Shown here: positions 1 to 64,000 of the stretch, piece after piece | Layout of the letters: each line of letters opens with the position of its first letter | How positions within the stretch are numbered: position 1 is the first letter of the stretch | DNA from: Dehalococcoidia bacterium | GTDB lineage: Bacteria; Chloroflexota; Dehalococcoidia; DSTF01; WHTK01 | Direction of reading: 5' to 3' | Assembly (NCBI GenBank): GCA_965219205.1 | Contig: CBDCMQ010000005.1 | Location: 68,338-132,337 of the forward strand | Length of the DNA: 64,000 bases | Notes under the pieces: model-generated | What the model was told of the DNA's origin: nothing | The model's input: the letters and a program-made list of their open reading frames with translations, nothing else | The model's database searches: none | Position numbers and translations under genes: made by a program

Positions 1-21
1 TTCTTGGGTTTGGAGTTGAGG

Positions 22-48
22 GAGACGGATTCTCCCCCGTCTCCACCA
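22..48 (+). repeat. tRNA/tmRNA 3'-end-like att-type direct repeat, copy 1 (gagacggattctcccccgtctccACCA)
   Basis: Matches 5446..5472 at 23 of 27 positions, with a perfect 17-nt core gattctcccccgtctcc (28..44). It ends in CGTCTCC-A-CCA, an acceptor-3'-strand plus CCA arrangement. GGAGACG (21..27) is complementary to CGTCTCC (38..44). The window starts here, so any full RNA gene would lie upstream. Confidence 0.6.
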
Positions 49-191
49 GAGATATCCACCCTTCTGAATCTGAGAGTAATGATTCGAGGGGCATTTTCTT
101 GTGTTGGACAGCCTGAGTGAAAGCCTGACGCCCTGAATCGGGCCAGCCGGGCCTCGCAATGACACACAAGGCCACATTCCGTGCGGTGACT

Positions 192-359
192 CTAGGGCCC
201 GCCAAGCAACCGATCCATCGCAGTAGCAGCTTGTTCCTGCATATGTGGGAGAAGGTGGCTGTACGTTCTTAGTGTTGTGGTTGTTCCCGTCCGTTGATGA
301 TCACGTTGCTCCGTAGACAAGCGTAAACTATCTGCACATCTCGCCGCAGCTAGATCCAC
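192..359 (-). pseudogene. tyrosine recombinase (phage-type integrase) C-terminal remnant
   Basis: The 55-codon frame reads VDLAAARCADSLRLSTEQRDHQRTGTTTTLRTYSHLLPHMQEQAATAMDRLLGGP*. The tail TL.TYSH..P.MQ..AA..MD.LL is the catalytic-Tyr box typical of phage integrases. An in-frame TAA at 360..362 closes the frame upstream, so most of the protein is missing. Confidence 0.65.
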
Positions 360-378
360 TTAGGCGTGAGGAGGAGCC

Positions 379-1230
379 GTGCGTACAGATCTCGTCGAAG
401 TTACAACAACAGACGGGCTTGGTTTGTCGGGCGCATTTTTCGCTCCAGACAGGACGACCTCAGATTCAATTGATGCATTCGTCTTTTTCCACGGTGATGG
501 TGGTCATTTTTATCGGTCGCTCTATCTTGGGATGGGTCAACACTTCTCCGAACGTGGCGTCGCGTTTATCGCTGCGAATCGACGTGGACATGATATGGTC
601 GCCGGCGGTTCGCCTGGCGGTCGTCTGCAGGGCTATGCGTTTGAATCTGTCTCCGAATCCCCTTTGGACTATGAGGCCTGGCTGGACTTTCTGCGCAGCA
701 AGGGCTACACCAAGATTGCGATCGGTGGTCACAGTGGTGGTGCGGTCCGCGCCATTTACACCCAGGCCACAGACCCGCGTCCAGATATCGTCGCGGTCGT
801 CTCAGTTTCCCCAGGTGAATACGACCATCAAGGGATCGTCGCCCTCCATCATGAAGCATTTACTGGACCGTATGAGCAGGCAAGGCGAGATGTCGAGGCG
901 GGTTCTCCCGATACTTTCCTTCGACCAGGTGTTCCCTGGGGATCAATGTGGACGGCGCAAGCGTATACCGAGTGCTTCCATCCGGACAACCGGTATAGCG
1001 TCAGTCGCCATGCCGCAAACACTAACTGCCCAACTCTCTTTGTGTTTGGATCTGAAGAATGCGCAGGGCCGCAGATTCTTCCCGTTTGCGGCGCGGCACG
1101 AAAGGCACTCACCAAGGCAGGATATCCTCATGTGCGCGTCGAAACGGTCGAGGGGGCGAATCACGGGTATAACGACCGGGAGATGCGGTTGTATACGGTC
1201 ATCTCTGAGTGGATAGATAAAATCACGTAG
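379..1230 (+). CDS. alpha/beta hydrolase fold protein
   Basis: 283-aa ORF with nucleophile elbow GHSGG (IAIGGHSGGA). GTG start preceded by gaggaggag. Confidence 0.8.
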   Translation: MRTDLVEVTTTDGLGLSGAFFAPDRTTSDSIDAFVFFHGDGGHFYRSLYLGMGQHFSERGVAFIAANRRGHDMVAGGSPGGRLQGYAFESVSESPLDYEAWLDFLRSKGYTKIAIGGHSGGAVRAIYTQATDPRPDIVAVVSVSPGEYDHQGIVALHHEAFTGPYEQARRDVEAGSPDTFLRPGVPWGSMWTAQAYTECFHPDNRYSVSRHAANTNCPTLFVFGSEECAGPQILPVCGAARKALTKAGYPHVRVETVEGANHGYNDREMRLYTVISEWIDKIT

Positions 1231-1479
1231 ATCCGGGAAGGGTTAGAACGACACCCTGTGTGTCGCTCCAGTAGTACACCCGAGTGACAGTTAGTCCTCG
1301 AATTCGTATCTGGGCATGGTCCGAAAGCAGACATTTGCTCGCATTGGGGTTGTCGGGTAGAAGACGCCAATCCCGAGGTCAACGAGAGAGTAGATTAGCT
1401 GGCGGCCATTCGCGGACGCGGGCGTGACGACCGTCAAGACCAAAGACTTCACTTATCTTCGCCACCGTTTTTAAATCCT

Positions 1480-1508
1480 TTGACAACGTTGGTGCTCCGG
1501 CCCATGAT
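1480..1508 (+). promoter_or_regulatory. candidate sigma70-type promoter for the Rieske oxygenase gene
   Basis: TTGACA (1480..1485), a 17-nt spacer, then CATGAT (1503..1508), about 40 nt upstream of the ATG at 1548. Sequence match only. Confidence 0.3.
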
Positions 1509-1547
1509 AGGCCTCAAATAGGAGCCGGTTAATTTCGAGGAGATCAC

Positions 1548-2936
1548 ATGGTTAGCATCGAAAAGCACAATTCAGCCAAGTCGCTGGTCGATATGTCAAC
1601 AGGGGTGATCGATCGTGAAGTTTTCGTCAGCGATGAACTGTACCGGCTCGAACTCGAGCGCGTCTTCGCAAGAACCTGGCTCTTCGTAGGCCATGAGTCG
1701 CAGATCCCCAACCCTAACGATTACTTCGTGTCTCGAATGGGGGAAGAGTCTGTCATCCTTACGCGCGACCGCCAGGGGGAGATCCACGTTTTGCTGAACA
1801 CCTGCATGCATCGAGGCATGAAGGTCTGCCGCTACGACGAAGGCAACACGCCGGTCTTCAGCTGCCCGTACCACGGCTGGAGTTACTCGACGGATGGCAA
1901 TCTGGTCAGCGTCCCGGGCGAGCTTATCGGTGTACCGCAATTTGCCACGGCCTACCACGGGGAGCTGAAAAAAGAAGAATGGGGGATGATATCTGTCCCC
2001 AAGATGGCGGTCTATAAAGGGACCATCTGGGCATGCTGGGACGAGGAGGCGCCGGAATTCGTCGATTATCTTGGCGGAATGAAGGTGTTCTTTGACCAGA
2101 TCCTCGAGACGTCAGACGGAAATGATCAGGCGTTGGCTTTTGATGGCGTCCAGAAGTGGTTGATGCCCTGCAACTGGAAGTTTGCCGCGGAGAATTTCAT
2201 CGGTGACTTCTACCACGGCATCTCCCACGGGTCGGCGCCGCACCGCCGGCTTGGAGGGCGGCAGGCCGCGAATCCCGGCACCGGCGGCTCAACCGTCTTT
2301 TACGCGTTTCCCGAGGGCCACGGCACTCGCGGATACGCTCCCGAATATTGGGACGAAGAACTTGCCAGGGACCAGAGTACAACGAGGACGACACGCTTGC
2401 GCTCGGCGCAGTACGTCGAGACGGACGCCGAAAGATTACGGCAGTACATCGAGAGCAGCGCCGAGACGCGAGCGAACCGCGCCAAAGGCCGTGGCACCGG
2501 TACGAGTGTCTCTACAATTTTCCCGACCATGTCCACGCTGGACAGCATGGAGTCTGGCGGAGGTCTCACCATTGCCGTCTGGCACCCAGCAGGACCGAGG
2601 CTGACCGAAGCCTGGCGCTGGTATTTTGTCGATAAGAACGCGCCGCCTAACGTCCGGGATTTCTTACGACACCATCGACTTACCTGGTCTGGACCATCAG
2701 GCATGGTGGAAGAAGACGATATGGAGAACTGGAACTACGCTTCTGAGGCTAGCATGGGAACCATCGCAAAACGGTACCCGTACCACTATGCGCAAGGCCT
2801 CAAGCACGAAACAACAAATGAGGCAGTGCCTGGTGCTCTGCTGAGTGACACAGTCAGCAGTGAGCAAAACCAGCGCCATTTGTACAAGCGCTGGGCCGAA
2901 CTCATGGATGCCGAAAGCTGGAATGATCTCAAGTAA
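1548..2936 (+). CDS. Rieske [2Fe-2S] aromatic-ring-hydroxylating oxygenase, alpha subunit (divergent paralog 1)
   Basis: Rieske motif CMHRGMKVC...CPYHGW. Mononuclear-iron motif DFYHGISH. SD gaggag before the ATG. Confidence 0.9.
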   Translation: MVSIEKHNSAKSLVDMSTGVIDREVFVSDELYRLELERVFARTWLFVGHESQIPNPNDYFVSRMGEESVILTRDRQGEIHVLLNTCMHRGMKVCRYDEGNTPVFSCPYHGWSYSTDGNLVSVPGELIGVPQFATAYHGELKKEEWGMISVPKMAVYKGTIWACWDEEAPEFVDYLGGMKVFFDQILETSDGNDQALAFDGVQKWLMPCNWKFAAENFIGDFYHGISHGSAPHRRLGGRQAANPGTGGSTVFYAFPEGHGTRGYAPEYWDEELARDQSTTRTTRLRSAQYVETDAERLRQYIESSAETRANRAKGRGTGTSVSTIFPTMSTLDSMESGGGLTIAVWHPAGPRLTEAWRWYFVDKNAPPNVRDFLRHHRLTWSGPSGMVEEDDMENWNYASEASMGTIAKRYPYHYAQGLKHETTNEAVPGALLSDTVSSEQNQRHLYKRWAELMDAESWNDLK

Positions 2937-2942
2937 CCCGCC

Positions 2943-3155
2943 ATGACAAACCAATCCTCCAGCTACGAGTATGTTGACTTTTTCGAGGTTCAGGTTGGCG
3001 ACCGCTTACGAGTGGGCGAGGCCTTGATCGAGGTAGTCGATAACCCAATGGACGGCATATGGGTTCGCGGCAGGTTCTTGAAGGTCCCCAGCGACCCGAG
3101 CCTGGAAAATACGGAAGACCAGATTTTTCGCTTGGACGTGACGTCTCGAGCCTAG
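2943..3155 (+). CDS. small acidic hypothetical protein (70 aa) immediately downstream of the oxygenase alpha gene
   Basis: The ATG lies 6 nt after the alpha-subunit TAA. The translation MTNQSSSYEYVDFFEVQVGDRLRVGEALIEVVDNPMDGIWVRGRF... looks protein-like. No family recognised. Confidence 0.45.
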   Translation: MTNQSSSYEYVDFFEVQVGDRLRVGEALIEVVDNPMDGIWVRGRFLKVPSDPSLENTEDQIFRLDVTSRA

Positions 3156-3169
3156 CCATCCGACATACC

Positions 3170-3388
3170 AAGCTGGTTATCTCTACGCACGGGCGCTCGG
3201 GCATCTCCCGCGGGCGTCACGGCAGCGTCCCCGCAAGTCCGCCGGTGGGCTCCGCTTCAATTGGGGGCGGGACGATTAACGCCCATCCAGTGCTCAACGG
3301 GAGTTCAGCCAGCCCTGGACCATCTAGAGGGACGAGGATTCGGTTGAAGGCAGTGATGGCCGTCGCCTCTCGCCATGCTCCCTGTTCC
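3170..3388 (+). pseudogene. possible universal-stress-protein (UspA-family) C-terminal relic
   Basis: The frame of ORF 3059..3454 reads KLVISTHGRSGISRGRHGSV...AVASRHAPCS. This resembles the USP C-terminus (..G.HGRSG..R...GSV....V.RHA.CPV), but with about 42 extra residues (3230..3355) between GSV and RHAPC. No N-terminal half is present. Confidence 0.3.
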
Positions 3389-3677
3389 ACTCAGACTTCC
3401 CACGGTTTTGCCATGCCGTTTCTGTCAGTGGTCTCCAGCCATAATATAATATAGAATATACGTGCTAAGCCGAAAAGCCACCCGACCTAATCACGCTGGG
3501 CCAATTGCGTCTAGGAGCGACCCCTCGGCACCCTTACCAAGCGCCAAGTGCGACCGCCTCTTGGCCATCACTGCGGTTCCGGTCATGTCGTCCGATCACC
3601 TCCAGTGCATCGGCGCTACATGTGTTGGTCCCGTGTACCTGGTCAAATAGTGTTGTGGGGATTAGGCTCTTGCGGCC

Positions 3678-5099
3678 TCACTTCTTCTTCGGGATCGTCC
3701 GGGTCCCCAGGTACACGGCCCAAACTTCTCCGTTCGTGTCCCGCAAGAAGCGGAGCGGGCCTGTTCCCGGTATCAGGAACCTGTCCCGTCCAACCGGTAG
3801 GAGAGTCACAGTGGCTTCATCACGTGTCATCCGCAGACTGCCTTCCGCGACCGAGAGCTCCGGTGCCTGGCGTTCTGCCCAGAACACGCCCGTGTACTCC
3901 GCCAACTCCGACGCCTCCATCTCATACTCAGAGAACTCGACCCTCGGCGTCCCAAATGGAAGCCCGAGGACGGCGTTGAGAGCGCCGGTCATTATGCGCG
4001 GCGCCGGCGCAGCCGCCAGGTTCGTCAACGCCACAGCGGTGAAGCCTCTTTCTCTGACCAATGCCATGTCCGCCGCGATCCCCTTGTTGCCACCTCCGTG
4101 CCCGATCAGATCGACGCCGTGGTAGTCCTTGAGCACCTGGAAGCCGTAGCCGAAAGCGGCATCGAGCGGCGTCGCCATCTGGGGGCTGGTCATCATCTCG
4201 ACCGCCTCAGGCGACGCGACGCGAACACCCTTTACCGTGCCTTTATTCCGGTAGACCTCGAGGTAGCGCAAAAGGTCGCCGGTATTGGATGCCAGGCCGC
4301 CGTTGCCGACGATCTCGCCGATGTCGTGCCAGGCTGGTGACTGGAACACGCCGGCGGCCCCGCGCGCGAAGAGGCTGGTGGTGTTCTCGTGTTTCGCGAC
4401 CATCTCCGCCTGGGTTCCCGTGTGCTCCATCCCCAGCGGCTGCCAGATGTTCTCGCGAAGATACGGCACCATTGGCTTGCCGCTCACCCGTTCGACGACG
4501 CCCTGGAGTAGAGCGAAGCTCTCATTGGAGTAGGAGTGGTGGCTCTCCGGCGTCCCCAGCATCTCAAAGTACGCCTCGGCAATAAGCGCAAGTAGCCCGT
4601 TGTAGTCGGTGATGTCCTTCGCCGCGTACTCAGGTGTGAAGAAGGCCGACGGCAGCTGCTGGCCGTGAAGTTTCTTGATGTCCGGGTCGCGACGCATGCT
4701 CGGCCCACGGGCATGCACCAATAGCGGTTCCTCGGGCAGTCCGCTGGAATGAGACATCAGGTGGTGGAGGGTGATCGGCGCCTCCGATTTCGGTCGCGGC
4801 ACCCGGAACTCCGGCAGGAATTTGACCACCGGGTCGTTGACTGACAGGTTGCCGGCGTCCGCCAGCTGCATGATCGAAAGCGTTGTGAACGACTTCGTCA
4901 GCGAGCCGATGCCGAAGATAGTCTCCGGTGTTACCGGCAATCCTCGCTCCCGGTCGCGGAGTCCGTAACCACCCTCGTAGACAGTCTCACCATCGAGTGC
5001 GACCGCGACCGCGAGCCCCGGCGTCTCGCTCTCGGCCATCACCTGGCGATTAAACGCTTGGAATTCGGGAACCCATGCCGGCTGATTCATTACTGACAC
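3678..5099 (-). CDS. serine hydrolase, beta-lactamase/esterase (class C-like, PBP-related) family
   Basis: 473 aa with SxxK motif (GSLTKSF) and YxN motif (YSN). Confidence 0.85.
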   Translation of the reverse strand: MSVMNQPAWVPEFQAFNRQVMAESETPGLAVAVALDGETVYEGGYGLRDRERGLPVTPETIFGIGSLTKSFTTLSIMQLADAGNLSVNDPVVKFLPEFRVPRPKSEAPITLHHLMSHSSGLPEEPLLVHARGPSMRRDPDIKKLHGQQLPSAFFTPEYAAKDITDYNGLLALIAEAYFEMLGTPESHHSYSNESFALLQGVVERVSGKPMVPYLRENIWQPLGMEHTGTQAEMVAKHENTTSLFARGAAGVFQSPAWHDIGEIVGNGGLASNTGDLLRYLEVYRNKGTVKGVRVASPEAVEMMTSPQMATPLDAAFGYGFQVLKDYHGVDLIGHGGGNKGIAADMALVRERGFTAVALTNLAAAPAPRIMTGALNAVLGLPFGTPRVEFSEYEMEASELAEYTGVFWAERQAPELSVAEGSLRMTRDEATVTLLPVGRDRFLIPGTGPLRFLRDTNGEVWAVYLGTRTIPKKK

Positions 5100-5148
5100 A
5101 GTGCCGTGATCATGCTGCGGGTGATAAAGGCTGTCAATGCGACCAATT

Positions 5149-5178
5149 GCCTGACACTATGTCCTCATAGTGTCAGGC
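5149..5178. promoter_or_regulatory. perfect 12-bp inverted repeat (candidate operator or 5'-UTR hairpin) upstream of the serine hydrolase gene
   Basis: gcctgacactat (5149..5160), a 6-nt spacer, then atagtgtcaggc (5167..5178). Lies 50-80 nt upstream of the minus-strand start at 5099. Confidence 0.4.
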
Positions 5179-5436
5179 GCGAACACACCGCCATACTTAG
5201 CTACCCGTAGGGCCCGCCAGACGTAACGGACGGGTCCCATATAGGACATACACACATATGTATACCGCCGTACCACCCTCAGAAAACGGACCTACCCGGC
5301 ACCCCTCCACTAATCAAACTGGCTCAGCCTTTGACAGCCAGTTTGACAGCCTGCCCGAGCTACGGTCAGCATCTGCTTGCGACGGCCAAGAGCGTTTTTG
5401 AATCTACAGACTACCTCCACCTATCTCTGGCAACAC

Positions 5437-5481
5437 GGCGGTGACGAGTTCGATTCTCCCCCGTCTCCGCCAACTTTTTAT
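5437..5481 (+). terminator. tRNA-like hairpin followed by a T-run (possible intrinsic terminator of an unannotated plus-strand transcript)
   Basis: GGCGG-T-GACG (5437..5446) pairs with CGTC-T-CCGCC (5462..5471). The loop contains GTTCGATTC. It is followed by aaCTTTTTat. No plus-strand CDS ends here. Confidence 0.35.
5446..5472 (+). repeat. tRNA/tmRNA 3'-end-like att-type direct repeat, copy 2 (gagttcgattctcccccgtctccGCCA)
   Basis: Matches 22..48 at 23 of 27 positions. Carries a canonical T-loop-like GTTCGATTC, but the flanking T-stem does not pair. No tRNA body lies upstream. Confidence 0.6.
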
Positions 5482-5648
5482 GGCACTTTTGAACCCGCTG
5501 CGAATCGGTCGTTTTCGCAAAAGGCAAAAGGCGTATGGCCCTCGCCATGCATGATCTGCGTTGTGTACCTCATCCGAATCGCGGCGCGCAAGCAGCTAGC
5601 ATGCCGCGCTAGGTGGATCTGCGATGTTATGGCGTTAGTGAAGTCAGG

Positions 5649-7446
5649 CTAGGCGGCGCTGGCGAAGGTGTCTGTCTGCTTAATCTGAAACTGATACCAG
5701 CAGTTGAAGACGAACCATTGCCAGGCTTCGGCAATGGCTCGTTTTCTCCCTTGCCGGATGTTCTTATCTAACCAGCGAAGGTAGCTCTGCGTCACAATTC
5801 TATCATCAGCGAGTAGATTCAGGCTCGGCACCAGCATTCGGTTCAGCCAGCCAGGAATTGGCGCGCTCGGGAAGGCTTCGTGTTCCCGCTGATTGAAGTC
5901 GATCTGGAGGACATCACGGTAAGACTCTTTGAGCAGCGCTTTATCAAAGGCTTTCGAGTCGATTCCTTTGAACTTTGCTGGCACAGACACGGCAAACGAT
6001 GCTAATCGCGCATCCAGGTACGGCGCCCTCTCATCGAGCCCCAGTAAGGGTGGCATGTACCAGTAAGGGTGGCATGTATTGGTAGAAGAGACAGTTGCGT
6101 GATGCTGACCTGAGAACGATTCTGCCTAACGCTGGCCCCTGAACCTGGTCGAGCTCTTCTAATAGTTCGCGGTTTGCCAGTAGCGCTTCATCTAGAAGGG
6201 TCGTTTCGGGTGGGTGGACGAGGGCACGATTCATGCGCTCCCCCTTGAAGTACCTCCCTTTAAGTCTGGCGGACAACGCTTCGTCCAGAGACTCGAAGGT
6301 TATGCTCTCCTGCCCCCTTTGACGAAAAGCGAAAAGCTCTCCAGCTGCCCCGCCATTTATCACTGAGTCCAATCCACCTGCCAGCGCAGCCGTTGCCAAG
6401 AAGTACTCGCTAACGATGCGACCGGCCGAATCGAACGGCTCGTCAATTCGACGGAGTAAGGTGGACAGCAGCTCCGACGTTACTTCGGCCTCCGGGTCCA
6501 CCAAGATGGTTTGCTGCTGCGTCCCCGTAGCTCTCGCAACGCGTTCCGCCCAGGCGATTTCAGACTCACTGCTAGTTCTTCTATAAGCCAGCGTGAAGGC
6601 TTGTGCGTCGACGTGCCCGCTCTCCTTCAACGCGGACAACATCACCGATGAATCGACCCCGCCGCTGAGATACACACCGACCCTTTCAGCATCACCGACG
6701 GTTCGCCGGACCGCCTGCACCAATTCGTCTCGGGTCCGCTGAAGCCAGTAGTCGAAATCCTCCGGTCCGGTCTCTAACGTCGGGGACCAAAAGCGCTTGG
6801 TCTTCGCCCCAGTGAGAGCGAAAGAAATGCATTCGGCGGGTCGAAGCTTGCGAACACCCTTCGCCAGAGTGAACGGCGCAGCCGGATAGCCGTGGGAGAG
6901 GTAGACAGGCAAGACTGTTTCATCGAGCTGCCGGAGAACTGATGGGTGGGAGAGGATAGCCTTAAGCTCAGTCGAGAAAACTAGCAGCTTCCGCTTAGCA
7001 TCGTGATAGTAATAAACCAGCTTGTGGCCCATGGGGTCAGTGCTGATATGTAGGGTCTTTCGCCGCCGATCCCAGAGGAACAGGCTAAAGACGCCGTCCA
7101 TGGCTTCAGGGAAGGCCGTAGTGTTCTCTTCGAAGTGCGCCACGACGGAGCCCGCATGCGGGCTCTTCATGGAAGACGAGCGGCCCTGCGAATGAGTGGC
7201 TGCATCGTACATGTCGCCATCTACAGCCGCCACAACGTTCTCATCCTCGTGCCAGGAGGGAACATCCTTGCGATGGCCGAAGGTCGCAGTATGGCAGTAG
7301 GCGAGAGCAACGCCGTCGGCCGGATCCACGAAGGTCTTTTGGCCGTCTCGCGCCCGGTGCCGCGTCACGTCCAGCATCGCCTCCAGAGCTTCCGCCGAGG
7401 CCAACTGAGGATGGCCCCTGCTCAGAATCCCGCAGATCAGGCTCAA
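5649..7446 (-). pseudogene. asparagine synthetase (glutamine-hydrolysing, AsnB-like), interrupted by a 19-bp tandem duplication
   Basis: N-terminal ..CGIL Ntn-amidotransferase start and PP-loop motif SGGVDSS. The ORFs 6031..7446 and 5649..6056 overlap. Deleting one 19-nt copy gives a single 593-codon frame (YQYMPPLLGLDERAPYLD...). Confidence 0.8.
6049..6086. repeat. perfect 19-bp tandem duplication (2 x ccagtaagggtggcatgta)
   Basis: Read directly: 6049..6067 is identical to 6068..6086. The length is not a multiple of 3. Confidence 0.95.
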
Positions 7447-7702
7447 GGTCCCTCCCTCTGGATGATGACAAGTCAGCCCGAAACAGACTGCAGGAAGTCC
7501 GACCCTATTGCTTCGGCAGGTGAATCATCGCTCAGGCCGGAGCGCTTGTCGAAATTCGCGGCTCAGAGAGAGTCCATCTTCTAGTCGTACAGCCCCTCTC
7601 TCGGTCCTCCGCCGCTTTTGGGGCGGCTTCGGCCTATAGTGGTAACCGTTCGATGCGTAATGGACGCTTTTTTGAGATAGCTTGAAAGGTGATGAACCGC
7701 CA

Positions 7703-7906
7703 ATGCCTGAAGAACCGACCTCAGAGGAAATGACTTTGGATACGCTGCGCGGGCTTGCGAACCGGACTGGGCTTGAGATCCCCGACGATGAATTGGCTGA
7801 CATGATGCCGGGAGTGTTGCGCAACCTAGCGATGGCGAAGGCGGTTCGAAAATGGGCTGATGCCGGCGTCGAACCATCGACTGCCTCGCTGGCGCCGCGC
7901 TCTTAG
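7703..7906 (+). CDS. GatC/AtzG-like small subunit (67 aa)
   Basis: MPEEPTSEEMTLDTLRGLANRTGLEIPDDELADMMPGVLRNLAMAKAVRKWADAGVEPS.. follows the GatC pattern (A.la.L.l.deE......l..il.....l......gVEP). SD aaaggtga upstream. The stop lies 16 nt before the amidase ATG. Confidence 0.55.
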   Translation: MPEEPTSEEMTLDTLRGLANRTGLEIPDDELADMMPGVLRNLAMAKAVRKWADAGVEPSTASLAPRS

Positions 7907-7922
7907 GGTCCGGGGGTTAATC

Positions 7923-9320
7923 ATGGCAGCACCCGACACTCGCTTCCTGAGCATCGCCGAGGTTGGCGCCCTTCTAAGGCAGCGTTCGATTACCTCAACG
8001 GAGGTCACGCGGACCTCTCTGGACTTGATCGATTCGATTGACAACAAACTGCACAGCTTCATTCTGGTAACGGCCGACCTGGCGCTGGCGCAGGCTGCCA
8101 CGGCCGACGCTGATTTTGCCAAAGGGGTGGACCGCGGCCCGATGCAAGGCATACCGGTGGCGCTCAAAGACCTCTACGCGACCAAGGGCATTGCCACGAC
8201 CGCCCACTCTCGAGTCCTGATCGATTCGATACCAGAAGCGGACTCTGCGGCAGCGGAGTCGTTCCAGAACGCCGGCGCGGTCCTCATGGGCAAGCTGGCG
8301 ATGGACGAATTTGCTTTTGGTGTTTACGACGAGAACGTGCCCTTTCCTCCGGCGCACAATCCTTGGAACCTAGACCACGTGCCCGGCGGGTCAAGCTCGG
8401 GTTCCGGGGTATCGGTGGCCGCGGGTCTAGTCTTCGGAGCGCTCGGGTCAGACACAGGCGGGTCAATTCGCTTCCCGGCGGCCCACTGCGGCATCGCCGG
8501 CATCAAACCGACCTTCGGGCGGGTCAGCCGCCGCGGTGTCGTGCCGCTAAGCTGGTCGCTCGATCACGCCGGCCCGCTGGGCCGGAGCGTAGAGGACTGC
8601 GCCATTTTGTTGCAGGCGATCTCCGGATTCGACCCTGCCGACCCGGCTTCGGCCAACGTACCGGTGGCCGACTTCAGCAGTGATCTCAATGCCGGCATTC
8701 GCGGGTTGCGCCTTGGGGTGCCGCGAGACTGGCTCAACGAGGGTGAGGGTACGGTCCCTGAAGTCGTTGCGGCCTTTGAACGCGCTCTCGAGACCCTGAC
8801 CCAGCTTGGCGCAATCCTGGTCGATCTTCCCGGCGAACCGTTTATCGATGCCCGGCCCGCCAATTCGATCATTTCGATCTCAGAGGCCTTTGCTTATCAC
8901 GAGGAAACGGTGCGCACGCGGCCCCAGGACTTCACACGGAACGTGCGAAACCGGATAAGGGAAGGCGCATTTGTAAGCGCGTCTGACTACGTGCAGGCGC
9001 AAAGGGCGCGCGTGGCTCTGCGTGCAGAAATCGACTCGATTCTGGACGGTGTGGACGCCATTGTTTCGCCGACCGCGCCGGCAACGGCCGAACGATTCGA
9101 CTCGCAAGACCTTGCCGGACGCTTTCGCAAGCCGTCGTTTGCCAACCCAGCCAACCTAACCGGGTTTCCCTCGATCTCGGTTCCCTGTGGTTTCTCTGAG
9201 GCGGGCTTGCCAATGGCTCTGCAGTTCACCGGCCGCGCCTTCGATGAGGTGACGATGTTTCGGCTGGCGAAGGCTTACGAGGATGCTACCGACTGGAGTG
9301 AAAACCACCCCTCGATTTAG
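7923..9320 (+). CDS. amidase-signature enzyme (GatA/AtzE-like)
   Basis: Amidase signature GGSSSGSGVSVAAG and GIPVALKD. The N-terminus MAAPDTRFLSIAEVGALLRQRSITSTEV resembles GatA. The start is taken at ATG 7923, because the longer ORF from 7860 would overlap the small ORF. Confidence 0.85.
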   Translation: MAAPDTRFLSIAEVGALLRQRSITSTEVTRTSLDLIDSIDNKLHSFILVTADLALAQAATADADFAKGVDRGPMQGIPVALKDLYATKGIATTAHSRVLIDSIPEADSAAAESFQNAGAVLMGKLAMDEFAFGVYDENVPFPPAHNPWNLDHVPGGSSSGSGVSVAAGLVFGALGSDTGGSIRFPAAHCGIAGIKPTFGRVSRRGVVPLSWSLDHAGPLGRSVEDCAILLQAISGFDPADPASANVPVADFSSDLNAGIRGLRLGVPRDWLNEGEGTVPEVVAAFERALETLTQLGAILVDLPGEPFIDARPANSIISISEAFAYHEETVRTRPQDFTRNVRNRIREGAFVSASDYVQAQRARVALRAEIDSILDGVDAIVSPTAPATAERFDSQDLAGRFRKPSFANPANLTGFPSISVPCGFSEAGLPMALQFTGRAFDEVTMFRLAKAYEDATDWSENHPSI

Positions 9321-9373
9321 GGCCGGCGGCTTCTGGCAACAAAAGATTCCAGAGCTTTCGGGCGCTGATTCGG

Positions 9374-9408
9374 AAAAAGGGAGCTCCGCTGAACGGTACT
9401 CCCTTTTT
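9374..9408. terminator. bidirectional intrinsic terminator between convergent genes
   Basis: AAAAAGGGAG (9374..9383), a 15-nt loop, then CTCCCTTTTT (9399..9408). Lies between the amidase stop (9320) and the hydrolase stop (9434). Confidence 0.5.
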
Positions 9409-9433
9409 CTAGATGACTAGCGGCTAGGTTTTC

Positions 9434-10342
9434 TCAGGTGACCTTCTCGCCGGCGATGAACTGACGGCAGGCCTCGTTGAAAACCTCGGGGTTCTCCCAG
9501 TGCGCCCAAAAGCCGGTCTGGGGCAGCAGCTTGAACTGAGCGCCGGGGATGATTCCCGCGAGGCGCTCGCCGGCGTCGGGACCGTTGCCGGCGGATCCGT
9601 CACACCAGAGGACCAGGACTGGCAGTTTCAACGTTGCCATCTCCTCCTCGCTGGCGAAGTGGGTCGCCGATGTGCCGGAGTTGAGGCTCTCGTACATCCG
9701 CGTCTGCGCTTCGTTGGTGTGTGGCCGGTTGTAGTGGACAAAACGCGTATCGACCAGTTCATCGGTGACGTGCTCCGGGTGTTCGTAGTGCATCACCATG
9801 AGCAGACGCTCGCGCACGCCCTCCCAGGTTGGGTTCTTTAGCAGCTGGCGGGTGCGCTCGACCATGGGAATGCCACCCACGGGCGGCAAAGGTGGCTTGA
9901 CGGAGCCTTCTTTGAACTTCATGCCGACGCCACTCTCGAGGATGATGCCCTTGAGGCGGTCAGCGTGCTTGCGGGCCATCCAGCTAACGGCGCTGGCGCT
10001 CATCGCTTCTCCGTGGACCCAAGCCTTGTCGATGCCCAGCGTGTCCATCAGATCGATAATCTGGTCGGAGATCTGTTGTGGCGGGTTTTCACCCATCTCC
10101 GGCGCATCGGACCAGCCGTGCCAGAGGATCTCCAGACCAATCGTGTGCATATGCTCGCCGAGAGGGACCACGTTATAGGCGAAGGTTTCCAGGTGGCCGC
10201 CGCCGCCGTGGGTCATGATCAGGACCTCAGGCCTGCCCTGCCCTGCCTCGGCGATGCGGCTGCGGTACTTTTTCCCCTGGACGAAGCGGATGTCAGCACC
10301 CTGCAGGGCGTTCCAGATGGTCAACGGCTGACTCAAAGGCAT
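9434..10342 (-). CDS. alpha/beta hydrolase (C-C bond/meta-cleavage-product hydrolase-like fold) with an atypical nucleophile elbow
   Basis: 302 aa. HGGGG oxyanion region, elbow AMSAS in place of GxSxG, and C-terminal AHWENPEVFN. SD aggagg before the ATG. Confidence 0.75.
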   Translation of the reverse strand: MPLSQPLTIWNALQGADIRFVQGKKYRSRIAEAGQGRPEVLIMTHGGGGHLETFAYNVVPLGEHMHTIGLEILWHGWSDAPEMGENPPQQISDQIIDLMDTLGIDKAWVHGEAMSASAVSWMARKHADRLKGIILESGVGMKFKEGSVKPPLPPVGGIPMVERTRQLLKNPTWEGVRERLLMVMHYEHPEHVTDELVDTRFVHYNRPHTNEAQTRMYESLNSGTSATHFASEEEMATLKLPVLVLWCDGSAGNGPDAGERLAGIIPGAQFKLLPQTGFWAHWENPEVFNEACRQFIAGEKVT

Positions 10343-10461
10343 AAATTTCCTCCTGAATTATTGGCTAAGGTTGCCCAAGTACTCGTACGTTATGTCAATC
10401 GTAATCACCTATTCAAAGTGAGGACCGATTTGTGCAGGCCTCCTGGCCGGGTTGATTTCAA

Positions 10462-11544
10462 TCAGTATCCCCGTTCCCAGTCAACTGTGTTTACCAGTTC
10501 CTCACCGCGCAGCAGGCGGCCGAGGTTTTCGCAGAGAATGTCGATGCCGCCGCGATAGTTGCCGTCGGAGCCGTTGCTTACATGGGGCGTGATGACCAGA
10601 TTGGGCGCTGTTAGCAATTCGGGAATCGGTGGCTGGTCTGTGTCGTTCCACCAAACATCGACGTAGGCGCCGGCTAGTCGACCGTTCTCGAGCGCTTTGA
10701 CCATGGCGAGTTCGTCGACTAGCTCCCCCCTGGCGATGTTGAGGAAAAAGGCACCGGCCTTTGTCACCTCGAACGCCGCTGCGTCTAGCATTCGCTCGGT
10801 CTCGGGAGTCCACATGGCGCAAGGGGCCACGAAGTCTGACTCTGCCAAAAGCGCGTGCGTTTCTGAAGCTGGCAGCAACAGATCAACGCCATCGACATCC
10901 GTCTGGCGCTGTTTGGCCGAGTGCCGGGTCGCGATCACCCGCATACCAGCGCCGCGGGCGAGGCGCGCCAGCTCGCTACCAATTCCACCCAGCCCAATGA
11001 TTCCCATAGTTTTGCCATGCAAGACACTCATGCCCGTGCGGTACGTGTCGGTGTTCAGTTCACGGGCATCTGTCTGGCGCACGGCCACGTCAAGGCGGCG
11101 GGCGAGCATGAAGGCGCCGGCCATTGCTGACTCGGCGATCGGTATGGCGCCGGTCGAGCCTCGGGCGCTGGTCAGCAGCGCCCGACCCCCCCACCAGGCG
11201 CTTTCCCTGAGGTTGCTGACGCCGGCGAAGGGTAGATGGGTCCAAGCCAGGTTGGGCATACGGGCGGCAGCGGTTTTCGGCCAGGGGACACCGACGATCG
11301 CCACACTGGCCTCGTGGATCAGCTCCTCAAGCTGCTCCCGATTCCGTGAAGGCGGCGAAACATTGCCGGCGCGGCGTTTCATGGTTTCCGGCGGCCATTC
11401 TTCGGCAAGTTCGGGCTGAAAGTCGTCCCAAACCGGGTAGACCTTGACCCGGCCGGGTGCAACCGCCTCGATGCGCTCCACAGTGGCAGCGTTCATGGGA
11501 GAAATAACCAAAACGGTCAAGACATCGGGCAGATCAACGGGCAC
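10462..11544 (-). CDS. D-isomer-specific 2-hydroxyacid dehydrogenase family, NAD(P)-binding
   Basis: GIIGLGGIGSELARLARGAGMRVIA (GxGxxG), ARGELVDE and TPHVS motifs. Confidence 0.85.
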   Translation of the reverse strand: MPVDLPDVLTVLVISPMNAATVERIEAVAPGRVKVYPVWDDFQPELAEEWPPETMKRRAGNVSPPSRNREQLEELIHEASVAIVGVPWPKTAAARMPNLAWTHLPFAGVSNLRESAWWGGRALLTSARGSTGAIPIAESAMAGAFMLARRLDVAVRQTDARELNTDTYRTGMSVLHGKTMGIIGLGGIGSELARLARGAGMRVIATRHSAKQRQTDVDGVDLLLPASETHALLAESDFVAPCAMWTPETERMLDAAAFEVTKAGAFFLNIARGELVDELAMVKALENGRLAGAYVDVWWNDTDQPPIPELLTAPNLVITPHVSNGSDGNYRGGIDILCENLGRLLRGEELVNTVDWERGY

Positions 11545-11582
11545 CTATCACCGCTTCTTCGCTGCTTTGAACAGACCTGCTG

Positions 11583-12914
11583 TTAAAGGACGCCTTTCGG
11601 TGTCGAATGGTTGGCTTTGAGGTGCGACCAGCTTTCCGCGGCCATGAACTCGGCCCAGGATCGATAGTGCCAGAGCTGAGCGTGTTCGTTGTAGCTGGTC
11701 TCGATCCTGGTCGGCCCGAGCTCGTCTTGAATCACCTCTCCGTGTCCCAGGTTCATAGCGTAATGCAGGGGGAAGCCGCGGCTGATAGCGCCGCGGGTGC
11801 CGCGAGTACTCTCGTTCCAGTTCTCGCCGTCATCGATTTCGGTCATGCCGGCTGGGCCGTTGTGCCCAGATGAGCGCCTGACAATCGCCCGGCGGTCCTC
11901 GGGATCCATCTCCTCTGGGGTGAAAGTGAACCACCAAATTTCTGTTTTGGTCGCACCCCTGGGAACCCTGAGGGCGACCATCCAGTAGTTCTGCTGAATC
12001 CACATGTGAGGAAAGATGTGAACGTTGCCGCCGGCCCGAATGCCGACTTCGCCCAGTACTTGCTTTGCTTCGGGCCACTTGCGCCATTCGTTGTCGTAGG
12101 CCGGGCGCAGGGCGGTTGCTGCTTCACTGACCTCCGGACCGCCGATCGCATGGCCGTACTCGCCCAGCACGGCCAGATTGGGCGCGCTGAACCGCGCCGA
12201 GATGTTCGATGGCCGCGAGCTGCCCGGCCTCTGGTTCCAGCCGGCCATTCCAGCCGAGGCGTGGGTGATTCCGGCGTGGTAAAAGTCCCATACATTGTCA
12301 GCCGCAAACTTCCAGTTGCAGGGGATGGTGTACTTCTCGACTCCGCCGCCTACTTTGAGTGTTCCGCGCACGGCAAGCAGGTCAATATTCATTCGACCGA
12401 CTTCGCCGAGAAATTCGTCCAGCGAGGGAGCCTCGGCGTCCATGGTGGCAAAAATGAAGCCCTTGTAGGTTTCAACCTGCCCGGCCTTGATCAGCCCCCA
12501 ACTGTCGCGGTCCAGTTCCTCGTGATAGACCTCTTTGAACCCGGGAACGCCAACGAGGGCGCCCTTGAGGTCGTAAGTCCAGCCGTGGTAAGTGCACATG
12601 AAGGAGGTGGCGTGGCCTTCATCGGCGCGGCAGATGGCGTTGCCGCGGTGGCGGCAGGAGTTGACCAGAACTTGAGGTTGGCCATCCTTATCGCGCACAA
12701 CAATGACTCGGTCTTCGCCCATGAAGGTCACAAAGAAATCCCCGGGGTTGGGGATCTGGGAGTCGTGGCACATGAAGAGCCAGGCGCGAGCAAAGACACG
12801 CTCTAGCTCCAACTGATAGATGTCCTCGTCGGAGTAAATGCGACGGTCGACCAGTCCCTGCTCAACGTCAACGAGGCTCAGAATGTCTTCGGACTTTGTC
12901 GAATACTGCTGCAT
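11583..12914 (-). CDS. Rieske oxygenase alpha subunit (close paralog group, member 1)
   Basis: CRHRGNAICRADEGHATSFMCTYHGW and DFYHAGITH. SD aaggaggag. Confidence 0.9.
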   Translation of the reverse strand: MQQYSTKSEDILSLVDVEQGLVDRRIYSDEDIYQLELERVFARAWLFMCHDSQIPNPGDFFVTFMGEDRVIVVRDKDGQPQVLVNSCRHRGNAICRADEGHATSFMCTYHGWTYDLKGALVGVPGFKEVYHEELDRDSWGLIKAGQVETYKGFIFATMDAEAPSLDEFLGEVGRMNIDLLAVRGTLKVGGGVEKYTIPCNWKFAADNVWDFYHAGITHASAGMAGWNQRPGSSRPSNISARFSAPNLAVLGEYGHAIGGPEVSEAATALRPAYDNEWRKWPEAKQVLGEVGIRAGGNVHIFPHMWIQQNYWMVALRVPRGATKTEIWWFTFTPEEMDPEDRRAIVRRSSGHNGPAGMTEIDDGENWNESTRGTRGAISRGFPLHYAMNLGHGEVIQDELGPTRIETSYNEHAQLWHYRSWAEFMAAESWSHLKANHSTPKGVL

Positions 12915-13053
12915 GGCTCCTCCTTCTCCGCTCTGCGGCTACCCGATGGACTGAGTGGCGATCAAACACGCCAACCGTTCCTCCGAGTGGCTAGATTTTA
13001 CATCTAATCCCGGTGATCTTCGTTGGAAGGTTTGGCGAAATACCGGTCTGGAT

Positions 13054-14541
13054 CTACACGGCCTGCAGATCGGGGACGCTGAGAGGCGGCCGCCGAACGC
13101 GAGCATGGCTCTCGAAAGCCTGCGCGTAACGTAAGAGCGCTGGTTCGGTCCAATCCAGTCCGAGGAGCTCGATGCCGACCGGTACACCAAGGGGCGCGGT
13201 CTCGTTAGCAGCTGAAAAGCCGCCGGCAAAGGTCACGGCCGGAAAACCGGTTGAATTCGAAAGAACACCGTTGCGTTCAAGTTGCTCCTCGCCGATCGCG
13301 ACGACGAGGATTTGCTGATGCGGGTACAGCAACGCGTCGAGTCGATTTTCCACCAGCACGACGGCGACTGCTTCGCGCAGCGCCTGGCGACGCAACAGGC
13401 GGCTCATGTAATCGGGGTCCTCGCGTGGGTTTTCGCGCGCCGCGTCGGTCTCTAGGCCGGGCCGCAGGCTTGGGAGGAAGCGGCAATCGGCAATGAACTC
13501 ATCGAGGTCTTTCACCCCCCCGCGCTGGGGCAGGGAGGCCAGGTAAGCGTTGAACAGCTCCTTGAACTCGAAGCTCGCGGTGGCGATGTTGGCGGTTAGT
13601 TCGTCCAGCTCGGGGATAGATACCTCGACGACGGTCGCACCGAGGGCCAGCATCGTTTCAACGGCTGATGAAAGGACCGCGTTGACCTCCTCGTGGCGCT
13701 CTTCATCGCTGACAAAATCGGTCAGCAGGCCGAATCGCGCACCCGCCAGCGTGGCGCCTTCGAGGCTATCTAGGTAACTGGCTGGCCGCTTCCCCTCGCT
13801 CAGTGCGGTGACCGGGTCGGCCGGGTCGTAGCCGGCCATGATGTCGAGCATCCTGGCCGCATCGGCGACGCTGCGGGTGATCGGTCCGGGCTCGTCCTGG
13901 GTACCGCTTAGCGGAATGATGCCGGCTCGGCTGAGCAGCCCTTTTGTCCCCCGGACGCCGACCAGCGACGCCGCCGATGCCGGTGAGCGGGTCGATTGAC
14001 CAGTGTCGCTGCCCGTGCCGAGCACGCCGAAATTGGCGGCGATCGCGGCACCGGTGCCGCCGCTTGACCCACCGTTGGTGCGGGTCAAATCGTAGGGATT
14101 TTTTGTCTGGCCGCCGAGCGAGCTCGCGGTCACGGCGTTTCTTGCCAGCTCACCCATGTTTGACTTGGCAAGGATGACAGCGCCGGCATCGCGCAGCCGG
14201 CCGGCGATGAAGGCGTCCGTATCCGGCTGCGAATCTTTGAGAGCCACCGAACCGCCCGTGGTCACGACGTCCTTGGTGTTGTAGTTGTCCTTGAGGATCA
14301 CGGGAATGCCGTGCAGCGGCCCTGCACTCGCAGGATCTTCACGAAATCGGGCGTCCAACTCGCGGGCAATGTCGCGGGCATGTGGGTTGAGGTTAATAAT
14401 CGCGGTTAGCTCCGGCCCGGCGCGGTCGTACCGCTCGATGCGGTCGAGGCAGAACTGAACAACCTGCTCGCAGGTCAGTGATCCGCTGGCATAGCTTGCC
14501 TGCAGTGAACCAACGCTGGCTTCCATCAGATCGAGCGCCAT
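13054..14541 (-). CDS. amidase-signature enzyme
   Basis: GGSSGGTGAAIAANF and GIPVILKD. The start is set at ATG 14541 (MALDLMEASVG..), preceded by aggagg. The ORF track extends to 14592. Confidence 0.85.
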   Translation of the reverse strand: MALDLMEASVGSLQASYASGSLTCEQVVQFCLDRIERYDRAGPELTAIINLNPHARDIARELDARFREDPASAGPLHGIPVILKDNYNTKDVVTTGGSVALKDSQPDTDAFIAGRLRDAGAVILAKSNMGELARNAVTASSLGGQTKNPYDLTRTNGGSSGGTGAAIAANFGVLGTGSDTGQSTRSPASAASLVGVRGTKGLLSRAGIIPLSGTQDEPGPITRSVADAARMLDIMAGYDPADPVTALSEGKRPASYLDSLEGATLAGARFGLLTDFVSDEERHEEVNAVLSSAVETMLALGATVVEVSIPELDELTANIATASFEFKELFNAYLASLPQRGGVKDLDEFIADCRFLPSLRPGLETDAARENPREDPDYMSRLLRRQALREAVAVVLVENRLDALLYPHQQILVVAIGEEQLERNGVLSNSTGFPAVTFAGGFSAANETAPLGVPVGIELLGLDWTEPALLRYAQAFESHARVRRPPLSVPDLQAV

Positions 14542-14786
14542 TGTTTCCTCCTGGGGCCTCGCCCCAACCGCCATACCTTTATCATTTTTCATTCGCTCTC
14601 GGCCGTTGCCCGAAAACTAGCCATCCCCTGCCAGGTTGTCAATCTGGATCTGAACCGGCGATTTAGAACCTGCCAACAATATTTCTCAACCTCCCGAGGC
14701 CTCCGGTTTGTATCGCCTTTTCTTTTACGAGCCAGCCTTGCTACTCAGAACTAACCTCCGGCAGGCGTACCTCGTCCGAGCGGTAA

Positions 14787-14816
14787 TTGACTCGTCCGTT
14801 ACGATAGTCTTAGGCT
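14787..14816 (+). promoter_or_regulatory. candidate promoter for the Rieske oxygenase gene at 14860
   Basis: TTGACT (14787..14792), an 18-nt spacer, then TAGGCT (14811..14816). Sequence match only. Confidence 0.25.
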
Positions 14817-14859
14817 GAATCCTCGACGTCGTTTGTCCCTAGCGCAGGAGGTAATCACC

Positions 14860-16224
14860 GTGGTCGCGACTGGCAAGAAGTATGACATCATCGAACCCGG
14901 AACCGGCAAGCTCGACCGCAGTATCTTTGTCGATCAGCAGGTCTACGACGATGAGATGGAGAAAATCTTCGGGCGCGCCTGGAACATGGTCGCTCACACC
15001 AGCCTGATCCCCAATCCAAACGACTTTTTCCTCTCCTACATTGGCCAGGACCCGGTAATCGTCACGCGCGACGCCGATAGCAAAATCCACGTCCTGCTCA
15101 ATATTTGCCGCCACCGTGGCAACCGCCTCACCCGCGCCGATGACGGCAACACCAAGAGCTTCATGTGTACCTACCACGGCTGGACCTTCGATAACGATGG
15201 CCGCCTCACCAACGTTCCTGGCGAACAAGAGGCCTATTACGGCGCCCTTGACATGGAAGAACTCTGCCTGATCGAGGCCAAAGTCGACACCTATGCCGGC
15301 ATTATCTTCGCCACCTGGGACCAGGAGGCACCATCGCTCGAAGCCTACCTCGGCGACGCGCGCTGGTACCTCGATACTACCTTCAACTACAACGAAGCCG
15401 GTCTCGTTGCCCTCGGCCCGCAGAAGTGGATCGAGAACTGCAACTGGAAGACACCGGTCGACAACTGCTCCGACAACTACCACCTGCCCTTCACCCATAT
15501 GTCTCAATCCCTTGCCCGCCACAAGATAACCGGCGCCCCGATCCGCGATCTCCCCCAGCTGCTAAAGCACCCGAACGAAAACCACCACGTTTTGGTTAAT
15601 GGCCACGGGCTGACGTTTAACGTTTTAGACGAGGGGCAGCAGCCGGGATTGCGCGGTCAGGTAGACCCGCGCCGTCTTGGTGAGAAGGGCCAGGCTCTGG
15701 CTCTTGAGTTTCAGAAGGCCAAAGAAGAAGACAGCGTGCGCCGCTTGGGCGAGTACCGGGCAAAGCGGATGCGCATGGGAAACCATAGCCTCTTCCCCAA
15801 CGGCGTGCTTGGCTTCCGCCTGGCACTGCCACGCGGTCCCTACCAGACAGAGTTCTGGCACTTTGCCATGGTCGAGGCCGACGCTCCTGAAGAGCTCAAA
15901 AGGGCGCGTTCAGCCGCCAGCGCCGCTAACAACGGGGCCGCCGGCCTCAACGAGCAGGACGATATGGACAACTGGGGCCAGGTAACCCATTCCGGCGACA
16001 GTTTTATCGCCCGTCGCAGCCGAGCCGTTGTGGCGATGGGCATCGGCCATGCCGGCCGAAGCGAAGAATGGCCCGGCGTAGTTTCCGAGCGCTACATCTC
16101 GGAGAACAACCAGCGCGGCTTCTACGACCGCTGGATGGAATTCATGAACGCCGACAGCTGGGCTGATGTTCACATTGACCTGATCACCGTGCAGTTCGAG
16201 GGAACTGCCAGCATGAACACCTAG
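14860..16224 (+). CDS. Rieske oxygenase alpha subunit (divergent paralog 2)
   Basis: CRHRGNRLTRADDGNTKSFMCTYHGW and DNYHLPFTH. The GTG at 14860 lies 8 nt after aggagg. The ORF track starts at 14833. Confidence 0.9.
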   Translation: MVATGKKYDIIEPGTGKLDRSIFVDQQVYDDEMEKIFGRAWNMVAHTSLIPNPNDFFLSYIGQDPVIVTRDADSKIHVLLNICRHRGNRLTRADDGNTKSFMCTYHGWTFDNDGRLTNVPGEQEAYYGALDMEELCLIEAKVDTYAGIIFATWDQEAPSLEAYLGDARWYLDTTFNYNEAGLVALGPQKWIENCNWKTPVDNCSDNYHLPFTHMSQSLARHKITGAPIRDLPQLLKHPNENHHVLVNGHGLTFNVLDEGQQPGLRGQVDPRRLGEKGQALALEFQKAKEEDSVRRLGEYRAKRMRMGNHSLFPNGVLGFRLALPRGPYQTEFWHFAMVEADAPEELKRARSAASAANNGAAGLNEQDDMDNWGQVTHSGDSFIARRSRAVVAMGIGHAGRSEEWPGVVSERYISENNQRGFYDRWMEFMNADSWADVHIDLITVQFEGTASMNT

Positions 16225-16321
16225 CGAGTGTAGGCAGGCTCATTTCAGGCCGCCTTAAGTCCGGAGGCGGAGTACGTTATTCGCGCACCTTGCAACTAGG
16301 CGGTACCCTCTTTGCTGGCCC

Positions 16322-16411
16322 TTCAAAAACCGGGCCGGGCGGAGCCCGCTAACGCCGAAGGAAGAAAACGCTGGCCGACGCACCGGGCAAGTGCACGGCG
16401 AACAGCGAAGC
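16322..16411 (+). repeat. GC-rich intergenic repeat, copy A (about 90 nt)
   Basis: ttcaaaaaccgggccgggcggagcccgctaacgccgaagg...ccgggcaagtgcacggcgaacagcgaagc aligns along its full length with copy C (17530..17622). Its first ~60 nt also align with copy B. Confidence 0.8.
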
Positions 16412-16425
16412 CGAATTGGCGGGCA

Positions 16426-16508
16426 TTAAAAAAATCCGGGCCCGGGCGGAGCCCGCAAACACCGAAGGCAGAGGACGCTGGCCGGCGCCCCCTGGAAGGC
16501 TCACAGCC
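16426..16508 (+). repeat. GC-rich intergenic repeat, copy B, with an alternative tail ggaaggctcacagcc
   Basis: ttaaaaaaatccgggcccgggcggagcccgcaaacaccgaaggcagaggacgctggccggcgccccctggaaggctcacagcc. The tail recurs at 17504..17518. Confidence 0.8.
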
Positions 16509-16537
16509 ATTACAGGCATTCAGAAAGATATAAAAAC

Positions 16538-17410
16538 ATGGCCTTTGTGACCGCAGACGGACTGACTGAAGAAGGTACGAGCAAGACCATTGAGGCCGGC
16601 GGCATGAAGGTCCATTACCACGACATCGGCGAGGGCGAGCCTATCCTCTTCTCGCACTCCTACCGTCCCGGCACAACCGCCTGGATCACGTGGCACAAGG
16701 TGGTGGGCGAGTTCGCCAAGCACTATCGCTGCATCCTCTGGGACATGCCGAACTTCGCCAAGTCCGGCCCGGTTGTCTTCAACGAGGGTATTCATTCGAT
16801 GCAGGCGCGGGTTGGCACGCAGCTGTTGGATGCGCTGGGCATCGATAGCGCCTATTGCGTAGGCAACTCCCAAGGCGGCCAATCCAGCATGGTCGCGGCT
16901 CTCAATCACCCGGAGCGGGTGCGCAAATTCGTGCTCGGCGGTGCCCACATCGGCACCGGCGGTGACCGCTACCTGCTGGGAAACATGCCATCCGAAGGCT
17001 GGCGGGCCACCGTGGAGGTCATGCAGAAGCCGACCAAGGAGAACGTGCGGCGCTACCTCAGCGTGCACATCGATAACCAGAAGTTGGTCACCGATGAGCT
17101 GGTCGACTACATCCATCACTGGGAAACCTGGTCGCCGGAGTTCACCGAAGCGCGGGAAAAGTCCACCAGCCCGTCGCACGACTATACCGCTCAACTCGAC
17201 GCCATCCAGGCGCAGGGGATGATGGTCTGGGGCCGCTACGACCGCATGGTCGTGTTCGAGATGGGCATCGCCATGCTCAACCACCTTAACGATGCCCGCA
17301 TGGTCCTCCTCGACGAAGTCGGCCACTGGTCACCTTTCGAGAAGCCGGCCGAGTACACGGCCCACGTGCTGGGATTCTTGAAAGGCTACGATAATTTCGG
17401 CCCGAAGTAG
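16538..17410 (+). CDS. alpha/beta hydrolase (meta-cleavage-product hydrolase-like)
   Basis: Elbow GNSQGG and C-terminal VGHWSPFEKPAEY. Paralog of 38416..39288. Confidence 0.85.
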   Translation: MAFVTADGLTEEGTSKTIEAGGMKVHYHDIGEGEPILFSHSYRPGTTAWITWHKVVGEFAKHYRCILWDMPNFAKSGPVVFNEGIHSMQARVGTQLLDALGIDSAYCVGNSQGGQSSMVAALNHPERVRKFVLGGAHIGTGGDRYLLGNMPSEGWRATVEVMQKPTKENVRRYLSVHIDNQKLVTDELVDYIHHWETWSPEFTEAREKSTSPSHDYTAQLDAIQAQGMMVWGRYDRMVVFEMGIAMLNHLNDARMVLLDEVGHWSPFEKPAEYTAHVLGFLKGYDNFGPK

Positions 17411-17503
17411 AGTACACGCCGGCGGAACCCAAGTCCACACCGGCCAAGCGGGCTCGGGCAGAGCTCGCTAACTCCAAGGACGGAGTATGCTATTTGCCGC
17501 CGG

Positions 17504-17518
17504 GGAAGGCTCACAGCC
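17504..17518 (+). repeat. 15-nt copy of the repeat-B tail (ggaaggctcacagcc)
   Basis: Identical to 16494..16508. The two copies bracket the hydrolase gene 16538..17410. Confidence 0.7.
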
Positions 17519-17529
17519 GTGGCCGACCT

Positions 17530-17622
17530 TTCAAAAAACCCGGGCCCGGGCGGAGCCGGCTAACCCCGAAGGCAAAATAAGTCGGCCGGCGCTCCCGGCA
17601 AGGGCACCGCGAACAGCGGAGC
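17530..17622 (+). repeat. GC-rich intergenic repeat, copy C
   Basis: ttcaaaaaacccgggcccgggcggagccggctaaccccgaaggcaaaataagtcggccggcgctcccggcaagggcaccgcgaacagcggagc. Partial dyad GGAGCCGGC / GCCGGcgCTCC. Confidence 0.8.
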
Positions 17623-17653
17623 AGCATTGTCGGTACCCAAAAGGATAAAGACA

Positions 17654-18572
17654 TTGAAATTCGGCGTTAACATCGTCAATTTTGGCCCCGGGGTGCGGCC
17701 AGATACGTTCCTGGAGTGGGCGCGACGCTCCGAGGATCTCGGCTACCACTCGGTGATGATCTTCGACCACGTGGCGGTGACACCCTCGGTCGCTCAGCGC
17801 TACCCCGAGCCGTTTTACGACCCATTCACTGTTTTAGCCTGGCTGGCCGCCGCCACGACCAGAATCAAGCTGGGTACGACGGTTTGCGTGCTACCCTGTT
17901 GTCATCCAGTCTTGTTGGCGCGGCAGGTTGCCGATATCGACCAACTAAGCGGCGGCAGGTTCATCTTCGGCGTTGGGGTTGGCAAGCCGGAGGACGAATT
18001 CGCCACGCTTGCCGTTCCCTTCGAGAAGCGTGGCGCTATGGCCAACGAGCAGCTCGACGTCATGGTCAATTTGTGGACCTGGGATGAGCCGGTCAGCTAT
18101 GACGGGCGACACGTGCAAATCAAGGACGTCTCACCGATAAAGCCGCTGCAAACACCACATCCACCGATATGGGTTGGTGGCGGCAGCGAGGGTACCCTGA
18201 AGCGCACGGCGAGGTTTGGTGACGCCTACCACCCCCCACGCGCGCTGGCCTGAAGCGCTCAGAGGCGAGACCATGCCCCGGATCCGGGAGATGGCGGCCG
18301 CACGAGGCCGGGCAGCGCCGGCGTTTTGTCCGCGAATCCGCCTCGACATCCGCGAGGCGCCAATCGATGGTAACCGAGCCTATGGCGAAGGCAGCATCGA
18401 CCAGATCAGAAGTGACCTGCAGCATTTCGAAGCTCTGGGTGCGCAAGAGATCTTGCTCGACTGGTCCACCGGCGACCTCGAGCGCACCAAGGATCACGAG
18501 CACGGCTGGCGCATGCTATCTCAAATGGCCGAGCAGGTCCTGGACCTGGCAGGGGAAGGTCTGCGCAGCTAA
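17654..18572 (+). CDS. LLM-class (luciferase-like, F420/flavin-dependent) oxidoreductase, interrupted by a 1-nt frameshift
   Basis: KFGVNIVNFGP...LGYHSVMIFDHV...RIKLGTTV is typical of the LLM family. The two ORFs (17627..18253 and 18216..18572) join if the C6 run at 18233..18238 is read as C5 (..FGDAYHPHARWPEALRGE..). A TTG start at 17654 follows aagga. Confidence 0.75.
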
Positions 18573-18646
18573 CCAGAAGCCTGGGAAGCGACCTGGGCGC
18601 TCGCAACCATGATAACGAAGCGCACGCGCCCGAGGAACAGCCAGGC

Positions 18647-19378
18647 TCACTGCCGCAGCACCAGAAGACCGATGGCCAAAGTCACGGCAGCGGCAGAAAG
18701 GAGTTTGAGGGGGCGTTCCCAAGTCGCGAGCAGGTACTCACGCGACCATAGTTCTGCCTCGTGCGGGCCCTCAATACTCACCGAGACGTCGAGGGCGGTT
18801 CGTCGGATGTAGCGGGCTGGCTTGCTTAGGGAGCGTTGAGCCAGGCTGAGAAGGGTCGCCATCAGAGCAACAATCAGCACACCAAACTCAAACTGCTCAG
18901 CCTGAGCCCAGTAGCCGGCCAGCACGGGAAAACCACCCCAGGCCAGACCGAAGGCCAGGTCCGTGTAGAACAAACGCTGCCACTCGAGTACGTAACCAAG
19001 GGCCAGCAACACGCCAACCGCCGCCCAGGCCAGCGTCCAGGGGGAGATAACAAGGACACCGGCCACGGCGATCGCCGCGGCTACTGTTAGGCCGCCGGCG
19101 CCAAGCGCCAGGAGGACAGCGCTACTGATCCGCGTTCCCCGGGGCCGAGAATGAAGCTCGTCAAGAGCGTGCGCCGCGATGCCGGTGCCGAGAAAAAATG
19201 CGCCTAGCGTACCGGCTAGGCGCAGGCCGTCGATCTCACTAGCAAGGGCAGCACCAAAAACGACGTAGGAAAGATGCCAGGCCGTGTATGGAGGATGCAG
19301 AAGGGTTAGCAGATCGCCAAGCTGGCCGCCGGTCTGCCCGTAAAATGCCGGCTGCAAGCGCTCGATCCTGCGGCGCAT
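18647..19378 (-). CDS. polytopic membrane protein of unknown function (possibly UbiA-superfamily-like)
   Basis: 243 aa with about 7-8 hydrophobic segments and AHALDELH. Starts 9 nt after the upstream methyltransferase stop. Confidence 0.55.
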   Translation of the reverse strand: MRRRIERLQPAFYGQTGGQLGDLLTLLHPPYTAWHLSYVVFGAALASEIDGLRLAGTLGAFFLGTGIAAHALDELHSRPRGTRISSAVLLALGAGGLTVAAAIAVAGVLVISPWTLAWAAVGVLLALGYVLEWQRLFYTDLAFGLAWGGFPVLAGYWAQAEQFEFGVLIVALMATLLSLAQRSLSKPARYIRRTALDVSVSIEGPHEAELWSREYLLATWERPLKLLSAAAVTLAIGLLVLRQ

Positions 19379-19387
19379 GACCGCGGG

Positions 19388-20092
19388 TCAACCTCGCCGG
19401 GCCCAGACGATGAACCCGCCACCAAGCGCGCGGCGCACAGAGCGAACTTCCGTCAGTCCGGCTGAGACCCACAGATCGGTGAGCGTGTTGCCAGGGTATT
19501 GGCGGTAGAAGCGATCGATGCTTGGACCCAGGAAACGGCCGACGCGCGCCCACCCGCGGCCGGCCAAAAGCCCGGCTACGGGCAGGCCGATTCGTGTATA
19601 GACCCACCACAGTGGCCCCCAGAAGCCAGCCGGACGACCGAATTCGACCATGCCGATTGCGCCACCTGGCCGCACCACCCGCGTCAGTTCGCGCTTCGTT
19701 GCACCCGGGTCGGTAACGTAGCGCAGCAGATAGCCAAACGTAAGCCCGTCAAAGGACGCATCAGGAAAGGGCAGATCCTGGGCTGTTGCTCGCACCGGCG
19801 AAGCATCATGGGGCCGGATTCTCTTAAGCATCTCAGGGCTAAGGTCGAGAGCGATCACCTTGTGCCCCCGCTTCTCAAGAAAGTGACTAATAAGACCGGT
19901 CCCGGCGGCGACATCGAGCACACACGAGCCCTGCGGCAGCTCGAGACGCGTAACCATCTCACCGCGCCAGCGCGTGTCCTGTCCCAGGCTCAGCAGCCTG
20001 GACCAGCGGTCGTAATTTGGCGCAATCGGTGCGAAAAGACGCATCGCAGTGCGATTCAGCGACCCTGGCTGGCGTGAATCGGATGTTGGCAT
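19388..20092 (-). CDS. class I SAM-dependent methyltransferase (UbiE/MenG-like)
   Basis: FAPIAPNYDRWSRLLSLGQDTRWR and motif I VLDVAAGTG. The start is uncertain; the ORF extends to 20167. Confidence 0.8.
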   Translation of the reverse strand: MPTSDSRQPGSLNRTAMRLFAPIAPNYDRWSRLLSLGQDTRWRGEMVTRLELPQGSCVLDVAAGTGLISHFLEKRGHKVIALDLSPEMLKRIRPHDASPVRATAQDLPFPDASFDGLTFGYLLRYVTDPGATKRELTRVVRPGGAIGMVEFGRPAGFWGPLWWVYTRIGLPVAGLLAGRGWARVGRFLGPSIDRFYRQYPGNTLTDLWVSAGLTEVRSVRRALGGGFIVWARRG

Positions 20093-20189
20093 TCGTCTAT
20101 CCTGCCACGCCAGAGGCCGCGGCGGACGATCGGCGCTGGAAACGAAGCAGTCAGATTGCTTCGGCACCTACGTTGGCTGAGAGCCCCGC

Positions 20190-20585
20190 CTACGTCTCCT
20201 GAATCCCGGTCGCCTGGGACCAGACCACCTGCCACTGCCCTTCGCGGCGCTCGTAGACGTCCGTGTGCCAGAGACGCCGGCGGGGAAACTCGCTGCCGCC
20301 GACCGAAATCTCCATCTCGGCCCGGTAACGTACCACGGCGAGATCACCGCTGATCCGTACTCCGATCGCCTCCGGCTCCCAAACGTGGTAGTCGATCTCA
20401 CCCGAGGCAATGTCGCCCATATACTCGGCCTTCGTATAGGTCCTGCCGACCGGGTTGACCAGCTGAAAGTCCTCGGTGTGAAGCTCTCCGGCGCGCTCGA
20501 CATCGCCCGCCACCATGGCGCGCAGCCGCCCGCGCTCGAGCGTACGTATTTCATCGGCTTCGGCTTCAGCGTTGGTCATGATCAA
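20190..20585 (-). CDS. NTF2-like (SnoaL/DUF4440-type) small protein
   Basis: 131 aa. The pattern ..L..DF.LVNP.G......Y......GEIDY......I.VR..GD.AVV.Y....E......W..V.. fits the NTF2-like fold. Confidence 0.65.
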   Translation of the reverse strand: MIMTNAEAEADEIRTLERGRLRAMVAGDVERAGELHTEDFQLVNPVGRTYTKAEYMGDIASGEIDYHVWEPEAIGVRISGDLAVVRYRAEMEISVGGSEFPRRRLWHTDVYERREGQWQVVWSQATGIQET

Positions 20586-20716
20586 TCCTTTCGCGCCGCT
20601 GATTTCGATTGCGGCGTTACGTCAGGCCACTGCAATGAGACGGTTGGCCATATTATTACCGACGCTTTGCTTTGCTGTATGCTTCCTCGCGATAAGAATT
20701 CGCGGAGGAGCCGTAT

Positions 20717-21886
20717 ATGGAAACATCGCCTGAAGACCACTATCTGAGACCGGCACAGATCTTTGATGGCGAAGCCGCCGATTTGCTGTCAGGCCAAGTG
20801 GTCCAGGTTCGAGAAAACAAGATCGAAGCCGTGGGACCGCCGGCGTCCTTCCCCGAGCTCCACGAATCGCAAGTGATCGAGCCGCTGGGGCTGACCTTGA
20901 TGCCCGGCTTGATCGAGGCTCATTCGCACGTCCTGCTCCATCCTTACACCGAGACGACCTGGAACGACCAGCTGGCACATGAAGCCCTGAGCCTGCGCAC
21001 CGCTCGCGCCACCAACCACCTGCGGGTCACGCTTCTGGCCGGGTTCACGACGATACGAGACCTCGGCACCGAAGGCGCCGGTTACGCCGATGTTGGCCTG
21101 CGTCAGGCGATAGAGCAGGGGATCATCCCCGGTCCGCGTATGCAGGTCGCCACCCGGGCAATTGTGACTACCGGCGCCTATGGCCCGAAAGGCTATGCGC
21201 CGGAATGGGACGTGCCGATCGGCGCGGAAGAGGCCAACGGCTTCGATTCTCTGATGCGGACCGTGCGCGACCAGATCGGCCGCGGCGCCGATTGGGTGAA
21301 ACTCTACGCCGACTACCGTTGGGGTCGCACGGTCTCAGCGCCGACTTTCACTCAAGAAGAACTAAACACCGCGGTCGAGGTTGTCTCAAGCGCCAACATT
21401 CCCGTTGCCGCGCATGCCAACACCACCGAAGGAATGCGACGGGCGGCGCGGGCCGGGGTCAACACCATCGAACACGGTGACGGCGGCACTGCCGAGGTAT
21501 TCGGCCTGATGAAGGAAAACGGCGTCGCACTTTGTGCGACCTTGTCCGTGGCGCCCGGCGAGCGGGCCGAACGTAAGCGGCGCATGTTTGAGACCGCGCT
21601 TGAAAGCGGCGTCTCGATCGCCAGCGGCAGCGATGTTGGCGTCTTCCCGCATGGCGACAACGTCCGGGAGCTAGAGGCGATGGTCGCCGCCGGCATGGCG
21701 GTCCTCGACACGGTTGTCGCGGCGACATCCGGCACGGCGCGTATCCTCAACCTCGAGGTCGGGCGGGTCAAATCCGGACATTTCGCCGATCTGCTCGCGG
21801 TTCAGGGCGATCCGACCAGTGATATTTCCGCTCTGCGCCGGGTCGAATTCGTCATGAAAGACGGAGCCGTCTACAAGCGTCCCTAA
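20717..21886 (+). CDS. metal-dependent amidohydrolase family protein
   Basis: HxH motif (GLIEAHSHV), later HA and EHG metal-ligand regions, and a C-terminal ADL.....DP motif. SD ggaggag. Confidence 0.85.
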   Translation: METSPEDHYLRPAQIFDGEAADLLSGQVVQVRENKIEAVGPPASFPELHESQVIEPLGLTLMPGLIEAHSHVLLHPYTETTWNDQLAHEALSLRTARATNHLRVTLLAGFTTIRDLGTEGAGYADVGLRQAIEQGIIPGPRMQVATRAIVTTGAYGPKGYAPEWDVPIGAEEANGFDSLMRTVRDQIGRGADWVKLYADYRWGRTVSAPTFTQEELNTAVEVVSSANIPVAAHANTTEGMRRAARAGVNTIEHGDGGTAEVFGLMKENGVALCATLSVAPGERAERKRRMFETALESGVSIASGSDVGVFPHGDNVRELEAMVAAGMAVLDTVVAATSGTARILNLEVGRVKSGHFADLLAVQGDPTSDISALRRVEFVMKDGAVYKRP

Positions 21887-21999
21887 CGGTTCCGCTGCGC
21901 TTCACCTCAACCTCACTGGCGGTTGCGCCTCTGAGTGATCGTTTTTCGGCTGTTGGTCTCAACACCCTTCACCGGTTGAGTTCAAGCCCCGTGTCAGCA

Positions 22000-22938
22000 C
22001 TAAGACTCAGCAGCCGCCTTTGACGGGTTTTTGAATAGTGCTCCGACGGCGATCTCGTTCTCGGCCGCAAGCTCAGCCGCCGGCTTGGCGCCGGCGTCGA
22101 GACGAAGTTTGCGGACCAGCAAGGCGCCGTCCGCCGCGCCGATAACCATGCCGTCGTCGTCGAGGGTGGAAACAACACCCGGCGCCGATTCTTGCCCAGG
22201 CAGCGGCCTAGCGTCCAGCATGCGTAGCTTTTGCTCACCCCATCTGGACCAGGCGCCGGGACTTGGGTCACAGCCCCGGACCAGGTTGTAGACTTCGGCC
22301 AGCGGCAGACGCCAGTCAATGCGGGCGGCCCGGTCCTCGCACGGCTTCTCATAGGTCGCCTCGGCTTCGTCCTGGACCGTTTTCGGCGCGGCGCCGCGGC
22401 GGACCAGCTCAACGGCCTCGGCCAATGCCTCAATGCCGACCGGATAGAGCTTGTCCGTGTACAACGAACCGGCGGTGTCGTCCGGGCCAATTTCGACATT
22501 TTTCTGCAACAGGACGGGCCCGGTGTCCATGCCCTGGTCGGGCCAGAAAATCGAAACACCGGTCAGCGTCTCACCTTGAATGATCGGCCAGTTGACCGAG
22601 CTGCGCCCACGATGCTTTGGCAGCAGAGAGGGGTGGTATTGGATTGTCCCATGCGTGGGAAAATTCAGGGTTGCATCAGCAATGAACTCCTGCACGAAGG
22701 CCATAACGCCTAACTCCGGCGCGGCCGCTTGCAGTGCCTCTTTGACCTCGGCTCCCTCTAGGCGATTGGGCTCGAAAACCGGAATCGAAGCGGCTTCCGC
22801 CTGGGACCAAAGCCGATCTGCGCGCCCGCTCAGCGATTGCTTGGGCGCCGCCACGGCAACGACCTCGTCGCCTTGTGCCTCAAGTTTCGTCAGGGCATCG
22901 ACGCCAAAGGCGCCTATGCCGTTTAGGATTATCCGCAT
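22000..22938 (-). CDS. formyltransferase-family protein resembling the N-terminal (folate-binding) domain of 10-formyl-THF dehydrogenase
   Basis: IQYHPSLLPKHRGRSSVNWPIIQGE..GVSIFWPDQGMDTGPVLLQK...ATYEKP....ARIDW. From memory this is closest to the FDH/ALDH1L1 N-domain (IIYHPSLLPRHRGASAINW...FSIFWADDGLDTGDLLLQK). It has the Fmt/ArnA-type SLLP..RG catalytic loop plus a C-terminal OB-like domain. Confidence 0.7.
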   Translation of the reverse strand: MRIILNGIGAFGVDALTKLEAQGDEVVAVAAPKQSLSGRADRLWSQAEAASIPVFEPNRLEGAEVKEALQAAAPELGVMAFVQEFIADATLNFPTHGTIQYHPSLLPKHRGRSSVNWPIIQGETLTGVSIFWPDQGMDTGPVLLQKNVEIGPDDTAGSLYTDKLYPVGIEALAEAVELVRRGAAPKTVQDEAEATYEKPCEDRAARIDWRLPLAEVYNLVRGCDPSPGAWSRWGEQKLRMLDARPLPGQESAPGVVSTLDDDGMVIGAADGALLVRKLRLDAGAKPAAELAAENEIAVGALFKNPSKAAAES

Positions 22939-22997
22939 GCCGCTCCAGCACCCCCGTCTAACCGCTAGCCGGTGTTACCCCTGATTCAGGCGATTTG

Positions 22998-24671
22998 CTA
23001 GCGCCGGGCCGCTACCGCTCCGGTGTTCCAACTAAACTCCTGCGGACGTCGAGCCGCTTTGTTATCGAGTACGACGTTGATTACTGCGGGGCCATTAGAC
23101 GCGAATGCCTTCTGAATCGCCGGGCCGAGGTCATCGGGGTCGTCAACGTAGATTCCCAGGCCGCCGAAGGCTTCGATTACCTTCTCGTAATGAGCGTCGG
23201 GGTAATAGGCGCTCACCGGAATCTCGTCGATACCAAGGAGCTCAGTCGGGCCACCGCCGATGCCGTTGTTGTTGAGAACGATGAAGACGATTGGCAGCTT
23301 GAGGCGGCAGGCCACTTCGACCTCCATGCCACTAAAGCCAAAGGCTGAGTCACCCTCGATATCGACTACACGCAGGCCAGGGTTGGCGATTTGGGCGGCA
23401 ATAGCCTGTGGCAGGCCGACGCCCATGGTCCCCCAAGTGCCCGCATCGATGCGGTGCCGCGGCAGGCTGTTGTTTATTACCTGCCGGCTGATGTCCATGG
23501 TACTGGCACCCTCGGCGACCAGCATGACGTCATCCGGCAGCAGGTCATCAATTTCTCTCAGGGCCCGGTAGTACCCCATTGGCTTTGCGTCATCCACCAG
23601 CATCGGTGCGGTGGCCGCGACGTTTTCTTCGATCTTCTTATCGATGCTGGTGCGCCAGGTGCTCTCCTCGGGGTACTGCCACGGGTGCATCTTGAGGTAG
23701 GCGTTAAGCTGGCCGGTTACCGCCTTGGCGTCACCAATCAGCGGCACCTCGGTCGGGATGTTGGTGCCGATTTCCTCTGGAGAGATGTCGAGCTGGATCA
23801 CTCGCACTCCCTCTTTGAAGCGCGGCGGCTCACCAAAGTGCATTATCCAGTTGAGACGCGCGCCGATCAGGAAAATCAGGTCAGTGTTCTGGAGCGCCAG
23901 GGAACGGGCGGCGCCGACCGACAAGGGGTGGTCGTCAGGAACGACACCACGGCCCATCGGCGAAGCAAGAAACGGCAGCTGGGTAGTCTCGATGAACTCC
24001 CGGACTTCATCCTCGGCTCGGCCGTAAGCGGCGCCCTTACCGACGATCACCAACGGCTGCTTGGCGCTCTGCAGGGCGCCCATCGCCGCCTCAACCGAGG
24101 CATCGTCAACCACCGGGCGAGGCGCGTCACGAACCGCCGGAGGGAACTTGATCAGTTCCTCATCCACCGTACCGGAAATCACGTCATCCATCAGGTCGAG
24201 GTATACCGGTCCAGGCCGGCCGCTGATCGAAGTTCGAACTGCCTGCTCGATGTAGAAAGGCAACCTGCCGGTCGACTCTGGCCGCATACCGTACTTGACG
24301 AAGGGCCGGGCCGCATCCAACTGAGGTGCTTCCTGGAACGCACCTTTCCCCATGAGATCGCTGCTGTTGGAGCCGCCAAGCAAGATCATCGGCCAGCAGT
24401 TGGACCAGGCGTTGCCAAGACCGGAGATCGCATTGGTCATGCCCGGGCCGGAGACACACAAGGCGACGCCGGGCCGCCCGGTTAGATATCCGATGGTACC
24501 GGCGGCATAAGCAGCGGACTGCTCATGCCGCATGCCAACGAAGGTAATGCCTTCCTTGCGCACCGCGTCCGCGATTGATCGCACTGGAATGCCGACGATA
24601 CCGAAGGCGTATTCGACGCCGTGGGACTTCAGGCTTCTAGCAATAATTGTTGCGCCATCTATTTCCGCCAC
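22998..24671 (-). CDS. ThDP-dependent 2-hydroxyacyl-CoA lyase / oxalyl-CoA decarboxylase family enzyme
   Basis: 557 aa. GARLNWIMHFGEPPRF, EGDSAFGFSGMEVEVACRLKLPIVFIVLNNNG (ThDP GDS..NN motif) and RHEQSAAYAA. GTG start after aggaggg. Confidence 0.85.
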   Translation of the reverse strand: MAEIDGATIIARSLKSHGVEYAFGIVGIPVRSIADAVRKEGITFVGMRHEQSAAYAAGTIGYLTGRPGVALCVSGPGMTNAISGLGNAWSNCWPMILLGGSNSSDLMGKGAFQEAPQLDAARPFVKYGMRPESTGRLPFYIEQAVRTSISGRPGPVYLDLMDDVISGTVDEELIKFPPAVRDAPRPVVDDASVEAAMGALQSAKQPLVIVGKGAAYGRAEDEVREFIETTQLPFLASPMGRGVVPDDHPLSVGAARSLALQNTDLIFLIGARLNWIMHFGEPPRFKEGVRVIQLDISPEEIGTNIPTEVPLIGDAKAVTGQLNAYLKMHPWQYPEESTWRTSIDKKIEENVAATAPMLVDDAKPMGYYRALREIDDLLPDDVMLVAEGASTMDISRQVINNSLPRHRIDAGTWGTMGVGLPQAIAAQIANPGLRVVDIEGDSAFGFSGMEVEVACRLKLPIVFIVLNNNGIGGGPTELLGIDEIPVSAYYPDAHYEKVIEAFGGLGIYVDDPDDLGPAIQKAFASNGPAVINVVLDNKAARRPQEFSWNTGAVAARR

Positions 24672-24698
24672 TTGATTCCCTCCTAAAGGTGCTTTGTA

Positions 24699-25922
24699 CT
24701 AACTGGTGCTTTCGACGGTTGGCCTGGGGCCTATGGCCCCTGCCTCGCGCAGTTCTGTCAGGTCGTCCCAGGTAAACCCGGCCTCCTCCAGAACCTCCTC
24801 GGTGTGCTGGCCGAACTCGGGGGCAAGGCCGCGGATATGACCCGGTGTTTTGCTAAAGATAACTGGCAAGCCAACCATCTTTACCGGCGACCCACCGTCT
24901 TCTGGTTCAACGTCAGTAATGTAGTCGTTCGCCAATACCTGCGGGTCTTTCGAAACGTCCTCGTAATCGTTTACGGGCGTCGCCAGCAGGTCGGCTTCCG
25001 CAAACCGGCGGATCCACTCTGCTGCCGTTTCGGTCGCAAAGATCGCGTCGAATTCCGCGAACAGCTGGCTCGAATTATCCAATCTTGCCGGGAGGGTTGC
25101 ATATTTCTCGTCGGTAGCCCATTCCGGCCTGCCGACCGCGGCAGCGATCCGGCTCCAATAGTGCGCCGCACTCATACCCAACGCGAACCATTTGCCGTCG
25201 CTGCCCTGGTAGGTGCTCCAGGTCGGGTTCGGTCCCGACCTGTGGACGCGACCGCGTTGGGTGCCACTCCAGAGATAGTCCGTTATGTTAAATGACTGAA
25301 CACAAAGTTGACCGCCCAGAAGGGAGGCGTCCACCTCTTGGCCTTCGCCGGTCCGCTCACGATGGCGCAGCGCCACAACCAGTCCAAAAGCCATCGTTAT
25401 GGCACCGATGTGATCGGCGATGGCCACGCCGGCCCCTTTTGGCCCGCCTTCCGGGTCACCGGTCTGGCTCATCAGGCCACCGCGGGCCTGACCCAGTATG
25501 TCCATGCTCGCACGGTCGGCATCCGGGCCTTCGGGTCCGTAGCCGGAACCGCGGCCGTAAATAAGGCGTGGGTTGATTTCACTCAGGGTCTTGTAATCGC
25601 AGCCTAGCCTGGCCAGCGCCGGCCGCCGATAGTTGCTAACAAAAATGTCGGCATCCTCAACCAGGCGATGGAAGGTTTTACGACCTGCCTCGTCCTTTAG
25701 GTCGATGCAGATGGCGCGCTTGCCGCGATTGAGCGTTTGGAAGTAAGCATTCATCGGCCCTTTGGTGCTGGTTACCATAGTGGAGCGACCAGGATCCGGC
25801 GTGTCCGGTCCCTCGATCTTGACCACGTCGGCACCGAGGTCGGCCAGCATAGCCGTCGAGTAGGTGCCTTGTTGGAAAATCGTCAGATCCAGGACTCGGA
25901 CGCCTTCAAGGGGAAGATCCAT
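24699..25922 (-). CDS. family III CoA-transferase (CaiB/BaiF/Frc-like)
   Basis: LEGVRVLDLT...MLADLGADVVKIE.P, NRGKR, and SGYG..GP...R...D. SD aggaga. Confidence 0.85.
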   Translation of the reverse strand: MDLPLEGVRVLDLTIFQQGTYSTAMLADLGADVVKIEGPDTPDPGRSTMVTSTKGPMNAYFQTLNRGKRAICIDLKDEAGRKTFHRLVEDADIFVSNYRRPALARLGCDYKTLSEINPRLIYGRGSGYGPEGPDADRASMDILGQARGGLMSQTGDPEGGPKGAGVAIADHIGAITMAFGLVVALRHRERTGEGQEVDASLLGGQLCVQSFNITDYLWSGTQRGRVHRSGPNPTWSTYQGSDGKWFALGMSAAHYWSRIAAAVGRPEWATDEKYATLPARLDNSSQLFAEFDAIFATETAAEWIRRFAEADLLATPVNDYEDVSKDPQVLANDYITDVEPEDGGSPVKMVGLPVIFSKTPGHIRGLAPEFGQHTEEVLEEAGFTWDDLTELREAGAIGPRPTVESTS

Positions 25923-25945
25923 TGTTATCTCCTGACACTGAACTA

Positions 25946-25971
25946 AATCAGGTGCAAAGTAACACCTGATT
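25946..25971 (-). promoter_or_regulatory. 9-bp stem hairpin in the 156-nt intra-operon gap
   Basis: aatcaggtg (25946..25954), an 8-nt loop, then cacctgatt (25963..25971). Lies between the crotonase stop and the CoA-transferase SD. Confidence 0.35.
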
Positions 25972-26078
25972 CGCCACCTGGTCCACCCTCAATTTTGGGA
26001 GCAGGAAAGCCAGCGTCACGCTCGGAACCGCATCGGCTGGTCCTGCCGGTTTCGCTACTCGCCGTGTCTCGCTTACCC

Positions 26079-26897
26079 CTAGACGCCCCTGAACTCGGGC
26101 TGCCGCTTCTCGGCGAAGGCTTTGCGGCCTTCGACATAGTCTCCGCTGGCAAAACAGTCAGCGATCAGGCGTTCGATATGCTTGAGATCACGGTCTTTCT
26201 CGTCTTTGACGGCCTCGTCGATTGCCGCGCTAACCGCTTTGACCGTTAGCGGAGCTGCTCGTGCGATTGTGCCGGACAGCTCTCGCACTCTCGGCTCGAG
26301 CTCATCTATTGATACGACCTCGTTGATCAAACCCATGCGCAACGCCGTCTGAGCATCGACCCGGTCACCGGTGATTAGGATCTGGCGCGCATTTGCCGGG
26401 CCAATCAGATCGACCACCGGCTTGACTTCGGAAAAGCCGTAGCCGAGGCCGAGACGAACCGCCGGGATACCGAACTGAGAGTCGTCCGATGCCACGCGCA
26501 GGTCGGCTTTGAGCGCCGTGAGCAGGCCGCCACCCACCGCGAAGCCGCGAATCATGGCGATTAGCGGTTTGTTGAGGGTTTTGTAGCTGGCGCTGGCGCG
26601 GGTGCCAACCTTGTTGTACTCGGCGATTTGCTCCGGTGTGGCCCGGTTGCTATCGAACTCCGAGATGTCGGCACCGGAGACGAATGACTTGTCGCCTGCA
26701 CCGGTCATCACGACGACCCGCACCTCGGGGTCGTCTCTGAAAGACTCGAGAATGACGGGGATCGCTTCGCGCATCTCTCTATTGATCGCGTTGCGGCGTT
26801 CCGGTTGGTTGAAAATCATCCAACCAACGCCGTCCTCTTTGTAGCCGATCATTTTCGTGGTTTCGACCTTGATCTCTTGCTTGGACATGGCTGTCAT
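26079..26897 (-). CDS. enoyl-CoA hydratase/isomerase (crotonase) family
   Basis: FNQPERRNAI...VVVMTGAGDKSFVSGADI...IAMIRGFAVGGG. The start overlaps the upstream stop (ATGA). Confidence 0.9.
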   Translation of the reverse strand: MTAMSKQEIKVETTKMIGYKEDGVGWMIFNQPERRNAINREMREAIPVILESFRDDPEVRVVVMTGAGDKSFVSGADISEFDSNRATPEQIAEYNKVGTRASASYKTLNKPLIAMIRGFAVGGGLLTALKADLRVASDDSQFGIPAVRLGLGYGFSEVKPVVDLIGPANARQILITGDRVDAQTALRMGLINEVVSIDELEPRVRELSGTIARAAPLTVKAVSAAIDEAVKDEKDRDLKHIERLIADCFASGDYVEGRKAFAEKRQPEFRGV

Positions 26898-28081
26898 ATG
26901 GCTCCTTGCTGGCGTAGTTCACTGATGCCGTCTGTGTCGTAGCCCAGCCACTCCAACACCTCGTCGGTGTGCTCTCCCATCTCGGGCGTGGGCCGCCGGA
27001 TTGCCGGCCGGCCACCGGCGTTGCTCAGACTGACCGCCTGGCCCACGACCTCCTGGTCGCCCAACCGCGGGTGTTTTACTGGACTCGCCATCCCCAGGTG
27101 GCGCACCTGGGCGTCGTCCATGGTCTGATCGATGCTATAGATCGGACCGCATGGCACACCGGCCTCGTTTAGGATATCAACCCATTCGTTGGTCGGCCGA
27201 GTCTTGGTGTGCTCCGATATGGCTTGGTTGATCTTTTGCCGGTTTTTCGAGCGGCTTGGGCCATCCTTGTAGTCAGGGTCTTCTAGCCATTCCGGCGCTC
27301 CAAGGGCCTTGGAAAGCCGCCGTACACCCTCGTCACTGCCGGAAGCGATGTTCATGTGACCGTCCGCGGTTGGAAACACGCCGGTGGGAATGCTGGTCGG
27401 ATGGTCGTTGCCGGCTTGGGGAGGCACCTCGTGGCCGATCAGCCAGCGCGCCGCCTGGAAGTCCAGCATGGCGATCTGCGCTTCCAGCAACGAGGTGTGC
27501 ACCCACTGGCCCTCTCCGGTTCGCTCTCGCTCGTGCAGTGCCACCAGCATGCCCATGGCCAAAAACACGCCCGCGGTGAGATCAGCAACCGGGATTCCGA
27601 CCCGCATCGGCCCCGCGCCCGGTTCGCCGGTCACAGACATCAGTCCGCCCATGCCCTGAGCGATCTGGTCGTAACCCGGCCTTTCGCTGTAAGGGCCGGT
27701 CTGACCAAAACCGGAAATGCTGCCGTAGATGATCCGTGGATTGACCTTGCGCAGGTCTTCGTAATCAATGCCAAGGCGCGATTTGACGTCGGGCCGATAG
27801 TTTTCCACGACCATGTCGGCCTTGGCCACGAGCTGCATGAAAATTTCATGGCCCTGCTCCGACTTCAGGTTGATCGTCATGTCGCGCTTGTTGCGGTGCA
27901 GGTTCTGAAAGTCGAATCCATCGCGCGCGCCGCCAAACGGGTCAGCACCCTCGGCGGCAGGCTCCTCGATTTTGATCACATCTGCGCCCCAGTCGGCCAG
28001 TTGCCGCACGGAGGTAGGCCCGCTGCGCACCCGCGTCAGGTCCAGCACCAGCAAATCGGAAAGGGGAAGGCCGTCTGGCAT
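26894..28081 (-). CDS. family III CoA-transferase (CaiB-like), paralog of 36065..37249
   Basis: LSDLLVLDLTRVRSGPTSVRQLADWGADVIKIEEP... SD aggag. Confidence 0.9.
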   Translation of the reverse strand: MPDGLPLSDLLVLDLTRVRSGPTSVRQLADWGADVIKIEEPAAEGADPFGGARDGFDFQNLHRNKRDMTINLKSEQGHEIFMQLVAKADMVVENYRPDVKSRLGIDYEDLRKVNPRIIYGSISGFGQTGPYSERPGYDQIAQGMGGLMSVTGEPGAGPMRVGIPVADLTAGVFLAMGMLVALHERERTGEGQWVHTSLLEAQIAMLDFQAARWLIGHEVPPQAGNDHPTSIPTGVFPTADGHMNIASGSDEGVRRLSKALGAPEWLEDPDYKDGPSRSKNRQKINQAISEHTKTRPTNEWVDILNEAGVPCGPIYSIDQTMDDAQVRHLGMASPVKHPRLGDQEVVGQAVSLSNAGGRPAIRRPTPEMGEHTDEVLEWLGYDTDGISELRQQGAI

Positions 28082-28228
28082 TTATAGCTCCTGAGCAGGT
28101 AATCGGTCAATTTTCGAGTGATCTAATGCTGCCAATTTGACAGGAGCGAGTCACATGGCGTCAAGAGCAATGTCCCGCACTGGCGGGCTGACCCGCGATT
28201 CCGTCGCTTACACGGGGCAGGCTCGCCT

Positions 28229-29329
28229 TTAGCCGGCGAAGATGTCCTCCGGCAAGAACGCTGACACGGTGAAATTTGGTATGTCGACGACGTTGGCCAT
28301 GCGCAGGTCGACCGCAACGCTGCAAATTATGTAGGCCTGTTCGCGGCTCCAGCCGCGCTCCTGCAACAGATCGATCATGTTTATCAGGGCGTTTCGGGTT
28401 GCCAGGTTGAGGTCGCCATCCTCCTGGGTACCGTCCTCGCGGATCGGCATACCGGTTGTCGCGATAACGTTGCGTGGCGCCGCCCACTCCGGTTGGAGAA
28501 AGTAGCCGGGGTGCGAAAAGCGAGGCTAGCGGATGTTGTGCCGCGCCGCCTCTCCCGGATGCAGGTGGAAACGCACGGCGGCGGTGGCGCCCATTTCTAT
28601 CGCGGTGATGCACGCTTCACCATCGCCCTGGGCGAAGTGGCCGTCGCCGGCGGAGTACAGCGCACCGGGTACCTGCACCGGCACAATCAGGCGTGAGCCC
28701 TTGGTTAGCTGTTTGGCGTCGATATTGCCGCAGGTTTCGCGCGGCGGCATCGTCCGCGCGGCTTCTTTGCCAAGGCTTTCCGGTACTGCGCTATCAAGGT
28801 CTGGCAGCAGTGCGCGGCCGCCTCTCCCAACCAGGTCGGCCTCGCGGCGGTTCCAGGTCGCCAGCATCTCGTGCGAGGGAGCAACGCCTGCCGTGCCCAT
28901 GAATGATCCGTCGGGGATGTGGACGCCCGGCAACTTTGGTGATGTCGCCCAACCGTCTTTGATATCCCACATGGACCATGTAGGCCTCAGGAAAGAGGTC
29001 CGCCAGGAAACCGCCGGTTGGGCCCAGGCGGGTGAACCCCCAGTTCTGTGGGGTGATCTCCAAGTACTCGATCTCTAGCAGATCTCCGGGCTGAGCTCCC
29101 TTTACGTAGACCGGACCGGTGAGTGGATGCACACTACCGAGGCCTTCGCCGACCTGGTCCGAGCCGTAGACGACGTTGCCATCGACCGCGTCACGCGTCT
29201 CGAGCACAACCTCTTCTCCGGGGTCTGACTCGACGATCGGTTCGATGTCAGGGTGCCAGCGGTTGTGACCTGTACCGGGTCGTCTTTTAGCCGCTTGGAG
29301 CGATCGATTGACACAGTTTTCATCTGCAA
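28229..29329 (-). pseudogene. acetamidase/formamidase (FmdA/AmdA) family gene with two frameshifts and an in-frame TAG
   Basis: Four fragments: MKTVSIDRSKRLKDDP | GTGHNRWHPDIEP...PEAYMVH | WDIKDGW...GDGEACITAIE...HNIR * PRFSHPGY...MPIREDG...FLPEDIFAG. The shifts are near 29275..29283 (C-run) and 28968..28980. The TAG is at 28526..28528. Confidence 0.8.
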
Positions 29330-29454
29330 ACCTCGGTTCTTTGCTCGCCGTTACGTGTCGAGAGCCTACGCCAAAATGGCCAAAAGCGCGACATTCTTGC
29401 TGCACGTAGATTGGCAGCGTCCGAGGAAGCTCAATCGAGTAAGATAGCTGCCAT

Positions 29455-30313
29455 CATGATGACAGACGCCCAGGTTCACCTCTTCGACGCTAACACTCCT
29501 TCGCGGCGGTGGCCTACTGATGGCCGGGCTGAGCCGGTAACCAAACTGCCAAGCTTCGGCGGTGAGCACATGCTCGGCGCCATGAAAGCCATCGGTGTAG
29601 ATCGAGCCGTCATCGTGCCGCCGGTCTGGGCTGGTGACCACAACCTGACGGCCCTGGAGGTCGCTAATGCTTACCCAGATCAATTCGCTGTGATGGGGAG
29701 AATCGATCCTTGGGCTGATGACACGCCTGCACGTTTGGAGAGTTGGCTGGACCAGCCTGGGATGCTCGGCATCCGCGTTAGCTCACGATGGGGCATTCAT
29801 CTAGGGCTATTCGAGAAGATGGCCAACGACCAGGATCTGGGCTGGTTCTGGGACGCCTGCGAGGGTCTGGAAATCCCCGTGATGTGCTTGACCCGTGACG
29901 GTATTGCCGGGCTGGAGCCGATTGTTTCGGCCCATCCGCGATTGCGAATCATCATCGACCACCTGGGCATGACCGAGGGTTCTACTTTGGACCTCGCGTT
30001 TCGCCATCTCGATACGTTGGTGGCGCTGGCCCGCTCTGAAAATGTCCATATGAAGGTCAGCATGGCGCCAAACCACTCGCACGAGCCTTACCCGTTCACG
30101 GACGTTCAGCCGATCTTGCGCCGGATTTACGATGCTTACGGTGCCCGCAGGATGTTGTGGGCTGCCGACATGACTCAGCTCTCAAAGAACACCTACGCCG
30201 AGTGTCTGCGTTTGTGGCAGGAGGGTTTGCCATTTCTCAGTGCATCGGACCGCGACCTGATACTCGGTGGGGCTGTCGCGGAGGTCCTGCCCTGGCCTGA
30301 GCCGTCCGTCTAG
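29455..30313 (+). CDS. amidohydrolase_2-type (TIM-barrel metal-dependent hydrolase/decarboxylase) protein
   Basis: MMTDAQVHLFD and IIIDHLGM motifs. The start is set at ATG 29455; the ORF begins at 29411. Confidence 0.75.
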
Positions 30314-30341
30314 GCCAGGGCAGAACCCACCGGCTGCTCTG

Positions 30342-33300
30342 TTAAGTGCCGCGTGGGATTACCGGCGCCATGCCGGATTTGTCGACAAGCTGGTTAAACG
30401 CCTCGAGATCGCTAGCCAGAACTGCTTCCAAGAGTCCAAGCTGCTCATCCAGCAGCCCCGTGTAGTGAGCCAAGACCTCATAGGACTGCTTGGTAGGCAC
30501 AGATTCGGCGCTTGAGACTGCGGCTGCCAAAATCCCGATCTTGTTGTTGAGCCGGCTTGGATGGTTGAGCCTCGCGTCCTGAGGGATTCGTGCCTTCTTT
30601 TGAATTAGCTGCTCTTCAATCGCCTCAAGCTTGCCTTTGACCTGGCTGGCGGCCTGAGCAATTGCATCGGCGTCCGGCCTGCCCTCGGCGCGCTTGGTCC
30701 ACTCGTCCATTTGAGTCACCACGCTACGCAACTGGTTGATCGATCCATTCGCTTTTGAGAGTGTGTCCCGGATACTGGTTATCAGCTCAAATTGCGCGTC
30801 GAGATCCTCTTGGGTAGCCCTGATGCGGGGGTCTTTTAGAAGCGCAAAGCTCTGCTCCAAAACCGCATCACCGACCTTGAGCTGGACCTTGTAGGTGCTC
30901 GGCGGCATAGCCGGCCCGTTTAACAGCGCGGCGGTGGTTACGTCACCGGGTACTCTTGTCGCACTGGTGCCGCGTAGGTTCCACTCGAAGCGGTTCAGGC
31001 CCTGCTTGGCCGGCGCTAGCGGGTCGCGTTGCTCGGCAGGAAGGTCGCAGGCGTTTGCCGCCTCTTTGCTCGAGAAGGATCGGATTACCCCACCGCTACT
31101 GTCGAGGAAGGTCAGGGTCAACTCTTCGTCGACCTGGTTCGGCAGATAGTAGTGGACCACCGCGCCGCTGGCTGGGTTTTTGCCGGCATCAAGGAAGACC
31201 CGTTTACTCTCGCCTCCTTCGGGCTTGGCCGTGTCGTAAAACGCGATAGGCAGGTTAACTGACCCCAGCTTGTAGCTCTTGCTGCCGGCTGGCGGCGCCC
31301 GACCGGATTCGGCGGCAACCTTGAATTGAGTCTTGTCACGCGGGCGTAGGAGCTGCACTTTCGCTGTATCGAGATCGAAGTAGGCCTGCCGCAGGGTCTG
31401 CAGATCGTCAAGGATCCAAAAGGCGCGTCCGTGGCTTGCCAGAACGAGGTCATCCTCTTTGATCAGCAGGTCATAGACGGGGCACACCGGCAGGTTCAAC
31501 TGCAAGGACTGCCAGTGCTCGCCATCGTCCAACGACACGTAGACGCCGGTTTCCGTTCCGCTGTAGAGCAGTCCACGCCGGGATGGGTCCTCCCGAATCA
31601 CGCGCGTTATCTCGCCGACACCGTTGGTGATCGACTTCCAGGTCTTGCCGTAGTCCTCCGTCTTGAACAGGAATGGCGCGAAGTCGTTATCGACCTTGTA
31701 GCGAGTTGCCGAAACATAGGCGACCGCTGCGTCGTGCGGTGACGGTTCGATCGTGCCTACCTGAGTCCATTCCGGCAAACCGGTTGGCGTTACGTCTTGC
31801 CAGTCTTTGCCGCCGTTATGGGAGATATGGATCAGGCCGTCATCGGAGCCGGCCCAGAGCAATCCTTCCTGAAGCGGCGACTCAGCAAAGGCGAAGATTG
31901 TGCAATAGTATTCCGCTCCAGAGATGTCGTTGGTGATCGGTCCCCCGGATGGTTCAAGCTTGGTTACATCGTTGCGGGTTAGGTCTGGGCTAATTGGCTC
32001 CCAACTCGTTCCTTCGTCGGTGGACCGGAAGACCATGTTGCCGGCGCAGTAAAGAACGTTTTGGTCGTGCGGCGAAAGCAAAATCGGGAAGGTCCATTGG
32101 AAGCGATACTTGGCGTCCTTGGGCCCGACGCCGCCGGCCAATTCCGGCCACACGGTTACGACGCGTTGCTGTTGGGTGCGGTGGTCGTAGCGCAAGAGAG
32201 CGCCACCGCCGCCCTCCGAGCTGCCTATGGCGCCGGAGAAAACTATGTTGGGATCGTCAGGCAGAACCTGAATGTGGCCGCTTTCCGAGGTACCAACCGA
32301 ATAGCAGTCCTGTATCGGTATGGCACCACGTGTGGATCGGCTTGGAACGCTCATGGCCGAATTGTCTTGCTGAGTGCCGTAGACGCGGTAAGGAGACTGA
32401 GTGTCGACGGCGACGTGATAGAACTGCGCCGTTGGTTGGTTGTAGATCGATGACCAGGTTGAGCCACCGTTGAAGGAAACGCAGGCACCGCCGTCGTTGC
32501 CCTCGACCATTCGCTGCGGGTCGTTCGGGTCAATCCAGAGGTCATGATTGTCGCCGTGGGGTGTCGGCAGCGCGGTAAACGTCTTGCCGCCATCGATGGA
32601 TTTCCAGGCCTGGACGTTAAGGCTATAGACCGTTTCGGGGTCGACCGGGTCGGCGAAAACGTGCTCGTAGTACCAGTGCCTCAACTGCAGGTTGGGCTCG
32701 TCGGAGACCCGCTGCCAGGTATCACCCGCGTCCTCGCTGCGATAAATACCGCTGCCACCGTCCGCGGCTTCGATTGTTGCCCACACGCGCTCAGGCTTTG
32801 GTGGCGAAACCGCGATGCCCATACGGCCCTTCAGGCCCTTTGGCAAGCCGGGATTGTCGGTAATGTTGACCCAGCTGTCACCGCCGTCCAGAGATTTAAA
32901 GATGCTGCTCTCAGGCCCGCCGCTGCTCAGCTTCCAGAATGTCCTGTTTGCTTCCCAGATGGTCGCGTAGAGGATGCGTGGGTTTGTCGGGTCTAGCGAG
33001 AGATCGGCTGCCCCGGCGTCCGGGTGCCGAAACAGCGCGCGATCCCAGGTCTTGCCGCCGTCGCGGCTGCGATAGATACCTCGAGCTTCATGAGATTCGG
33101 TCATGTGGCCGAGAGCAGCGACGTAAACCGTGTCCGGGTCTTTCGGGTGGATCCGGATCACGGGCGATGTGCTGCGTGTCGCTCAGGCCAACGTTGCTCC
33201 AGGTCTTACCGCCGTCCGTGGACTTATACACACCGTCGCCGTGAGATACGTCACCGCGGATGCAGGACTCGCCCATTCCGGCGTAGATAACGTTTGGGTC

Positions 33301-33531
33301 GGACTCCGACACCGCCATCGCACCGACCGAGGCCGTATTGAAGAAGCTGTCCGAGATGTTCTGCCAATAAGTTCCGCCATCAGTAGTCTTCCAGACGCCG
33401 CCAGCGGCGCCACCGAAGTAGAAGGTCATCGGGTTGGTTGGATGACCGGCGACCGCCACAACTCTGCCGCCGCGATGGGGTCCGATATTGCGCCACTCCA
33501 AGGTTTGGTTGAGGGTTGAGACTTCTAGCAT
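30342..33531 (-). CDS. BNR/Asp-box beta-propeller protein (sortilin/VPS10-like, 'glycosyl hydrolase BNR repeat' type), interrupted by a frameshift
   Basis: About eleven Asp-boxes (TTDGGTYW, STDGGKTW, SRDGGKTW, SLDGGDSW, SEDAGDTW, STDEGTSW, TEDYGKTW...). The ORFs 33088..33531 and 30342..33161 join near 33160 (..TQHIAR|IRIHPKDPDTVYV..). Confidence 0.75.
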
Positions 33532-33707
33532 GATGCATCACTCCTGTTCAGGCGGCGCGGGGGTTTTCGCCCGTGACTATAGCATCAATTAAGCGCCGGC
33601 AATGGCCGTGGGCCTTGCCGGGAGCGAAGGCAACGTCCTTCAAGGTGCTCAAATGAGAAAACTCCTCGCCGCTTCTAAGTCTGCGCATAGCAGGCTAGTC
33701 TTAGGCG

Positions 33708-34418
33708 ATGCTGGTAGTTATCGCCGCGCTGGTCGTATCGGCGCTTGGCTTCACGCTTTCGGCCTCTGCCGGCTTGGGTGGCTCGTTAATAATCGTGCCG
33801 GCTCTAAGCGTGTTGCTGGGAACTAAGGAAGGCATCGCTCTGGGCGCCATGCTGCTTGCTGCCAACAATGTCGCGAAGGTGGCAGTCTATCGAAAGACGA
33901 TACCGTTGCGCATCGCGCTTGGCGTTCTTGTCTTGACGATCGCGGGCGCCGCCGTCGGGGCCCGGCTCCTGGTAGATGCGCCGGAGGAATGGGTTGGCCC
34001 AGCGGTCATCGTCAGTTTTATCATCGCCTTTGTTTTTGAACGGCGCCGGCTTTCCCTGGCCCAGAAGGTTGCCGCGCCAGTGCTGGCTTTCGGTGCCGGC
34101 GCGACCTCCGGATTCTCTGGAACCTCAGGCCCTTTGAAAGGGATGGCGCTGCGCAACCTGCGCCAGGACCGTCTGAACTTTGTTGGCGCCGCTTCAGTCG
34201 TCTCACTGGCGAACGACGCGACAAAGTCGGCGATTTATTCGGAGGCTAACCTGATCGACGGCGAAGCCCTCATAGTTCTGGCGCTCGCCTTGCCGCTGAT
34301 GCCCTTGGCCACTCTTACGGGCCGGCAGATCAATAGCAGCCTAGGCGAAAAAGCTTTTACCGGGATGTTCTGGCTGGTGATGCTCGGTTACTCAGCCAGA
34401 ATCGTCATCAATCTGTGA
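33708..34418 (+). CDS. TSUP (TauE/SafE) family anion exporter
   Basis: 236 aa, multi-pass. SAGLGGSLIIVPAL and GAGATSGFSG repeats are typical of TauE/SafE. Confidence 0.8.
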   Translation: MLVVIAALVVSALGFTLSASAGLGGSLIIVPALSVLLGTKEGIALGAMLLAANNVAKVAVYRKTIPLRIALGVLVLTIAGAAVGARLLVDAPEEWVGPAVIVSFIIAFVFERRRLSLAQKVAAPVLAFGAGATSGFSGTSGPLKGMALRNLRQDRLNFVGAASVVSLANDATKSAIYSEANLIDGEALIVLALALPLMPLATLTGRQINSSLGEKAFTGMFWLVMLGYSARIVINL

Positions 34419-34532
34419 TTCAGTCGCTACGAGAGGAATTGCCTCGTTCCGCCCAAAGCGAACGCCGGTATCGTCCCGCGGAGCGTTTCTCATCCCATTG
34501 ACGACCGCTCGATCGTCTACTACCCTCGGGCA

Positions 34533-35966
34533 ATGTTTGACACGGTGATCAAAAACGGCCAGGTAGTTACGCCACAGGGTGTGGGCAGTTGGGATATCGG
34601 CATCGTCGGCGAGCAGATCGCCGCGGTCGGCCTGCCGGATTCGCTGCCAACCGAGTCCTCAAGGGTGATTGACGCGGCGGGCAAGACCGTAGTCCCCGGT
34701 GGCATTGATCCGCACACCCATCTCGCGCATTTGATCATGAGTAATCCGGAGAAGCCCGAATACACCCTGGGCCCGGAGGATGACACGCGCGGCATGGTGT
34801 TTGGCGGCACGACAACCCACATAGACTTCGCTTACGTCCGACCCGGAGACGAGATTTCTGACGCGATCGAGAAGAGGCAAGCCCGTTGGGTCGGCAATTC
34901 TTACAATGATTACGCGTTCCATGTCGCGCTTTGCGGGCCGCTTGACCTTCAGGTTTTCGAGCAGATTCCAGACGCAATCCAGCAAGGATTTCCCAGCTTT
35001 AAGGTCTTTACGACCAATATCCTGCCGCCCGATCCGGACCGGCTTGGCAATCGCCTGGACTTCGGCCGCATCGGCTTCGCCATGGACAAGATCGTCGCCA
35101 ATGGCGGGTTGCTCGTGGTCCACGGTGAGGATGAGGACGTGGTCCAATTCAACTACGAGCAGTTCCGGGCTGAGGAACGTATGTCCGGCACCAACATGCA
35201 TTTGGTCCACAGCAAGCTATCGGAAATGCTCGCGTTTCGCCGCACCACGGCGCTGGCTCGCGCCAAAGACGCCGCGGTCTACTTCGTCCACACATCCGCC
35301 AAGGAAGGGGTGGACGCGATCGCCGAGGCGCGTTCTCTTGGTCAGCCGGTCTACGGCGAAACCTTGCACCAGTATTGTTGCTTCAACGCCGAGCACTATA
35401 AGACGCCGCGTGGGTTCTGCTCTCACACATATCCTTCGTTGAAGTTTCCCGAGGATCAGGATGCACTCTGGAACGGTCTGGTTCACAGCGGCCTGGCCAC
35501 GTTGGCAACCGACGAGTACCCGACCTCGCTGGCCGTCAAGATGAGGGGCAACCTGATCGACAACGTCACCGGCGGCAACGTCGGTGCCGAGGCGCGGATG
35601 GGCATCGCCTGGAGCGAAGGAGTTGTCAAGCGGGGTATGTCACTGCAGCGCTTCGCCGAAATCACCTCATCAAATGCCGCGCGCCTTTTCGGACTAGATC
35701 CAGCCAAGGGCACGATTGCGACTGGCGGTGATGCCGACTTGGTGTTTATCGACCCTGAAGTGAGCAAGACGCTTACGGTCGATGATTTTCACGTCACCGA
35801 TTACAGCCCATGGGAGGGCTGGCCGGTTTCAGGCTGGCCGGTACTGACCATGCTGCGCGGCCAGGTCGTCGTAGATGACGGAAAGTTGGTTGGCAAACCC
35901 GGTGACGGCCGTCTCGCCACCGCGCGCAAAATCGGGAGCCCCGTGCTGAATGGTCCGGTCCTCTAA
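34533..35966 (+). CDS. dihydropyrimidinase/D-hydantoinase-like cyclic amidohydrolase
   Basis: VIKNGQVV...VVPGGIDPHTHL, SFKVF (carboxylated-Lys region), and VHGED, FVHTS, ATDE motifs. Confidence 0.85.
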   Translation: MFDTVIKNGQVVTPQGVGSWDIGIVGEQIAAVGLPDSLPTESSRVIDAAGKTVVPGGIDPHTHLAHLIMSNPEKPEYTLGPEDDTRGMVFGGTTTHIDFAYVRPGDEISDAIEKRQARWVGNSYNDYAFHVALCGPLDLQVFEQIPDAIQQGFPSFKVFTTNILPPDPDRLGNRLDFGRIGFAMDKIVANGGLLVVHGEDEDVVQFNYEQFRAEERMSGTNMHLVHSKLSEMLAFRRTTALARAKDAAVYFVHTSAKEGVDAIAEARSLGQPVYGETLHQYCCFNAEHYKTPRGFCSHTYPSLKFPEDQDALWNGLVHSGLATLATDEYPTSLAVKMRGNLIDNVTGGNVGAEARMGIAWSEGVVKRGMSLQRFAEITSSNAARLFGLDPAKGTIATGGDADLVFIDPEVSKTLTVDDFHVTDYSPWEGWPVSGWPVLTMLRGQVVVDDGKLVGKPGDGRLATARKIGSPVLNGPVL

Positions 35967-36064
35967 AATCGCGGAAGCGCTGGCTCTCAAATTAGCAATA
36001 TCGAGTCAATGAGTATTCCTGAGACGGCCGCTCGCCGGTCGAGGGTCACGAATGGAAGGCACAC

Positions 36065-37249
36065 ATGAATGACGGCCTGCCCCTTTCCGATTTGCTGGTA
36101 TTGGACCTGACCCGCGCCCGCGCCGGCCCCACGGCAGTTCGGCAACTGGCCGACTGGGGCGCCGACGTAATCAAGATCGAGGAGCCGGCCGATGCCGGCG
36201 CTGACATCATGGGCGGCGGACGCGACGGTGTCGATTTCCAGAACCTGCAGCGCAACAAGCGCAGCATGACGCTTAACCTCAAGTCGGAGCAGGGTCTGGA
36301 AGTTTTCATGCAGCTTGTAGCCAAGGCTGACGTGATCGTTGAGAACTACCGGCCGGACGTTAAGTCCCGGCTTGGTATCGATTTCGAGGCCGTGAGCAAG
36401 GTCAATCCGCGCATCGTTTACGGCAGCATCTCCGGCTTCGGTCAGACCGGTCCCTACAGCGGCCGGCCCGGCTACGACCAGATCGCCCAAGGGATGGGCG
36501 GACTGATGTCCGTGACGGGGCTGCCTGGCCAGGGTCCCGTGCGCGTCGGCGTGCCAATCGCCGACCTTTCATCAGGCATGTACCTGGCGCTGGGAATGCT
36601 GGTGGCGTTGCACGAGTGTGAGCGCACCGGCAAGGGCAAGTGGGTGCACACTTCCTTGCTGGAGGCGCAGATCGCCATGATGGACTTCCAGATGTCGCGC
36701 TGGCTGATTGGCCATGAAGTGCCGCCTCAGGCGGGTAACGACCATCCGACCAGCATCCCGACTGGTGTGTTCCCCACCACCGACGGCCACATGAACATCG
36801 CCGCCGCTGGCGACTCGATGTTCACGCGCCTTTGCAACGCCCTGGGGGCTCCGGAACTGCTCGAGAACCCCGACTACAAGGACTCGGAGAGCCGCTCCCA
36901 GAACCGGGTGGCGCTAAACGAAGCCTTGACGAAGTGCACTGAAATGCGATCGACCGCGGAATGGATCGAGGTTCTAAATCAGGCCGGAGTGCCAAGCGGG
37001 CCGATCTTTAGCGTCGACCAAACCGCGGCCGACCCCCAGGTGCAGCATCTGAGAATTGCCACTCCGGTAACCCACCCGCGTCTGGGCGAGCTGGAAGTGG
37101 TTGGTCAGCCGGTCAGTCTCGGCCCCGAAGGCCGGCCTAGCATCCGCCGTCATTCGCCCGATCTGGGCGAGCATACGGAGGAGGTGCTTGGGTGGTTGGG
37201 CTATAACGCGGCGGCAATCAGTGAGCTACACGAACAAGAGGCGATCTAG
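36065..37249 (+). CDS. family III CoA-transferase (CaiB-like), close paralog of 26894..28081
   Basis: MNDGLPLSDLLVLDLTRARAGPTAVRQLADWGADVIKIEEP.. By eye, roughly four of five residues are identical to the 26894..28081 product over the N-terminal two thirds. Confidence 0.9.
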   Translation: MNDGLPLSDLLVLDLTRARAGPTAVRQLADWGADVIKIEEPADAGADIMGGGRDGVDFQNLQRNKRSMTLNLKSEQGLEVFMQLVAKADVIVENYRPDVKSRLGIDFEAVSKVNPRIVYGSISGFGQTGPYSGRPGYDQIAQGMGGLMSVTGLPGQGPVRVGVPIADLSSGMYLALGMLVALHECERTGKGKWVHTSLLEAQIAMMDFQMSRWLIGHEVPPQAGNDHPTSIPTGVFPTTDGHMNIAAAGDSMFTRLCNALGAPELLENPDYKDSESRSQNRVALNEALTKCTEMRSTAEWIEVLNQAGVPSGPIFSVDQTAADPQVQHLRIATPVTHPRLGELEVVGQPVSLGPEGRPSIRRHSPDLGEHTEEVLGWLGYNAAAISELHEQEAI

Positions 37250-38205
37250 CCGCTCGCCGCGCGTTCGATCGGCTTTTCTCCGGTAAGGAAGCGCCGCGGC
37301 ACTTCCTCCATCATCAGCCGGATTTGTTCGTCGGAAACGCCGTCCTCGATAAGCGCGGGTAGGGCGACGCGTTTGAGAAAGGTGTAACGAACCGGGTCAT
37401 CTTCAGGTTCGTCCGCCGTATCCACCATGACGGACTTCGGCGGGTAGTCATGTCCGAGCATGATACGAGACGCCCAGCCGCGATCGATAAGGCGTTTGAC
37501 GGTCGCGTTGCGTTCTTGCCACTGCAATCCTCCCGGCCCGGCCGGGTAGCGATCCATCGAGAGGTAGCAGCCCTCCTTGAGCAAGTCCTCCAGGAAGGCG
37601 TCATTGGTTGTATCGGCGCTATGGCCGATGCAGACCAGGTGCATGGGTACACCCTCATCCAGCAAGACTTCGACCTGTCGGCGGCCCACCTCTTCCGGCG
37701 CCCATTGATGGGTGCTAATCGGAATGCCGGTTTCCTTGGCAACCCGAGCGGCGGCTCGGAGGGCCTTTTCGGCAATCTCGGTGACGCCTTCCGCGTCGCT
37801 TGCCATCTTTATGACACCGGGCTTGATGGGGGTTCCGTCAATACCATGTTCAATTTCGTGGAACATGAAGCGGGCGATGAAATCTGCATCTCTCTGCCAG
37901 AAGACGAAGGGAATTTGGCGCCAGAGGCCGGTCGCCGCGATGATATTGACGCCGGTAGCCTCGGAAATTTCCTTCATGACCAGGACCTCGCGACCGATGT
38001 CGATGGTCGAAAGTTCGATCATGCTGTCAACACCGCCGGCCTTCGCCGCCCTGAGCAGCTTGATGCCCTTCGCTACGCTCGCGTCTCGATCGAAGAGAAA
38101 GGGCAGATAACGCCAGGCAGCCATGATCATCACGTGTTCATGGCTGAGCGTGAAGCCGAGTTGCCCTGAATCGACAGGACCTGTAACGGTGTTTACGTTC
38201 GCCAT
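37246..38205 (-). CDS. phosphotriesterase-family (PTE/PLL lactonase-like) metal hydrolase
   Basis: GFTLSHEHV N-terminal motif, plus STHQ, IGHSAD and LGHDYP. 319 aa. Confidence 0.8.
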   Translation of the reverse strand: MANVNTVTGPVDSGQLGFTLSHEHVMIMAAWRYLPFLFDRDASVAKGIKLLRAAKAGGVDSMIELSTIDIGREVLVMKEISEATGVNIIAATGLWRQIPFVFWQRDADFIARFMFHEIEHGIDGTPIKPGVIKMASDAEGVTEIAEKALRAAARVAKETGIPISTHQWAPEEVGRRQVEVLLDEGVPMHLVCIGHSADTTNDAFLEDLLKEGCYLSMDRYPAGPGGLQWQERNATVKRLIDRGWASRIMLGHDYPPKSVMVDTADEPEDDPVRYTFLKRVALPALIEDGVSDEQIRLMMEEVPRRFLTGEKPIERAASG

Positions 38206-38415
38206 GGTTTGCCGCTCCTCTTACATCCCCATCACTATTCGATTTGGGATAATCTCACCAACCGCAGCGTGCAAACTAGACTGCATCGTTTAGGTTGTCA
38301 ATTTCGGCCATTGAGGACGGCTTCACTTGCCAACCGCGGCTCACCTCGGTCAAAGTTCAGATCACGAAGCCAGCTTGCGCTACAACTTCGTTGCACATTC
38401 ACCAGGAGAACGGCT

Positions 38416-39288
38416 TTGACAACCGCGTCAGATCTCACCGAAGCAGGCACCAGCAAGACGGTCCAGGTCGGGCAGGACAAGATTCACTACCACGAAGCCG
38501 GCGAGGGTCCGCCCGTGATCTTCTGTCACGCTTACGGTCCAGGAACGACCGCCTGGATAAACTTCAGCAAAAACATTGGTCCCCTTTCGCAACACTTTCG
38601 TTGCCTGCTGGTCGACTCCAACGCCACCGGTAAAACCTCGGTCGCACCGGTGGATGGCGAGACCGGACACGAAACGCTGGCCCGCACCGTACTGCTTTTC
38701 ATGGACGCTTTAGGGATTGAAAAAGCCGACCTGCTTGGCGAGTCGATGGGAGGCACCACCGTCCTGGTCTTTGCCTTCAAATATCCTGATCGGGTGGGAA
38801 GAGTTGTCACCGGCAGCTGCCACCACGCAACATTGCAGTCCTCTCGAGATGGCGGCGAGCCCTACATGATCGCCAACCGCCCTTCAGAGGGAAACCGCAG
38901 CACTGCCAGGGTGACCGCAGACCCTTCGAAGGAGAGTTTCCGCGAATACCTCCAGGTCCATCTAGACCAGGAAAGCCTGGTTACAGATGAGCTGGTCGAC
39001 TACGTGCATGGCGCCTATCACGAATCCCAAGCCGATCGCCCCCCGGACAGCCAGCGGGGGCCTGGCGCGACCTACTCCAACCTGCACGACCTCTGGGATG
39101 TAAAAGCGCCAACCATGATCATCTACGGGCGTTACGACCGCATGTGTTCCTACGAAATCGGCCTGACGATCCTCAACTACGTCGCCGACTCGCGCATCGT
39201 GGTGCTAAACGATTGCGGCCACTGGCCGCCCTACGAGCGCTCGGAGGAGTACAACGCCTACGTCGAGGCCTTTTTGAAGCTGGGGTGA
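38416..39288 (+). CDS. alpha/beta hydrolase (meta-cleavage-product hydrolase-like), paralog of 16538..17410
   Basis: Elbow GESMGG and CGHWPPYERSEEY. The in-frame TTG at 38416 lies 6 nt after aggaga. The 5' extension in the ORF track (38209) is unsupported. Confidence 0.8.
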   Translation: MTTASDLTEAGTSKTVQVGQDKIHYHEAGEGPPVIFCHAYGPGTTAWINFSKNIGPLSQHFRCLLVDSNATGKTSVAPVDGETGHETLARTVLLFMDALGIEKADLLGESMGGTTVLVFAFKYPDRVGRVVTGSCHHATLQSSRDGGEPYMIANRPSEGNRSTARVTADPSKESFREYLQVHLDQESLVTDELVDYVHGAYHESQADRPPDSQRGPGATYSNLHDLWDVKAPTMIIYGRYDRMCSYEIGLTILNYVADSRIVVLNDCGHWPPYERSEEYNAYVEAFLKLG

Positions 39289-39307
39289 TCGCAAGGCTGC
39301 TCGGACC

Positions 39308-40339
39308 ATGACGCATCTGCTCGCTTTGCTTTGCTTGTTTGGAGTCGTCAGCCTTGCTTGTGCTGGTAATTCGACACCGCCTTCACCAACCACTGTGTCT
39401 GCCACGGCGACAGCCACAACCGTGCCGGCCACGGCGACGGTGGCGCCTCCGACTGCCACACCGGCGCGGAGCATTGTTTTTTCCACAACCGTTTCAAGCG
39501 TCTACTTCGACGTGTTCGGTTTGACCACGCGTGAGATTTTCGACTCGATTGATGCGAATGGCCCGCGACTTGAGAACGATGAGTTGGGATTGGCATCCTG
39601 GAATTATTCCGGACTGGATTGGCGAGTTCGTGCCGGCCTCAACAACTGCGGCATCGCTTCCGTCAATTTGAGCGTCGAAATCGTTGTCACCCTGCCAAGG
39701 CTGGTTGACTTTGATGATGCAAGCGCCGAAATCCAGCGCCGCTGGGAGGATCTTGCGGCGGAAGTTGCCGCTCACGAGCAAAGGCACGTCGATATCGTTC
39801 TTGAAGGCGTGGAGAGCCTGGAGCGGAAGCTGGGGACATTGGAGCCGCTAGCTTCCTGTCCAGCACTCGATTCCAGAATCGAGGCGCTTTGGAGCGAGCA
39901 GCTGATTCTGATCGATGAGGCCCAGGAGGCCTTCCACGCCGCGGACGAGGCACGCCTGGAGTTGCTTCGAGCCCCTTTAACCAGTCAGCTAGAGGCCAAC
40001 TCTGCCCAGTTGGTCGCCTGGGAAAGCCAGCTTCAGTCGCTCGATGCTGAGCTTGCGAATGACGACGCCAGGCTGGAAATCATGCAGGCTGAGCTCGAAA
40101 TCCTGGCGGCGGAGCTCGATGAAATCACCGACGCGTATCCGGGTGGAGCGCTGCCGCCGGCGGTTTCCAACCAGTTCGAAGTGCTGAGGCAGAACTATAG
40201 TAGCAAGCTTGCCCAGTTCAATGATTTGGTAGAGCAGTACAACGCCACTCTTGCCATTCGCGAATCTCTGGCAGGCCAGCATGATGTGCTGAGAATCGAG
40301 ACGAACAGCATCCTTGATCAGATAGCCTGGATTCAGTAA
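39308..40339 (+). CDS. lipoprotein with a DUF922/COG5661-like HExxH domain and a long C-terminal coiled-coil
   Basis: Signal plus lipobox (LFGVVSLAC), a Thr/Ala/Pro linker, then Y.DV.G.T..E......GP...A.W......W......C.I..V.....I..TLP, and HEQRH. The C-terminal ~150 aa is heptad-like (LEANSAQLVAWESQLQSLDAELANDDARLEIMQAELEILAAELDE). Confidence 0.6.
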   Translation: MTHLLALLCLFGVVSLACAGNSTPPSPTTVSATATATTVPATATVAPPTATPARSIVFSTTVSSVYFDVFGLTTREIFDSIDANGPRLENDELGLASWNYSGLDWRVRAGLNNCGIASVNLSVEIVVTLPRLVDFDDASAEIQRRWEDLAAEVAAHEQRHVDIVLEGVESLERKLGTLEPLASCPALDSRIEALWSEQLILIDEAQEAFHAADEARLELLRAPLTSQLEANSAQLVAWESQLQSLDAELANDDARLEIMQAELEILAAELDEITDAYPGGALPPAVSNQFEVLRQNYSSKLAQFNDLVEQYNATLAIRESLAGQHDVLRIETNSILDQIAWIQ

Positions 40340-40341
40340 AC

Positions 40342-40485
40342 GCTCTCCAGGTTATCGATACCGAAGGCAAGGTGATTCGCGAAAGCGAGAAGACCCACCT
40401 CTGTCGACGCGGCAAGTCAAGCAATAAGCCGTTTTGTGATGGCTCCCATAATGAAGACTTCGAGAGCGTCATTCGCGCCGAGTAG
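40342..40485 (+). pseudogene. CDGSH iron-sulfur domain relic
   Basis: The frame reads ..VIDTEGKVIRESEKTHLCRRGKSSNKPFCDGSHNEDFESVIRAE*. The canonical motif is C-x-C-x2-S-x3-P-F-C-D-G-S-H, and here the second Cys is Arg. No ATG/GTG/TTG start lies upstream of the domain, and the frame opens only at 40318. Confidence 0.5.
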
Positions 40486-40518
40486 GTAGCCCAAGACTCG
40501 GTCGCGCGAAGGACCCGT

Positions 40519-41166
40519 TCAGTCGTGGAGCCGAGCGCTGCCCGAGAGGGCTGGTTGGGGACGAAGCCGTCTTTGGATGAATGACTGAATGAAAGCGGCG
40601 CCGAGCTTGAGGCTGTTCGCCCGCTGCATGAACAGGTCCTTGCTGATGCCGTCGTAGTAAACCGACTTTCGAATCGAGACTCCTTCCACCGGATTTTGAA
40701 GACCGCCCATTTCGAACTCCCTGCCGGTCAGTTCCATCGCGAGGTCGAGCAGTACGTCCATACGGTCCTGTTCAGCCAACGAGTCAAGTGCAGCCTGGTA
40801 GATATCGCCAATCTCGACGATTGCTTCGAGAATTACCTCGTCCACTCGGTCGGGCCGCATGTAAACGCCGACTTGCCGTCCTGCCTCCTCAGCGGAAAGA
40901 CGCCAGCTCAGGTTTTCAGGCGGACTGTCCAAAACGCCCCAACCATCCTCACGCAGCCAGTCCTGGATGCGGGTTTTCAGAAGGGCTGGCAGCGTATCCT
41001 GGCTGTCGTCGTCAAGCATTTCTAAAGCACGCCGCTCAGATTTTTCATCGTTTTGCCAGCCGATACTCTCTCTGCCCGTAATTTCGGTCGCAATGAGTCC
41101 CTTCTGAGTACAACGCATTTCGGGACTTAATATCACATCAAAACCTCTCGGCGTTTGATTAGTCAT
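40519..41166 (-). CDS. hypothetical acidic cytoplasmic protein (family not recognised; possibly YbjN/chaperone-like)
   Basis: 215-aa ORF with no overlapping alternative. No motif recognised. Confidence 0.5.
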   Translation of the reverse strand: MTNQTPRGFDVILSPEMRCTQKGLIATEITGRESIGWQNDEKSERRALEMLDDDSQDTLPALLKTRIQDWLREDGWGVLDSPPENLSWRLSAEEAGRQVGVYMRPDRVDEVILEAIVEIGDIYQAALDSLAEQDRMDVLLDLAMELTGREFEMGGLQNPVEGVSIRKSVYYDGISKDLFMQRANSLKLGAAFIQSFIQRRLRPQPALSGSARLHD

Positions 41167-41327
41167 TATGTCAATAATTCCGATCCTTTAGCTGCCCCCC
41201 AAAGGGTTCCGAAACCTGTTGGGTCTTTCGGCCCTTCTGGGGCGAAATCAGGTTGGCCAAAGCGAATACCAAAGATTTGCAGAGCAAGTTGGCATGGTGG
41301 ATGGCGGGCCTTGGGTGGCGGGGTAAG

Positions 41328-42290
41328 ATGGATCTGAGGCGAGGCATGGCAGCAAAGCCTGGAAGAGGATCCCAGACGAACCGAAGTAGGAGTCAACGCG
41401 GCCTACTGCCGATTTTGGCGCTTTTCAGCGTCGTCTTGCTTTCTTGGGCTTGCAGCAGCGCGGGAACACAGGATGCCCCGGCCAGGGAGGCGCCACCGAC
41501 GCCAAACCCGCCGACCGTCGCGGCGCCGACCGCGACGCAGCCTCCGGAGGCAACTCAGTCGATTCCGACGGCGATCGCATCGCCGGGCCCCACCTCCACA
41601 CCACAGTTGGCCGCCGGTGAGGCGATTGTTGTTGGCGGCGAGGTTCGAACCCGGGCAGAGCCGTCTTCAGAGTCGGAGCTCGTGGGCTCGCTCGATGACT
41701 TGCAGAGAGTAACGATCGTCAGGCGGGTCCAAGGCGAGAATTGGGTTATCGGTGACCAGACTTGGGTTTCGACAGCGCCCAACTGGGCCAGTGAGTGGTT
41801 CGAGCTGCAGGACGGGAGCTACGTTTACGGGGCGTTTGTCTTCATCCTCAAAGAGGGTGAGCTGTCGCCGACGGCGCCGACACCTGAGGGCGAGGAGCGC
41901 TGGATCGACATTGACCTGTCGGAGCAGATGGCACGGGCGATGGTCGGCGACCAGGTTGTGTTCGAGGCACCGATAACCAGCGGCCAGGCGCCTTTCGAGA
42001 CGCCAAAGGGCAGTCTGGCGGTCGAGCCGGACGGGCGGATCGCGGTGGAGAAAATGACCGCGTCGCAGGCGGGTTACGCGGAAGAAGTGGCGCAATATGA
42101 CGTTGAAAGAGTGCTATTTACGCAGTATTTCGACCGCATAGGCAACGCGCTACATCTCAACTACTGGCGGCCCCACTCGGTTTTTGGTAACACGCCAACA
42201 AGCCATGGCTGTGCCGGTTTGGAGTTGCACGAGGCGCAGTACCTGTGGCTATTTGCCACGGCGGGTACTCGGATTGAAATCCACGACTAG
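41328..42290 (+). CDS. L,D-transpeptidase (YkuD domain) with an SH3-like domain; exported or lipoprotein
   Basis: Catalytic TSHGCAGL motif. IDIDLSEQMARAMVGDQVVFEAPITSG. N-terminal hydrophobic segment ending LSWAC. The start is uncertain (41253, 41328 or 41346). Confidence 0.8.
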   Translation: MDLRRGMAAKPGRGSQTNRSRSQRGLLPILALFSVVLLSWACSSAGTQDAPAREAPPTPNPPTVAAPTATQPPEATQSIPTAIASPGPTSTPQLAAGEAIVVGGEVRTRAEPSSESELVGSLDDLQRVTIVRRVQGENWVIGDQTWVSTAPNWASEWFELQDGSYVYGAFVFILKEGELSPTAPTPEGEERWIDIDLSEQMARAMVGDQVVFEAPITSGQAPFETPKGSLAVEPDGRIAVEKMTASQAGYAEEVAQYDVERVLFTQYFDRIGNALHLNYWRPHSVFGNTPTSHGCAGLELHEAQYLWLFATAGTRIEIHD

Positions 42291-42318
42291 CGGCGATTGG
42301 TTTGAGATCTTATTCACG

Positions 42319-43731
42319 CTATGCCCTGGCCGCCGCCGCCGGGCTGGGGAGGACGGTGCGCTTTCGTAGAAACAAGGTCGTGAACGCTGCTATCACTGAG
42401 AGGCCTAGCATCAACGAAAATGCGGCGTCATAGCTTCCCGAAGCGTCAAAAATCAGCCCGCCGGCGAATGCGCCGAGCCCTCCACCCAGTTGATGCACCA
42501 TGAGGACAAAGCTGGCCAGGATGGCTAAGTTTCTCTGGCCGAAAAGGTCTTGGACAAAAACCGTAACCAGAGGTGCGGTGATCAGAAACGTAAACGCGAA
42601 TAGCAACCCGAAGCCAAAAATCGCCAAATCTGCTTTGACCAGGACAATCATTGAGAAGATTGCGATCCGCAGGAGAAAACAGAGCATGGTCGCTGCAACC
42701 GCGCCGACCGTATTGGCCATCAGACCTGCGGTCAAGACACCGGCAAACGCCATGACCCCCATAACTGCCAGCATGCTGCCAGCGGCGCGCTGACTCACGT
42801 CCTGGTCGGTTGCAAATGCGACCAGATGGGTGGAAACAAAGACGTCATGGAAGCCACAGATCACATAAACAAAGGCCAAAATCCAAAGCGCTCGGCTGCG
42901 GGCGTAATCCTTGAGGCCGTTTGGTTCGTTGGCCGTGTCCTTAGCACTCTCTGGGGATTCAGACTTCGGGTCCTGCCGGCGAACGGCTGAGGGAGCGTCC
43001 CGAGGCGAGCGTGAGGCAGGAACCAAGGTAAAAACTAGTGGCATAACCGCGAGCAGGAAGGCGATTCCGAGAACAGAAAATGCCGCCCGCCAGCCGAGGT
43101 CGTCCATGAAAGCAGCTAACAAGCCAATCAGCACCAGTTGGCCAAGGCTGCCGCCGGACTGGGCAACGGCGTTGGCAAGTCCGTGTCCACGCTGAAACCA
43201 GCGGCTGATCATCACCTGAACCGGTAGCAAAGACGTGCCAGGATTGGCAAAGGGGAAGGCTACGCCGTAAAGAAGGAAGACCTGCCAAGGCGCGTTAACC
43301 AGCCCTAAACTGGCGATGCTGACACCGCTAACTAGGGTTGCAGCGGCCATGATCAATCGCAGGCTGTGCTTGTCCAGGAGCCGCCCTGTGAGCAGGAGTG
43401 CAGGGGCGGCGACGATAGATGAGGTCGTGACGACCAAAGATTGGGTGGATCGGCTGAGGTCCAAGTCTTCACTGAGTGGCTTGAAGACGAGGCCGAAGAT
43501 CGCTAACCGGCCGCCGCCCATGAAAAGGATTAGGAATCCGGCGGCCCAAACAACCCATCTTGGCTCTATGCCGCCCGTACTGCTCCGGATGCGGGTGAAA
43601 CGAGGGCTCGGGTTTTCGGACACGGTCCTCGGATCATGTGGGCCGGTCAAATCAACGTCAAGCGAGCCGGAGTGCCGTCCGGAATGACCTTGAAATAGAA
43701 AGAAAGAGACGGCTCGTACCCGGCGAGCCAT
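42319..43731 (-). CDS. MFS transporter
   Basis: About 12 hydrophobic segments. FGLVFKPLSEDLDLSRS is typical of the OFA/MCT-like MFS branch. The N-terminus is uncertain; a GTG at 43623 preceded by gagga is an alternative. Confidence 0.8.
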   Translation of the reverse strand: MARRVRAVSFFLFQGHSGRHSGSLDVDLTGPHDPRTVSENPSPRFTRIRSSTGGIEPRWVVWAAGFLILFMGGGRLAIFGLVFKPLSEDLDLSRSTQSLVVTTSSIVAAPALLLTGRLLDKHSLRLIMAAATLVSGVSIASLGLVNAPWQVFLLYGVAFPFANPGTSLLPVQVMISRWFQRGHGLANAVAQSGGSLGQLVLIGLLAAFMDDLGWRAAFSVLGIAFLLAVMPLVFTLVPASRSPRDAPSAVRRQDPKSESPESAKDTANEPNGLKDYARSRALWILAFVYVICGFHDVFVSTHLVAFATDQDVSQRAAGSMLAVMGVMAFAGVLTAGLMANTVGAVAATMLCFLLRIAIFSMIVLVKADLAIFGFGLLFAFTFLITAPLVTVFVQDLFGQRNLAILASFVLMVHQLGGGLGAFAGGLIFDASGSYDAAFSLMLGLSVIAAFTTLFLRKRTVLPSPAAAARA

Positions 43732-43756
43732 CTGTTCTAGTTACTGCTGGAACTGT

Positions 43757-45082
43757 CTAAGCGTGGCCCCCGGGTGGTGGTGTGTGGTTGGCCTTCAGAT
43801 CCGCCCAACTTTCAGCCGCCATATAGTCAGCCCACGCACGATACGTCCAGAACTGGCCGTGCTCGTTGACCTTGGCTTCAATATGCATGGGCCCACTCTC
43901 TTCTTGCAGGACTTCGCCACGGCCGAGGTTCATTGCGTAATGCAGCGGAAAGCGCTTACTAATAACGCCCGCGGCTCCACGTGTGCTCTCGCCCCAATTT
44001 TCGCCATCCTCCGTCTCCAGCATTCCGGCGGGGCCGAAAACATGATTGGCCATTCCGACACGCTGCTTGAAGGCTCCTGGCTCGAGGCCTTTCTCGATGA
44101 TGGTGAACCACCAGATCTCAGTCGAATAAGGGCCTTTGGGTAGGCGCAGGCTGACCTGATTGCTCTCGGTGATCCAGAGGTTGGGGAAGATGCTGGGGTG
44201 GCCCATGGACTTCAATGCCACGCTCCCCATCTCCCGGATTACCTCTGGGCGCTCGCGCCAGCTCTCATCTCCGGCCCACTGCTTTACAAACTCGGCGTAC
44301 TCCGGCGTGTACTTGGGACCGCCCACGGCGTGCCCATATTCTCCCAGCATGACGAAATGATCCCGTACCAGTTCGCTTTTTATGCCCGGAGTCGGGCCAT
44401 TGCCGGCGATGCCGGACATCATCGCAGAGGAGTGGGTGATGCCGACGTGATACCAGTCGAAGAGGTTGTCGACGGCAAGCTTCCAGTTGCAGGGAATCGT
44501 GAACTTCTGGATACCACCGACGATTTGCAGCTCACCGCGCTCCGCCAGGTAGCTGATGCCAAGCCTGCCGATCTCACCAAGGAACTCTTCTAGCCCTGGT
44601 GCTTCAGCGTCCATGGTCGCAAAGATGAAGCCCTTGAAGGTATCGACCTGGCCCGCCTTGATCAAGCCCCAGTTTTCCCGGTCGAGCTCCTCGTGGTAGA
44701 CCTCCTTGAAGCCCGGGACACCAACCAGCGCTCCTTTCAAGTCGTAGGTCCAGCCGTGGTAGGTGCACATGAAGGAAGTCGCGTGGCCCTCGTCGGCGCG
44801 GCAGATCGCATTTCCACGGTGGCGGCAGGTGTTGACCAGGACTTGCGGATTTCCGTCGTTGTCCCGGACCACAATGACGCGGTCCTCACCGACGAAAGTC
44901 ATAAAGAAATCGCCGGGATTGGGAATCTGCGAGTCGTGAGCCATGAAGTTCCAGGCGCGAGCGAAAATTCGTTCGAGCTCGAGCTCGTAGATGTCTTGAT
45001 CGGAGAAGATGTTGCGGTCAACGGTTCCTTTTTCCAGATCGACCATACGCAGCATGTCTTCGTTCTTGTAGGTGGTGGTCAT
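43757..45082 (-). CDS. Rieske oxygenase alpha subunit (close paralog group, member 2)
   Basis: CRHRGNAICRADEGHATSFMCTYHGW and DWYHVGITH. The ATG at 45082 lies 7 nt after aggaga. The ORF track extends to 45115. Confidence 0.9.
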   Translation of the reverse strand: MTTTYKNEDMLRMVDLEKGTVDRNIFSDQDIYELELERIFARAWNFMAHDSQIPNPGDFFMTFVGEDRVIVVRDNDGNPQVLVNTCRHRGNAICRADEGHATSFMCTYHGWTYDLKGALVGVPGFKEVYHEELDRENWGLIKAGQVDTFKGFIFATMDAEAPGLEEFLGEIGRLGISYLAERGELQIVGGIQKFTIPCNWKLAVDNLFDWYHVGITHSSAMMSGIAGNGPTPGIKSELVRDHFVMLGEYGHAVGGPKYTPEYAEFVKQWAGDESWRERPEVIREMGSVALKSMGHPSIFPNLWITESNQVSLRLPKGPYSTEIWWFTIIEKGLEPGAFKQRVGMANHVFGPAGMLETEDGENWGESTRGAAGVISKRFPLHYAMNLGRGEVLQEESGPMHIEAKVNEHGQFWTYRAWADYMAAESWADLKANHTPPPGGHA

Positions 45083-45154
45083 GAGAGGTCTCCTACTTTG
45101 AAGGTTTTCTACCAAAAGGGGTTTACTGAGGTTTGATGGACGTTGGTTAGTTTG

Positions 45155-45245
45155 GATTGTAATCGTCGGATTAGGTGGACTCGCGAGGCGCTAGTTGAAA
45201 GATTCTTAATTAAGGCGGCTACAAAGATTTGGTGATTCTGTAATC
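45155..45245. promoter_or_regulatory. cluster of short palindromes in an AT-rich divergent intergenic region
   Basis: GATTgtAATC (45155..45164), cttaattaag (45205..45214), GATTctgtAATC (45234..45245). Lies between the divergent Rieske (minus) and dehydrogenase (plus) genes. Confidence 0.3.
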
Positions 45246-45475
45246 CAAAGCATTGTAAACGCAGTGCTGCCTACCTTGGTACCCGTCCCGAACATATTTA
45301 TGTAAAGGTATTAGCTTCCCTAACATTCGCACTGGCGCTAACCTAAGGCCGCCCTTGATATTTTTGGCGGCTCACCCGCAGCGGGTACATCTTGGGTCGG
45401 CACAGAGAAGTCACTGCCGCGCGGCCGTGATCGAAGAAAACCAGGCAGACGTAAGGAGCCTAGAAGGAGTTTTTC

Positions 45476-46294
45476 ATGGGTTGGTTAGAAGGCGTTTCGG
45501 CCATCGTTACCGGCGGGGGATCAGGAATCGGTAAGGGCATTGTGGAGCGCTTCGTCGAGGAAGGTGCCCATGTCACGGCTGTAGACCGCGTCGAAGATCG
45601 AGTATCCGAACTCGCCGGGAAATTTCCGGGCAAAGTCATCGGCGTTGGTGGCGACGTTGCTAGTCTCGCTGACAATGTTCGGGCGGTTGAGGAGGCGGTT
45701 AAGGCCTTCGGAAAATTGGACGTCTTTATCGGCAATGCCGGGCTGTGGGACTTCAGTCGCGGACTGACCGACACGTCGGGTGAGGACCTAGCATCCGGCT
45801 TTGACGAGCTATTTGGCGTTAATGTGAAGGGCAATCTGCTGGGGGCAAAGGCGGCGCTGCCGGAGCTAACCAAGAGTGAAGGCAACATGATTTTCACCAC
45901 CTCCAACGCCGGCTTTTGGCCCGGTGGCGGTGGTCCTATCTACACGGCGTCAAAGCACGCCATGGTTGGCCTGATTCGTCAATTGGCGTTTGAGTTGACG
46001 CCGACGATTCGGGTAAATGGCGTCGCACCGGGCGGAACTGTAACCGATTTGCGGGGCTTGAATGCATTAGGGCAGGCGGAGACTTCACTCTCATCCCTGT
46101 TTCAAACACCGACAGGCGAGGCTTTCCCCGGCATTTCACCGCCCGAGGATCATGCGGCTGCCTATGTGTTCTTGGCTTCGAAACAGAATTCGCCCAATAC
46201 GACTGGAGCCGTGTTGGACAGCACCAGCGGCATGCTGCCCAATCTGATGAAGATGGCCATGGGCTCAATGCAAGCCCAGATGAGAGGCCAGTAG
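45476..46294 (+). CDS. short-chain dehydrogenase, cis-dihydrodiol dehydrogenase (BphB)-like
   Basis: TGGGSGIGKG and IFTTSNAGFWPGGGGPIYTASKHAMVGLIRQLAFELTPTIRVNGVAPGG. From memory this is close to BphB ([21 protein letters not shown]). SD aaggag. Confidence 0.85.
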   Translation: MGWLEGVSAIVTGGGSGIGKGIVERFVEEGAHVTAVDRVEDRVSELAGKFPGKVIGVGGDVASLADNVRAVEEAVKAFGKLDVFIGNAGLWDFSRGLTDTSGEDLASGFDELFGVNVKGNLLGAKAALPELTKSEGNMIFTTSNAGFWPGGGGPIYTASKHAMVGLIRQLAFELTPTIRVNGVAPGGTVTDLRGLNALGQAETSLSSLFQTPTGEAFPGISPPEDHAAAYVFLASKQNSPNTTGAVLDSTSGMLPNLMKMAMGSMQAQMRGQ

Positions 46295-46325
46295 TCTGTG
46301 CGACTTGCGAGCGATCGATAACTTC

Positions 46326-46358
46326 AAAGGGGGAGCCACGATCGTGGCTCCCCCTTTC
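46326..46358. terminator. bidirectional intrinsic terminator
   Basis: AAA-GGGGGAGCCACGA / TCGTGGCTCCCCC-TTTC is a perfect palindrome (46329..46354) between convergent genes. Confidence 0.65.
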
Positions 46359-46408
46359 GATACTTGGACGCGGCCGCTTAGCTCTGAGAATGTGGCTTCA
46401 TTACTCCG

Positions 46409-47731
46409 CTAAACTCTGTCCTCCGGAATCGTATGGTTGTGTCTTAGGTCGTCCCAACCGTCGGAGGCCATCCAGTCGGCCCAGGATCGGTAAAACCAGA
46501 GCTGTGCGTGCTCGTTTACGTTCGGCGCCTCGACTCGTGGCGGGCCTAGTTCATCGTCGATGATGTCGCCATGGCCGATGCTCATGGCGTAATTGAGCGG
46601 GAATTGCTTGCTGATAGTGCCGTTGGCACCCAGGGTGCTCTGACCCCAGTTCTCGCCGTCATCCTGCTCCAGCATGCCGGCCGGGCCAAAGTTGTGAATC
46701 CGGCGGTCTAGCCGCTCCCGGTTGATATCGACGGGGGCCGACTTGTCTAGGATTGTGAACCACCAGATTTCGGTACTTTGGGGGCCTTTTGGGATGCGTA
46801 GGCTGACCTGGTTGGTGGTTAACCACAGATTGGGAAAGATATGTGGGTGTCCGCCTTGCATGATACCGACTGGACCCAGCGCGTCCTTCGCGGACTGCTG
46901 CTCTCGCCAGGCATCGTCGTCGATTCCGGTTGTCCGACTTGTGAGATCGCGTTGGGCGTCGGTGCTCTTGGCGCCGCTGACAACGTGGCCGTACTCTCCC
47001 AGCAATACTTGTTGAGGCCGGGACAGAGTGGCGGACAAAGTTTGACGGACGCGCGCAAAACCGGCCATCTGCTGTGAAGCGTGAGTGATCTGGGGGTGAT
47101 AAAAGTCCCAAACATTATCGGCGGCGAATTTCCAGTTGCAAGGGATCGTGTACTTCTGAATGCCAGGCAGGACTGTCATATCACCACGCTCAGCTATGAT
47201 CATAAGGCCGATTTTGCCGGTCTCGCCAAGGTAGTCGTCTAATTCGGGTGCTGCAGGGTCCATGTTGGCGAAGATGAAGCCCTTGTAGCTATCGACCTTA
47301 GCGGCCTTGATTAAACCCCAGTTCTCACGATCCAGTTCTTCGTGGTAGACCTCTTTGAAACCGGGCACGCCTACCAGGTCACCCTTGAGATCGTAGGTCC
47401 AGCCATGATAGGTGCACATGAAAGATGTGGCGTGACCTTCCTCGGCACGGCAAACGGCGTTGCCGCGGTGGCGGCAGGTGTTGACCAGCACTTGGGGGTT
47501 ACCATCGTTGTCACGGACAACAATGACGCGGTCTTCACCGATGAAAGTCATGAAGAAGTCGCCGGGGTTGGGGATCTGGGTTTGGTGGGCTACGAAATTC
47601 CAGGCGCGGGCGAAGATGCGCTCCAACTCCAGCTCGTAGATATCCTGGTCGGCGAAGATCCGGCGGTCGACGATGCCTTTATGGGCGTCGACCAGCGCCA
47701 GCATTTCGTTGCGATTGCCTAAAAGCGTCAT
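46409..47731 (-). CDS. Rieske oxygenase alpha subunit (close paralog group, member 3)
   Basis: CRHRGNAVCRAEEGHATSFMCTYHGW and DFYHPQITH. Confidence 0.9.
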   Translation of the reverse strand: MTLLGNRNEMLALVDAHKGIVDRRIFADQDIYELELERIFARAWNFVAHQTQIPNPGDFFMTFIGEDRVIVVRDNDGNPQVLVNTCRHRGNAVCRAEEGHATSFMCTYHGWTYDLKGDLVGVPGFKEVYHEELDRENWGLIKAAKVDSYKGFIFANMDPAAPELDDYLGETGKIGLMIIAERGDMTVLPGIQKYTIPCNWKFAADNVWDFYHPQITHASQQMAGFARVRQTLSATLSRPQQVLLGEYGHVVSGAKSTDAQRDLTSRTTGIDDDAWREQQSAKDALGPVGIMQGGHPHIFPNLWLTTNQVSLRIPKGPQSTEIWWFTILDKSAPVDINRERLDRRIHNFGPAGMLEQDDGENWGQSTLGANGTISKQFPLNYAMSIGHGDIIDDELGPPRVEAPNVNEHAQLWFYRSWADWMASDGWDDLRHNHTIPEDRV

Positions 47732-47901
47732 GGATTCGCCTTTCTGATCATCGGGCTAATTTCCTTGCTTAGGCAATTAAAACACCCGAATCGAGAAAAG
47801 TCGATCCCTGCTGAACGTGATAATGGAAGTCAAGTTTGGCGCGCACAACTACCTTGGTCCTAAAATGATTTCGGCCGGGGCGAAGTAGAGGAGCGGGATT
47901 T

Positions 47902-48048
47902 ATGAGCATCTGGTGTGCAGGTTCAAGCGAAAAGGTTTACAGGGCTGTCAATACAGCGCCTTGTCCAAAGTGTGGCAAGATCGTCGATCTCACCCAGCAA
48001 GGGCACATCAAGCCGCATGTTGGGACCAAGGCACCGGCGAAAGGCTAA
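47902..48048 (+). CDS. candidate small Cys-rich (zinc-ribbon-like) protein, 48 aa (below the ORF-track cutoff)
   Basis: The ATG at 47902 lies 9 nt after agaggag. MSIWCAGSSEKVYRAVNTAPCPKCGKIVDLTQQGHIKPHVGTKAPAKG*. It sits in a different frame from the listed ORF 47913..48098. Confidence 0.4.
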   Translation: MSIWCAGSSEKVYRAVNTAPCPKCGKIVDLTQQGHIKPHVGTKAPAKG

Positions 48049-48213
48049 GTTGGACGGTGATGGCGGTTTGCCTGGTTGAGGCCGGCGGGCCTGCTTGAAA
48101 AACTAACAGTCCTCAGGAATGTCAGACATTAGTGCTAATAGACAGGCAGGGCCGCTGCGACAGTTGAGGCCTGTGCCAGATTTCATTAGTGCGCTCCGTC
48201 AGGACGCAGCACC

Positions 48214-49515
48214 TTGATCCGACGGGCAAGGACGCGGGTCTTTCACGGCTGGTGGATAGTCGTCAACGGATTCTTGATTCAGCTTCTGATCTCGGGCCTG
48301 CTGCAGAGGTCCTTTGGCGCCTACATCGTCCTATTCCGAGACCAGTTTGGCTGGAGCAAGACGGCGCTATCGGGCGCCTTCTCGCTGCAGCAGGTGGAGA
48401 ACGGGCTCCTCGGTCCCCTACAAGGCTGGGTGATCGACCGGTTCGGCCCACGCGCCAGCATGCGAGTTGGCATCGTTTTCTTCGGGCTTGGTTTCATCAC
48501 CCTGAGTCTTATGAATTCACTGCTAACCTTCTATTTCGCCTTCGCCTTGCTGGCAATCGGCAGCAGTACCTCAGGCTTCTTCCCGATCACGGTGACGGTT
48601 GTTAGCTGGTTTGAGCGCCGGCGAACGCGCGCCCTCGCCCTGGTTTCGTTGGGATTTGCGGTAGGCGGCTTGCTGGTACCAATTGTGGCATTTGTGCTGG
48701 AGGAATTTGGCTGGAGAGGAACCGCCTTCGGCTCTGGTGTCCTGGTGATAGCTGTTGGCATTCCATTGACGCAAGTGTTCCGCAAAGAGCCGTCAAGGCC
48801 TGGAGAGTACGTGGACGGAATCAAGCCGACCGGCGCCGTGAGGGCGAGTCAACCCGGCGAGACTAGCGGCGAGGTCAGCTTTACCGCCGGGGAGGCCGTG
48901 CGTACGCGGGCCTTCTGGCTGATTTCCCTGGGTCATTCCGCGTCTCTGCTTGTCGTGCAAGCCGTGAACGTTCACTTGATCATTCACCTGAACGAGAGCC
49001 TCGGCTATTCGTTGGCCACGGCCTCGCTGGCCGTGACAATGTTGAACGCCTTCCAGATCGTTGGCAACCTGATCGGGGGCGAATTGGGCGATCGTTACAG
49101 CAAGCGCATAATCACAGCTCTAACCATGGTGCTGCACGCCAGCGGCCTTCTGATGCTGGCTTTTGCCAGCAACCTGGCAATGGTGGTTGGTTTCGCGCTG
49201 CTGCATGGCACCGGTTGGGGCGTGCGCGGCCCGCTTATGCAGGCGATTAGAGCTGATTACTTCGGTACACGCTCTATCGGCATGATCGTCGGCCTCTCCT
49301 CGATGATCACGATGATCGGCAACACCTCTGGTCCTCTGATCGCTGGCGCTTTGGCTGATGCGACCGGAGACTACAAACTTGGATTTACCCTGCTGGCGGT
49401 GCTGGCAGGGTTGGGTTCGGGCTTCTTCTTCATGGCCAAGAAGCCGGCGCCTCCGGCACGAAGCACCAGCCCAGCGCCGGGCAGGCCTTCTCCGCCGGTG
49501 AGCTACCAGGAGTAG
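48214..49515 (+). CDS. MFS transporter
   Basis: 433 aa with about 12 hydrophobic segments. FGAYIVLFRDQFGWSKTALSGAFSL. Confidence 0.85.
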   Translation: MIRRARTRVFHGWWIVVNGFLIQLLISGLLQRSFGAYIVLFRDQFGWSKTALSGAFSLQQVENGLLGPLQGWVIDRFGPRASMRVGIVFFGLGFITLSLMNSLLTFYFAFALLAIGSSTSGFFPITVTVVSWFERRRTRALALVSLGFAVGGLLVPIVAFVLEEFGWRGTAFGSGVLVIAVGIPLTQVFRKEPSRPGEYVDGIKPTGAVRASQPGETSGEVSFTAGEAVRTRAFWLISLGHSASLLVVQAVNVHLIIHLNESLGYSLATASLAVTMLNAFQIVGNLIGGELGDRYSKRIITALTMVLHASGLLMLAFASNLAMVVGFALLHGTGWGVRGPLMQAIRADYFGTRSIGMIVGLSSMITMIGNTSGPLIAGALADATGDYKLGFTLLAVLAGLGSGFFFMAKKPAPPARSTSPAPGRPSPPVSYQE

Positions 49516-49560
49516 GGCTTTTCTGTTCTCCAACTCTTCGAGGCAGTAAAATTGCAGTTG

Positions 49561-49854
49561 ATGCAACGCTCGCCGAAGCTGGAGATCGAGTACTGCACCC
49601 AGTGCCGCTGGCTCACCCGCGCCACCTGGGTGGCTCAAGAGTTGCTTACAACTTTCGTCGAAGATCTCAAAGAAGTCTCGATCGTCCCGGGCAAGGGTGG
49701 AGTCTTCAACGTGACGGTTGACGACGCTTTGATCTGGTCCAGAGCCGAGGCCCGCCGCTTTCCTGAATTGTCTGAATTGAAGCAACTGGTTCGTGACCAG
49801 GTTGCACCGGGGCGCAGCCTGGGACATAGCGACAACAAGAAAGAAGAAGTGTAG
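49561..49854 (+). CDS. Rdx (SelW/SelT/SelH-like) CxxC thioredoxin-fold protein
   Basis: KLEIEYCTQCRWLTRATWVAQELL...PGKGGVFNVTVDDALIWSR...RFPELSELKQLVRD. Cys (not Sec) version. Confidence 0.75.
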   Translation: MQRSPKLEIEYCTQCRWLTRATWVAQELLTTFVEDLKEVSIVPGKGGVFNVTVDDALIWSRAEARRFPELSELKQLVRDQVAPGRSLGHSDNKKEEV

Positions 49855-49932
49855 CCGGCACGTCTTCAAGTATCCGAGTGAGCTCGAACCTGATGCACGG
49901 CCGCGGAATTCCGCCTGCTACTATCAAGGCAT

Positions 49933-49966
49933 GACCATGCTTTCGTTTTCCACCATGTGGGCGCAG
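49933..49966 (+). repeat. 34-bp direct repeat, copy 1 (duplicated 5' end of the gene at 51994)
   Basis: gaccatgctttcgttttccacCatgtgggcgcag versus 52002..52035 (33 of 34 identical). It sits in a short frame, 49931..50008, reading MTMLSFSTMWAQ then unrelated sequence. Confidence 0.9.
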
Positions 49967-50128
49967 TATCCACCCGTATGCGCCATGCCGTTGAATCTGC
50001 GAGCCTGAGCGAAACCTGCTCACTTATCGTTGATCCGAATCCCATATTGGCCGGGTGCTTTATTCTCCGAGAGTATCTGAAGTCACCCGGCTGCCAACCC
50101 TCCTGTGCGATCCTGGGTCGTCTAGTTG

Positions 50129-50161
50129 TTGCAGTTCGTTTGCAATCCGTTTGCAGTCGGG
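50129..50161. repeat. three tandem 11-bp repeats (ttgcagttcgt ttgcaatccgt ttgcagtcggg)
   Basis: Read directly. The period is 11 bp. Located in the non-coding stretch downstream of the NHL/TSP3 gene. Confidence 0.7.
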
Positions 50162-50243
50162 CCAACTCTCCAAAGCCGCGCGCCTGTGGAGCTGCTGACC
50201 GGGCAGGCCGCTCAAGTCGACGCTGTCAAGAATTTCAGAGCGG

Positions 50244-51865
50244 TTAATCGCTCGATGCTAGGCCAGCATCTCCGGTACTCGGTGGCGAGATCTGTTGCTG
50301 GGCAGCTGCCGTTTCACGGTTCTCACGCGCCTGCTGAGCGCCACCTGCAATCACTGCCCCGAGGCCGGCGCCGAGGTTTACTGCCGGAGGCTCAACTACC
50401 TCTAGCGGGGCATCACCCTCCCCGACATCTTGCCCATCCACCGTGATGACACCGTCCAGCGATTCAACCGTCACGCTAAGCAATTCAGAGCCATCGAATG
50501 TCTCTGTTATCAGGGCCGTCTCGCCGGGGTCAATGACTACGAGAACGATTGTCCCGTCAACCGGAATCTCTATTTCGGCCGGCCCTCCCAGTTCGGTTGT
50601 CACCGTAGAGACAGCCTGTGGATCTGTAAGCACATAAGTGCCGGCACGCAGCCAGTAGAATCCGCTCTTGCCGTCGAGTCTGATCAGGACGCGTTGGAAG
50701 AAACTGCCGCCCGTCACTACAACCCGCACGCCAGCGGGGTTGGCAGCCTCCGTTATTGCAACACCCATGCCAGCCGGAACGCTGACCATTGATCCTGCGG
50801 TGGCGCCGCCGAGTCCAAGGTCGGAGAAACGGCTGCTGGCAGTAGTCGGAGTTTCATCCACGGTGTCGTCGATGCCATCACCGTCCTCGTCCACACCAGG
50901 GCAGCCGTCAGCATCAAGGACACCATCCAGATCTTCTGGATCGCCTGGGCAATCGTCGGAGCCGGTGCAGGCGGAGGGACCCACGCCGGGAGCGGCTGGG
51001 TCACATACCCCGTCCCCATCAGCATCTACCTGAGCGTCGGAGCAACCACCGGCGTCAACCGCGACAGCCCCCGTGCCGGGGCAGTCATCGCTGCCCGTAC
51101 AGGCCGAGGGACCTAAGCCGGGAGCGGCTGGGTCACAGACCCCATCACCGTCCGCGTCAACTTGGGCGTCGGAACAGCCGTTGCCGTCCACCACTGTGGC
51201 CGCAGGCGTGCCGGGGCAAAGGTCGCTGCTGTCTGGAACGCAGTCGCCGTCGGTAAGCACCACGGCCCCGACCTCGCGTATGCGCTGGTTGTTAGTATTC
51301 GCGATGAAGATATTGCCGGAGCCGTCCAAGAAAACACCCTGGGGGCTCCCACCTGTGCGGTGGTGGCCGGGATACCGTCGCCATTGAAGCCCGCCGCGCC
51401 CGTGCCGGCCACGGTGCTGATCAGGCCGGTGGCCGCGTCTACCTTGCGGATGCGATTGTTCGTCTGATCCGCGATGAAGATATTGCCGGCGCCATCCACA
51501 GAAACGCCGCGTGGGTTGTGCAGACGCGCGCTTGTGGCGGGGATCCCATCGCCGTTGTAGCCGAATGTGCCTGTGCCGGCTACCGTGCTGATCAGGCCGG
51601 TGGCCGCGTCCACCCTGCGGACGCGATGGCTCGTCTGATCCCCACTGAAGATATCTCCGGAGCCGTCGACAAAAACACCTCGTGGGTTGTGCAGATTCGC
51701 GGATGTGGCGGGGATGCCGTCGCGGTTGACGCCGGATGTCCCCGTGCCGGCTACGGTCCTGATCACGCCGGGCTGTGCAAAGACCGTCGTGGCCAGGACG
51801 AGCATGCCGAGCGTTAAAGCCAGCAACCAGAATGACGTTCTGCTTTTACGCAAGCGTGGAATCAT
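50244..51865 (-). CDS. secreted NHL-repeat / thrombospondin-type-3 (Ca-binding DxDxDG) repeat protein, interrupted by a 1-nt frameshift
   Basis: Signal peptide (SFWLLALTLGMLVLATTVFA). Four NHL-like units (IRTVAGTG..G..GDGIPATSA.L..PRGV.VD..GNIFIAD..N.RIR.V). Two copies of a ~37-aa unit, CSDAQVDADGDGVCDPAAPG.GPSACTGSDDCPG. The ORFs 51113..51865 and 50244..51329 join if the run at 51337..51339 has one more base. Confidence 0.75.
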
Positions 51866-51993
51866 CGTTACCCTTCAAGCCTGTGCGAGCGGTTGGCCGT
51901 CCTACGCCCATTCTACAGCCACGGGTCGAGTCCACTGCATGTACTAATCTGAGCCGTCATGTAAACGGCTATGAGCGATAATGAAAGCTAAGA

Positions 51994-52914
51994 ATGTCTG
52001 AGACCATGCTTTCGTTTTCCACTATGTGGGCGCAGCAGGATCGCTTCCGCGACTTGGAGCCATTCCGTCGCCAAGTCGCGTCCTATGGCTTTACCGGGAT
52101 CGAGGTTAGCCATTCGACTGACGATGCCGGCCTGGCCACCCTCATGGGTGAGGGTGAGATTTCGCTGACAAGTTTGCATGCGCCGACGCCGAGCCGGAAA
52201 TTGGGGGATGGCAGACCAAACGGCGATGCCAACCTGGCTTCGACCGATGAGGTGGAGCGACTTTTGGCGCTGGTTGAGACCAAGCGCACGCTGGGTTATG
52301 CGGCTCGCGCCGGCCTGCCTTTTGTGGTCATTCATTTGGGTGGAGTTGGCAACTACATGACCGATCTTGAACGGCAGCTGCGGCGCCTGTTTCAGGAGGG
52401 CGGTGCTGAAAGCGAAGATGCCCAGTCTCTGAGACACGAGCTTGCAGCATGGCGGGTTGCCGGCGCTGAGCCTCATATTGAAGCCGCGAAAAAGTCGCTC
52501 AAGGAATTGGTTGAGTTCGCCGCACCACACGGGATTGCGCTCGGCCTCGAAAGCCGGCTGCACTATCACGAAATACCTCACCCGGAAGAGGCCGTGTATC
52601 TAGTTTCCGACTTTAGCAACGAAGTAGCCGGCTACTGGCACGATGTCGGCCACTGCGAAGTCCAGGCCCGCCTTGGCATGATCGACCGTGATTCCTGGTT
52701 TCCGCGACTCACGCCTCTGACGATCGGCAGCCACCTGCACGACGTCGATGGAATTGCCGACCATCGGGCGCCGGCCAACGGCGACGTCGACTGGTCCTAT
52801 ATCGCCGCCGGTTTGCCGGAGTTGGCGCTGCGCGTTTTCGAAATCGATCAGCGCCAGCCCGATGATAAAGTCGCCGCCAGCATTGAGTTCCTGCGCTCTC
52901 AGGGCGTTGTCTAG
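51994..52914 (+). CDS. sugar phosphate isomerase/epimerase (xylose-isomerase-like TIM barrel) family
   Basis: 306 aa. GFTGIEVSH, VVIHLGG, LGLESR and HLHDVDG motifs. Confidence 0.7.
   Translation: MSETMLSFSTMWAQQDRFRDLEPFRRQVASYGFTGIEVSHSTDDAGLATLMGEGEISLTSLHAPTPSRKLGDGRPNGDANLASTDEVERLLALVETKRTLGYAARAGLPFVVIHLGGVGNYMTDLERQLRRLFQEGGAESEDAQSLRHELAAWRVAGAEPHIEAAKKSLKELVEFAAPHGIALGLESRLHYHEIPHPEEAVYLVSDFSNEVAGYWHDVGHCEVQARLGMIDRDSWFPRLTPLTIGSHLHDVDGIADHRAPANGDVDWSYIAAGLPELALRVFEIDQRQPDDKVAASIEFLRSQGVV
52002..52035 (+). repeat. 34-bp direct repeat, copy 2 (native 5' end of the TIM-barrel gene)
   Basis: gaccatgctttcgttttccacTatgtgggcgcag. Confidence 0.9.
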
Positions 52915-53021
52915 CTCGGACCCGGAATCGTTGCGATAATCGCCAGGTACGGCGTCTGGATTCGGGCCGCCTTCGAGGGGGACAGTAGGCAGCTGGTGAG
53001 AGGGAACGGAGATCGAGTCTC

Positions 53022-54725
53022 TTGAGAATGTCGCAGTCATTCGGCAAGACCCTGCGGGAAGCGCCGGCTGAGGCTGAGCATGACTCCCACCAGTTACTGC
53101 TAAGAGCCGGGCTGGTTCAGCAAGCGGCGGCTGGCATTTACAGCTATTTGCCCCTCGGCTGGAGAGTCCTGCGGAAAATAGAGCAGATCATTCGCGAAGA
53201 GATGGACGCTGCCGGCGGGCAAGAGTTGCTGATGCCGGTTTTGGTTCCCAGCGACCTGCTGGAGGAGACCGGCCGGCGCCAGACGATGTCGCCAATCCTG
53301 TTCGCGCTTCTGGACCGCCGTGAGCGCAAACTGGTGCTCGGACCAACCCATGAGGAGGCTGCTATCGATCTCTTTCGTCGAAACGTTCAGAGCTATCGTG
53401 ACCTGCCGTTGATGCTCTACCAGATCGAGACCAAGTTCCGGGATGAAGCTCGGCCGCGGATGGGCCTCATCCGGGGGCGTGAGTTTGGCATGTTGGACCT
53501 CTACAGCTTCCACGCCGATGTTGAGGACCTGGACCGGGGCTACCAGCGCATGTACGAGGCTTACGAGCATGTCTTCCAGCGCTGTGGCGTGCCAGCGGTT
53601 TCGGTGTTTGCCGATTCCGGCGCGATCGGCGGCAAAGAGAGCCAGGAATTCATGCTTTTGACCGACATAGGCGAGGATGAATTGGTTGTCTGTCCGGCCT
53701 GCGCGTACGCAGCCAACACGGAGCGCGCCGAACACCGCAAGCCGGAGGCAGCTGCCGGAGAGCCGGGTCAGCTAGAGGAAGTGAGCACGCCTGACCAGAA
53801 GACGATCGAGCAGGTTGCGAACTTTCTCGGCGCGCCCACCACCGAGACGTTGAAGGCTGTGTTTTACATGGCCGACGACGAGCCAGTGTTTGTGGCGATT
53901 CGCGGCGACCTAACGGTGAATGAGGTGAAGCTGCGCAACGCGACCAAAGCGCTGGAAGTGCGCGCCATGACGGACGACGAGACCAAAGCATCTGGTCTGG
54001 TGGCGGGCTTTGCTTCGCCAGTTGGCCTAAAGGATATTCGAGTTGTCGCCGACGATTCGGTCGCGGAAACGCCGAACCTGATCGCCGGAGCCAACAAGCC
54101 CGGCTTTCACCTCAAGAACGTCAACTACGGCCGAGATTGGCAAGCCGATTTGATCGCCGACCTGTCATTGACCAGAGAAGGCGATATCTGCATCGATTGC
54201 GGATCTGCGGTTGAGGTCAAGCGCGGCATTGAAATGGGGCATATCTTCAAACTTTTGACGGTCTGGAGCGAGAAGATGCAAGCAACATTCCTCGACGCTG
54301 CTGGTCAAGAGCAGATTCCGCTTATGGGAACCTATGGAATTGGCACATCGCGGTTGTTGCAGTGCGTTATCGAGGCCAATCACGATGAGAACGGCATCAT
54401 TTGGCCGGCCTCGATCGCCCCTTACGATCTGCATATTGTCGGTCTTGGTTTGGACGGCGAGGAGACGGCGGAAAAGGCTGAGGACCTATACAATTCGCTA
54501 CTCGAAGCAGGCTTTGACGTGCTGTTTGACGATCGGGCCGAGCCAACGGCCGGTGTTAAATTTAACGATGCCGACCTGATCGGCCTGCCGCTGCGGGTTA
54601 CGGTCAGCCCTCGCTCTTTAGCGAAGGGTGCCGTTGAGGTAAAACGGCGCGGCGATGGTGAGTTGGAGCTCATCCCCTACGAGGAGGCGGTGGCTCACTT
54701 GAAAGCGGCTGTGGCGGCGAGCTGA
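53022..54725 (+). CDS. proS: prolyl-tRNA synthetase, bacterial type
   Basis: [61 protein letters not shown] matches the ProRS N-terminus. 567 aa with an insertion (editing) domain. The start may be the ATG at 53028. Confidence 0.95.
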
Positions 54726-54782
54726 GCATTACCAAGGCTCGTCGCCAATCGGCGCCCTCTGTTAAACTGACCTGTGTTCGGC

Positions 54783-54859
54783 CGGGGCGTAGCGCAGTCC
54801 GGTAGCGCACTTGACTGGGGGTCAAGAGGTCGCTGGTTCGAATCCAGTCGCCCCGACCA
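54783..54859 (+). tRNA. tRNA-Pro (anticodon GGG), CCA encoded
   Basis: Manual cloverleaf: acceptor CGGGGCG/CGCCCCG, D-stem GCGC/GCGC, anticodon stem CTTGA/TCAAG with loop CTGGGGG, T-arm GCTGG-TTCGAAT-CCAGT, then A-CCA. Confidence 0.9.
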
Positions 54860-54871
54860 TGTCTTGCATCT

Positions 54872-54906
54872 AAGACTGCCTTCGAAAGAGGGCAGTCTTT
54901 GTTTGT
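54872..54906 (+). terminator. intrinsic terminator after tRNA-Pro
   Basis: AAGACTGCC (54872..54880), a 10-nt loop, GGCAGTCTT (54891..54899), then tgtttgt. Confidence 0.6.
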
Positions 54907-55191
54907 CGTCAGCGAAATGACAGCCATCGTGACAGCCACCCATCTGGCAGCCCCGCTCGTTTCGACGGGCGTTGTACGAGTGGTGCAAGTTGTTGCCATC
55001 GATAGGCGTACCGATTCTAGTCGTGAAAACCATTCAAGCCCGCTTGCTTGAGTTGTGACCTTCGCTGGCCTCTACCACACGTCGTCTAGCATTAACCCTC
55101 TTAGGTATAAACTTGGCACCAAAGCCAGGCCGAGTAGGGGTCTGCCATCAAAGCTCGTGTTCAGCCCGCGAGAACCGAGGAGATAACTAAA

Positions 55192-56121
55192 ATGGCCGAT
55201 CTCGCACGGAAAGCCCTTGGGCAAACCGGAATCGAAGTAAGCACACTTGGCTATGGAGCCATGGAGCTGCGTGGTCCTATGCCGGGCCCGCTCCAGGGGC
55301 CACCGATTTCGGACAAGGATGCGGAAACCATTCTCAACACTGTGCTCGACGTTGGTATCAACTTTATCGACACATCAATCGATTATGGCCGTAGCGAAGA
55401 GCTGATTGGCCAGTTCATCTCCCACCGCCGTTCCGAGTACTTTCTCGCGTCGAAATGCGGCTGTGTGCCAGGCGCCGAAGGATTCGTAGAGCACGTCCAC
55501 ACCGCGGCGAATATCCGGGCAGGCGTCGAAAACAGCCTTCGCTTGCTCAATACCGACTACCTCGACCTCGTTCAGTTCCACATCAGTCTGACCCAGCAAG
55601 AATTCGAGGCTGAGGGTGCACTCCAAGAGGCTTTGGCCTTAAAGGAAGAGGGAAAAGTACGACTGATCGGAGTCTCGGGTACTCTCCCAAACCTGGACGA
55701 GCAAGTTCAGATGGGCCTGTTCGACGCGTTTCAGATTCCCTATTCTGCCCTTCAGCGAGAACACGAATCTGTGATCGAGCGAGTGTCAGCGGCTGGGGCA
55801 GGGATCATCATCCGAGGCGGAGTAGCGCGCGGCGCGCCCACAGATTGGCAGGAACGCTCCTACTACATGGTGTCGACCGAGGATTTGCAGCAGCGCTGGG
55901 ACGGCGCCAAACTCGACGAGCTTCTGGGAGGGATGAGCCGCATGGAATTCATGCTCCGCTTCACGCTTTCTAACCCAGACCTTGACACCACCATCGTTGG
56001 GACCAAGAGCGTCGACCATCTTAAGGACAACGTCGAGGCAGCCCTAAGAGGTCCTTTGCCGTCGGATGTGATCGACGAGGCGAAGAAGCGTTTGGCACTG
56101 GCGGGCTCGCGCTCTCAGTAG
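55192..56121 (+). CDS. aldo/keto reductase
   Basis: LGQTGIEVSTLGYGAMEL, IDTSIDYGRSEELIG and SKCG motifs. SD gaggag. Confidence 0.85.
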   Translation: MADLARKALGQTGIEVSTLGYGAMELRGPMPGPLQGPPISDKDAETILNTVLDVGINFIDTSIDYGRSEELIGQFISHRRSEYFLASKCGCVPGAEGFVEHVHTAANIRAGVENSLRLLNTDYLDLVQFHISLTQQEFEAEGALQEALALKEEGKVRLIGVSGTLPNLDEQVQMGLFDAFQIPYSALQREHESVIERVSAAGAGIIIRGGVARGAPTDWQERSYYMVSTEDLQQRWDGAKLDELLGGMSRMEFMLRFTLSNPDLDTTIVGTKSVDHLKDNVEAALRGPLPSDVIDEAKKRLALAGSRSQ

Positions 56122-56592
56122 ATAATTCCCGGAGATCGCAGCGCTGAGGGTGCAGCGAGCTATTGAGCTCTTGCTTGCACGTGGATGACGTGCTGCTGGC
56201 GCTGCACTGGCGGCGGTTCTGGCTTCGCACTATGGTCGCGGAGCTAATAATAGTTCATCACTTCAACCAAATCTTGAACTGCGCCGAAACGCGCCCGCCT
56301 TCCGGGTGTGGGTAGTGCAGGCGCTGGCTCGGTATCGCCGTAGCCAGGCTGTCGTTCGCGTAGCGGTTGTCTGACTCGGTGCTGCGCGTCCTGTAAATCG
56401 CGCCCCGGCCATTCGCCATCGGCTCCTCAGCATGCTGTCGCTCATTTGAAGCGGATCGCAGGGACGTCCACCTCAGACGTTAAGCTAAATGCGGGGGAAA
56501 GCGGTGTCGCTCAAAACTATCCGGATAGCGACGGTGAAGGCACCAGGCCTGTGGATTCATGTCGAGCGAAAATCGTGGCAAGGGTTTGTCAA

Positions 56593-57549
56593 ATGAGTGT
56601 CCCGGTTATCTACATCGCTGGAAGCGGCAGAAGTGGCACCACCTTATTAGGACAGCTCCTCGGGCAGGTAACTGGGATCTGCTTTGTTGGCGAGTTAGAT
56701 CAAATCTGGCAAATTAGCCTGGATCCGGATCACCTCTGCGGCTGTGGCAGGCCTTTTCGCTCTTGCGCCTTTTGGTCTGCAGTCATCAAGCGAGTGTTCG
56801 GAAACAAAGGACTAAGTGAGCGTGACGTGGAGGCAATCGTAGAGCTCAAGCGACGCGCTACCAGACTGCGCTATGTCCCGTATCTCGAATCGAATAGACA
56901 TCCGCAACGCTACAGAGAGCAAGTACGGGAATACGGGGCCATATTGAGCAACTTGTACCAAGCGATTGAAGCTGAATCAGGCTGCCGAATTATCGTTGAC
57001 TCATCCAAGCTAACGTCTAACGGCTTTCTGTTGAAAAGCTTAGAAACCCTTGACCTACGCGTTCTGCATCTTATCCGCGATAGCCGGGCCATAGCGTATT
57101 CCAATAAACGGGGTCGGAGAGATTCGGCTGGCTACTTGCTGAAGGCAGACCTGCAGCCTTCGCGATTCAAAGCGGCGGCACAGGGCGCAGAATGGAGCAT
57201 TTCGAACGCGGGCGCATATGCACTTAGACGCCGCAGCCGCTTGGGACTGCAAGTGAAATATGAATCGTTCGCATCCTCTCCGATGGAAACCGTTTCGAAG
57301 GCGCTGATGATGCTGCTGGCGCCGGAACTGCACGGGGACAATTATGTTGAACCAAGTTTGAGCAGTGGGACGGAGTTGGCAACTACTCATACCGTAACCG
57401 GAAATTCGATGCGTTTTGAAACTGGACCGCTTCGTATCGAGGAAGACATCGAGTGGAAATCGCAGCTAGCGCCATACCATTTTTATCTGGTCACCTTCCT
57501 CACTTTTCCGCTTCTAAAAGCCTTTGGCTACCCGCTAAGAATTAGATAA
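56593..57549 (+). CDS. sulfotransferase family protein
   Basis: 5'-PSB loop IAGSGRSGTTLL and 3'-PB-like HLIRDSRAIAYS. The start is taken at ATG 56593 (MSVPVIYIAG..); the ORF opens at 56446. Confidence 0.8.
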   Translation: MSVPVIYIAGSGRSGTTLLGQLLGQVTGICFVGELDQIWQISLDPDHLCGCGRPFRSCAFWSAVIKRVFGNKGLSERDVEAIVELKRRATRLRYVPYLESNRHPQRYREQVREYGAILSNLYQAIEAESGCRIIVDSSKLTSNGFLLKSLETLDLRVLHLIRDSRAIAYSNKRGRRDSAGYLLKADLQPSRFKAAAQGAEWSISNAGAYALRRRSRLGLQVKYESFASSPMETVSKALMMLLAPELHGDNYVEPSLSSGTELATTHTVTGNSMRFETGPLRIEEDIEWKSQLAPYHFYLVTFLTFPLLKAFGYPLRIR

Positions 57550-57651
57550 TCGTTTGAACCGTAATATCGCGCCGCCAGGCCGACTGGGCAGATCCCGGCG
57601 CGCAATGGCAAAATTCCACTGGACGGTTTTGAAGTGCGATAACATTCGATC

Positions 57652-58424
57652 ATGTCGAAAGAGGCAGATGCACCGCGGCGAAACGCCGAGCCCGCTCTGC
57701 TTACCGCCGCGAAAAAAATCGAGTGGATCCGCTCTCAAACCAACGCTCCAAAGCCCGGTTTGACTGAAGCCGCCATTCTCACTCATCAGATATCGTTGCT
57801 CGGGCGACACTGGCCCTGGCAAAGGGGCCGTTCAGCAAAAAGCCTCTCCTTTGATGTCCGTCGCAAAACTTCGACTCGGGGTGCGATCACAATCGTTGGC
57901 CTCCGAGGGATCGGTGGCGCAGCGACCGCGGTGGCAATCGAGGAGATGGCTGTTGTTGGCGTCAAAAAGCTCGTAGCCATCGATATTGCCGGAAGCATTG
58001 CTCGCGCGGGGTTCGAAGTGGCGATGTAGTTCTTGTTGAAGGCGCTTTGCCTGCCGATGGGACGTCTCCACACTACAGTGACGAAGCCGTAATACTTCTG
58101 GTCCAGAAAATGACGGATGGTTTGAAAGAGATACTTGTCTCGCATCAGGTTCCGTTTTCCAGCGGTCTGGCATGGTCAACCGACGCGGTGTACAAGGAAA
58201 CGCCGGCTCTGATCGAGAGAGCGCGCAACCAGGGCGCCGTCGTTGTCGATCTAGAGACGGCTTCAGCCCTGGCGGTGTCTAAGGCCGTCGGAATTGAAGC
58301 AGCCGTGGTGCTGGTCGCGGCAGACGAACTCTTGGAGGACTGGCGGCCGCCAACCGAGCCAAAACTGGTTCAATCCCGGCTGCAAGGGCTGATGTCAGCC
58401 GTAACGGACCTGCTCCTGCAATGA
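57652..58424 (+). CDS. nucleoside phosphorylase superfamily (PNP/UDP-type) protein, interrupted by a 1-nt frameshift
   Basis: GIGGAATAVAIEEMAVVGVKKLVAIDIAGS..|..GDVVLVEGALPADGTSPHY...WSTDAVY...VVVDLETASALAV. The ORFs 57652..58029 and 58047..58424 join if the G4 run near 58021..58024 is read as G5. Confidence 0.65.
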
Positions 58425-59590
58425 ATCCTGCTATCGTCGTGCTCGCTTATGACCGGCCGGAGGCTCTGGAGCGGCTGCTTCATTCGCTGGATCAGGCCTT
58501 CTTGCCAGAAAATACAGAAGTACCGCTAGTGATTTCCTTGGATCATTCGACCAGCCCGAGTGCGTGCCGCACGGTGGACCTGGCAAGAGCGCGAGACTGG
58601 CGCTTTGGGCCGAAAACAGTCATTGAGCGGACTGAGCACCTTGGTGTCGTGGGTCACTTTCGAGCGGCCGGGGAACTAACGCGTGAATACGCTTCTGCCA
58701 TCATGCTAGAAGATGACCTGACCGTAGCACCGCCGTTTTATGAATATGCCTCGCAGGTTCTGGACACTTACGACAGCGATGATAGTGTTGCCGGTCACTG
58801 CCTGTATGGCTTGCGGTTTAACGGCTTTACTCGAGAGCCTTTCATTCCGATCGAGGACGGCAGTGATGTCTTCTTTCTTGGCGTGCCCTACACTCAGGGC
58901 CTCTGTTTTAGCGCTCGGCAGTGGCGCAATTTCGAGGCCTGGCTTGAAAACCATCAAGTCAAGCCACATCGCGACCTTCATCCGGCATTTCTGTCTTTTG
59001 GTCCGGAGGAGTGGTTCCCTAACTTGGCAACCTACATGGCAGAAACTGGGAGATTCTTCAGCTTTCCCAAGGTTTCACTGTCCGTCGCGTGGGGTGATTC
59101 GGGTGCTCATTTTGCTGAGAGCACGTCCTGGTTTCAGGCTCCGATTCAGCTAGGCCGGCGCGATTTTCAGTTCCCACGCCTCGATGACGCGGGTTCAGTC
59201 TACGATGGTTTCTTCGAGCTGCTGCCGGGAAGGCTCGATTCCACATCTGTCGACGTCGTCGAGTTCGATGTCGACCTCAATGCCACCAAACAGCCTGGTA
59301 ATCTGAGATTCGATTGGGTCTTGACGACTAGGCCGGTGCGCAAGGCCAGGATGAGCTACGGCCTGACCATGTATCCACCCGAGTCAAACGTTGCGTTTCG
59401 TGTGCCTGGCAGGGATATCTCACTGGCACATCGAGATGACGTGCGCTGGGGTACCTGGGCTGAGACCGAAGCACGTAGGCGGTTGCATGAGTACTACTGG
59501 CGCCGAAATCGCTCTAGCCGCCGACGATCGCTTCGCTTCGCCGTCGCAAGGGCGCTCGAGGTGCTGCGAGACCGGTGGCATTGGGGTTGA
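58421..59590 (+). CDS. glycosyltransferase, GNT-I (GT13)-like GT-A fold
   Basis: IVVLAYDRPEALERLLHSL and MLEDDLTVAPPFYEYA resemble the GnT-I EDD motif region (EDDLEVAPDFFEYF, from memory). The ATG overlaps the upstream stop (ATGA). Confidence 0.7.
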   Translation: MNPAIVVLAYDRPEALERLLHSLDQAFLPENTEVPLVISLDHSTSPSACRTVDLARARDWRFGPKTVIERTEHLGVVGHFRAAGELTREYASAIMLEDDLTVAPPFYEYASQVLDTYDSDDSVAGHCLYGLRFNGFTREPFIPIEDGSDVFFLGVPYTQGLCFSARQWRNFEAWLENHQVKPHRDLHPAFLSFGPEEWFPNLATYMAETGRFFSFPKVSLSVAWGDSGAHFAESTSWFQAPIQLGRRDFQFPRLDDAGSVYDGFFELLPGRLDSTSVDVVEFDVDLNATKQPGNLRFDWVLTTRPVRKARMSYGLTMYPPESNVAFRVPGRDISLAHRDDVRWGTWAETEARRRLHEYYWRRNRSSRRRSLRFAVARALEVLRDRWHWG

Positions 59591-59652
59591 ACAGGGCGCT
59601 ATTCTCAGAGACGCCAGTGATCGTTTAGGGTCATGGCGGACGAATACTTAGA

Positions 59653-60342
59653 GTGACCAGATTGAACGCCATTGGATCGAAGAGTCCGGATCTGCCATCG
59701 GCAGCGAAACTGACCACAGTTCATAATCGCCAGCCCGAGCCGCACATTTTTTACTTTGCATCCAAAAGGCTGCTTGACGTTTCTCTGTCTCTTGTCTTAG
59801 TCGTTCTCTCGCTTCCGGTACTGCTTATTTCGGCCAGCGCAATCGTCTTCACGACCCGGAGGAACCCAATCCTTTTACAGGTTCGTACTGGCCGGCTGGG
59901 GTGCGAGTTCAGGATGCTGAAGCTTCGCACCATGCAAGGCCCCGGCAGCCTCGAATACCAGGACGGTGAGGTTTCGAGCGAAGTATTCGTCCTGAAAGCT
60001 AGGGACGACTCGCGAGTAAACTGGATTGGGCGGCTGCTACGTCGCAGCTCAATCGATGAGCTGCCGCAACTGTTTAACGTCCTAGCGGGGCAAATGAGCC
60101 TGGTCGGACCGCGGCCCAGCCTGCCTGTGGAGGTTGCCAGATACTCTCATCCCTGGCGGCGGCGTCTCGCTGTCAAGCCGGGTCTGACCGGCCTTTGGCA
60201 GGTCAGCGGCCGCAGCGAGGTCGCGCCGTCTCGTCGCATGGCCATGGATCGCCACTACATTCGCAACCGCTCATCGGCCGCCGACTGTCTAATACTGCTG
60301 CGCACCGTTTTCGCCACGATTTCAATGCGAGGTGCCTGGTGA
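59653..60342 (+). CDS. polyprenyl-phosphate glycosyl-1-phosphate transferase (bacterial sugar transferase, small PGT)
   Basis: One N-terminal membrane helix. FRMLKLRTM and DELPQLFNVLAGQMSLVGPRP. Confidence 0.85.
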   Translation: MTRLNAIGSKSPDLPSAAKLTTVHNRQPEPHIFYFASKRLLDVSLSLVLVVLSLPVLLISASAIVFTTRRNPILLQVRTGRLGCEFRMLKLRTMQGPGSLEYQDGEVSSEVFVLKARDDSRVNWIGRLLRRSSIDELPQLFNVLAGQMSLVGPRPSLPVEVARYSHPWRRRLAVKPGLTGLWQVSGRSEVAPSRRMAMDRHYIRNRSSAADCLILLRTVFATISMRGAW

Positions 60343-61451
60343 GCCTGATGAGAGATGCGATTCCGACTGGTTTTACAAGTGTCAGTTTTGTCCACGATTA
60401 CATGACTCAACTTGGCGGGGCCGACCGCGTTGCGGGAATTCTGGCCAGCAACTTGGCCTCGGCCAACCTGCTGACGTCGGTGCATCGCCCCGAAGCCGTG
60501 CCGATCGATACCATCGGTGGACGGCCATGGAGGACCAGCTTTCTGCAGCCCTACGCGAGCCGCGTGCCGCTCAGAGTGATGCTGCCCGCGTTGCCAAGAG
60601 CTGTCGCTTCTCTCGACGTCACCGACAGCGATCTAGTCATCTCGAGCTCGAGCGCGTTCGGACATCACGTTCGCCCTTCGCAGGGCGCGAATCACGTTTG
60701 CTATTGCTCCACGCCGGCGCACTTCCTCTGGAGCCAAGCTGAATACTTTCGTGGCCGATCCGGGTTGAAAAGACTGCTCTCGCCGCTCCTACGAAAACTG
60801 CGACGCCTGGACGTCGAAGCGGCGCGGCGAGTCACCACCTACATCGCCAATTCGAATTACACGGCCGAGCGGATTGAGATGGCATATGGGCGGCGTGCCA
60901 CGGTTGTCTATCCACCGGTGGAGCTTTCGCGTTTCCGGCCCGGGCCTGATCGGTCGGATCGGTTTATCGTCGTCTCGCGCCTCGTGCAGTCTAAGCGGGT
61001 TGACTTGGTTGTTGAGGCGGCAAACCGCTTCGAACAGCCCCTAGACGTCATCGGCACTGGGCCAGAGCTCGGGCGGCTGAGGCAGCTGGCCGGCGCATCA
61101 GTGCGAGTTCTTGGCTGGCAACCCGATTCTGTGGTCAGGCGGATGATGGCTGAGAGCGCGGCGGTGGTCGTCGCGGGTAGAGAGGATTTTGGTCTCGTGA
61201 TCGCGGAGGCACAGGCTAGCGGCCGGCCACCGGTCGCGTTTGCCGCCGGAGGCGCCTTGGAGATCATTGATGATGGTGTTACGGGGTTCTTATTTCAGAC
61301 CCAAACACCGGATTCGATCGGAGAGGCTATGGCACAAGCCCAGAACCGCGAGCTTGATACGTGCGACTTGGTGGCGTCGGCAGCTCGTTTCGACGTTCCA
61401 CGGTTCATCGATGCATTTCACAACGCGGTCGAGTCATGCGACTCGCCATGA
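60339..61451 (+). CDS. glycosyltransferase family 4 (GT-B)
   Basis: EDFGLVIAEAQASGRPPVAFAAGGALEIIDDGVTG (E-x7-E). The GTG overlaps the upstream TGA (GTGA). An ATG at 60348 is an alternative start. Confidence 0.85.
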   Translation: MSLMRDAIPTGFTSVSFVHDYMTQLGGADRVAGILASNLASANLLTSVHRPEAVPIDTIGGRPWRTSFLQPYASRVPLRVMLPALPRAVASLDVTDSDLVISSSSAFGHHVRPSQGANHVCYCSTPAHFLWSQAEYFRGRSGLKRLLSPLLRKLRRLDVEAARRVTTYIANSNYTAERIEMAYGRRATVVYPPVELSRFRPGPDRSDRFIVVSRLVQSKRVDLVVEAANRFEQPLDVIGTGPELGRLRQLAGASVRVLGWQPDSVVRRMMAESAAVVVAGREDFGLVIAEAQASGRPPVAFAAGGALEIIDDGVTGFLFQTQTPDSIGEAMAQAQNRELDTCDLVASAARFDVPRFIDAFHNAVESCDSP

Positions 61452-61507
61452 CACTTTTTTCAGACCCGCGAGGGAAATTGCCGAAGGCGTCGTAGCGAGA
61501 AAACTCC

Positions 61508-62905
61508 ATGGCTTTAACGAAGGTGAGCAGCCTCTCTGAATCATTGCTGACGGCAGAGCGGCGGACGGAGTTGGCCGCGACAGCCGCGGCGGCCGCCGGA
61601 TTGGCACTCAGCGGAGCCATAGTTCTAAGCTCGTTTCGCGCCCGAATTCTCCTGAGTGAGCGTCCGCTGCCACCGGTTTTCGGTGACTTCCGTGACCTTC
61701 TCTTGTTTTGGAATGAGCTGTTTGTAATTGGTGTTTTGGGTCTTTGGGCTGCCAGCATCCTCTTGCAGCCACGCAAGGTTGAATTCGGCCCTCTGCTAGT
61801 TCGAATTCCAGTCATGGTGCTTGCGGCGGCAATTATTCTCTCGGTTCTGTTCGCCCAAGACCGCGGGCTGGCGCTGTTTAACGCGTTCACGCTTTTAGGG
61901 TTCATGGCTCTGGGTCTTTATGTGGTTAATGAGGTCCGGAGTGCCGCAAGCCTCGCACCGGCGATAGCGATAATGATTTTGCTCCAAGCGATCTTGGCGA
62001 TCAGCCAAGTCGTCAGCTAGCAGTCATTTGGCCTGGCCGATTTAGGCGAACTTGACCTTGACCCGGGTGTCAACGGAATCAGCATCGTTTGGACTGAAAA
62101 CGCCCCAGCCATCTTGCGAGGCTACGGCCTGAGCGATCATCCAAACATTCTTGGTGGTGTCATTGCAGTTTCGCTGCTGGTGCTGGCAGCGAATCTGAGC
62201 CGTTATCGAGAAGGAGCCCTGGCCGTGGCTTGTGCGATCTTCGGACTCGGCACCGCGGCATTGTTCGTGACGTTTTCGCGCTCGGCAGCGCTGGGACTCG
62301 GCACCGGCCTTGGCCTGGCTCTTGTGCTGTTCTTGGCCCGCCGTGACTGGCCGGCGCTCAAAGTTTGGTCTGCTGCATGTCTTGTCGCGGTCGTGATCAC
62401 GGCTCCTCTAATAATGCCGTACTCGGACTATCTCGGCGCGCGCCTAAACCCGAGTGCCCAGGCGGAAGGCAGCCCGGAGCAGCGGTCGCTTAGCGAACGC
62501 GAGTCGCTGGCCCGGAACACCAATGAAATATTCGTTGACAACCCGTTGGTTGGTGTTGGTGCCGGTGTCCTGCTCACCGCTATGAAGAACGCTTACCCTG
62601 ATTTCCATTACAGCTACGCTCCCGCCCACATCGTCATTCTGGTTGTGGCCGCCGAAACCGGCATTCTTGGCGCATTTGCCTATGGTGTGATCATGCTGGC
62701 GCCTTTGGTTCTGCTTTGGCTGCGACGCGATCGTTTGACTCCGGAGCTAATCGGTGTTTCGGCTGCATTCTTAGCCCCGCAGATTATCGGGCTTTTCGAC
62801 TATTACACCTGGAGCCTTACGGCAGGCCGGATCTGGTTTTGGTTGATTCTCGGCCTCTGGATTGTCGCGTATCGGCGCGCCGTCGATCGGGTCGCCGATG
62901 CTTGA
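61508..62905 (+). CDS. O-antigen ligase/polymerase (Wzy_C)-like membrane protein with an in-frame TAG
   Basis: Multi-pass, with FVTFSRSAALGLG and GLSDHPNILGG. The ORFs 61508..62020 and 62114..62905 are in the same frame. The only stop between them is the TAG at 62018..62020 (..AISQVVS*QSFGLADLGE..). Confidence 0.6.
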
Positions 62906-64000
62906 CTTCCTTTTCATCCCGCTCTTGCTGATCTACTTTGGCATGATTGCAACGCTCTTCGTCTACGGCGCGAATTTCTTCCACCTCACGCTCATCGCGA
63001 TTCGGTCAAGCAAAGCCGCTCCGCCCGAACTGGTGCCCGAAGAGTGGCCGAATATCGCCGTGCAGCTCCCTGTCTACAACGAAATGTACGTGGCCAGACG
63101 GCTGATAGACGCTGTGGCGAGTTTCGACTATCCGCTCGACAAGCTCGAGGTTCAGGTACTAGACGACTCGACGGACGAAACGCAAACGATAGTGGACCAG
63201 GCCGTCGAATACTGGCACAGCCGTGGCCTCAATATCGCCGTGCTGCGCCGGAGCGATCGTCGCGGATTCAAGGCGGGCGCGCTCGCGGCAGGTCTAGAAA
63301 GGACGGATTCGCCGTACATCGCCCTGTTCGACGCGGATTTCGTACCTAAACCCGACTTCCTCAAGCGCACCTTTCCCACGCTCCATGCCGTCGAAGGACT
63401 GGCCTTTGTCCAGACTCGCTGGGGTCACACCAACCGAGGTCAGTCCGTCTTGACCTTCTTGCAATCACTCTCGATCGACGGGCACTTCTCGGTGGAGCAA
63501 CACGCGCGCTGGCGGGCCGGATATTTCTTCAACTTCAACGGCACGGCCGGGATCTGGCGACGCAAAGCAATCATAGACGCGGGCGGCTGGAGTCAGAAAA
63601 CGTTAACCGAGGACCGTGACCTCTCATATCGGGCCTTTCTGCAAAACTGGCGCGCCGCCTACCTGCGAAACGTAGTGTCGCCCGCCGAACTGCCCGTGAG
63701 CTACCATGCCTATCGTAGGCAGCAACAACGTTGGGCCCAAGGCAGCTTTGAATGCGCGGCCATGTACATCCCCGCGGGTCTGGCGATCACAGCACCCCTG
63801 GCGGCGCAAGGTTCAGGCAACGCTGCATCTCTCTGGGTACACTATTCACCTCCTGCTCCTGTCGTTGTCATTGCTCTATCCGCTACTGCTGGCTGAAGCG
63901 ACGCGCTATCCCATCCTACTCTCGGTCTTCAGTTTTCTCGCTTTCAGTAACATCGCCGCGCTTGCGCCGCTTGCCTTGTTCACCGCCGCTCAACAGCAAC
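62898..64000 (+). CDS. processive family-2 glycosyltransferase (cellulose/chitin-synthase-like), frameshifted and truncated by the window end
   Basis: LPVYNE, VLDDSTDET, FDADF, QTRW, TEDRDLS and QQQRWAQG (QxxRW) motifs. After 63770..63773 (C4 run) the conserved continuation PRVWRSQHPWRRKVQATLHLSGYTIHLLLLSL.. lies in the +1 frame and runs off the window. Confidence 0.8.

Follow-up and report, generated by a model that had tools for sequence, protein, structure and literature searches.

A probable tandem array of two integrative elements with unrelated recombinases downstream of ssrA in a Dehalococcoidia bacterium

Two short repeats in a 64,000-nt stretch of contig C5 from a Dehalococcoidia bacterium (hereafter, the window) are displaced copies of the 3' end of the genome's own tmRNA gene, ssrA. 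We conclude, with a probability of roughly 85%, that they delimit a tandem array of two elements that inserted downstream of ssrA, segment B and then segment A, by way of unrelated recombinase families. Along C5 the order is ssrA, segment A (19.3 kb), copy 1, segment B (5.4 kb) and copy 2.

Results

The repeats derive from ssrA

The 27-mers at 22..48 (gagacggattctcccccgtctccacca) and 5446..5472 (gagttcgattctcccccgtctccgcca) are identical at 23 of 27 positions and have in common a perfect 17-nt core, gattctcccccgtctcc; recomputation on the window reproduced both counts. Each 27-mer terminates in (A/G)CCA, and GTTCGATTC lies within copy 2. ARAGORN places the sole tmRNA gene, which is intact, at C5:48730-49081 (+), 19.3 kb upstream of the window. 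Copy 1 shares a perfect 21-nt block with it (window 28..48, C5:68365-68385), and copy 2 matches it on the same strand at 29 of 30 nt. The origin proposed for the repeats, tmRNA 3'-end copies made by site-specific integration, holds, and the predicted 5' acceptor strand, GGGGACG, is correct for this tmRNA.

Segment A, C5:49082-68364 (19.3 kb), with its right end at window 1..27 (+)
attP left arm of segment A, 8..28 (+), GTTTGGAGTTGAGGGAGACGG
Copy 1 core, 28..48 (+), 21 nt identical to the ssrA 3' end (GATTCTCCCCCGTCTCCACCA); attR of segment A and attL of segment B
Copy 2, 5446..5475 (+), displaced ssrA 3' fragment with discriminator A changed to G; attR of segment B

That the core is a dispersed repeat or a chance match without any tie to integration is barely credible. 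With up to 2 mismatches allowed, it occurs at three sites in the 2.98-Mb genome, all on the + strand of C5 and collinear within 25 kb: the tmRNA gene end, copy 1 and copy 2. Elsewhere on the contig, matches of at least 15/21 number 7, near the shuffle counts of 1-5, and none exceeds 16/21. An unrelated match to the core with 2 mismatches is found on C3.

The original prediction was of one decayed island, with a complete tRNA or tmRNA gene terminating in its left repeat at window position 48. The repeats are indeed real and tmRNA-derived, and an integrase stump does lie beside copy 1, but ARAGORN, run on the window and 15 kb upstream, detected neither a tRNA nor a tmRNA gene with its end at position 48, the sole tmRNA gene stops at C5:49081, and the sequence preceding copy 1 belongs to a primase-like gene of segment A. 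We consider the single-island interpretation very improbable. No intact gene ends at 48 because a serine-integrase island separates ssrA from copy 1. That makes copy 1 a hybrid junction, in which segment A has its right end and the segment B remnant its left end.

Segment A, a serine-integrase island

Judged from its architecture, segment A is assigned to the DsiB-type, ssrA-specific islands. Its first gene, beside attL, is a large serine recombinase pseudogene (C5:50520-48935, -) whose reading frame runs through the last 80 nt of ssrA and which matches PF00239 (E=2.3e-19), PF07508 (E=2.9e-5) and phrog_95 (E=1e-21). It aligns to residues 5-538 of an intact 561-aa orthologue in G018, relative to which it has one frameshift and one stop, so segment A is probably immobile too. 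Errors in the MAG assembly might account for these lesions. The intact orthologues of G018, G033 and G039 overlap ssrA at its 3' end, and the recombinase gene abuts the tmRNA gene at 42 of 60 related Dehalococcoidia loci. A profile built from five ssrA-abutting relatives retrieves Chloroflexota only, among them Dehalococcoidaceae (36-42% identity) and Dehalogenimonas (34%), the majority adjacent to tmRNA.

The identity of copy 1 with ssrA starts at the G of TTC|GATT, and the insertion point is the middle of the tmRNA T-loop. Between the attP left arm and CCGTCTCCACCAACTCCAAAC, a sequence covering the ssrA end and its downstream flank, 19 of 21 positions pair, and joining both ends of segment A yields a 50-bp palindromic attP. 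Its dyad score of 15 was equalled by 0 of 400 null junctions (mean 5.0, maximum 10). No such dyad was seen in two other serine-recombinase elements of G015.

A ParB_N and N6_N4 methylase fusion gene lies at the attR end of segment A. A search of the segment for a second resolvase-domain gene or a DsiA-like recombinase found none, and G+C content deviates in neither segment A nor segment B. Segment A is absent from G012, whose tmRNA is 95% identical; there, ssrA-ACCA runs directly into sequence of the type found downstream of copy 1, and G012 therefore represents an empty site for segment A.

The left side of segment B carries a probable tyrosine-integrase remnant

P' arm of the tyrosine-integrase element, 49..191 (+), with a conserved hairpin at 59..91 followed by a U-rich run
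Arm-type-like motif TTGGACAGCC, 104..113 (+), within the P' arm
Tyrosine-integrase stump, 192..359 (-), a 55-codon ORF ending in TLRTYSHLLPHMQEQAATAMDRLLGGP

The 55-codon frame and its C-terminal end are present as first described. Integrase homology is confined to the codons of 195..284 (TTTTLRTYSHLLPHMQEQAATAMDRLLGGP); upstream of 284 the frame is shifted relative to an integrase remnant in G012. The stump does not match PF00589, and its best PHROG matches, the C-terminal ends of integrase profiles, have E-values of only 0.08-0.1. It is 67% identical (E=7e-8) to the longer G012 remnant, which aligns to positions 143-169 of the 172 in PF00589 at E=0.003 (17.7 bits, under the 27.1-bit cut-off) and, when searched in relatives, matches the ends of 360-435-aa ORFs. 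The best non-self matches of the stump in this genome are integrase C-termini adjoining tRNA genes. The PF00589 search lent no support to the proposed tyrosine-recombinase stump, but homology to the G012 remnant and to integrase C-termini supports its identification as a tyrosine-integrase C-terminus.

Sequence homologous to 49..191 lies directly 3' of ssrA in G012 and G002. Compensatory changes preserve the hairpin (-15.4, -17.8 and -21 kcal/mol), which may serve as a terminator for the regenerated ssrA.

The interior and right side of segment B

Alpha/beta hydrolase, accessory gene, 379..1230 (+), 95% identical to its G012 orthologue and in the same place after ssrA
Rieske oxygenase alpha subunit, 1548..2936 (+), absent at this place in G012
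70-aa mini-ORF, 2943..3155 (+), absent at this place in G012
Serine hydrolase, beta-lactamase family, 3678..5099 (-), 95% identical to the G012 gene
Tandem arm-type-like repeat TTTGACAGCC-AG-TTTGACAGCC, 5330..5351 (+), P arm of the tyrosine-integrase element

One TTKGACAGCC motif follows copy 1 and two precede copy 2, with conservation in G012 and G025. These 3 occurrences, within about 120 nt of the two copies, are among 17 genome-wide, and are candidate arm-type binding sites. The P arm and copy 2 are 70% identical to an ssrA-fragment region of G025, tandem repeat included. Arm-type repeats on both flanks are typical of a tyrosine-integrase attP and atypical of the short serine-integrase attP.

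In this class the predominant islands at ssrA are of the serine-recombinase type, and the fragments that close such islands in G015 share identity with ssrA from GAGTTC onward, like copy 2. Copy 2 could thus be the right end of an older serine-recombinase island, with the stump an unrelated passenger or part of a third element. We regard this as unlikely: no serine-recombinase remnant was found between copies 1 and 2, the TTKGACAGCC motifs occupy both flanks, the reconstructed attP of segment B has no dyad, and a tyrosine-integrase remnant adjoins each of the B-type flanks of G012, G003 and G014.

The left end of segment B is common to G012, and the alpha/beta hydrolase is otherwise sporadic, other relatives having only paralogues of at most 36% identity. 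Segment B is not a clean unit, because G012 lacks copy 2 and has aat-clpA-clpS where the Rieske gene sits here. The serine hydrolase is inverted relative to G012, with a rearrangement breakpoint at its start codon (~5100). The cargo list first proposed is only partly safe, the interior being rearranged relative to this closest relative. The expected empty site, ssrA joined to the flank beyond copy 2 and lacking 49..5445, was found in 0 of 40 relatives.

It is conceivable, and the most serious of the alternatives, that segment B did not originate as a single element. Its attL side (49..283) and its attR side (5330..5472) would then stem from separate insertions of related tyrosine-integrase elements; the internal junctions would have disappeared, and rearrangement would have brought in chromosomal genes. 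Identity to G012 breaks sharply at window 284, from about 65-75% on the left to about 97% on the right, and there is a 46-nt gap; the differing gene content, the missing copy 2 and the orientation of the serine hydrolase point the same way. Against this, one motif family is present on both flanks. Separate insertions refine the best explanation and do not contradict it. The evidence supports segment B as an immobile, older tyrosine-integrase island remnant with a rearranged interior, in keeping with the immobile 5.4-kb remnant originally envisaged. The expectations of a gene end at 48 and of a PF00589 match both failed, yet the core idea survives on better evidence.

Discussion

How might this arrangement have arisen? 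Each insertion would regenerate the ssrA 3' end at the left and push the earlier 3' end rightward. Segment B would have come first, as a tyrosine-integrase element (window 49..5445) recombining in the part of ssrA from the T-loop to the 3' end. What remains of it on the left would be a P' arm, comprising a terminator-like hairpin and one TTGGACAGCC site, and the final ~30 int codons, directed toward ssrA; on the right, the displaced ssrA fragment and a P arm in which TTTGACAGCC occurs twice. Its int was presumably truncated before the split from G012, and its interior rearranged since. Segment A would have inserted later, as a DsiB-type island with a large serine recombinase on the reverse strand, reading into ssrA. 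We infer both the order of the two insertions and the exact crossover position.

A two-island layout at ssrA is already described for Dehalococcoidia. Dehalococcoides has ssrA-specific islands with a DsiB integrase (McMurdie 2011, BMC Genomics 12:287, PMC3146451), and these have a six-gene module next to attL that encodes DsiB, DsiA, a RecF-like protein, ParB, Mom and a 700-aa protein (PMC3146451). The locus described here resembles them (PMC3146451) in its tandem islands downstream of a single ssrA in the same bacterial class, in a ~540-aa large serine recombinase on the reverse strand by attL with its ORF extending into ssrA, in the T-loop insertion point, in the presence of ParB-domain and methylase genes, and in having islands without a working integrase. 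However, the host belongs to another order and genus of Dehalococcoidia, the recombinase is a pseudogene, and the cargo comprises Rieske oxygenases, a binding protein and an IS element rather than reductive dehalogenases. Segment A also lacks a DsiA-like second recombinase, and the six-gene attL module was not encountered; at the far end of the segment, the ParB-methylase gene is grouped with a small terminase and the primase-like gene. The motif on the repeat's left side is different from the published TTCAGRSMGMRKCCA. The 19/21 palindromic attP is not mentioned in McMurdie 2011, and the term 'inverted repeat' is absent from its main text (PMC3146451).

Segment B is like Islander-type tyrosine-integrase islands in lying in the 3' part of ssrA with the gene regenerated, in having the displaced 3' fragment at its far end in direct orientation and a probable int beside the regenerated gene, and in tandem stacking by reuse of one site. 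Unlike these islands, it keeps only the last ~30 int codons and has a rearranged interior, and a second island with an unrelated recombinase family separates it from the regenerated gene. The segment A recombinase shares with phiC31, Bxb1 and CcrB the architecture of Resolvase, Recombinase and zinc-ribbon domains, and with these systems a short attP (~50 bp) whose dyad symmetry centres on a small spacer. In contrast to them, its target is the 3' end of an RNA gene, to be rebuilt by the element, and its ORF crosses attP. This requirement makes attP and attB identical over 21 nt and gives attL and attR the appearance of a long direct repeat.

The serine-recombinase ORF runs across attP, so its C-terminal tail differs between the integrated and excised forms: RI-ELPVQMKNVEDLLQAYLGI and then a stop in the integrated form, and RI-RLPQLQTQEIIVPHSLKTHWGAFGVGWVA and then a stop in the reconstructed circular form. 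A tail switch that tunes integrase stability or directionality, as a built-in sensor of integration state, is a speculative and rather doubtful reading. Under such a switch, the near-perfect 50-bp palindromic attP that mimics the tmRNA acceptor strand would be the enabling compact site. The idea was put forward for dsiB as a hypothesis only (McMurdie 2011, PMC3146451).

The known working of such islands is unchanged by these results. The annotation of the locus is corrected to two islands stacked at a single tmRNA site, made by unrelated recombinase families and sharing copy 1 as a junction. The DsiB-type ssrA island is extended from organohalide-respiring Dehalococcoides to another order of Dehalococcoidia, with aromatic-ring oxygenase cargo. 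We know of no genetic systems for Chloroflexota. A natural serine-integrase site pair is formed by the palindromic 50-bp attP together with, as attB, the invariant 3' end of ssrA, and this pair is a candidate integration tool for the phylum.

Repeats derived from the tmRNA gene

Inspection of the sequence bears out the two 27-mers on which the original prediction was founded, at window 22..48 (copy 1) and 5446..5472 (copy 2), which are identical at 23 of 27 positions and contain a perfect 17-nt core. A tRNA or tmRNA gene had been proposed to end at position 48, but ARAGORN found none there, at copy 2 or in the 15 kb that precede the window. In the 2.98-Mb genome (nine contigs, 88% complete; the window is C5:68338-132337), whole-genome ARAGORN identified a single tmRNA gene (ssrA, tag GEKELALAA) on the same contig, with the 5' end GGGGACG and the 3' end ...GGGGAGTTCGATTCTCCCCCGTCTCCACCA. 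Allowing up to two mismatches, the core has exactly three copies genome-wide on the C5 plus strand, at the ssrA terminus, copy 1 and copy 2, besides one unrelated two-mismatch match on C3. The locations of the core copies define the following layout.

C5:48730-49081, plus strand: ssrA
C5:49082-68364, 19.3 kb: segment A, a serine-integrase island
Window 22..48: copy 1
Window 49..5445: segment B, a probable tyrosine-integrase remnant
Window 5446..5472: copy 2

Copy 1 matches ssrA perfectly over 21 nt and, further left and beyond three mismatches, shares GGGAG with it. Copy 2 is identical at 29 of 30 nt, the discriminator A being changed to G. No additional degenerate copies of the ssrA end above shuffle expectation occur on C5:40-140 kb, and an Rfam scan of window 1..8000 (E up to 10) returned chance-level matches only, the ssrA fragment being too short. 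[quoted passage not shown]

In two relatives, the last 27-41 nt of ssrA recur in tandem directly downstream of the gene at ~90-nt spacing, with six copies at G037:C15:98636-99205 and two at G028:C68:56372-56490. This spacing is far too small for islands, and the tandems could be a short repeat array made from att sites.

A serine-integrase island adjoining ssrA

The closest relative, G012, lacks segment A. On one contig, its tmRNA gene (95% identical) runs from ssrA-ACCA directly into a homologue of the sequence that starts at window 49, followed by the same alpha/beta hydrolase (95% amino-acid identity). We rebuilt the attP of segment A, attP(A), by placing the 21-nt core between the 40 nt that precede copy 1 and the 40 nt that follow ssrA. 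The result, GTTTGGAGTTGAGGGAGACGG-ATTCTCCC-CCGTCTCCACCAACTCCAAAC, contains a 50-bp dyad with arms identical at 19/21 positions, and scores 15 against a null (the same core with random flanks, 400 trials) with a mean of 5.0 and a maximum of 10. A serine-integrase attP would be expected to have this form, and the dyad explains the 8-bp hairpin seen within copy 1. Crossover by the serine recombinase between attP(A) and the ssrA 3' end would be expected inside GATTCTCCCC. Two serine-recombinase elements of G015 have no dyad over the null, so a palindromic attP is not general.

Segment A encodes the following.

C5:49001-49870, reverse strand, abutting ssrA: recombinase ORF matching PF07508 (Recombinase) and phrog_95 'integrase'
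Elsewhere in segment A: two Rieske oxygenase alpha subunits and one beta subunit, an SBP_bac_5 binding protein and an IS481-like transposase
C5:61345-68259, minus strand, right end of segment A: a ParB_N + N6/N4 methylase fusion, a Terminase_4 small subunit, a primase-like gene and several unknown ORFs

The phrog_95 match covers profile positions 306-562 of 651, and just upstream of the recombinase ORF is a resolvase domain (PF00239, E=2.3e-19), spread across two frames. The whole gene aligns to residues 5-538 of the intact 561-aa orthologue in G018, relative to which the assembled sequence is frameshifted once, near C5:50190-50205, and interrupted by a single in-frame stop near C5:49997. The ORF reads the last ~80 nt of ssrA antisense (..WWRRGRIELPVQ..). 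Because it crosses attP (window 1-177, minus strand; C5:49001-49110), the recombinase would, as read from the sequence, have one C-terminal tail when integrated (..RI-ELPVQMKNVEDLLQAYLGI*) and another in the reconstructed circle (..RI-RLPQLQTQEIIVPHSLKTHWGAFGVGWVA*). A six-frame PF00589 search of the genome detected no tyrosine recombinase between ssrA and copy 2. The block at C5:61345-68259 resembles a module of a phage satellite or prophage within the ssrA island.

A probable tyrosine-integrase remnant bounded by copies 1 and 2

The 55-codon minus-strand ORF at 192..359 (the stump) reads as originally quoted. Its proposed similarity to PF00589 did not materialize, with no match at E up to 10, as expected of a sequence that can span only some ten positions of the profile. 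The two best PHROG matches are to the extreme C-termini of integrase profiles (E = 0.08 and 0.11). At the same place, G012 has a longer remnant (..LIINGRERLPLTIISEMLGHGDITTTLRIYQHVLPSTQGQAANAMDRIFGTR*) with the box II motif, which matches PF00589 positions 143-169 of 172 (E=0.003) and is 67% identical to the stump over 27 residues (E=7e-8). This longer remnant also matches the ends of many 360-435-aa ORFs in relatives and, in G003 and G014, remnants adjoining ssrA fragments. The next best matches of the stump, in six-frame translation of its own genome, are integrase C-termini or remnants adjoining tRNA genes at C6:10375, C3:413714 and C3:111057. On these similarities, the stump is probably a tyrosine-integrase relic. 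No intact tyrosine integrase adjoins ssrA in G002, which has a segment B-type flank.

Two of the tRNA-associated tyrosine-integrase remnants lie as follows: C3:413714-413782 adjoins tRNA-Trp/Ala (C3:413880-414063), and C6:10162-10446, which has an in-frame TAG, adjoins tRNA-Leu (C6:10554-10642).

Right of copy 1, a hairpin and the U-rich run after it form a putative element-supplied terminator; the hairpin also follows ssrA in G012 and G002, conserved there through compensatory changes. At the other end, copy 2 and ~115 nt to its left are 70% identical to an ssrA-fragment region of G025, from another family of the order; both contain TTTGACAGCC-AG(C)-TTTGACAGCC, a tandem repeat, and have GACGAG adjoining the core. 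The motif TT[TG]GACAGCC occurs 17 times genome-wide, versus about 12 expected. Three of the 17, all in plus-strand orientation, lie within about 120 nt of the copies: copy 1 is closely followed by one, and copy 2 is closely preceded by the other two. Their placement matches that of arm-type sites on a tyrosine-integrase attP, making them candidate sites. The reconstructed attP of segment B has no dyad over the null.

Segment B is most aptly described as a mosaic remnant. Rightward of window 284 it is about 97% identical to G012, but identity is about 65-75% for 49..283 (compare L034:19040-19260 in G012), where this genome has a 46-nt gap relative to G012. The attL-proximal patch probably stems from a related element that replaced the original and, given the identity break and the gap, the stump would be a chimera of two related integrase alleles. 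G012 has aat-clpA-clpS at the place of the Rieske gene here. The serine hydrolase (3678..5099, minus strand) is oriented oppositely there, homology stopping exactly at its start codon, and synteny picks up again at the amidase, second hydrolase and dehydrogenase. The alpha/beta hydrolase has an orthologue in G012 only, a distribution as would be expected of accessory cargo. Copy 2 was not found in G012, and no relative shows ssrA joined to the flank beyond copy 2; segment B is therefore without a demonstrated empty site. Neither segment stands out from the genome as a whole by its G+C content.

The G012 genes lie near ssrA at L034:14676-18107, where clpS, clpA (apparently two overlapping ORFs) and aat separate the hydrolase from the serine hydrolase. 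The best matches to clpS/clpA here are 66-71% identical and on another contig (C9:161951-162921); aat has no match above 60% identity in this genome. Beyond copy 2, an asparagine-synthase-like gene (window 5649-7446) is broken into two overlapping ORFs of 471 and 135 aa, both with ..MPPLL.., and has at least 16 paralogues in the genome, several with in-frame stops.

Recombinases at ssrA in Chloroflexota

Within the order, orthologues of the segment A recombinase abut and overlap ssrA as intact genes in G018, G033 and G039 and as remnants in G004, G011, G007, G015, G021 and G040; in G015, two recombinase genes occur in tandem, each adjoining an ssrA copy. A profile built from five ssrA-abutting recombinases matched 80 loci, exclusively in Chloroflexota, including Dehalococcoidaceae, Dehalogenimonas, Dehalococcoidales, SAR202 and Tepidiformaceae. 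Of the 60 loci scanned, 42 have an intact tmRNA gene that abuts the 3' end of the recombinase gene in convergent orientation.

In G014, a one-contig genome, two ssrA 3' fragments cluster with a serine-recombinase gene and a tyrosine-integrase remnant at C1:872261-875319 (L039, L056, L057), ~585 kb from ssrA and on the opposite strand, as a large inversion or the displacement of an array might leave them.

Dehalococcoides carries tandem islands downstream of ssrA, bordered by a 20-bp repeat that copies the ssrA 3' end, with insertion mid T-loop and the integration module missing from some (McMurdie et al. 2011, PMC3146451). Segment A lacks a DsiA-like second recombinase (DsiA being one of the recombinases of those islands) and has another module order and other cargo, but otherwise agrees with the islands described there (McMurdie et al. 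2011, PMC3146451).

So, is this a decayed island at a tmRNA gene? The repeats are att sites derived from tmRNA, and the stump, on the similarities described, is probably a tyrosine-integrase relic, but the intact gene lies 19.3 kb upstream rather than at 48, separated from copy 1 by a second island inserted by a serine integrase. Both kinds of island, and their stacking at ssrA in Dehalococcoidia, have already been described. To these, the present locus makes two small additions: a palindromic attP, and one junction common to two recombinase families.

Follow-up and report, generated by a model that had tools for sequence, protein, structure and literature searches.

Short tandem-duplication frameshift mutations are known from young bacterial pseudogenes, and simple-sequence contingency loci carry several copies of a 1–9-nt unit, the number of which decides whether a frame is open. 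Among the enzymes related to asparagine synthetase, glutamine-dependent AsnB has a Cys as its amino-terminal nucleophile, and the beta-lactam and carbapenam synthetases retain an AsnB-like amino-terminal domain that lacks the catalytic Cys. SAR202 bacteria are known for paralog expansions. Here we describe a divergent AsnB-family gene in a marine Dehalococcoidia (SAR202-like) genome in which a perfect 19-bp tandem duplication splits the reading frame, and we compare it with each of these systems.

The stretch of DNA that was analysed (the window; 64,000 nt) corresponds to positions 68338–132337 of contig C5 in a genome of 2.98 Mb (9 contigs, 88% complete). It contains the 19-bp unit CCAGTAAGGGTGGCATGTA exactly twice, head to tail and 100% identical. 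Tandem Repeats Finder makes the same call (6041–6078, period 19, 2.0 copies, 100% matches). The junction has no microhomology; the period-19 match stops at both edges of 6041–6078. A perfect duplication of this kind is expected by chance about 2e-7 times per 64 kb. The preliminary description had quoted the repeated sequence correctly, but its coordinates (6049–6067 and 6068–6086) were too high by eight bases. The features of the locus are as follows.

5649 to 7446, minus strand: whole disrupted AsnB-family gene, which would encode 592 amino acids with a single copy of the unit
7451 to 7455, minus strand: Shine–Dalgarno-like GGAGG, found by inspection of the sequence, located 4 nt before the TTG start (7446–7444)
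6031 to 7446, minus strand: upstream fragment of 471 amino acids with a TTG start, holding a degenerate domain that resembles class-II amidotransferases, the SGGVDSS PP-loop and the synthetase domain up to two thirds of its length
5649 to 6056, minus strand: downstream fragment of 135 amino acids, with its ATG inside the second repeat copy, holding the GLDERAPYLD motif (R467, P469, D472) and the carboxy-terminal helices
6041 to 6059, minus strand: unit copy 1 in plus-strand order, TACATGCCACCCTTACTGG on the coding strand, encoding Y-M-P-P-L-L
6060 to 6078, minus strand: unit copy 2, identical to copy 1, the 38 bp being flanked by no microhomology

The extra 19 nt shift the frame by +1 after residue 462, the duplicated unit corresponding to residues 457–462. 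The 471-residue open reading frame (ORF) consequently ends in nine out-of-frame residues, VHATLTGAR, followed by TGA, and overlaps the 135-residue ORF by 26 nt, as the preliminary description had reported. Its further claim that removal of one copy yields a single AsnB-like frame of 593 codons is also correct: deletion gives one frame of 592 amino acids plus stop, reading ..FYQYMPPLLGLDERAPYLDARL.. (..NCLFYQYMPPLLGLDERAPYLDARL..). The match to the Pfam Asn_synthase profile, which covers positions 2–141 in the long ORF and 234–353 in the short one, then becomes continuous (2–352 of 354). Because the break lies just upstream of GLDERAPYLD, inside the synthetase core, the 471-residue product is missing part of that core; both the invariant GLExRxP(F/Y)LD motif and the final 130 synthetase-domain residues are absent from it, and we infer that it is inactive. 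The possibility that the two halves are naturally separate genes, raised at the outset, is refuted by the homologs: full-length relatives are single proteins of 573–604 amino acids, and a conspecific contig encodes exactly the repaired protein. Programmed +1 frameshifting across the 26-nt overlap was considered and set aside, since inspection of the codons running from TAC ATG CCA to GCT CGA TGA reveals no known slippery or stop-adjacent motif.

On the basis of its sequence, the gene is a member of the Asn_synthase superfamily with a class-II amidotransferase-like amino-terminal domain, and represents an undescribed clade of this known superfamily. The repaired protein matches Pfam PF00733 (Asn_synthase) with 102.8 bits (cut-off, 21) and GATase_7 with 48.3 bits (cut-off, 25). 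Every NCBIfam match falls below its curated cut-off: TIGR01536 (asparagine synthase) reaches 174 bits, under its cut-off of 267.1, and the models for the PEP-CTERM amidotransferase, lasso-peptide cyclase and PRK09431 (AsnB; 82.9, cut-off 499) score far lower relative to their cut-offs. Across 55 homologs, S261, G263 and S266 of the PP-loop SGGVDSS (motif SGGxDS) are invariant and L260, G262 and D265 nearly so; just past the break, R467 does not vary and P469 and D472 hardly vary. GLDERAPYLD aligns with the conserved G-x-E-x-R-x-P-F-L-D of TsnB9 and Escherichia coli AsnB. An AlphaFold model of the intact protein (pLDDT 93.2, pTM 0.94) has the two-domain AsnB fold, with 7YLZ, 1CT9, 1MB9, 1Q15 and 6GQ3 as the top Foldseek matches, and places the break between a helix (436–461) and a strand (465–467) within the synthetase domain rather than at a domain boundary. 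A literature search found no paper on asparagine synthase in SAR202.

The protein starts M(TTG)-S-L-I-C-G-I, as had been noted in the preliminary description, rather than MCGI. All of the approximately 20 full-length members of the close clade begin with MSLICGI or MSFICGI, and more distant homologs with MCGI. A start-type codon comes first in all 11 copies examined from this genome and in one ortholog (TTG in six, GTG in three, ATG in two and CTG in one), and the leader codons vary synonymously (Ser AGC/AGT, Leu CTG/TTG/CTA, Ile ATC/ATT); the MSLI leader is therefore translated and conserved. The leader had been taken for a possible propeptide ahead of the nucleophile, Cys5. This reading was dropped in favour of a Cys-to-Ser replacement at position 2. 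When aligned with MAFFT and a hidden Markov model built from 72 homologs that start with MCG, the clade is gap-free from I4 (residue 4 at profile position 4); by extrapolation of this alignment to the amino terminus, Ser2 falls where the nucleophile Cys stands, and Cys5 falls in a column that varies between A and C (for example, MCGICGI in homolog P0028). The full-length NCBIfam models that include the Met (TIGR03108, NF033535 and NF006949) give the same register.

The glutamine pocket is altered as well. By alignment, RRLSIID is replaced by CHTATFG, NGEIYN by DGDMYD and SDTE by PHAG. With Ser at the nucleophile position and the glutamine-binding residues replaced, the amino-terminal domain looks, from alignment, like a glutaminase domain that has degenerated or been repurposed, comparable to those of the beta-lactam and carbapenam synthetases. 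The Ser-for-Cys amino terminus and the rebuilt pocket are the only features of the locus for possible specialist follow-up; the nearest solved relative of the clade is a hydroxamate-forming amidotransferase.

Records from other assemblies indicate how old the duplication is. A cluster look-up returned six related sequences, including the window's own 471-residue product (on a 199,122-bp contig) and 135-residue product. Another is a second 471-residue product that has the tail YMPPLLVHATLTGAR before its stop, with the out-of-frame VHATLTGAR, and a single substitution, E325A; it lies on a 1,648,147-bp contig of another assembly, which also encodes an identical 135-residue ORF. The size of this contig and the one amino-acid difference suggest that it is independent of the window's assembly. 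A pair of 235 and 350 residues on a 39.8-kb contig came from the same look-up. Finally, a protein of 592 amino acids (P0124) is exactly the repaired window protein. It is encoded on ENA ERZ25072587 contig_37 (locus L009). At the DNA level, this contig and the window are 99.5% identical across 9.8 kb and differ by 22 mismatches (single-nucleotide polymorphisms; SNPs) and 4 gaps. In the gene itself (1,779 bp; L009:4001–5779), nothing but the 19 bp distinguishes the two, so the duplication is younger than the split between the strains, and the original suggestion that an AsnB-like gene underwent a frameshifting duplication very recently holds. A third conspecific locus (L080; ERZ25067264 ctg803396_7x_l) has one copy of the unit and a nonsense mutation, Q236* (CAG to TAG), together with six missense changes and one synonymous change. 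Intact, nonsense and duplication alleles are thus all found among conspecific assemblies, and one-copy and two-copy alleles, in different assemblies, are the only repeat states among them. Neither allele was matched in JGI metagenomes or GTDB genomes by a pattern scan that allowed a 0–19-nt gap between the flanks, and a search of genome contigs with the intact protein found no related loci.

The gene has many relatives within its own genome, which contains about 17 Asn_synthase loci. Eight close copies have 52–55% identity; two of the eight are intact and six are broken, with the present gene counted among the broken ones. The other seven are as follows.

C3:250446: intact paralog
C7:33393: intact paralog
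C9:241635: broken paralog, nonsense TGA
C9:68234: broken paralog, nonsense TAG
C4:160584: broken paralog, nonsense TAA and a frameshift
C9:287181: broken paralog, one frameshift
C9:41316–43107: broken paralog, two frameshifts

Nonsense codons are not a product of long-read indel errors. Reassignment of a stop codon was rejected as the cause of the broken paralogs, given that TGA, TAG and TAA each occur once. The clade is absent from most genomes of the same genus, and the one genome that has it (G012) also has broken copies; this patchiness, and the breakage both here and in that genome, indicate that the family is accessory and decaying. With most copies of the clade in decay, the genome offers a snapshot of birth and death in SAR202 paralog expansions. 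More broadly, the expanded AsnB-like clade is patchily distributed in SAR202-type genomes.

We also scanned the genome for perfect two-copy tandem duplications with a unit of at least 10 bp. There are 70 (23.5 per Mb, compared with a chance expectation of about 1.3 per Mb), 41 of which are not divisible by 3 in length; for 17 of them, the open frame gains more than 50 codons once a copy is removed. None of the duplication-broken genes confirmed by Pfam is a housekeeping gene. Disrupted genes include the following.

C3:388077: DUF3179 protein, domain split by a 37-bp duplication (Pfam)
C3:662466: type I restriction R subunit, domain split by a 13-bp duplication (Pfam)
C3:676192: ADP-ribosylglycohydrolase, domain split by a 10-bp duplication (Pfam)
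C9:113983: AcrB-family pump, 10-bp duplication, with a domain match that spans the site and a repaired frame that is still truncated
C2:162291 and C9:796303: two methyltransferase genes, disrupted by 16-bp duplications, each with its Pfam domain match on one side of the duplication

In the 1.69 Mb sampled from six relatives, such duplications number 13.6 per Mb, but only two cases are frame-restoring, making gene-breaking duplications approximately five times denser in the present genome (p about 0.013). This excess could reflect real decay or a technical assembly problem. About a quarter of the genome's duplications have at least 4 bp of junction microhomology, compared with 1.6% expected, and this genome-wide excess fits real slippage. 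A transposon footprint or target-site duplication was discarded as an origin, as the duplication lengths across the genome are continuous from 10 to 51 bp.

Sequence quality is a separate concern. About 190 pairs of adjacent ORFs match consecutive parts of one longer paralog, compared with 611 intact ORFs that have a full-length paralog, which casts doubt on the general quality of the sequence. Clusters of other broken genes hold many differently fragmented members from other assemblies; for four other duplication-broken genes, the fragments occur only on the genome's own contig. The repaired versions of three other duplication-broken genes had no exact match among the records, in which start sites or SNPs may differ. 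A literature search found no paper on metaMDBG frameshifts in marine assemblies. The split-gene load is probably part long-read consensus error and part real decay, and, with approximately 190 split pairs and about 17 gene-breaking duplications in this genome, conclusions drawn from the apparent absence or splitting of a gene require read-level confirmation.

We consider it likely that the window carries a young, real loss-of-function allele of a dispensable paralog. A 19-bp segment of the divergent AsnB-family gene would have been duplicated in tandem, presumably by a replication or repair error, producing the +1 frameshift. The gene itself would be dispensable, and one of about eight close paralogs in a lineage-specific expanded family; its dispensability fits the absence of the subfamily from most genomes of the genus. 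The duplication may then be a neutral or nearly neutral step in the decay of a paralog rather than a regulated device. An assembly or consensus artefact, in which the organism has a single copy and the second was introduced when pieces of the long-read contig were joined or polished, is unlikely. In favour of such an error are the very high split-gene load, the private 1-bp indels in each conspecific assembly, the enrichment of gene-breaking perfect duplications over the relatives and the absence of flanking microhomology, as a mis-trimmed overlap would give; both accessible conspecific loci (L009 and L080) are single-copy, and related assemblies have tags for low coverage in their record names (for example, _7x_). 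However, the identical broken product recurs, with one amino acid different, on the 1.65-Mb contig of a second assembly that differs elsewhere, and a random joining error is not expected at the same base twice. Perfect duplications of at least 10 bp are also common in the six relatives, which include fragmented and probably short-read assemblies (13.6 compared with about 1.3 per Mb expected). The slippage signature at the junctions genome-wide and the lack of housekeeping genes among the confirmed cases likewise speak against an artefact.

The preliminary description had proposed that the duplication acts as a reversible on/off switch. For this, slippage would have to add and remove the 19-bp unit often enough to be useful, so that the enzyme is turned on and off within the population. 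One-copy and two-copy alleles do coexist in near-identical strains in which the gene is otherwise unchanged, adjacent perfect direct repeats can be lost precisely, and a res helicase gene in the same genome has an 11-bp unit three times. We nevertheless regard a switch as quite improbable, with no evidence that favours it specifically. The tract is just two copies of a long unit, with no allele of three or more copies on record; the gene encodes a cytoplasmic enzyme paralog rather than a surface or restriction–modification protein; and duplications of many lengths occur in unrelated genes, as a general mutational process predicts. The irreversible stop codon in the same gene of another strain (L080), the unrelated lesions in six of the eight paralogs, most of which are irreversibly dead, and the approximately 17 similar gene-breaking duplications point, with the two-copy tract, to the decay of dispensable genes and not to locus-specific switching. 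A functional split enzyme is barely credible. It would require translation of both ORFs, with ribosomes re-initiating at the recreated copy-2 ATG to make the second product, and association of the two pieces, each of which has YMPPLL. Both fragments are still open, and the recreated in-frame ATG lies 20 nt upstream of the stop codon of the first ORF, giving the 26-nt overlap; but this ATG is not preceded by a Shine–Dalgarno-like sequence, the break lies inside the synthetase core rather than between domains, and no homolog is split at the same point.

A wider proposal, that perfect tandem duplications of 10–40 bp provide frequent and precisely reversible off/on switching of accessory genes in SAR202-type populations, strikes us as highly improbable. 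If it were true, the switched genes would include restriction enzymes, methyltransferases and redundant catabolic or amide-forming paralogs, and at least ten genes, the AsnB-like gene among them, would have been caught in the off state, amounting to population-level contingency without classical simple-sequence repeats.

Compared with known enzymes, the intact protein shares with E. coli AsnB (1CT9), human ASNS (6GQ3) and TIGR01536 the two-domain fold (Foldseek E value of 4.5e-19 to 1CT9), the SGGVDSS PP-loop, a GLExRxPFLD-type motif and matches to both Asn_synthase and GATase_7. It differs from glutamine-dependent AsnB in having Ser2 in place of the nucleophile Cys and, in the pocket, His, Asp, Asp and His in place of the glutamine-binding residues Arg49, Asn74, Glu76 and Asp98 (E. 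coli numbering, 1CT9). By sequence (5.9e-20) and by fold (E value of 3.4e-26, TM 0.73) alike, the best match is the hydroxyamidotransferase TsnB9 (7YLZ), and an AsnB-like amino-terminal domain without the catalytic Cys is a feature common to the window protein, beta-lactam synthetase (1JGT and 1MB9) and carbapenam synthetase (1Q15). In contrast to TsnB9 and these synthetases, to which its identity is only 15–19%, the window gene has no surrounding biosynthetic gene cluster and falls in a distinct clade that conserves motifs of its own (MSLICGI, HTATFG, WHED and AAVDGDIYD).

Compared with known mutations, the locus resembles simple-sequence contingency loci in that close strains have a tandem unit in different numbers, and this number decides whether the frame is open. 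It departs from them in a unit of 19 nt that is present only once or twice, in an atypical gene class and in the coexistence of irreversible knock-outs of the gene and its paralogs. Short tandem-duplication frameshifts of young bacterial pseudogenes are the closer parallel. The window site differs from these in lacking flanking microhomology, and is known from assemblies of an uncultured population alone. In common with them, a short unique segment, not divisible by 3 in length, is repeated perfectly head to tail, the frame shifts at once and runs into a premature stop, and close relatives have an intact allele. The phenomenon is therefore an ordinary one: one more young frameshift allele in a redundant gene.

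Genes are split at a very high rate in the genome that holds the window (G000; contigs C1–C9). About 190 neighbouring same-strand ORF pairs align to successive parts of a single longer paralog, set beside a comparison set of 611 unbroken ORFs of at least 250 amino acids with a full-length paralog. Some of the split pairs belong to IS-like families.

Besides the window gene, five of its close AsnB-like paralogs in the genome are pseudogenes; of eight copies in all, no more than two are unbroken. The lesions in the five are four frameshifts together with in-frame stop codons of all three kinds (TGA, TAG and TAA).

AsnB-like pseudogenes in G000
C9:241635-243419
C9:68234-70012
C4:160584-162373
C9:287181-288909
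C9:41316-43107

Outside the window, genes are broken or truncated by about 17 more perfect tandem duplications. The density of such gene-breaking duplications is around five times that of six related genomes. Eight sites are named below, and others exist beyond these.

Gene-breaking tandem duplications in G000
C3:388077, 37-bp unit, DUF3179 protein
C3:662466, 13-bp unit, type I restriction R subunit
C3:676192, 10-bp unit, ADP-ribosylglycohydrolase
C2:162291, 16-bp unit, methyltransferase
C9:796303, 16-bp unit, methyltransferase
C9:113983, 10-bp unit, AcrB-family pump
C3:452349, 11-bp unit ×3, res helicase
C5:185852, 15-bp unit

Comparison of the window with two conspecific assemblies, L009 (ENA ERZ25072587 contig_37) and L080 (ERZ25067264 ctg803396_7x_l), revealed 1-bp indels private to each assembly. 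A neighbouring gene provides an example.

Window 3678-5099, minus strand, beta-lactamase-family serine hydrolase gene (counterpart L009:6338-7757)

This gene is unbroken in the window (473 amino acids) and in L080 (470 amino acids); in L009, one additional C (AACCGCC versus AACGCC) divides it into pieces of 389 and 80 amino acids. Close to its 5′ end lies a hexanucleotide repeat, GCGACC (GGTCGC on the coding strand; window 4999-5014), in which conspecific assemblies differ by one unit, in frame.

Very long homopolymer tracts, G24 at C3:303582 and C30 at C3:664262, occur within otherwise open frames and may be technical or real. The genome also has several long perfect tandem arrays, and Tandem Repeats Finder reported a tandem repeat in the window.

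Tandem repeats
C9:315910, 9 bp × about 31
C3:223431, 17 bp × about 14
C1:27887 and C6:69963, identical 80-bp unit, 3.6-4.6 copies
C9:175745-176250, 49/98-bp array
Window 51363-51771, 171-bp unit, 2.4 copies, 81% identity

That the same 80-bp array occurs on both C1 and C6 may be a sign that two contigs join there or that a repeat was left unresolved.

Throughout the AsnB-like clade the N-terminus reads M-S-L-I-C-G-I, mostly from a TTG start codon.

M-S-L-I-C-G-I starts
Window 7432-7446, minus strand, the AsnB-like gene
C3:250446, C7:35177, C9:243419, C9:68234, C4:160581, C9:287181 and C9:43107, G000 paralogs

Because Ser2 holds the position of the catalytic Cys and other residues stand in place of the glutamine-binding ones, the clade's sequences point to a non-glutaminase N-domain or, possibly, to one with Ser as its N-terminal nucleophile.

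Follow-up and report, generated by a model that had tools for sequence, protein, structure and literature searches.

A stand-alone formyltransferase encoded beside a 2-hydroxyacyl-CoA lyase and a CoA-transferase is a candidate link between the formyl-CoA and 10-formyl-tetrahydrofolate pools

Here we describe an operon of a Dehalococcoidia bacterium whose formyltransferase (FT), together with a ThDP enzyme in the clade of 2-hydroxyacyl-CoA lyases/synthases (HACL/S) and a family III CoA-transferase (CoAT2), may form a three-enzyme module. We propose that FT exchanges formyl groups between CoA and tetrahydrofolate (THF), most likely to prime the lyase cycle with formyl-CoA, a reading to which we give a probability of about 0.6.

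The operon lies in a 64,000-nt stretch of DNA, called the window below (Table 1). ORF coordinates and Pfam searches confirmed what a preliminary description, made from the sequence alone, had read here, namely five minus-strand genes, their spacing (gaps of 156, 27 and 59 nt), an ATGA overlap, a hairpin and the domain content; every peptide motif that it quoted was found in the translations. The overlap, read directly in the sequence at 26897..26894, joins CoAT1 to the crotonase-fold gene, which is translationally coupled to it; the crotonase start called in an 86%-identical relative (L083) is the second ATG, with which the overlap would become a 5-nt gap. The operon is collinear with a second lineage at 85.5% nucleotide identity and its CoAT2–HACL–FT trio recurs in more distant genomes, so the arrangement is not due to chance. 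The region of the window is also rich in amidohydrolases and amidases.

Table 1 Features of the operon region (Dehalococcoidia bacterium, GCA_965219205.1, contig CBDCMQ010000005.1, 68,338-132,337 of the forward strand; coordinates are those of the 64,000-nt window)
Feature	Coordinates	Strand	Domain or basis
FmdA_AmdA (formamidase/acetamidase-family) gene, frameshifted	28238..29323	-	tblastn + Pfam
CoAT1, family III CoA-transferase, 395 aa, operon gene 1	26894..28081	-	CoA_transf_3
Crotonase-fold protein, 272 aa	26079..26897	-	ECH_1
Inverted repeat (hairpin) in the 156-nt gap	25946..25971	none	9-bp arms, 8-nt loop
CoAT2, family III CoA-transferase, 407 aa	24699..25922	-	CoA_transf_3
ThDP enzyme (HACL), 557 aa, GTG start	22998..24671	-	TPP_enzyme_N/M/C
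Formyltransferase (FT), 312 aa	22000..22938	-	Formyl_trans_N+C

FT is a stand-alone homologue of the ALDH1L1/FDH N-domain rather than of Fmt, as its sequence and predicted structure both indicate. A profile of the FT family scored 299.7 bits against the FDH hydrolase domain in the PDB, compared with 216 for Fmt, 154 for ArnA and 81 for HypX, whose N-domain is a weak match (21% identity). The AF2 model (pLDDT 92.8) was matched best in Foldseek by 1s3i (39% identity, TM 0.83), and the best five matches were all FDH hydrolase domains (32–39% identity); the fold also resembles Fmt and ArnA (TM 0.83–0.87). These results uphold the earlier placement of FT nearer to FDH/ALDH1L1 than to Fmt, as does its score on the fmt model TIGR00460 (135.9 bits, cutoff 201.5), on which five other family members likewise stay below the cutoff (136–183 bits). 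Amine formyltransferases of the Fmt type carry an Asn-x-His...Asp catalytic motif. In FT the His and Asp are present (G-T-I-Q100-Y-H102-P-S), and the Asn is replaced by Gln100. The triad H102, S104 and D138 is invariant among FT homologues; Gln100 is invariant in the 18 sequences of the homology search and in 97/97 of a larger set, where retrieval patterns that include the active-site motif inflate the apparent invariance, partly by construction. Given the low TIGR00460 score and the Gln in place of the motif Asn, assignment of FT as a Met-tRNA formyltransferase was rejected. The 64-kb window holds neither a def gene nor a second formyltransferase. FT consists of Formyl_trans_N+C only, with no ACP-like or aldehyde dehydrogenase fusion, and no carrier-protein gene adjoins it at the window locus or in the loci of relatives. 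Lacking a carrier domain, the enzyme must use a free molecule as formyl acceptor, which we infer to be CoA; FT would then be a 10-formyl-THF:CoA formyltransferase.

The ThDP enzyme belongs, by sequence, to the HACL/S clade rather than to OXC, in agreement with the preliminary description. When placed among OXC, HACL and acetolactate synthase structures by phmmer against the PDB, it was closest to HACL/S (8vzj, 777 bits; 8vzd, 761; 6xn8, 641), ahead of OXC (2q27, 437; 2c31, 392) and ALS (≤202), and it is 62% identical to DhcHACL/S (8vzj) and 60% to TbHACL/S (8vzd), enzymes whose HACL/S activity has been demonstrated. It carries the ThDP motif GDSAF...NNNG and shares GAFQEAPQ, NNNGIGGGP and a KAARRPQEFSW tail with HACL/S, the C-terminal tail matching that of TbHACL/S; OXC reads GDYEEMDQ, NNDGIYRGT and AAGSESGRIG at those positions. 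The residues that we take to be the functional OXC signature are Tyr-Glu (DYEE), Tyr (GIYRG) and Ser/Arg (SESGR). The enzyme was rejected as OXC, since it falls below the cutoff of the OXC equivalog TIGR03254 (527.6 bits against 739.4) and differs from a true Oxc (L029) at all three signature positions; it barely passes the broad NF006721 model (561.6 against 557). The expected reaction is thus the interconversion of a 2-hydroxyacyl-CoA with an aldehyde and formyl-CoA. Within the clade, the enzyme falls in a subclade of 557-aa proteins that have a short extension at the C terminus and whose genes are consistently found with those of CoAT2 and FT. Members of a 550/551-aa subclade, which includes the crystallised enzymes (TbHACL/S, 550 aa), are 64–71% identical to it; FT is absent near their genes in 4/4 loci examined, and HACL therefore does not need an adjacent FT.

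Both transferases are clear CoA_transf_3 proteins in Pfam (CoAT1, 398.6 bits; CoAT2, 391 bits). An Frc-type identity, suggested earlier for one of them (CoAT2, as Frc/CaiB-like), had to be abandoned: neither CoAT1 (248.2) nor CoAT2 (227.3) reaches the TIGR03253 cutoff of 504.2, and CoAT1 lies under every NCBIfam equivalog cutoff. Orthologues of CoAT2 (66–79% identity) adjoin HACL in three more distant genomes (L085, L086 and L093); we infer that CoAT2 loads a 2-hydroxy acid onto CoA, possibly with formyl-CoA as the donor, by analogy with Frc. CoAT1 is absent from the same three genomes; outside the window lineage it was found only in L083. A paralogue of CoAT1 (73% identical) lies at 36065-37249 (+).

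The crotonase-fold protein scores 182 bits on ECH_1 (Pfam) and 324.6 on NF004781 (cutoff 291). Both hydratase glutamates, located by alignment to the 3-hydroxypropionyl-CoA dehydratase 5zai, are replaced, one by Leu (GGGLL for GGGLE) and one by Ala (GIPAV for GLPEI), also in a 96%-identical orthologue. Because both catalytic residues are lost, the protein is probably not a hydratase, and the hydration step of the alpha-oxidation-like route proposed earlier is left without support. Crotonase hydration would, besides, yield a 3-hydroxy product, whereas HACL requires a 2-hydroxyacyl-CoA. As a speculation, CoAT1 and the crotonase-fold protein might be lineage-specific accessories that prepare the substrate, for example by decarboxylating a malonyl-type 2-hydroxy-dicarboxyl-CoA or by epimerisation.

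The inverted repeat is perfect (arms 25946-25954 and 25963-25971), is the only one in the window (chance expectation 0.02) and lies ~23 nt upstream of where CoAT2 begins. No T tract lies beside it, which excluded an intrinsic terminator; its pairing is preserved in L083 through two compensatory double substitutions, and it may act either as a stem-loop in the RNA or as a palindromic operator. Directly upstream of the operon and co-directional with it is the FmdA_AmdA gene, intact in L083 (364 aa). In tblastn the alignment of the L083 protein was split between frame -3 and frame -1, with the junction near 28970, and the fragment 28526-28972 matches FmdA_AmdA in Pfam; this gene was possibly once the first of the operon.

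Of the five-gene linkage noted at the outset, the CoAT2–HACL–FT part is conserved, whereas CoAT1 and the crotonase gene are lineage-specific. Although gene order is reshuffled, the trio stays together in relatives whose FT is as little as 61% identical, as CoAT-HACL-FT in L085, ECH-FT facing HACL-CoAT-SDR in L086, and SGL-FT facing HACL-CoAT-2-hydroxyacid dehydrogenase in L093. A wider survey of FT neighbourhoods placed genes of formyl-CoA metabolism near FT in many loci: among 80 species-representative loci (raw locus counts being inflated by a large alphaproteobacterial clade), Frc-type transferases occurred in 29, formate-THF ligase (FTHFS) in 26, Oxc-type enzymes in 21 and HICL-like ThDP enzymes, a third FT-linked ThDP clade closest to 2-hydroxyisobutyryl-CoA lyase, in 9. 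NCBIfam models confirmed Frc in 4/4 FT-adjacent genes tested (TIGR03253 600-720) and Oxc in the single Oxc-type locus tested. The linkage is scattered across many clades of the FT tree, and several clusters are followed downstream by genes for formate dehydrogenase subunits. In the cultured Paracoccaceae isolate La 6, plasmid pLA6_002 carries ydfH-oxc-frc_5-fmt_2-fhs_2 near a ketopantoate-reductase-like gene, glyA2, sucCD and ppc; the name fmt_2 implies a separate fmt elsewhere, and annotation pipelines name FT family members 'methionyl-tRNA formyltransferase'. The product of Fhs is 10-formyl-THF. No fhs is present in the 64-kb window, and in 43/80 loci no ThDP, CoA-transferase or Fhs gene was found within ~8-10 kb of FT; the family may therefore have other or additional roles. 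The single metabolite common to the HACL, Oxc/Frc and HICL-like contexts is formyl-CoA, and formyl transfer between THF and CoA by FT is for this reason strongly implied. Together, these neighbourhoods lend strong comparative support to the connection of formyl-CoA with the folate pool that the preliminary description had proposed.

The chemistry of such a transfer already has precedent. The Fmt-like LctF of Streptomyces lactacystinicus (2025) formylates free CoA in vitro, with 10-formyl-THF as the donor (PMC11730586), and for the N-domain of HypX formyl transfer to CoA was proposed from crystal structures, without direct experimental proof (PMC6802093); the earlier statement that no such step had been described was thus mistaken. 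No description of a THF/CoA formyl link in catabolism was found in the literature. Both precedents share the formyltransferase fold with FT, and LctF is also stand-alone; the relationship to HypX-N is distant. LctF works towards a PKS/NRPS starter unit and HypX towards a hydrogenase CO ligand, whereas FT is found in a setting of catabolism or of central C1 metabolism (HACL, Oxc/Frc, Fhs), and its direction may be the opposite. The closest match in sequence and structure, the FDH N-domain (1s3i, 2bw0, 4qpd), agrees with FT in its fold of two subdomains and in the His/Ser/Asp triad of the YHPSLLP...DTGP motifs. The triad has been defined, and in FDH the formyl group goes to the thiol of 4'-phosphopantetheine (PMC6802093), a group chemically identical to the thiol of CoA. 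FT differs in being an unfused bacterial protein and in its invariant Gln, where zebrafish FDH has Ile at aligned position 100. The window lyase has the active-site motifs of the prokaryotic HACL/S enzymes (DhcHACL/S 8vzj, TbHACL/S 8vzd, ApbHACL/S 8vza, RuHACL 6xn8; PMC11271303), and in that paper we found no statement on the native physiological role of bacterial HACL/S. The Frc/Oxc oxalate system follows the same logic, a family III CoA-transferase with a ThDP enzyme that regenerates formyl-CoA, and FT relatives sit inside genuine oxc-frc clusters; the window enzymes, however, miss the curated cutoffs and signature residues, and the leaving group would be an aldehyde, not CO2.

These observations allow us to propose a role for the module. 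CoAT2 would put a 2-hydroxy acid on CoA, and HACL would cleave the 2-hydroxyacyl-CoA to an aldehyde one carbon shorter and formyl-CoA. If formyl-CoA is the donor of CoAT2, the two enzymes would form a self-regenerating cycle that converts the 2-hydroxy acid into aldehyde and formate and needs only catalytic formyl-CoA. FT would supply it from 10-formyl-THF, by a reversible transfer that links N10 of THF with the thiol of CoA and uses His102, Ser104 and Asp138, and would so couple the small, labile formyl-CoA pool to that of 10-formyl-THF. In oxalate clusters, FT and the adjacent formate-THF ligase would together act as a one-ATP formyl-CoA synthetase. We lean slightly towards this anaplerotic priming over the reverse direction.

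The reverse might instead be the only one used, with FT making 10-formyl-THF from the formyl-CoA of the lyase or Oxc, thereby salvaging the C1 unit or conserving energy, and another CoA donor activating the acid; the product could serve the synthesis of purines and fMet, enter the serine cycle, or yield ATP and formate through a reversed formate-THF ligase. The gene linkage fits such salvage as well as it fits priming, the preliminary description had allowed both directions, and transfer from formyl-CoA to THF is thermodynamically at least as easy, being slightly downhill on approximate hydrolysis energies. The La 6 cluster, moreover, lies among serine-cycle-like genes (glyA2, ppc, sucCD), for which 10-formyl-THF is an assimilation intermediate. 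Frc/Oxc clusters, however, should need formyl-CoA as the CoA donor for oxalate, and draining it would impose an ATP-costing activation without net gain; LctF and HypX both work from 10-formyl-THF towards CoA, and no fhs adjoins the window operon. Salvage alone is thus possible but, in our view, unlikely. Less probable again is a synthetic run, in which formate, or a different C1 unit of the folate pool, would pass through 10-formyl-THF and, by FT, to formyl-CoA, which HACL/S would join to an aldehyde, CoAT2 releasing the 2-hydroxy acid from the resulting 2-hydroxyacyl-CoA. The module would then be nature's equivalent of engineered elongation with formyl-CoA. More broadly, Fhs and FT would give bacteria a so far overlooked way to make formyl-CoA from formate for one ATP (ADP-forming), with which to charge CoA-cycling lyase or decarboxylase pathways.

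FT could also be a hydrolase, either a PurU-like 10-formyl-THF deformylase or a formyl-CoA thioesterase that releases formate and so removes a reactive by-product. The isolated FDH N-domain hydrolyses 10-formyl-THF in vitro, the closest solved relatives of FT were deposited as FDH 'hydrolase domain', and the formate dehydrogenase subunits downstream in several clusters would fit. Yet a 10-formyl-THF hydrolase beside Fhs would be an ATP-wasting futile cycle and a formyl-CoA hydrolase beside Frc would destroy the CoA donor, and native FDH passes the formyl group to a pantetheine thiol, not to water (PMC6802093); we regard hydrolysis as highly improbable. No more credible is an N-formyltransferase whose position is unrelated to CoA and which has another acceptor (Met-tRNAfMet, an amino sugar, or an intermediate that is an amine or amide). 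The pipeline name, the fold common to Fmt and ArnA, the many amidohydrolases and amidases of the region and the 43/80 loci outside a formyl-CoA context could be cited for it, but 6/6 FT members tested fall under the fmt cutoff, an invariant Gln stands where the N-x-H motif has Asn, fmt_2 is the name of the La 6 copy, no def is adjacent, and the recurrent linkage to three formyl-CoA-forming ThDP clades would be left unexplained.

In oxalate degradation and alpha-oxidation, formyl-CoA is usually seen as an intermediate that either leads nowhere or plays a purely catalytic part, and that meets the rest of C1 metabolism solely through free formate. Formyl exchange between CoA and THF by FT, if it takes place, would explain the start-up and formyl-CoA supply of the self-regenerating Frc/Oxc and CoA-transferase/HACL cycles, and would give a native role to bacterial HACL/S, so far mainly studied as synthetic-biology parts. 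Engineered C1-elongation pathways use AMP-forming synthetases for formyl-CoA; Fhs with FT would offer a cheaper, one-ATP route from formate. A systematic annotation error would be put right as well, hundreds of FT-family genes being labelled methionyl-tRNA formyltransferase.

The stand-alone formyltransferase (FT, 312 aa) that closes the five-gene operon probably exchanges a formyl group between CoA and THF, a reading to which we give a probability of roughly 60%. Its surroundings proved to be exactly as set out in the preliminary description: five minus-strand ORFs encode a family III CoA-transferase (CoAT1), a crotonase-fold protein, a second family III CoA-transferase (CoAT2), a ThDP enzyme and FT, with intergenic gaps of 156, 27 and 59 nt and a 4-nt ATGA overlap visible on direct reading of the sequence. 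Every domain assignment was matched by Pfam, and all of the quoted peptide motifs were found in the proteins.

Features of the operon, its surroundings and the loci compared with it (window coordinates unless a locus is named)
Feature	Position	Strand	Evidence or context
CoA-transferase (CoAT1)	26894-28081	-	ORF + Pfam
Crotonase-fold protein	26079-26897	-	ORF + Pfam
CoA-transferase (CoAT2)	24699-25922	-	ORF + Pfam
ThDP enzyme (HACL)	22998-24671	-	ORF + Pfam
Formyltransferase (FT)	22000-22938	-	ORF + Pfam
9-bp inverted repeat	25946-25954 / 25963-25971		156-nt gap
FmdA_AmdA gene	28238-29323	-	directly upstream of operon
Luciferase-like monooxygenase	17627-18572	+	
Amidohydro_1 gene	34533-35966		
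CoAT1 paralogue	36065-37249	+	
Phosphotriesterase-family gene	37246-38205	-	
tRNA	54783-54856		Rfam
Third-clade ThDP enzymes	L035:6775-8520; L007:6638-8407; L012:6923-8683		six more loci
Crotonase-fold genes adjoining FT	L086:1-672; L060:6110-6955		
Crotonase farther from FT	L069:15243-16091		
Pterin-4a-carbinolamine dehydratase	L005:5249-5575		beside FT
Plasmid pLA6_002 locus (L094)	CP031587.1 65036-83872		

The hairpin proposed for the 156-nt gap is a perfect inverted repeat that occurs once in the window and, having no T tract, is not a classical terminator. In a lineage with an 86%-identical FT (L083), each arm carries two differences that compensate for one another (one A-T pair to G-C, one T-A pair to G-C), indicating selection on the pairing or the palindrome. 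The 156-nt region itself (comparison of 25900-26100 with L083:6830-7040) was 92% identical, a 12-nt indel aside, exceeding the operon average of 85.5%; conservation at this level points to a regulatory element, or to an internal promoter, ahead of CoAT2. Rfam searches of the whole window at the gathering score and of 21800-29500 at E<=1 found no riboswitch (THF and ZTP types were sought), the tRNA being the sole match, and a sigma-70 promoter scan around the operon gave no promoter and no convincing terminator. The adjoining formamidase/acetamidase-family gene (FmdA_AmdA) carries a frameshift near 28970 that breaks it in two, and is unbroken (364 aa) in the L083 lineage; the frameshift could mark a pseudogene or an assembly indel. 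A luciferase-like monooxygenase is present as two ORFs (199 and 99 aa in locus L001) versus one 305-aa gene in L083, and as the second split gene within 12 kb it points to possible long-read indel errors in the assembly. Between the Amidohydro_1 and phosphotriesterase-family genes lies a CoAT1 paralogue (73% identity), which suggests that the acid-activation step has been duplicated here; the region is well stocked with amidohydrolases and also has an amidase and Rieske oxygenases.

Compared with solved structures, the ThDP enzyme scored 777 bits against DhcHACL/S and 761 against TbHACL/S (62% and 60% identity), 641–652 against ApbHACL/S and RuHACL, 392–437 against oxalyl-CoA decarboxylases (Oxc) and 211 against an actinobacterial 2-hydroxyisobutyryl-CoA lyase. 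DhcHACL/S and TbHACL/S have been characterised as HACL/S variants (PMC11271303). The window enzyme shares GAFQEAPQ, NNNGIGGGP and a C-terminal KAARRPQEFSW with HACL/S, whereas genuine Oxc has GDYEEMDQ, NNDGIYRGT and AAGSESGRIG at the same places. It fell short of the Oxc equivalog TIGR03254 (527.6; cutoff 739.4) and was barely above the cutoff of the broad NF006721 model. The structure scores, identities, motifs and TIGR03254 result show that the initial reading of an enzyme nearer HACL than Oxc was right; on these comparisons we assign it as HACL, with formyl-CoA its predicted product or substrate.

FT has Formyl_trans_N and Formyl_trans_C domains (Pfam), scored 135.9 bits against the fmt equivalog (cutoff 201.5) and reached no other curated NCBIfam model. 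Five further family members gave the same outcome, and NCBIfam holds no model that captures the family. The best match of an 18-member family profile was the hydrolase domain at the N terminus of 10-formyl-THF dehydrogenase (FDH-N, from ALDH1L1) at 299.7 bits, versus 216 for Fmt, 154 for ArnA and 81 for HypX, which bears out the suggested resemblance to FDH-N rather than to Fmt. The top Foldseek matches of the AlphaFold model (pLDDT 92.8) were likewise the FDH hydrolase domain (39% identity, TM 0.83); Fmt and ArnA gave TM values of 0.83–0.87, so fold alone does not discriminate, and the three are told apart for FT by sequence only. Where amine formyltransferases such as Fmt have the Asn of their N-x-H motif, the FT family has an invariant Gln. 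H102, S104 and D138 of FT are the counterparts of the FDH catalytic triad His106/Ser108/Asp142 (PMC6802093) and are also invariant, although invariance across the retrieved loci is partly by construction because the retrieval pattern contained the active-site motif. The formyl acceptor of FDH-N is the 4′-phosphopantetheine thiol (PMC6802093), the same chemical group as the thiol of CoA.

The best named database hits suggest that the window organism is probably a bacterium of Chloroflexota type. An identical operon was found on a metagenomic contig of 289 kb, and the L083 lineage carries all five genes in collinear order, with the intact FmdA_AmdA gene upstream. A survey of more distant neighbourhoods, which had been proposed at the outset, showed that only CoAT2, HACL and FT remain together, and do so down to 61% FT identity: as CoAT-HACL-FT in L085 (68%), as ECH-FT facing HACL-CoAT-SDR in L086 (64%) and as SGL-FT facing HACL-CoAT-2-hydroxyacid dehydrogenase in L093 (61%). 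The transferases in these three loci are orthologues of CoAT2 (66–79% identity), not of CoAT1, and the lyases are 75–82% identical to the window HACL. That the trio stays together while its order and strands are reshuffled indicates that the three are functionally coupled; in the window lineage, CoAT1 and the crotonase-fold protein are accessories. HACL is not always accompanied by FT, as a subclade of 550/551-aa HACL/S had no nearby FT in four of four loci.

The wider family was scanned in one genome per species, and relatives turned up in at least 596 genomes; 80 loci were kept, and their neighbour genes were clustered and annotated, with ORFs in GC-rich loci taken from a GC3-weighted caller. 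The recurring order was transporter (TctABC or MFS), GntR, ThDP enzyme, CoA-transferase, FT and formate-THF ligase (Fhs), often followed by NAD-formate dehydrogenase subunits. FT neighboured a formyl-CoA transferase (Frc)-type enzyme in 29 loci, an Oxc-type ThDP enzyme in 21, a third ThDP clade in 9 and Fhs in 26; 43 loci had none of these and contained unrelated neighbours. All four FT-adjoining transferases tested were genuine Frc by the curated cutoff (600–720 bits versus 504), and the ThDP enzyme of L029 was a genuine Oxc (1024 versus 739). Members of the third clade occupy the Oxc position, between GntR and genuine Frc. They were rejected as Oxc (TIGR03254 214–230 versus 739), and their closest solved structure is the actinobacterial 2-hydroxyisobutyryl-CoA lyase (259 bits); they could act as an analogue of oxalyl-CoA decarboxylase that has so far escaped notice, or as a lyase on a different 2-hydroxy or 2-oxo acid. 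Judged by these relationships, FT is tied to three ThDP clades, of which one forms formyl-CoA, one has characterised relatives that do so and one has a closest solved relative that does. Its other associates are a formyl-CoA-using transferase and an enzyme making or using 10-formyl-THF, and the linkage is spread over many separate branches of the family NJ tree.

A plasmid search returned a single record, pLA6_002 of the cultured Paracoccaceae strain La 6, with ydfH-oxc-frc_5-fmt_2-fhs_2; the suffix in fmt_2 (QEW23307.1) implies another fmt in this genome. TctBA, a ketopantoate-reductase-like gene (a candidate oxalyl-CoA reductase), glyA2, sucCD and ppc surround oxc-frc-fmt_2-fhs_2, and the set looks like a plasmid-borne island for oxalate assimilation and the serine cycle. 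In seven loci without formyl-CoA genes (L004, L005, L009, L019, L031, L033 and L044), FT adjoins a pterin-4a-carbinolamine dehydratase (PF01329), a neighbour connected with pterins for which the formyl-CoA model offers no explanation.

The closest solved relatives of the operon's crotonase-fold protein are real hydratases (5zai, 163 bits), relative to which both catalytic glutamates are replaced (GGGLE by GGGLL, GLPEI by GIPAV). Crotonase hydration, moreover, yields a 3-hydroxyacyl-CoA, and HACL cannot act on such a product. The route first envisaged, from acid to acyl-CoA, hydration and cleavage, is therefore unsupported. Decarboxylases of malonyl-type thioesters are among the crotonase-fold proteins that lack these glutamates; more speculatively, CoAT1 and the crotonase-fold protein might convert a 2-hydroxy-dicarboxylate to a 2-hydroxyacyl-CoA. 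Crotonase-fold genes adjoining FT in two other loci (27–30% identity to the window protein) also lack both glutamates, and one farther from FT retains both. The FT-adjoining genes recall HypX, a fusion of FT and crotonase folds, but no sequence evidence joins them, and a split HypX was rejected: HypX was absent among the 96 matches of the window crotonase at E<=1e-20, and the crotonase lies outside the conserved trio.

The preliminary description knew of no formyl transfer between CoA and THF, but there are precedents. The stand-alone, Fmt-like LctF forms formyl-CoA from 10-formyl-THF and CoA in vitro (PMC11730586), and the same transfer has been proposed for the HypX N-domain on crystal structures (PMC6802093). 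Beyond these two, we found nothing in the searchable literature tying the FT family to oxalate or HACL clusters. A Frc/Oxc cycle with catalytic formyl-CoA would need starting, and refilling whenever the thioester is lost, for example where assimilation proceeds through reduction of oxalyl-CoA to glyoxylate. Fhs and FT would together act as a one-ATP formyl-CoA synthetase, in keeping with how closely the two genes adjoin and with the direction demonstrated for LctF and put forward for HypX. CoAT2 and HACL would by analogy perform a formyl-CoA-cycling cleavage of a 2-hydroxy acid to an aldehyde and formate, with FT charging the cycle; the 64-kb window contains no fhs.

FT may instead run as salvage, from formyl-CoA to 10-formyl-THF, feeding biosynthesis or the serine cycle, a direction that by our estimate from textbook hydrolysis energies is probably slightly exergonic. 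Hydrolysis is a less likely role, as it would be wasteful beside formyl-CoA and Fhs enzymes, and so is formylation of an unrelated amine, Met-tRNA included, which would leave the recurrent linkage unexplained. If FT exchanges formyl groups between CoA and THF, the precedents mean that the chemistry is not categorically new; the novelty lies in a distinct, stand-alone lineage resembling FDH-N, in its physiological setting and, possibly, in transfer that runs the opposite way.

What the first reader, a model, noticed from the sequence alone, without database searches (positions are those of the whole stretch)
49933..52035. 2-kb cassette bracketed by a 34-bp direct repeat that duplicates the 5' end of the adjacent gene
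Seen in sequence: gaccatgctttcgttttccac[C/T]atgtgggcgcag occurs at 49933..49966 and at 52002..52035 (33 of 34 identical). Copy 2 forms codons 4-14 of the TIM-barrel isomerase gene (MSETMLSFSTMWAQQDRF..). Copy 1 sits behind its own ATG (49931) and reads MTMLSFSTMWAQ before diverging into a short dead-end frame. The 2035 bp between them contains only the oppositely oriented NHL/TSP3 repeat-protein gene and an 11-bp tandem array. This is the footprint of a cassette insertion or duplicative rearrangement into the start of the isomerase gene. The repeat is far longer than a transposase target duplication. It fits better with a site-specific att core or microhomology-mediated insertion, but no recombinase accompanies it.
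Basis: seen in the sequence. Interest (0 to 1): 0.6.

Follow-up and report, generated by a model that had tools for sequence, protein, structure and literature searches.

The report
Integrase-less island relic in gene start
A 2-kb piece of DNA carrying a surface-protein gene was inserted into the first 12 codons of a sugar-isomerase-like gene in an uncultured Dehalococcoidia bacterium. The 34-bp repeat at its two ends is most likely the attachment-site scar of a decayed genomic island, which is an ordinary kind of event.

Summary
The 34-mer occurs at 49933-49966 and 52002-52035 (33/34 identical), with no other copy in the 2.98-Mb genome and none expected by chance.

The closest relative, G012 (about 83% DNA identity), has a precise empty site: one 34-mer copy, with the Rdx gene 78 nt upstream of the TIM-barrel gene. 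The structure is therefore a lineage-specific insertion of 2035 bp plus a 34-bp duplication. Two further assemblies (an ENA contig and two Logan contigs) carry both junctions.

Copy 1 keeps the native upstream region and start codon. Copy 2 rebuilds the intact gene behind a new ATG supplied by the insert.

The insert's left end, including the 3x11-bp array, is homologous to the far end of two decayed tRNA-integrated islands (tRNA-Leu in this genome, tRNA-Met in G012). Its 18-mer GTTTGCAATCCGTTTGCA lies 1 nt from the stop codon of intact tyrosine integrases in other genomes of the order. Those integrases sit next to tRNA genes and, in one case, next to a protein gene's 3' end.

Best reading (about 0.6): a relic of site-specific island integration, with the 34-mer as the att identity block and the integrase lost. 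Rivals are template-switch or illegitimate insertion. This is a known kind of event and of modest interest.

The parts
49855..49932 (+). Native Rdx-TIM spacer and 5' leader, now left upstream of the displaced gene start
   Evidence: Aligns colinearly with the 78-nt spacer between the Rdx stop and the TIM start in G012.
49933..49966 (+). Repeat copy 1: the displaced native 5' end of the TIM gene (attL-like)
   Evidence: 33/34 identical to copy 2. It is continuous with the native upstream region found in G012.
49931..50008 (+). Dead-end 25-codon frame (MTMLSFSTMWAQ, then 13 unrelated codons and a stop)
   Evidence: ORF list and sequence.
49967..50082 (.). Left-end 116 nt of the insert, with no detectable homolog
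   Evidence: No match in the own genome or G012, and none to tRNAs.
50083..50228 (+). Homolog of the far ('distal') arm of tRNA-integrated islands
   Evidence: 82% identical to C6:7208-7350. That arm abuts the displaced tRNA-Leu fragment in C6, and its G012 homolog abuts a displaced tRNA-Met fragment, both in the same orientation.
50129..50161 (+). 3x11-bp array containing the 18-mer GTTTGCAATCCGTTTGCA (50138-50155)
   Evidence: The same 18-mer occurs at both ends of the C6 island. It lies 1 nt from the stop codon of intact integrases in G028, G064 and G048. The pattern has 20 matches in 15 of 93 genomes of the order, against 1 for the reversed control.
50244..51865 (-). Cargo gene: a secreted NHL-repeat / thrombospondin-type-3-repeat protein with an uncharacterised C-terminal domain. 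It is read in two frames, with a 1-nt shift at 51337-51345.
   Evidence: PF25021 and PF01436 match the N-terminal part. Homologs of the C-terminal part carry PF02412. Positions 50083-51229 are 83% identical to the cargo gene of the C6 island. The frameshift is present in all three assemblies.
51866..52001 (.). Right-end 136 nt of the insert. It supplies the new in-frame ATG (51994) and, by inference, the promoter for TIM-proS.
   Evidence: No similarity to the TIM upstream region of 17 relatives or to the C6 island's right end. No integrase or arm motif is present.
52002..52035 (+). Repeat copy 2: the rebuilt 5' end of the intact TIM gene (attR-like)
   Evidence: It is continuous with the gene, whose product is 94% identical to G012's.
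51994..52914 (+). Target gene: xylose-isomerase-like TIM-barrel protein, intact
   Evidence: PF01261, E 9e-15. Orthologs are present in 30 of 41 genomes searched, the own genome included.

Best explanation
Shown: after the split from its nearest known relative, this lineage acquired 2035 bp of DNA between codons 12 and 13 of the TIM-barrel gene, together with a 34-bp duplication of the gene's first codons. The upstream copy keeps the native leader and start codon and now runs into a dead end. The downstream copy restores the complete coding sequence behind a new start codon supplied by the insert.

Inferred: the insert is the remnant of a small genomic island of a tyrosine-integrase family that is common in this Dehalococcoidia order. 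It entered as a circle by one reciprocal (Campbell-type) crossover within a 34-bp block shared by the element's attP and the gene. That block is the att identity block, which served as a replacement 5' end so that the target gene stayed functional.

The geometry matches the family. The island's far arm, with its TTGCAA-type 11-bp repeats, lies next to the displaced gene fragment. The intact gene lies on the side where the integrase and the near arm should be. That integrase-side part has since been deleted, or the element was moved by an integrase acting in trans. What remains is the cargo gene, one arm and the two repeats.
For: Polarity and reality of the insertion:
- G012 has a single 34-mer, and both flanks meet exactly there.
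- G003, G004 and G008 have one copy of the motif and no flanking repeat.
- The two window copies differ at 1 site, while G012 differs from them at 3-4 sites.
- Three assemblies agree on the structure.

Link to an island family:
- Window 50083-51229 is 83% identical to the cargo gene and arm of an island in contig C6. That island is bracketed by a 68-bp repeat of the tRNA-Leu(caa) 3' part and holds a truncated PF00589 integrase next to the intact tRNA.
- The same arm abuts a displaced tRNA-Met fragment in G012, in an island bracketed by an 81-bp repeat. G000 has a near-empty site at that tRNA-Met.
- TTTGCAATCCG occurs three times in the genome: in the window arm and at both ends of the C6 island.
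- GTTTGCANNNNGTTTGCA has 20 matches in 15 of 93 genomes of the order, against 1 for the reversed control.
- In G028, G064 and G048 the motif lies 1 nt from the stop codon of intact integrases of 392, 428 and 379 aa. The C6 remnant is 48% identical to the G028 integrase, E 3e-35.
- The motif lies 58-60 nt from tRNA 3' ends in five cases.

The family also uses protein-gene sites. In G064 the element follows the last codons of a cysteine-synthase-like gene. G048 carries the same last 18 nt next to the motif without the gene, which is what a replacement gene end looks like. The G064 integrase is 60% identical to the tRNA-Cys-associated integrase of G028.

Base rate: among isolated direct repeats of at least 97% identity in this genome, the only other gene-bracketing pair is the C6 tRNA-Leu island. 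The third pair is an 80-bp repeat 319 bp apart at C1:27859, which I only eyeballed.

Literature: att identity blocks extend up to about 250 bp when attP carries a replacement sequence that keeps the target gene functional (PMC10111431). 43% of mapped islands lie in protein-coding sequences (PMC12424338).
Against: - No integrase or integrase fragment lies in the insert or within about 70 kb.
- The right end lacks the arm motif and resembles nothing else.
- The first 63 nt of the arm, which abut the repeat in C6 and G012, are replaced here by 116 unrelated nt.
- Among 36 genomes of the order that carry the TIM motif, none has a nearby second copy. The TIM start is therefore not a recurrent attachment site.
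- The repeat matches this lineage's own codon choices. That would also fit a duplication made during the insertion itself.
Confidence: 0.6

Rival explanations
1. Duplicative illegitimate insertion. A replication fork or break-repair synthesis left the TIM gene after codon 12, copied about 2 kb from a paralogous island-borne surface-protein locus, and re-entered the original template 34 nt behind the exit point. This is a template-switch (MMBIR-like) event or filler DNA at a staggered break. The 34-bp repeat would then be a by-product. Only events that rebuilt the gene start survived selection.
For: - No recombinase and only one arm are present.
- The repeat is identical to the host's own sequence, even at sites where G012 differs.
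- No other genome has a nearby second copy of the TIM start.
- The 116 nt between the repeat and the arm are unmatched.
Against: - No donor copy was found. The best paralog is only 83% identical and partial. The 361-aa C-terminal product and a close variant of the 250-aa N-terminal product are on record only at this locus.
- The island arm lies near the junction in the family's orientation. I estimate this as about 6% likely for a random fragment.
- Among isolated repeats of at least 97% identity, the only other gene-bracketing pair in the genome is an integrase-type island with the same arm and cargo family.
- The repeat begins at the third base of the native start codon.
Confidence: 0.22
2. 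Homology-facilitated illegitimate recombination. DNA from a sister strain in which the NHL gene natively abuts the TIM start recombined homologously inside or downstream of TIM. Its other end joined illegitimately after codon 12 of the recipient gene.
For: The mechanism is documented in several bacteria (PMC3240628). It would explain why the repeat ends at the start of the coding sequence. The copy-2 N-terminus MSET loosely recalls MSSQ in G003.
Against: The 136 nt upstream of copy 2 show no significant similarity to the TIM upstream region of any of 17 relatives. No genome has NHL next to TIM. This reading only moves the question of how NHL reached the TIM start to another strain.
Confidence: 0.07
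3. Reverse polarity. The cassette and its repeats are ancestral to G000 and G012, and G012 lost them by recombination between the 34-bp repeats.
For: Recombination between direct repeats would leave exactly the G012 sequence.
Against: The two copies differ at 1 of 34 sites, whereas G012 differs from them at 3-4. For a duplication as old as the split I estimate about 4 expected differences (Poisson P about 0.09). G003, G004 and G008 have no second copy and hold unrelated genes in the interval. G012 has no DNA match to the NHL part of the gene.
Confidence: 0.06
4. Assembly artefact of a metagenome-assembled genome.
For: The genome is an 88%-complete MAG with homopolymer frameshifts.
Against: Both junctions appear in three assemblies. 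These include single-run Logan contigs and an ENA contig that differs by 15 substitutions and one 3-bp gap. Both flanks are syntenic with G012.
Confidence: 0.02

Closest known systems
Genomic islands and prophages whose attP carries a replacement end of the target gene (phage 21 and e14 at icd, islands in tRNA genes; TIGER/Islander class)
   Same: Direct repeats form an identity block of tens of bp. There is a precise empty site in a relative, and the target gene is rebuilt and intact after insertion. The island arm carries short repeated motifs next to the block. PMC10111431 states this rule, and PMC12424338 reports that 43% of islands lie in coding sequences.
   Different: There is no integrase inside and only about 2 kb with a single cargo gene. 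The block replaces the 5' end and supplies a new start codon, rather than replacing a 3' end. The integrase-side arm is missing. Mobility has not been demonstrated.
The decayed tRNA-Leu(caa) island in contig C6 of the same genome, and the tRNA-Met island of relative G012
   Same: They share a homologous far arm with the 11-bp repeats in the same orientation next to the displaced fragment. C6 also carries a paralogous TSP3-type cargo gene (83% identical). All are small (3.4-3.6 kb) and degenerate.
   Different: Those islands sit in tRNA genes, with 68- and 81-bp repeats that end in the anticodon loop. C6 keeps an integrase stump and the arm motif at both ends.
Integrase-less cis-mobilizable elements (CIMEs) and mobilizable islands that use a helper's integrase (own knowledge)
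   Same: Flanking att repeats with cargo and no integrase.
   Different: No intact helper element with the same attachment site was found in this 88%-complete genome, so no helper-satellite pair can be named.
Templated insertions with flanking duplication from replication template switching (FoSTeS/MMBIR; own knowledge)
   Same: An insertion flanked by a duplication longer than any transposase target duplication, with no recombinase needed.
   Different: No donor template or junction microhomology can be shown. The presence and orientation of an island arm are not predicted by this mechanism.

Membership tests
Integrative genomic island (tyrosine-integrase type) | Flanking direct repeats (attL/attR identity block) | tested here: met
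   34 bp, 33/34 identical, unique in the genome.
Integrative genomic island (tyrosine-integrase type) | Uninterrupted attB with a precise empty site in a related genome | tested here: met
   In G012 both flank alignments overlap on a single 34-mer, L023 8965-8998.
Integrative genomic island (tyrosine-integrase type) | Integrase gene inside the element | tested here: not met
   No PF00589 match in C5:118304-120338. The nearest is at C5:193771. The NHL gene fills 50244-51865.
Integrative genomic island (tyrosine-integrase type) | Target gene kept functional by a replacement sequence in attP | tested here: met
   The 306-aa ORF is intact and 94% identical to G012's. The insert supplies an in-frame ATG at 51994. 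Expression was not tested.
Integrative genomic island (tyrosine-integrase type) | Arm sequences shared with integrase-bearing relatives | tested here: met
   One arm only. Window 50083-50228 is homologous to the C6 and G012 arms. The 18-mer abuts integrase stop codons in G028, G064 and G048. The integrase-side arm is absent.
Integrative genomic island (tyrosine-integrase type) | Excision: circular junction or empty-site molecules in the population | not testable with these tools
Transposon or insertion sequence with a target-site duplication | Transposase, terminal inverted repeats, and a duplication of 2-14 bp | tested here: not met
   No inverted repeat joins the two ends. The only sizeable gene is the NHL/TSP3 gene. 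The duplication is 34 bp.
Integron gene cassette | attC recombination site and a nearby IntI integrase with attI | tested here: not met
   No tyrosine recombinase within about 70 kb. No Rfam family matches 49500-52500. No imperfect inverted repeat lies at the cassette end.
Integrase-less mobilizable element (CIME-like) | A resident helper element with an integrase using the same att site | tested here: inconclusive
   There are seven PF00589 loci in the genome. None lies next to a copy of the 34-mer or next to an intact arm motif, apart from the C6 stump. The genome is only 88% complete.

The most novel reading that the evidence does not exclude
The 2-kb unit is not a dead relic but a working mini-island. 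It would be an integrase-less cassette with one arm, one surface-protein gene and a 34-bp att block, moved in trans by an integrase of the TTGCAA-arm island family. It has retargeted from tRNA genes to the first 12 codons of a protein gene. On insertion it replaces that gene's promoter and start codon, and so rewires expression of the TIM-proS-tRNA-Pro unit.
Probability: 0.12. Interest if true: 0.55.

Novelty: new member of a known kind. Interest (0 to 1): 0.33.

Why it matters
The case is a clean, datable example of how a gene start can be split and rebuilt by an inserted element in an uncultured marine or subsurface-type Dehalococcoidia lineage.

It also explains the 'iteron-like' 11-bp array flagged separately. 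That array is the arm motif of a tyrosine-integrase island family found in 15 of 93 genomes of the order, at tRNA genes and at least one protein gene.

This helps annotators recognise island ends, and integrase-less relics below the size and content thresholds of island finders, in these MAGs. It also marks the Rdx-TIM interval as a gene-flux hotspot.

It does not point to a new mechanism.

Tried and rejected
- Dispersed repeat: rejected, with two copies only.
- Donor locus for the insert: not found in the own genome or relatives, only an 83% partial paralog. Genome contigs returned only generic NHL hits of 37-66%. Two exact-pattern scans of metagenome contigs gave 0 hits.
- Other contexts for the exact proteins: none.
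- Native TIM upstream as the origin of the right end: not significant in 17 relatives. An apparent GCGATAAT..ATGTC match to G003 was at chance level.
- tRNA-like fragment or pseudo-attB similarity in the insert ends or the TIM site: none.
- Similarity of the right end to the C6 island's right end: none.
- Structured RNA, Rfam family, promoter or terminator calls in 49400-52500: nothing above background.
- Recurrent use of the TIM start as attB: 36 genomes carry the motif, and none has a nearby second copy. The second copies in G074 and G020 are a divergent duplicate locus and an unrelated hit.
- Genome-wide pattern of similar young repeat-bracketed cassettes: only the C6 island qualifies.
- The 33-bp repeat around a nitroreductase gene (C3:502614/503561): it has no clean empty site in G012, which lacks both neighbouring genes.
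- Far repeat copies of the intact elements in G064, G028 and G048: not found within the contigs.
Full report
**Observation.** The 34-mer GACCATGCTTTCGTTTTCCAC[C/T]ATGTGGGCGCAG lies at 49933-49966 and 52002-52035, with 33 of 34 bases identical. Allowing three mismatches, it has only these two copies in the window (0 expected in shuffles) and in the whole genome of 2.98 Mb in 9 contigs.
- Copy 2 runs from the last base of codon 3 through codon 14 of a 306-aa xylose-isomerase-like TIM-barrel ORF (PF01261).
- Copy 1 follows its own ATG at 49931 and reads MTMLSFSTMWAQ before running into 13 unrelated codons and a stop.
- The 2035 bp in between hold one minus-strand gene and a 3x11-bp array at 50129-50161. 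The gene encodes a secreted NHL-repeat / thrombospondin-type-3-repeat protein.

**Is it real?** Three assemblies agree.
- An ENA contig (ERZ25072587:contig_37, 289 kb) is 99.86% identical over 13 kb, with 15 substitutions and one 3-bp gap. It has both repeats, the C/T difference and the same frameshift.
- Two Logan contigs built from the single run ERR13605531 cross the left junction (window 47630-50342) and the right junction (51084-54821).

**Polarity.** The organism is an uncultured Dehalococcoidia. The closest species-level relative, G012 (OZ252017.1), aligns at about 83% identity on both sides.
- Window 47860-49966 and 52002-54940 map to adjoining stretches of G012 that overlap by exactly one 34-mer.
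- In G012 the Rdx gene is followed after 78 nt by the TIM gene (MTILSFSTMWAQQ). That spacer is homologous to the sequence upstream of copy 1 in the window. Copy 1 is therefore the original gene start with its native leader, and copy 2 is the rebuilt start.
- The two window copies differ at one site, while G012 differs from them at three and four sites.
- Three further species of the genus have one copy of the motif, no flanking repeat, and unrelated genes in the Rdx-TIM interval.
- The simplest history is one insertion of 2035 bp plus a 34-bp duplication in this lineage after its split from G012.

**What the insert is.** Positions 50083-51229 are 83% identical to a locus on contig C6 of the same genome.
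- The C6 locus is a 3.4-kb segment bracketed by a perfect 68-bp repeat. The repeat consists of the 3' 57 nt of tRNA-Leu(caa) plus 11 nt.
- The segment holds a paralogous TSP3-type gene. Next to the intact tRNA it holds the C-terminal half of a tyrosine integrase, with a frameshift and a stop. It is a decayed integrated island.
- The non-coding stretch between the displaced tRNA-Leu fragment and the cargo gene is what I call the far arm. Its positions 64-206 (of the 206-nt query) are what the window shares.
- The same arm abuts a displaced tRNA-Met fragment in G012, in an island bracketed by an 81-bp repeat. The G000 site at that tRNA-Met is nearly empty.
- In both tRNA cases the repeat ends in the anticodon loop, exactly where the arm begins.
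- A rearranged copy of the arm lies 60 nt downstream of tRNA-Gly on contig C7.

**The 11-bp array.** TTTGCAATCCG occurs three times in the genome: in the window arm and at both ends of the C6 island. The second C6 copy lies between the integrase stump and the tRNA.
- Across the order, GTTTGCANNNNGTTTGCA has 20 matches in 15 of 93 genomes, against one for the reversed control. Most matches are the identical 18-mer.
- In G028, G064 and G048 the motif sits 1 nt from the stop codon of intact integrases of 392, 428 and 379 aa. PF00589 matches end 62 nt away in all three.
- The C6 stump is 48% identical to the G028 integrase (E 3e-35).
- The motif lies 58-60 nt from the 3' end of tRNA-Lys, -Arg, -Pro, -Cys and -Leu.
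- In G064 the element instead follows the last codons (..DKIWW-stop) of a cysteine-synthase-like gene. G048 carries those same 18 nt next to the motif without the gene, which is the signature of a replacement gene end in attP. The G064 integrase is 60% identical to the tRNA-Cys-associated one.
- The array is therefore an arm motif of a tyrosine-integrase island family that uses both tRNA and protein-gene sites. I infer that it binds the integrase or an accessory protein. This was not tested.

**Mechanism.** The window's layout fits the family. In order it reads: displaced fragment, far arm in the family's orientation, cargo, and then the intact target gene on the side where the integrase and near arm should be.
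- This is the known rule that att identity blocks extend to tens or hundreds of bp when attP carries a replacement sequence that keeps the target gene functional (PMC10111431). 43% of mapped islands lie in coding sequences (PMC12424338).
- I therefore read the 34-mer as an att identity block and the insert as a derivative that has lost its integrase and near arm (confidence 0.6).
- The repeat starting at the third base of the native start codon fits a replacement 5' end. Homology would be kept only where it codes.

**What does not fit.**
- There is no integrase or fragment in or near the insert.
- There is no motif at the right end, and the right end resembles nothing.
- 116 unmatched nt separate the repeat from the arm.
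- No other genome of the order has a nearby second copy of the TIM start.
- The repeat matches this lineage's own codon usage, as a duplication made during insertion also would.

**Rivals.**
- Template-switch or break-repair insertion that copied an island-borne paralog (0.22).
- Homology-facilitated illegitimate recombination from a sister strain (0.07).
- Ancestral cassette lost from G012 (0.06).
- Assembly artefact (0.02).

**Consequences (inferred).** The insertion cuts TIM, proS and tRNA-Pro off from the MFS-Rdx upstream region. Their transcription must now start in the 128 nt between the divergent NHL and TIM genes, or further downstream. The native leader now drives a 25-codon dead end that runs antisense into the 3' end of the NHL gene.

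**Verdict.** It is a degenerate member of a known kind of element and of modest interest. A useful by-product is the recognition of an order-wide island family through its arm motif.

Noticed in passing
own genome contig C6:7077-10642 (outside the window): A decayed 3.4-kb island in tRNA-Leu(caa). It has a perfect 68-bp repeat (7077-7144 / 10543-10610), a TSP3-type cargo gene at 7365..9597 (also split into two frames), an integrase stump at about 9938-10446 with a TAG stop, and the GTTTGCAATCCGTTTGCA motif at both ends (7264, 10479).
   Followed up: yes
L121 (G064:C42), L129 (G028:C17), L122/L132 (G048:C23); motif at locus positions 1501-1518: An order-wide tyrosine-integrase island family recognisable by the motif TTGCAAACGGATTGCAAAC 1 nt from the integrase stop codon. 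Attachment sites include tRNA-Cys and the 3' end of a cysteine-synthase-like gene. The pattern has 20 matches in 15 of 93 genomes, against 1 for the reversed control.
   Followed up: partly
L108/L109 (G012:C1:1036124-1071149): G012 carries a prophage of about 35 kb at the same tRNA-Leu(caa), bounded by a 65-bp repeat. It encodes a 418-aa integrase next to the tRNA, a terminase large subunit, a ParB-like protein and an HNH protein.
   Followed up: partly
window 51337-51345: A 1-nt frameshift in a short C/G run splits the NHL/TSP3 gene. The repeat consensus predicts ..APRGVFLDGSG... The shift is present in all three assemblies, including single-run Logan contigs. It is either a true pseudogene or a systematic sequencing error. 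The C6 paralog and other genes of this MAG are split in the same way.
   Followed up: partly
window 50814-51741: 7 of the 15 substitutions between the window and the ENA contig fall inside the 2-kb insert (binomial P about 0.004). Possible causes are relaxed constraint, diversifying selection on a surface protein, or exchange among the 171-bp NHL repeats.
   Followed up: no
window 49855-51993 and L024, L025, L026: The Rdx-TIM interval is a gene-content hotspot in the genus. It is empty in G012. It holds a secreted HExxH (M61-like) protein in G004 and G008, with two more genes in G008, and 6.7 kb of unrelated genes in G003.
   Followed up: partly
own genome C4:222966-223520: Downstream of tRNA-Met, two copies of about 40 nt (..CTCTTAGTAT..ATTGCAAACGGA..) contain the arm motif in reverse orientation. 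They flank about 400 nt with a small minus-strand ORF. The site corresponds to the 3.6-kb island in G012 and may be a mini-relic.
   Followed up: partly
own genome C9:331665-333132: The last ~115 nt of the glyA (serine hydroxymethyltransferase) gene recur 1347 bp downstream at about 90% identity and bracket a 173-aa ORF. This is another gene-end duplication around a small cassette, and an older one.
   Followed up: no
own genome C3:502614-503593: A 33-bp repeat (30/33 identical) containing an ATG and five codons brackets a nitroreductase gene. G012 lacks both this gene and the NmrA-like neighbour, so no empty site can be shown.
   Followed up: partly
window 50244-50380; C6:7365-7500; C4:154105-154231; C3:536153-536562: A shared C-terminal tail (..GGLGAVIAGGAQQARENRE..QQISPPSTGDAGLASSD) ends several otherwise different secreted repeat proteins of this genome. 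It may be a lineage-specific anchoring or sorting signal.
   Followed up: no
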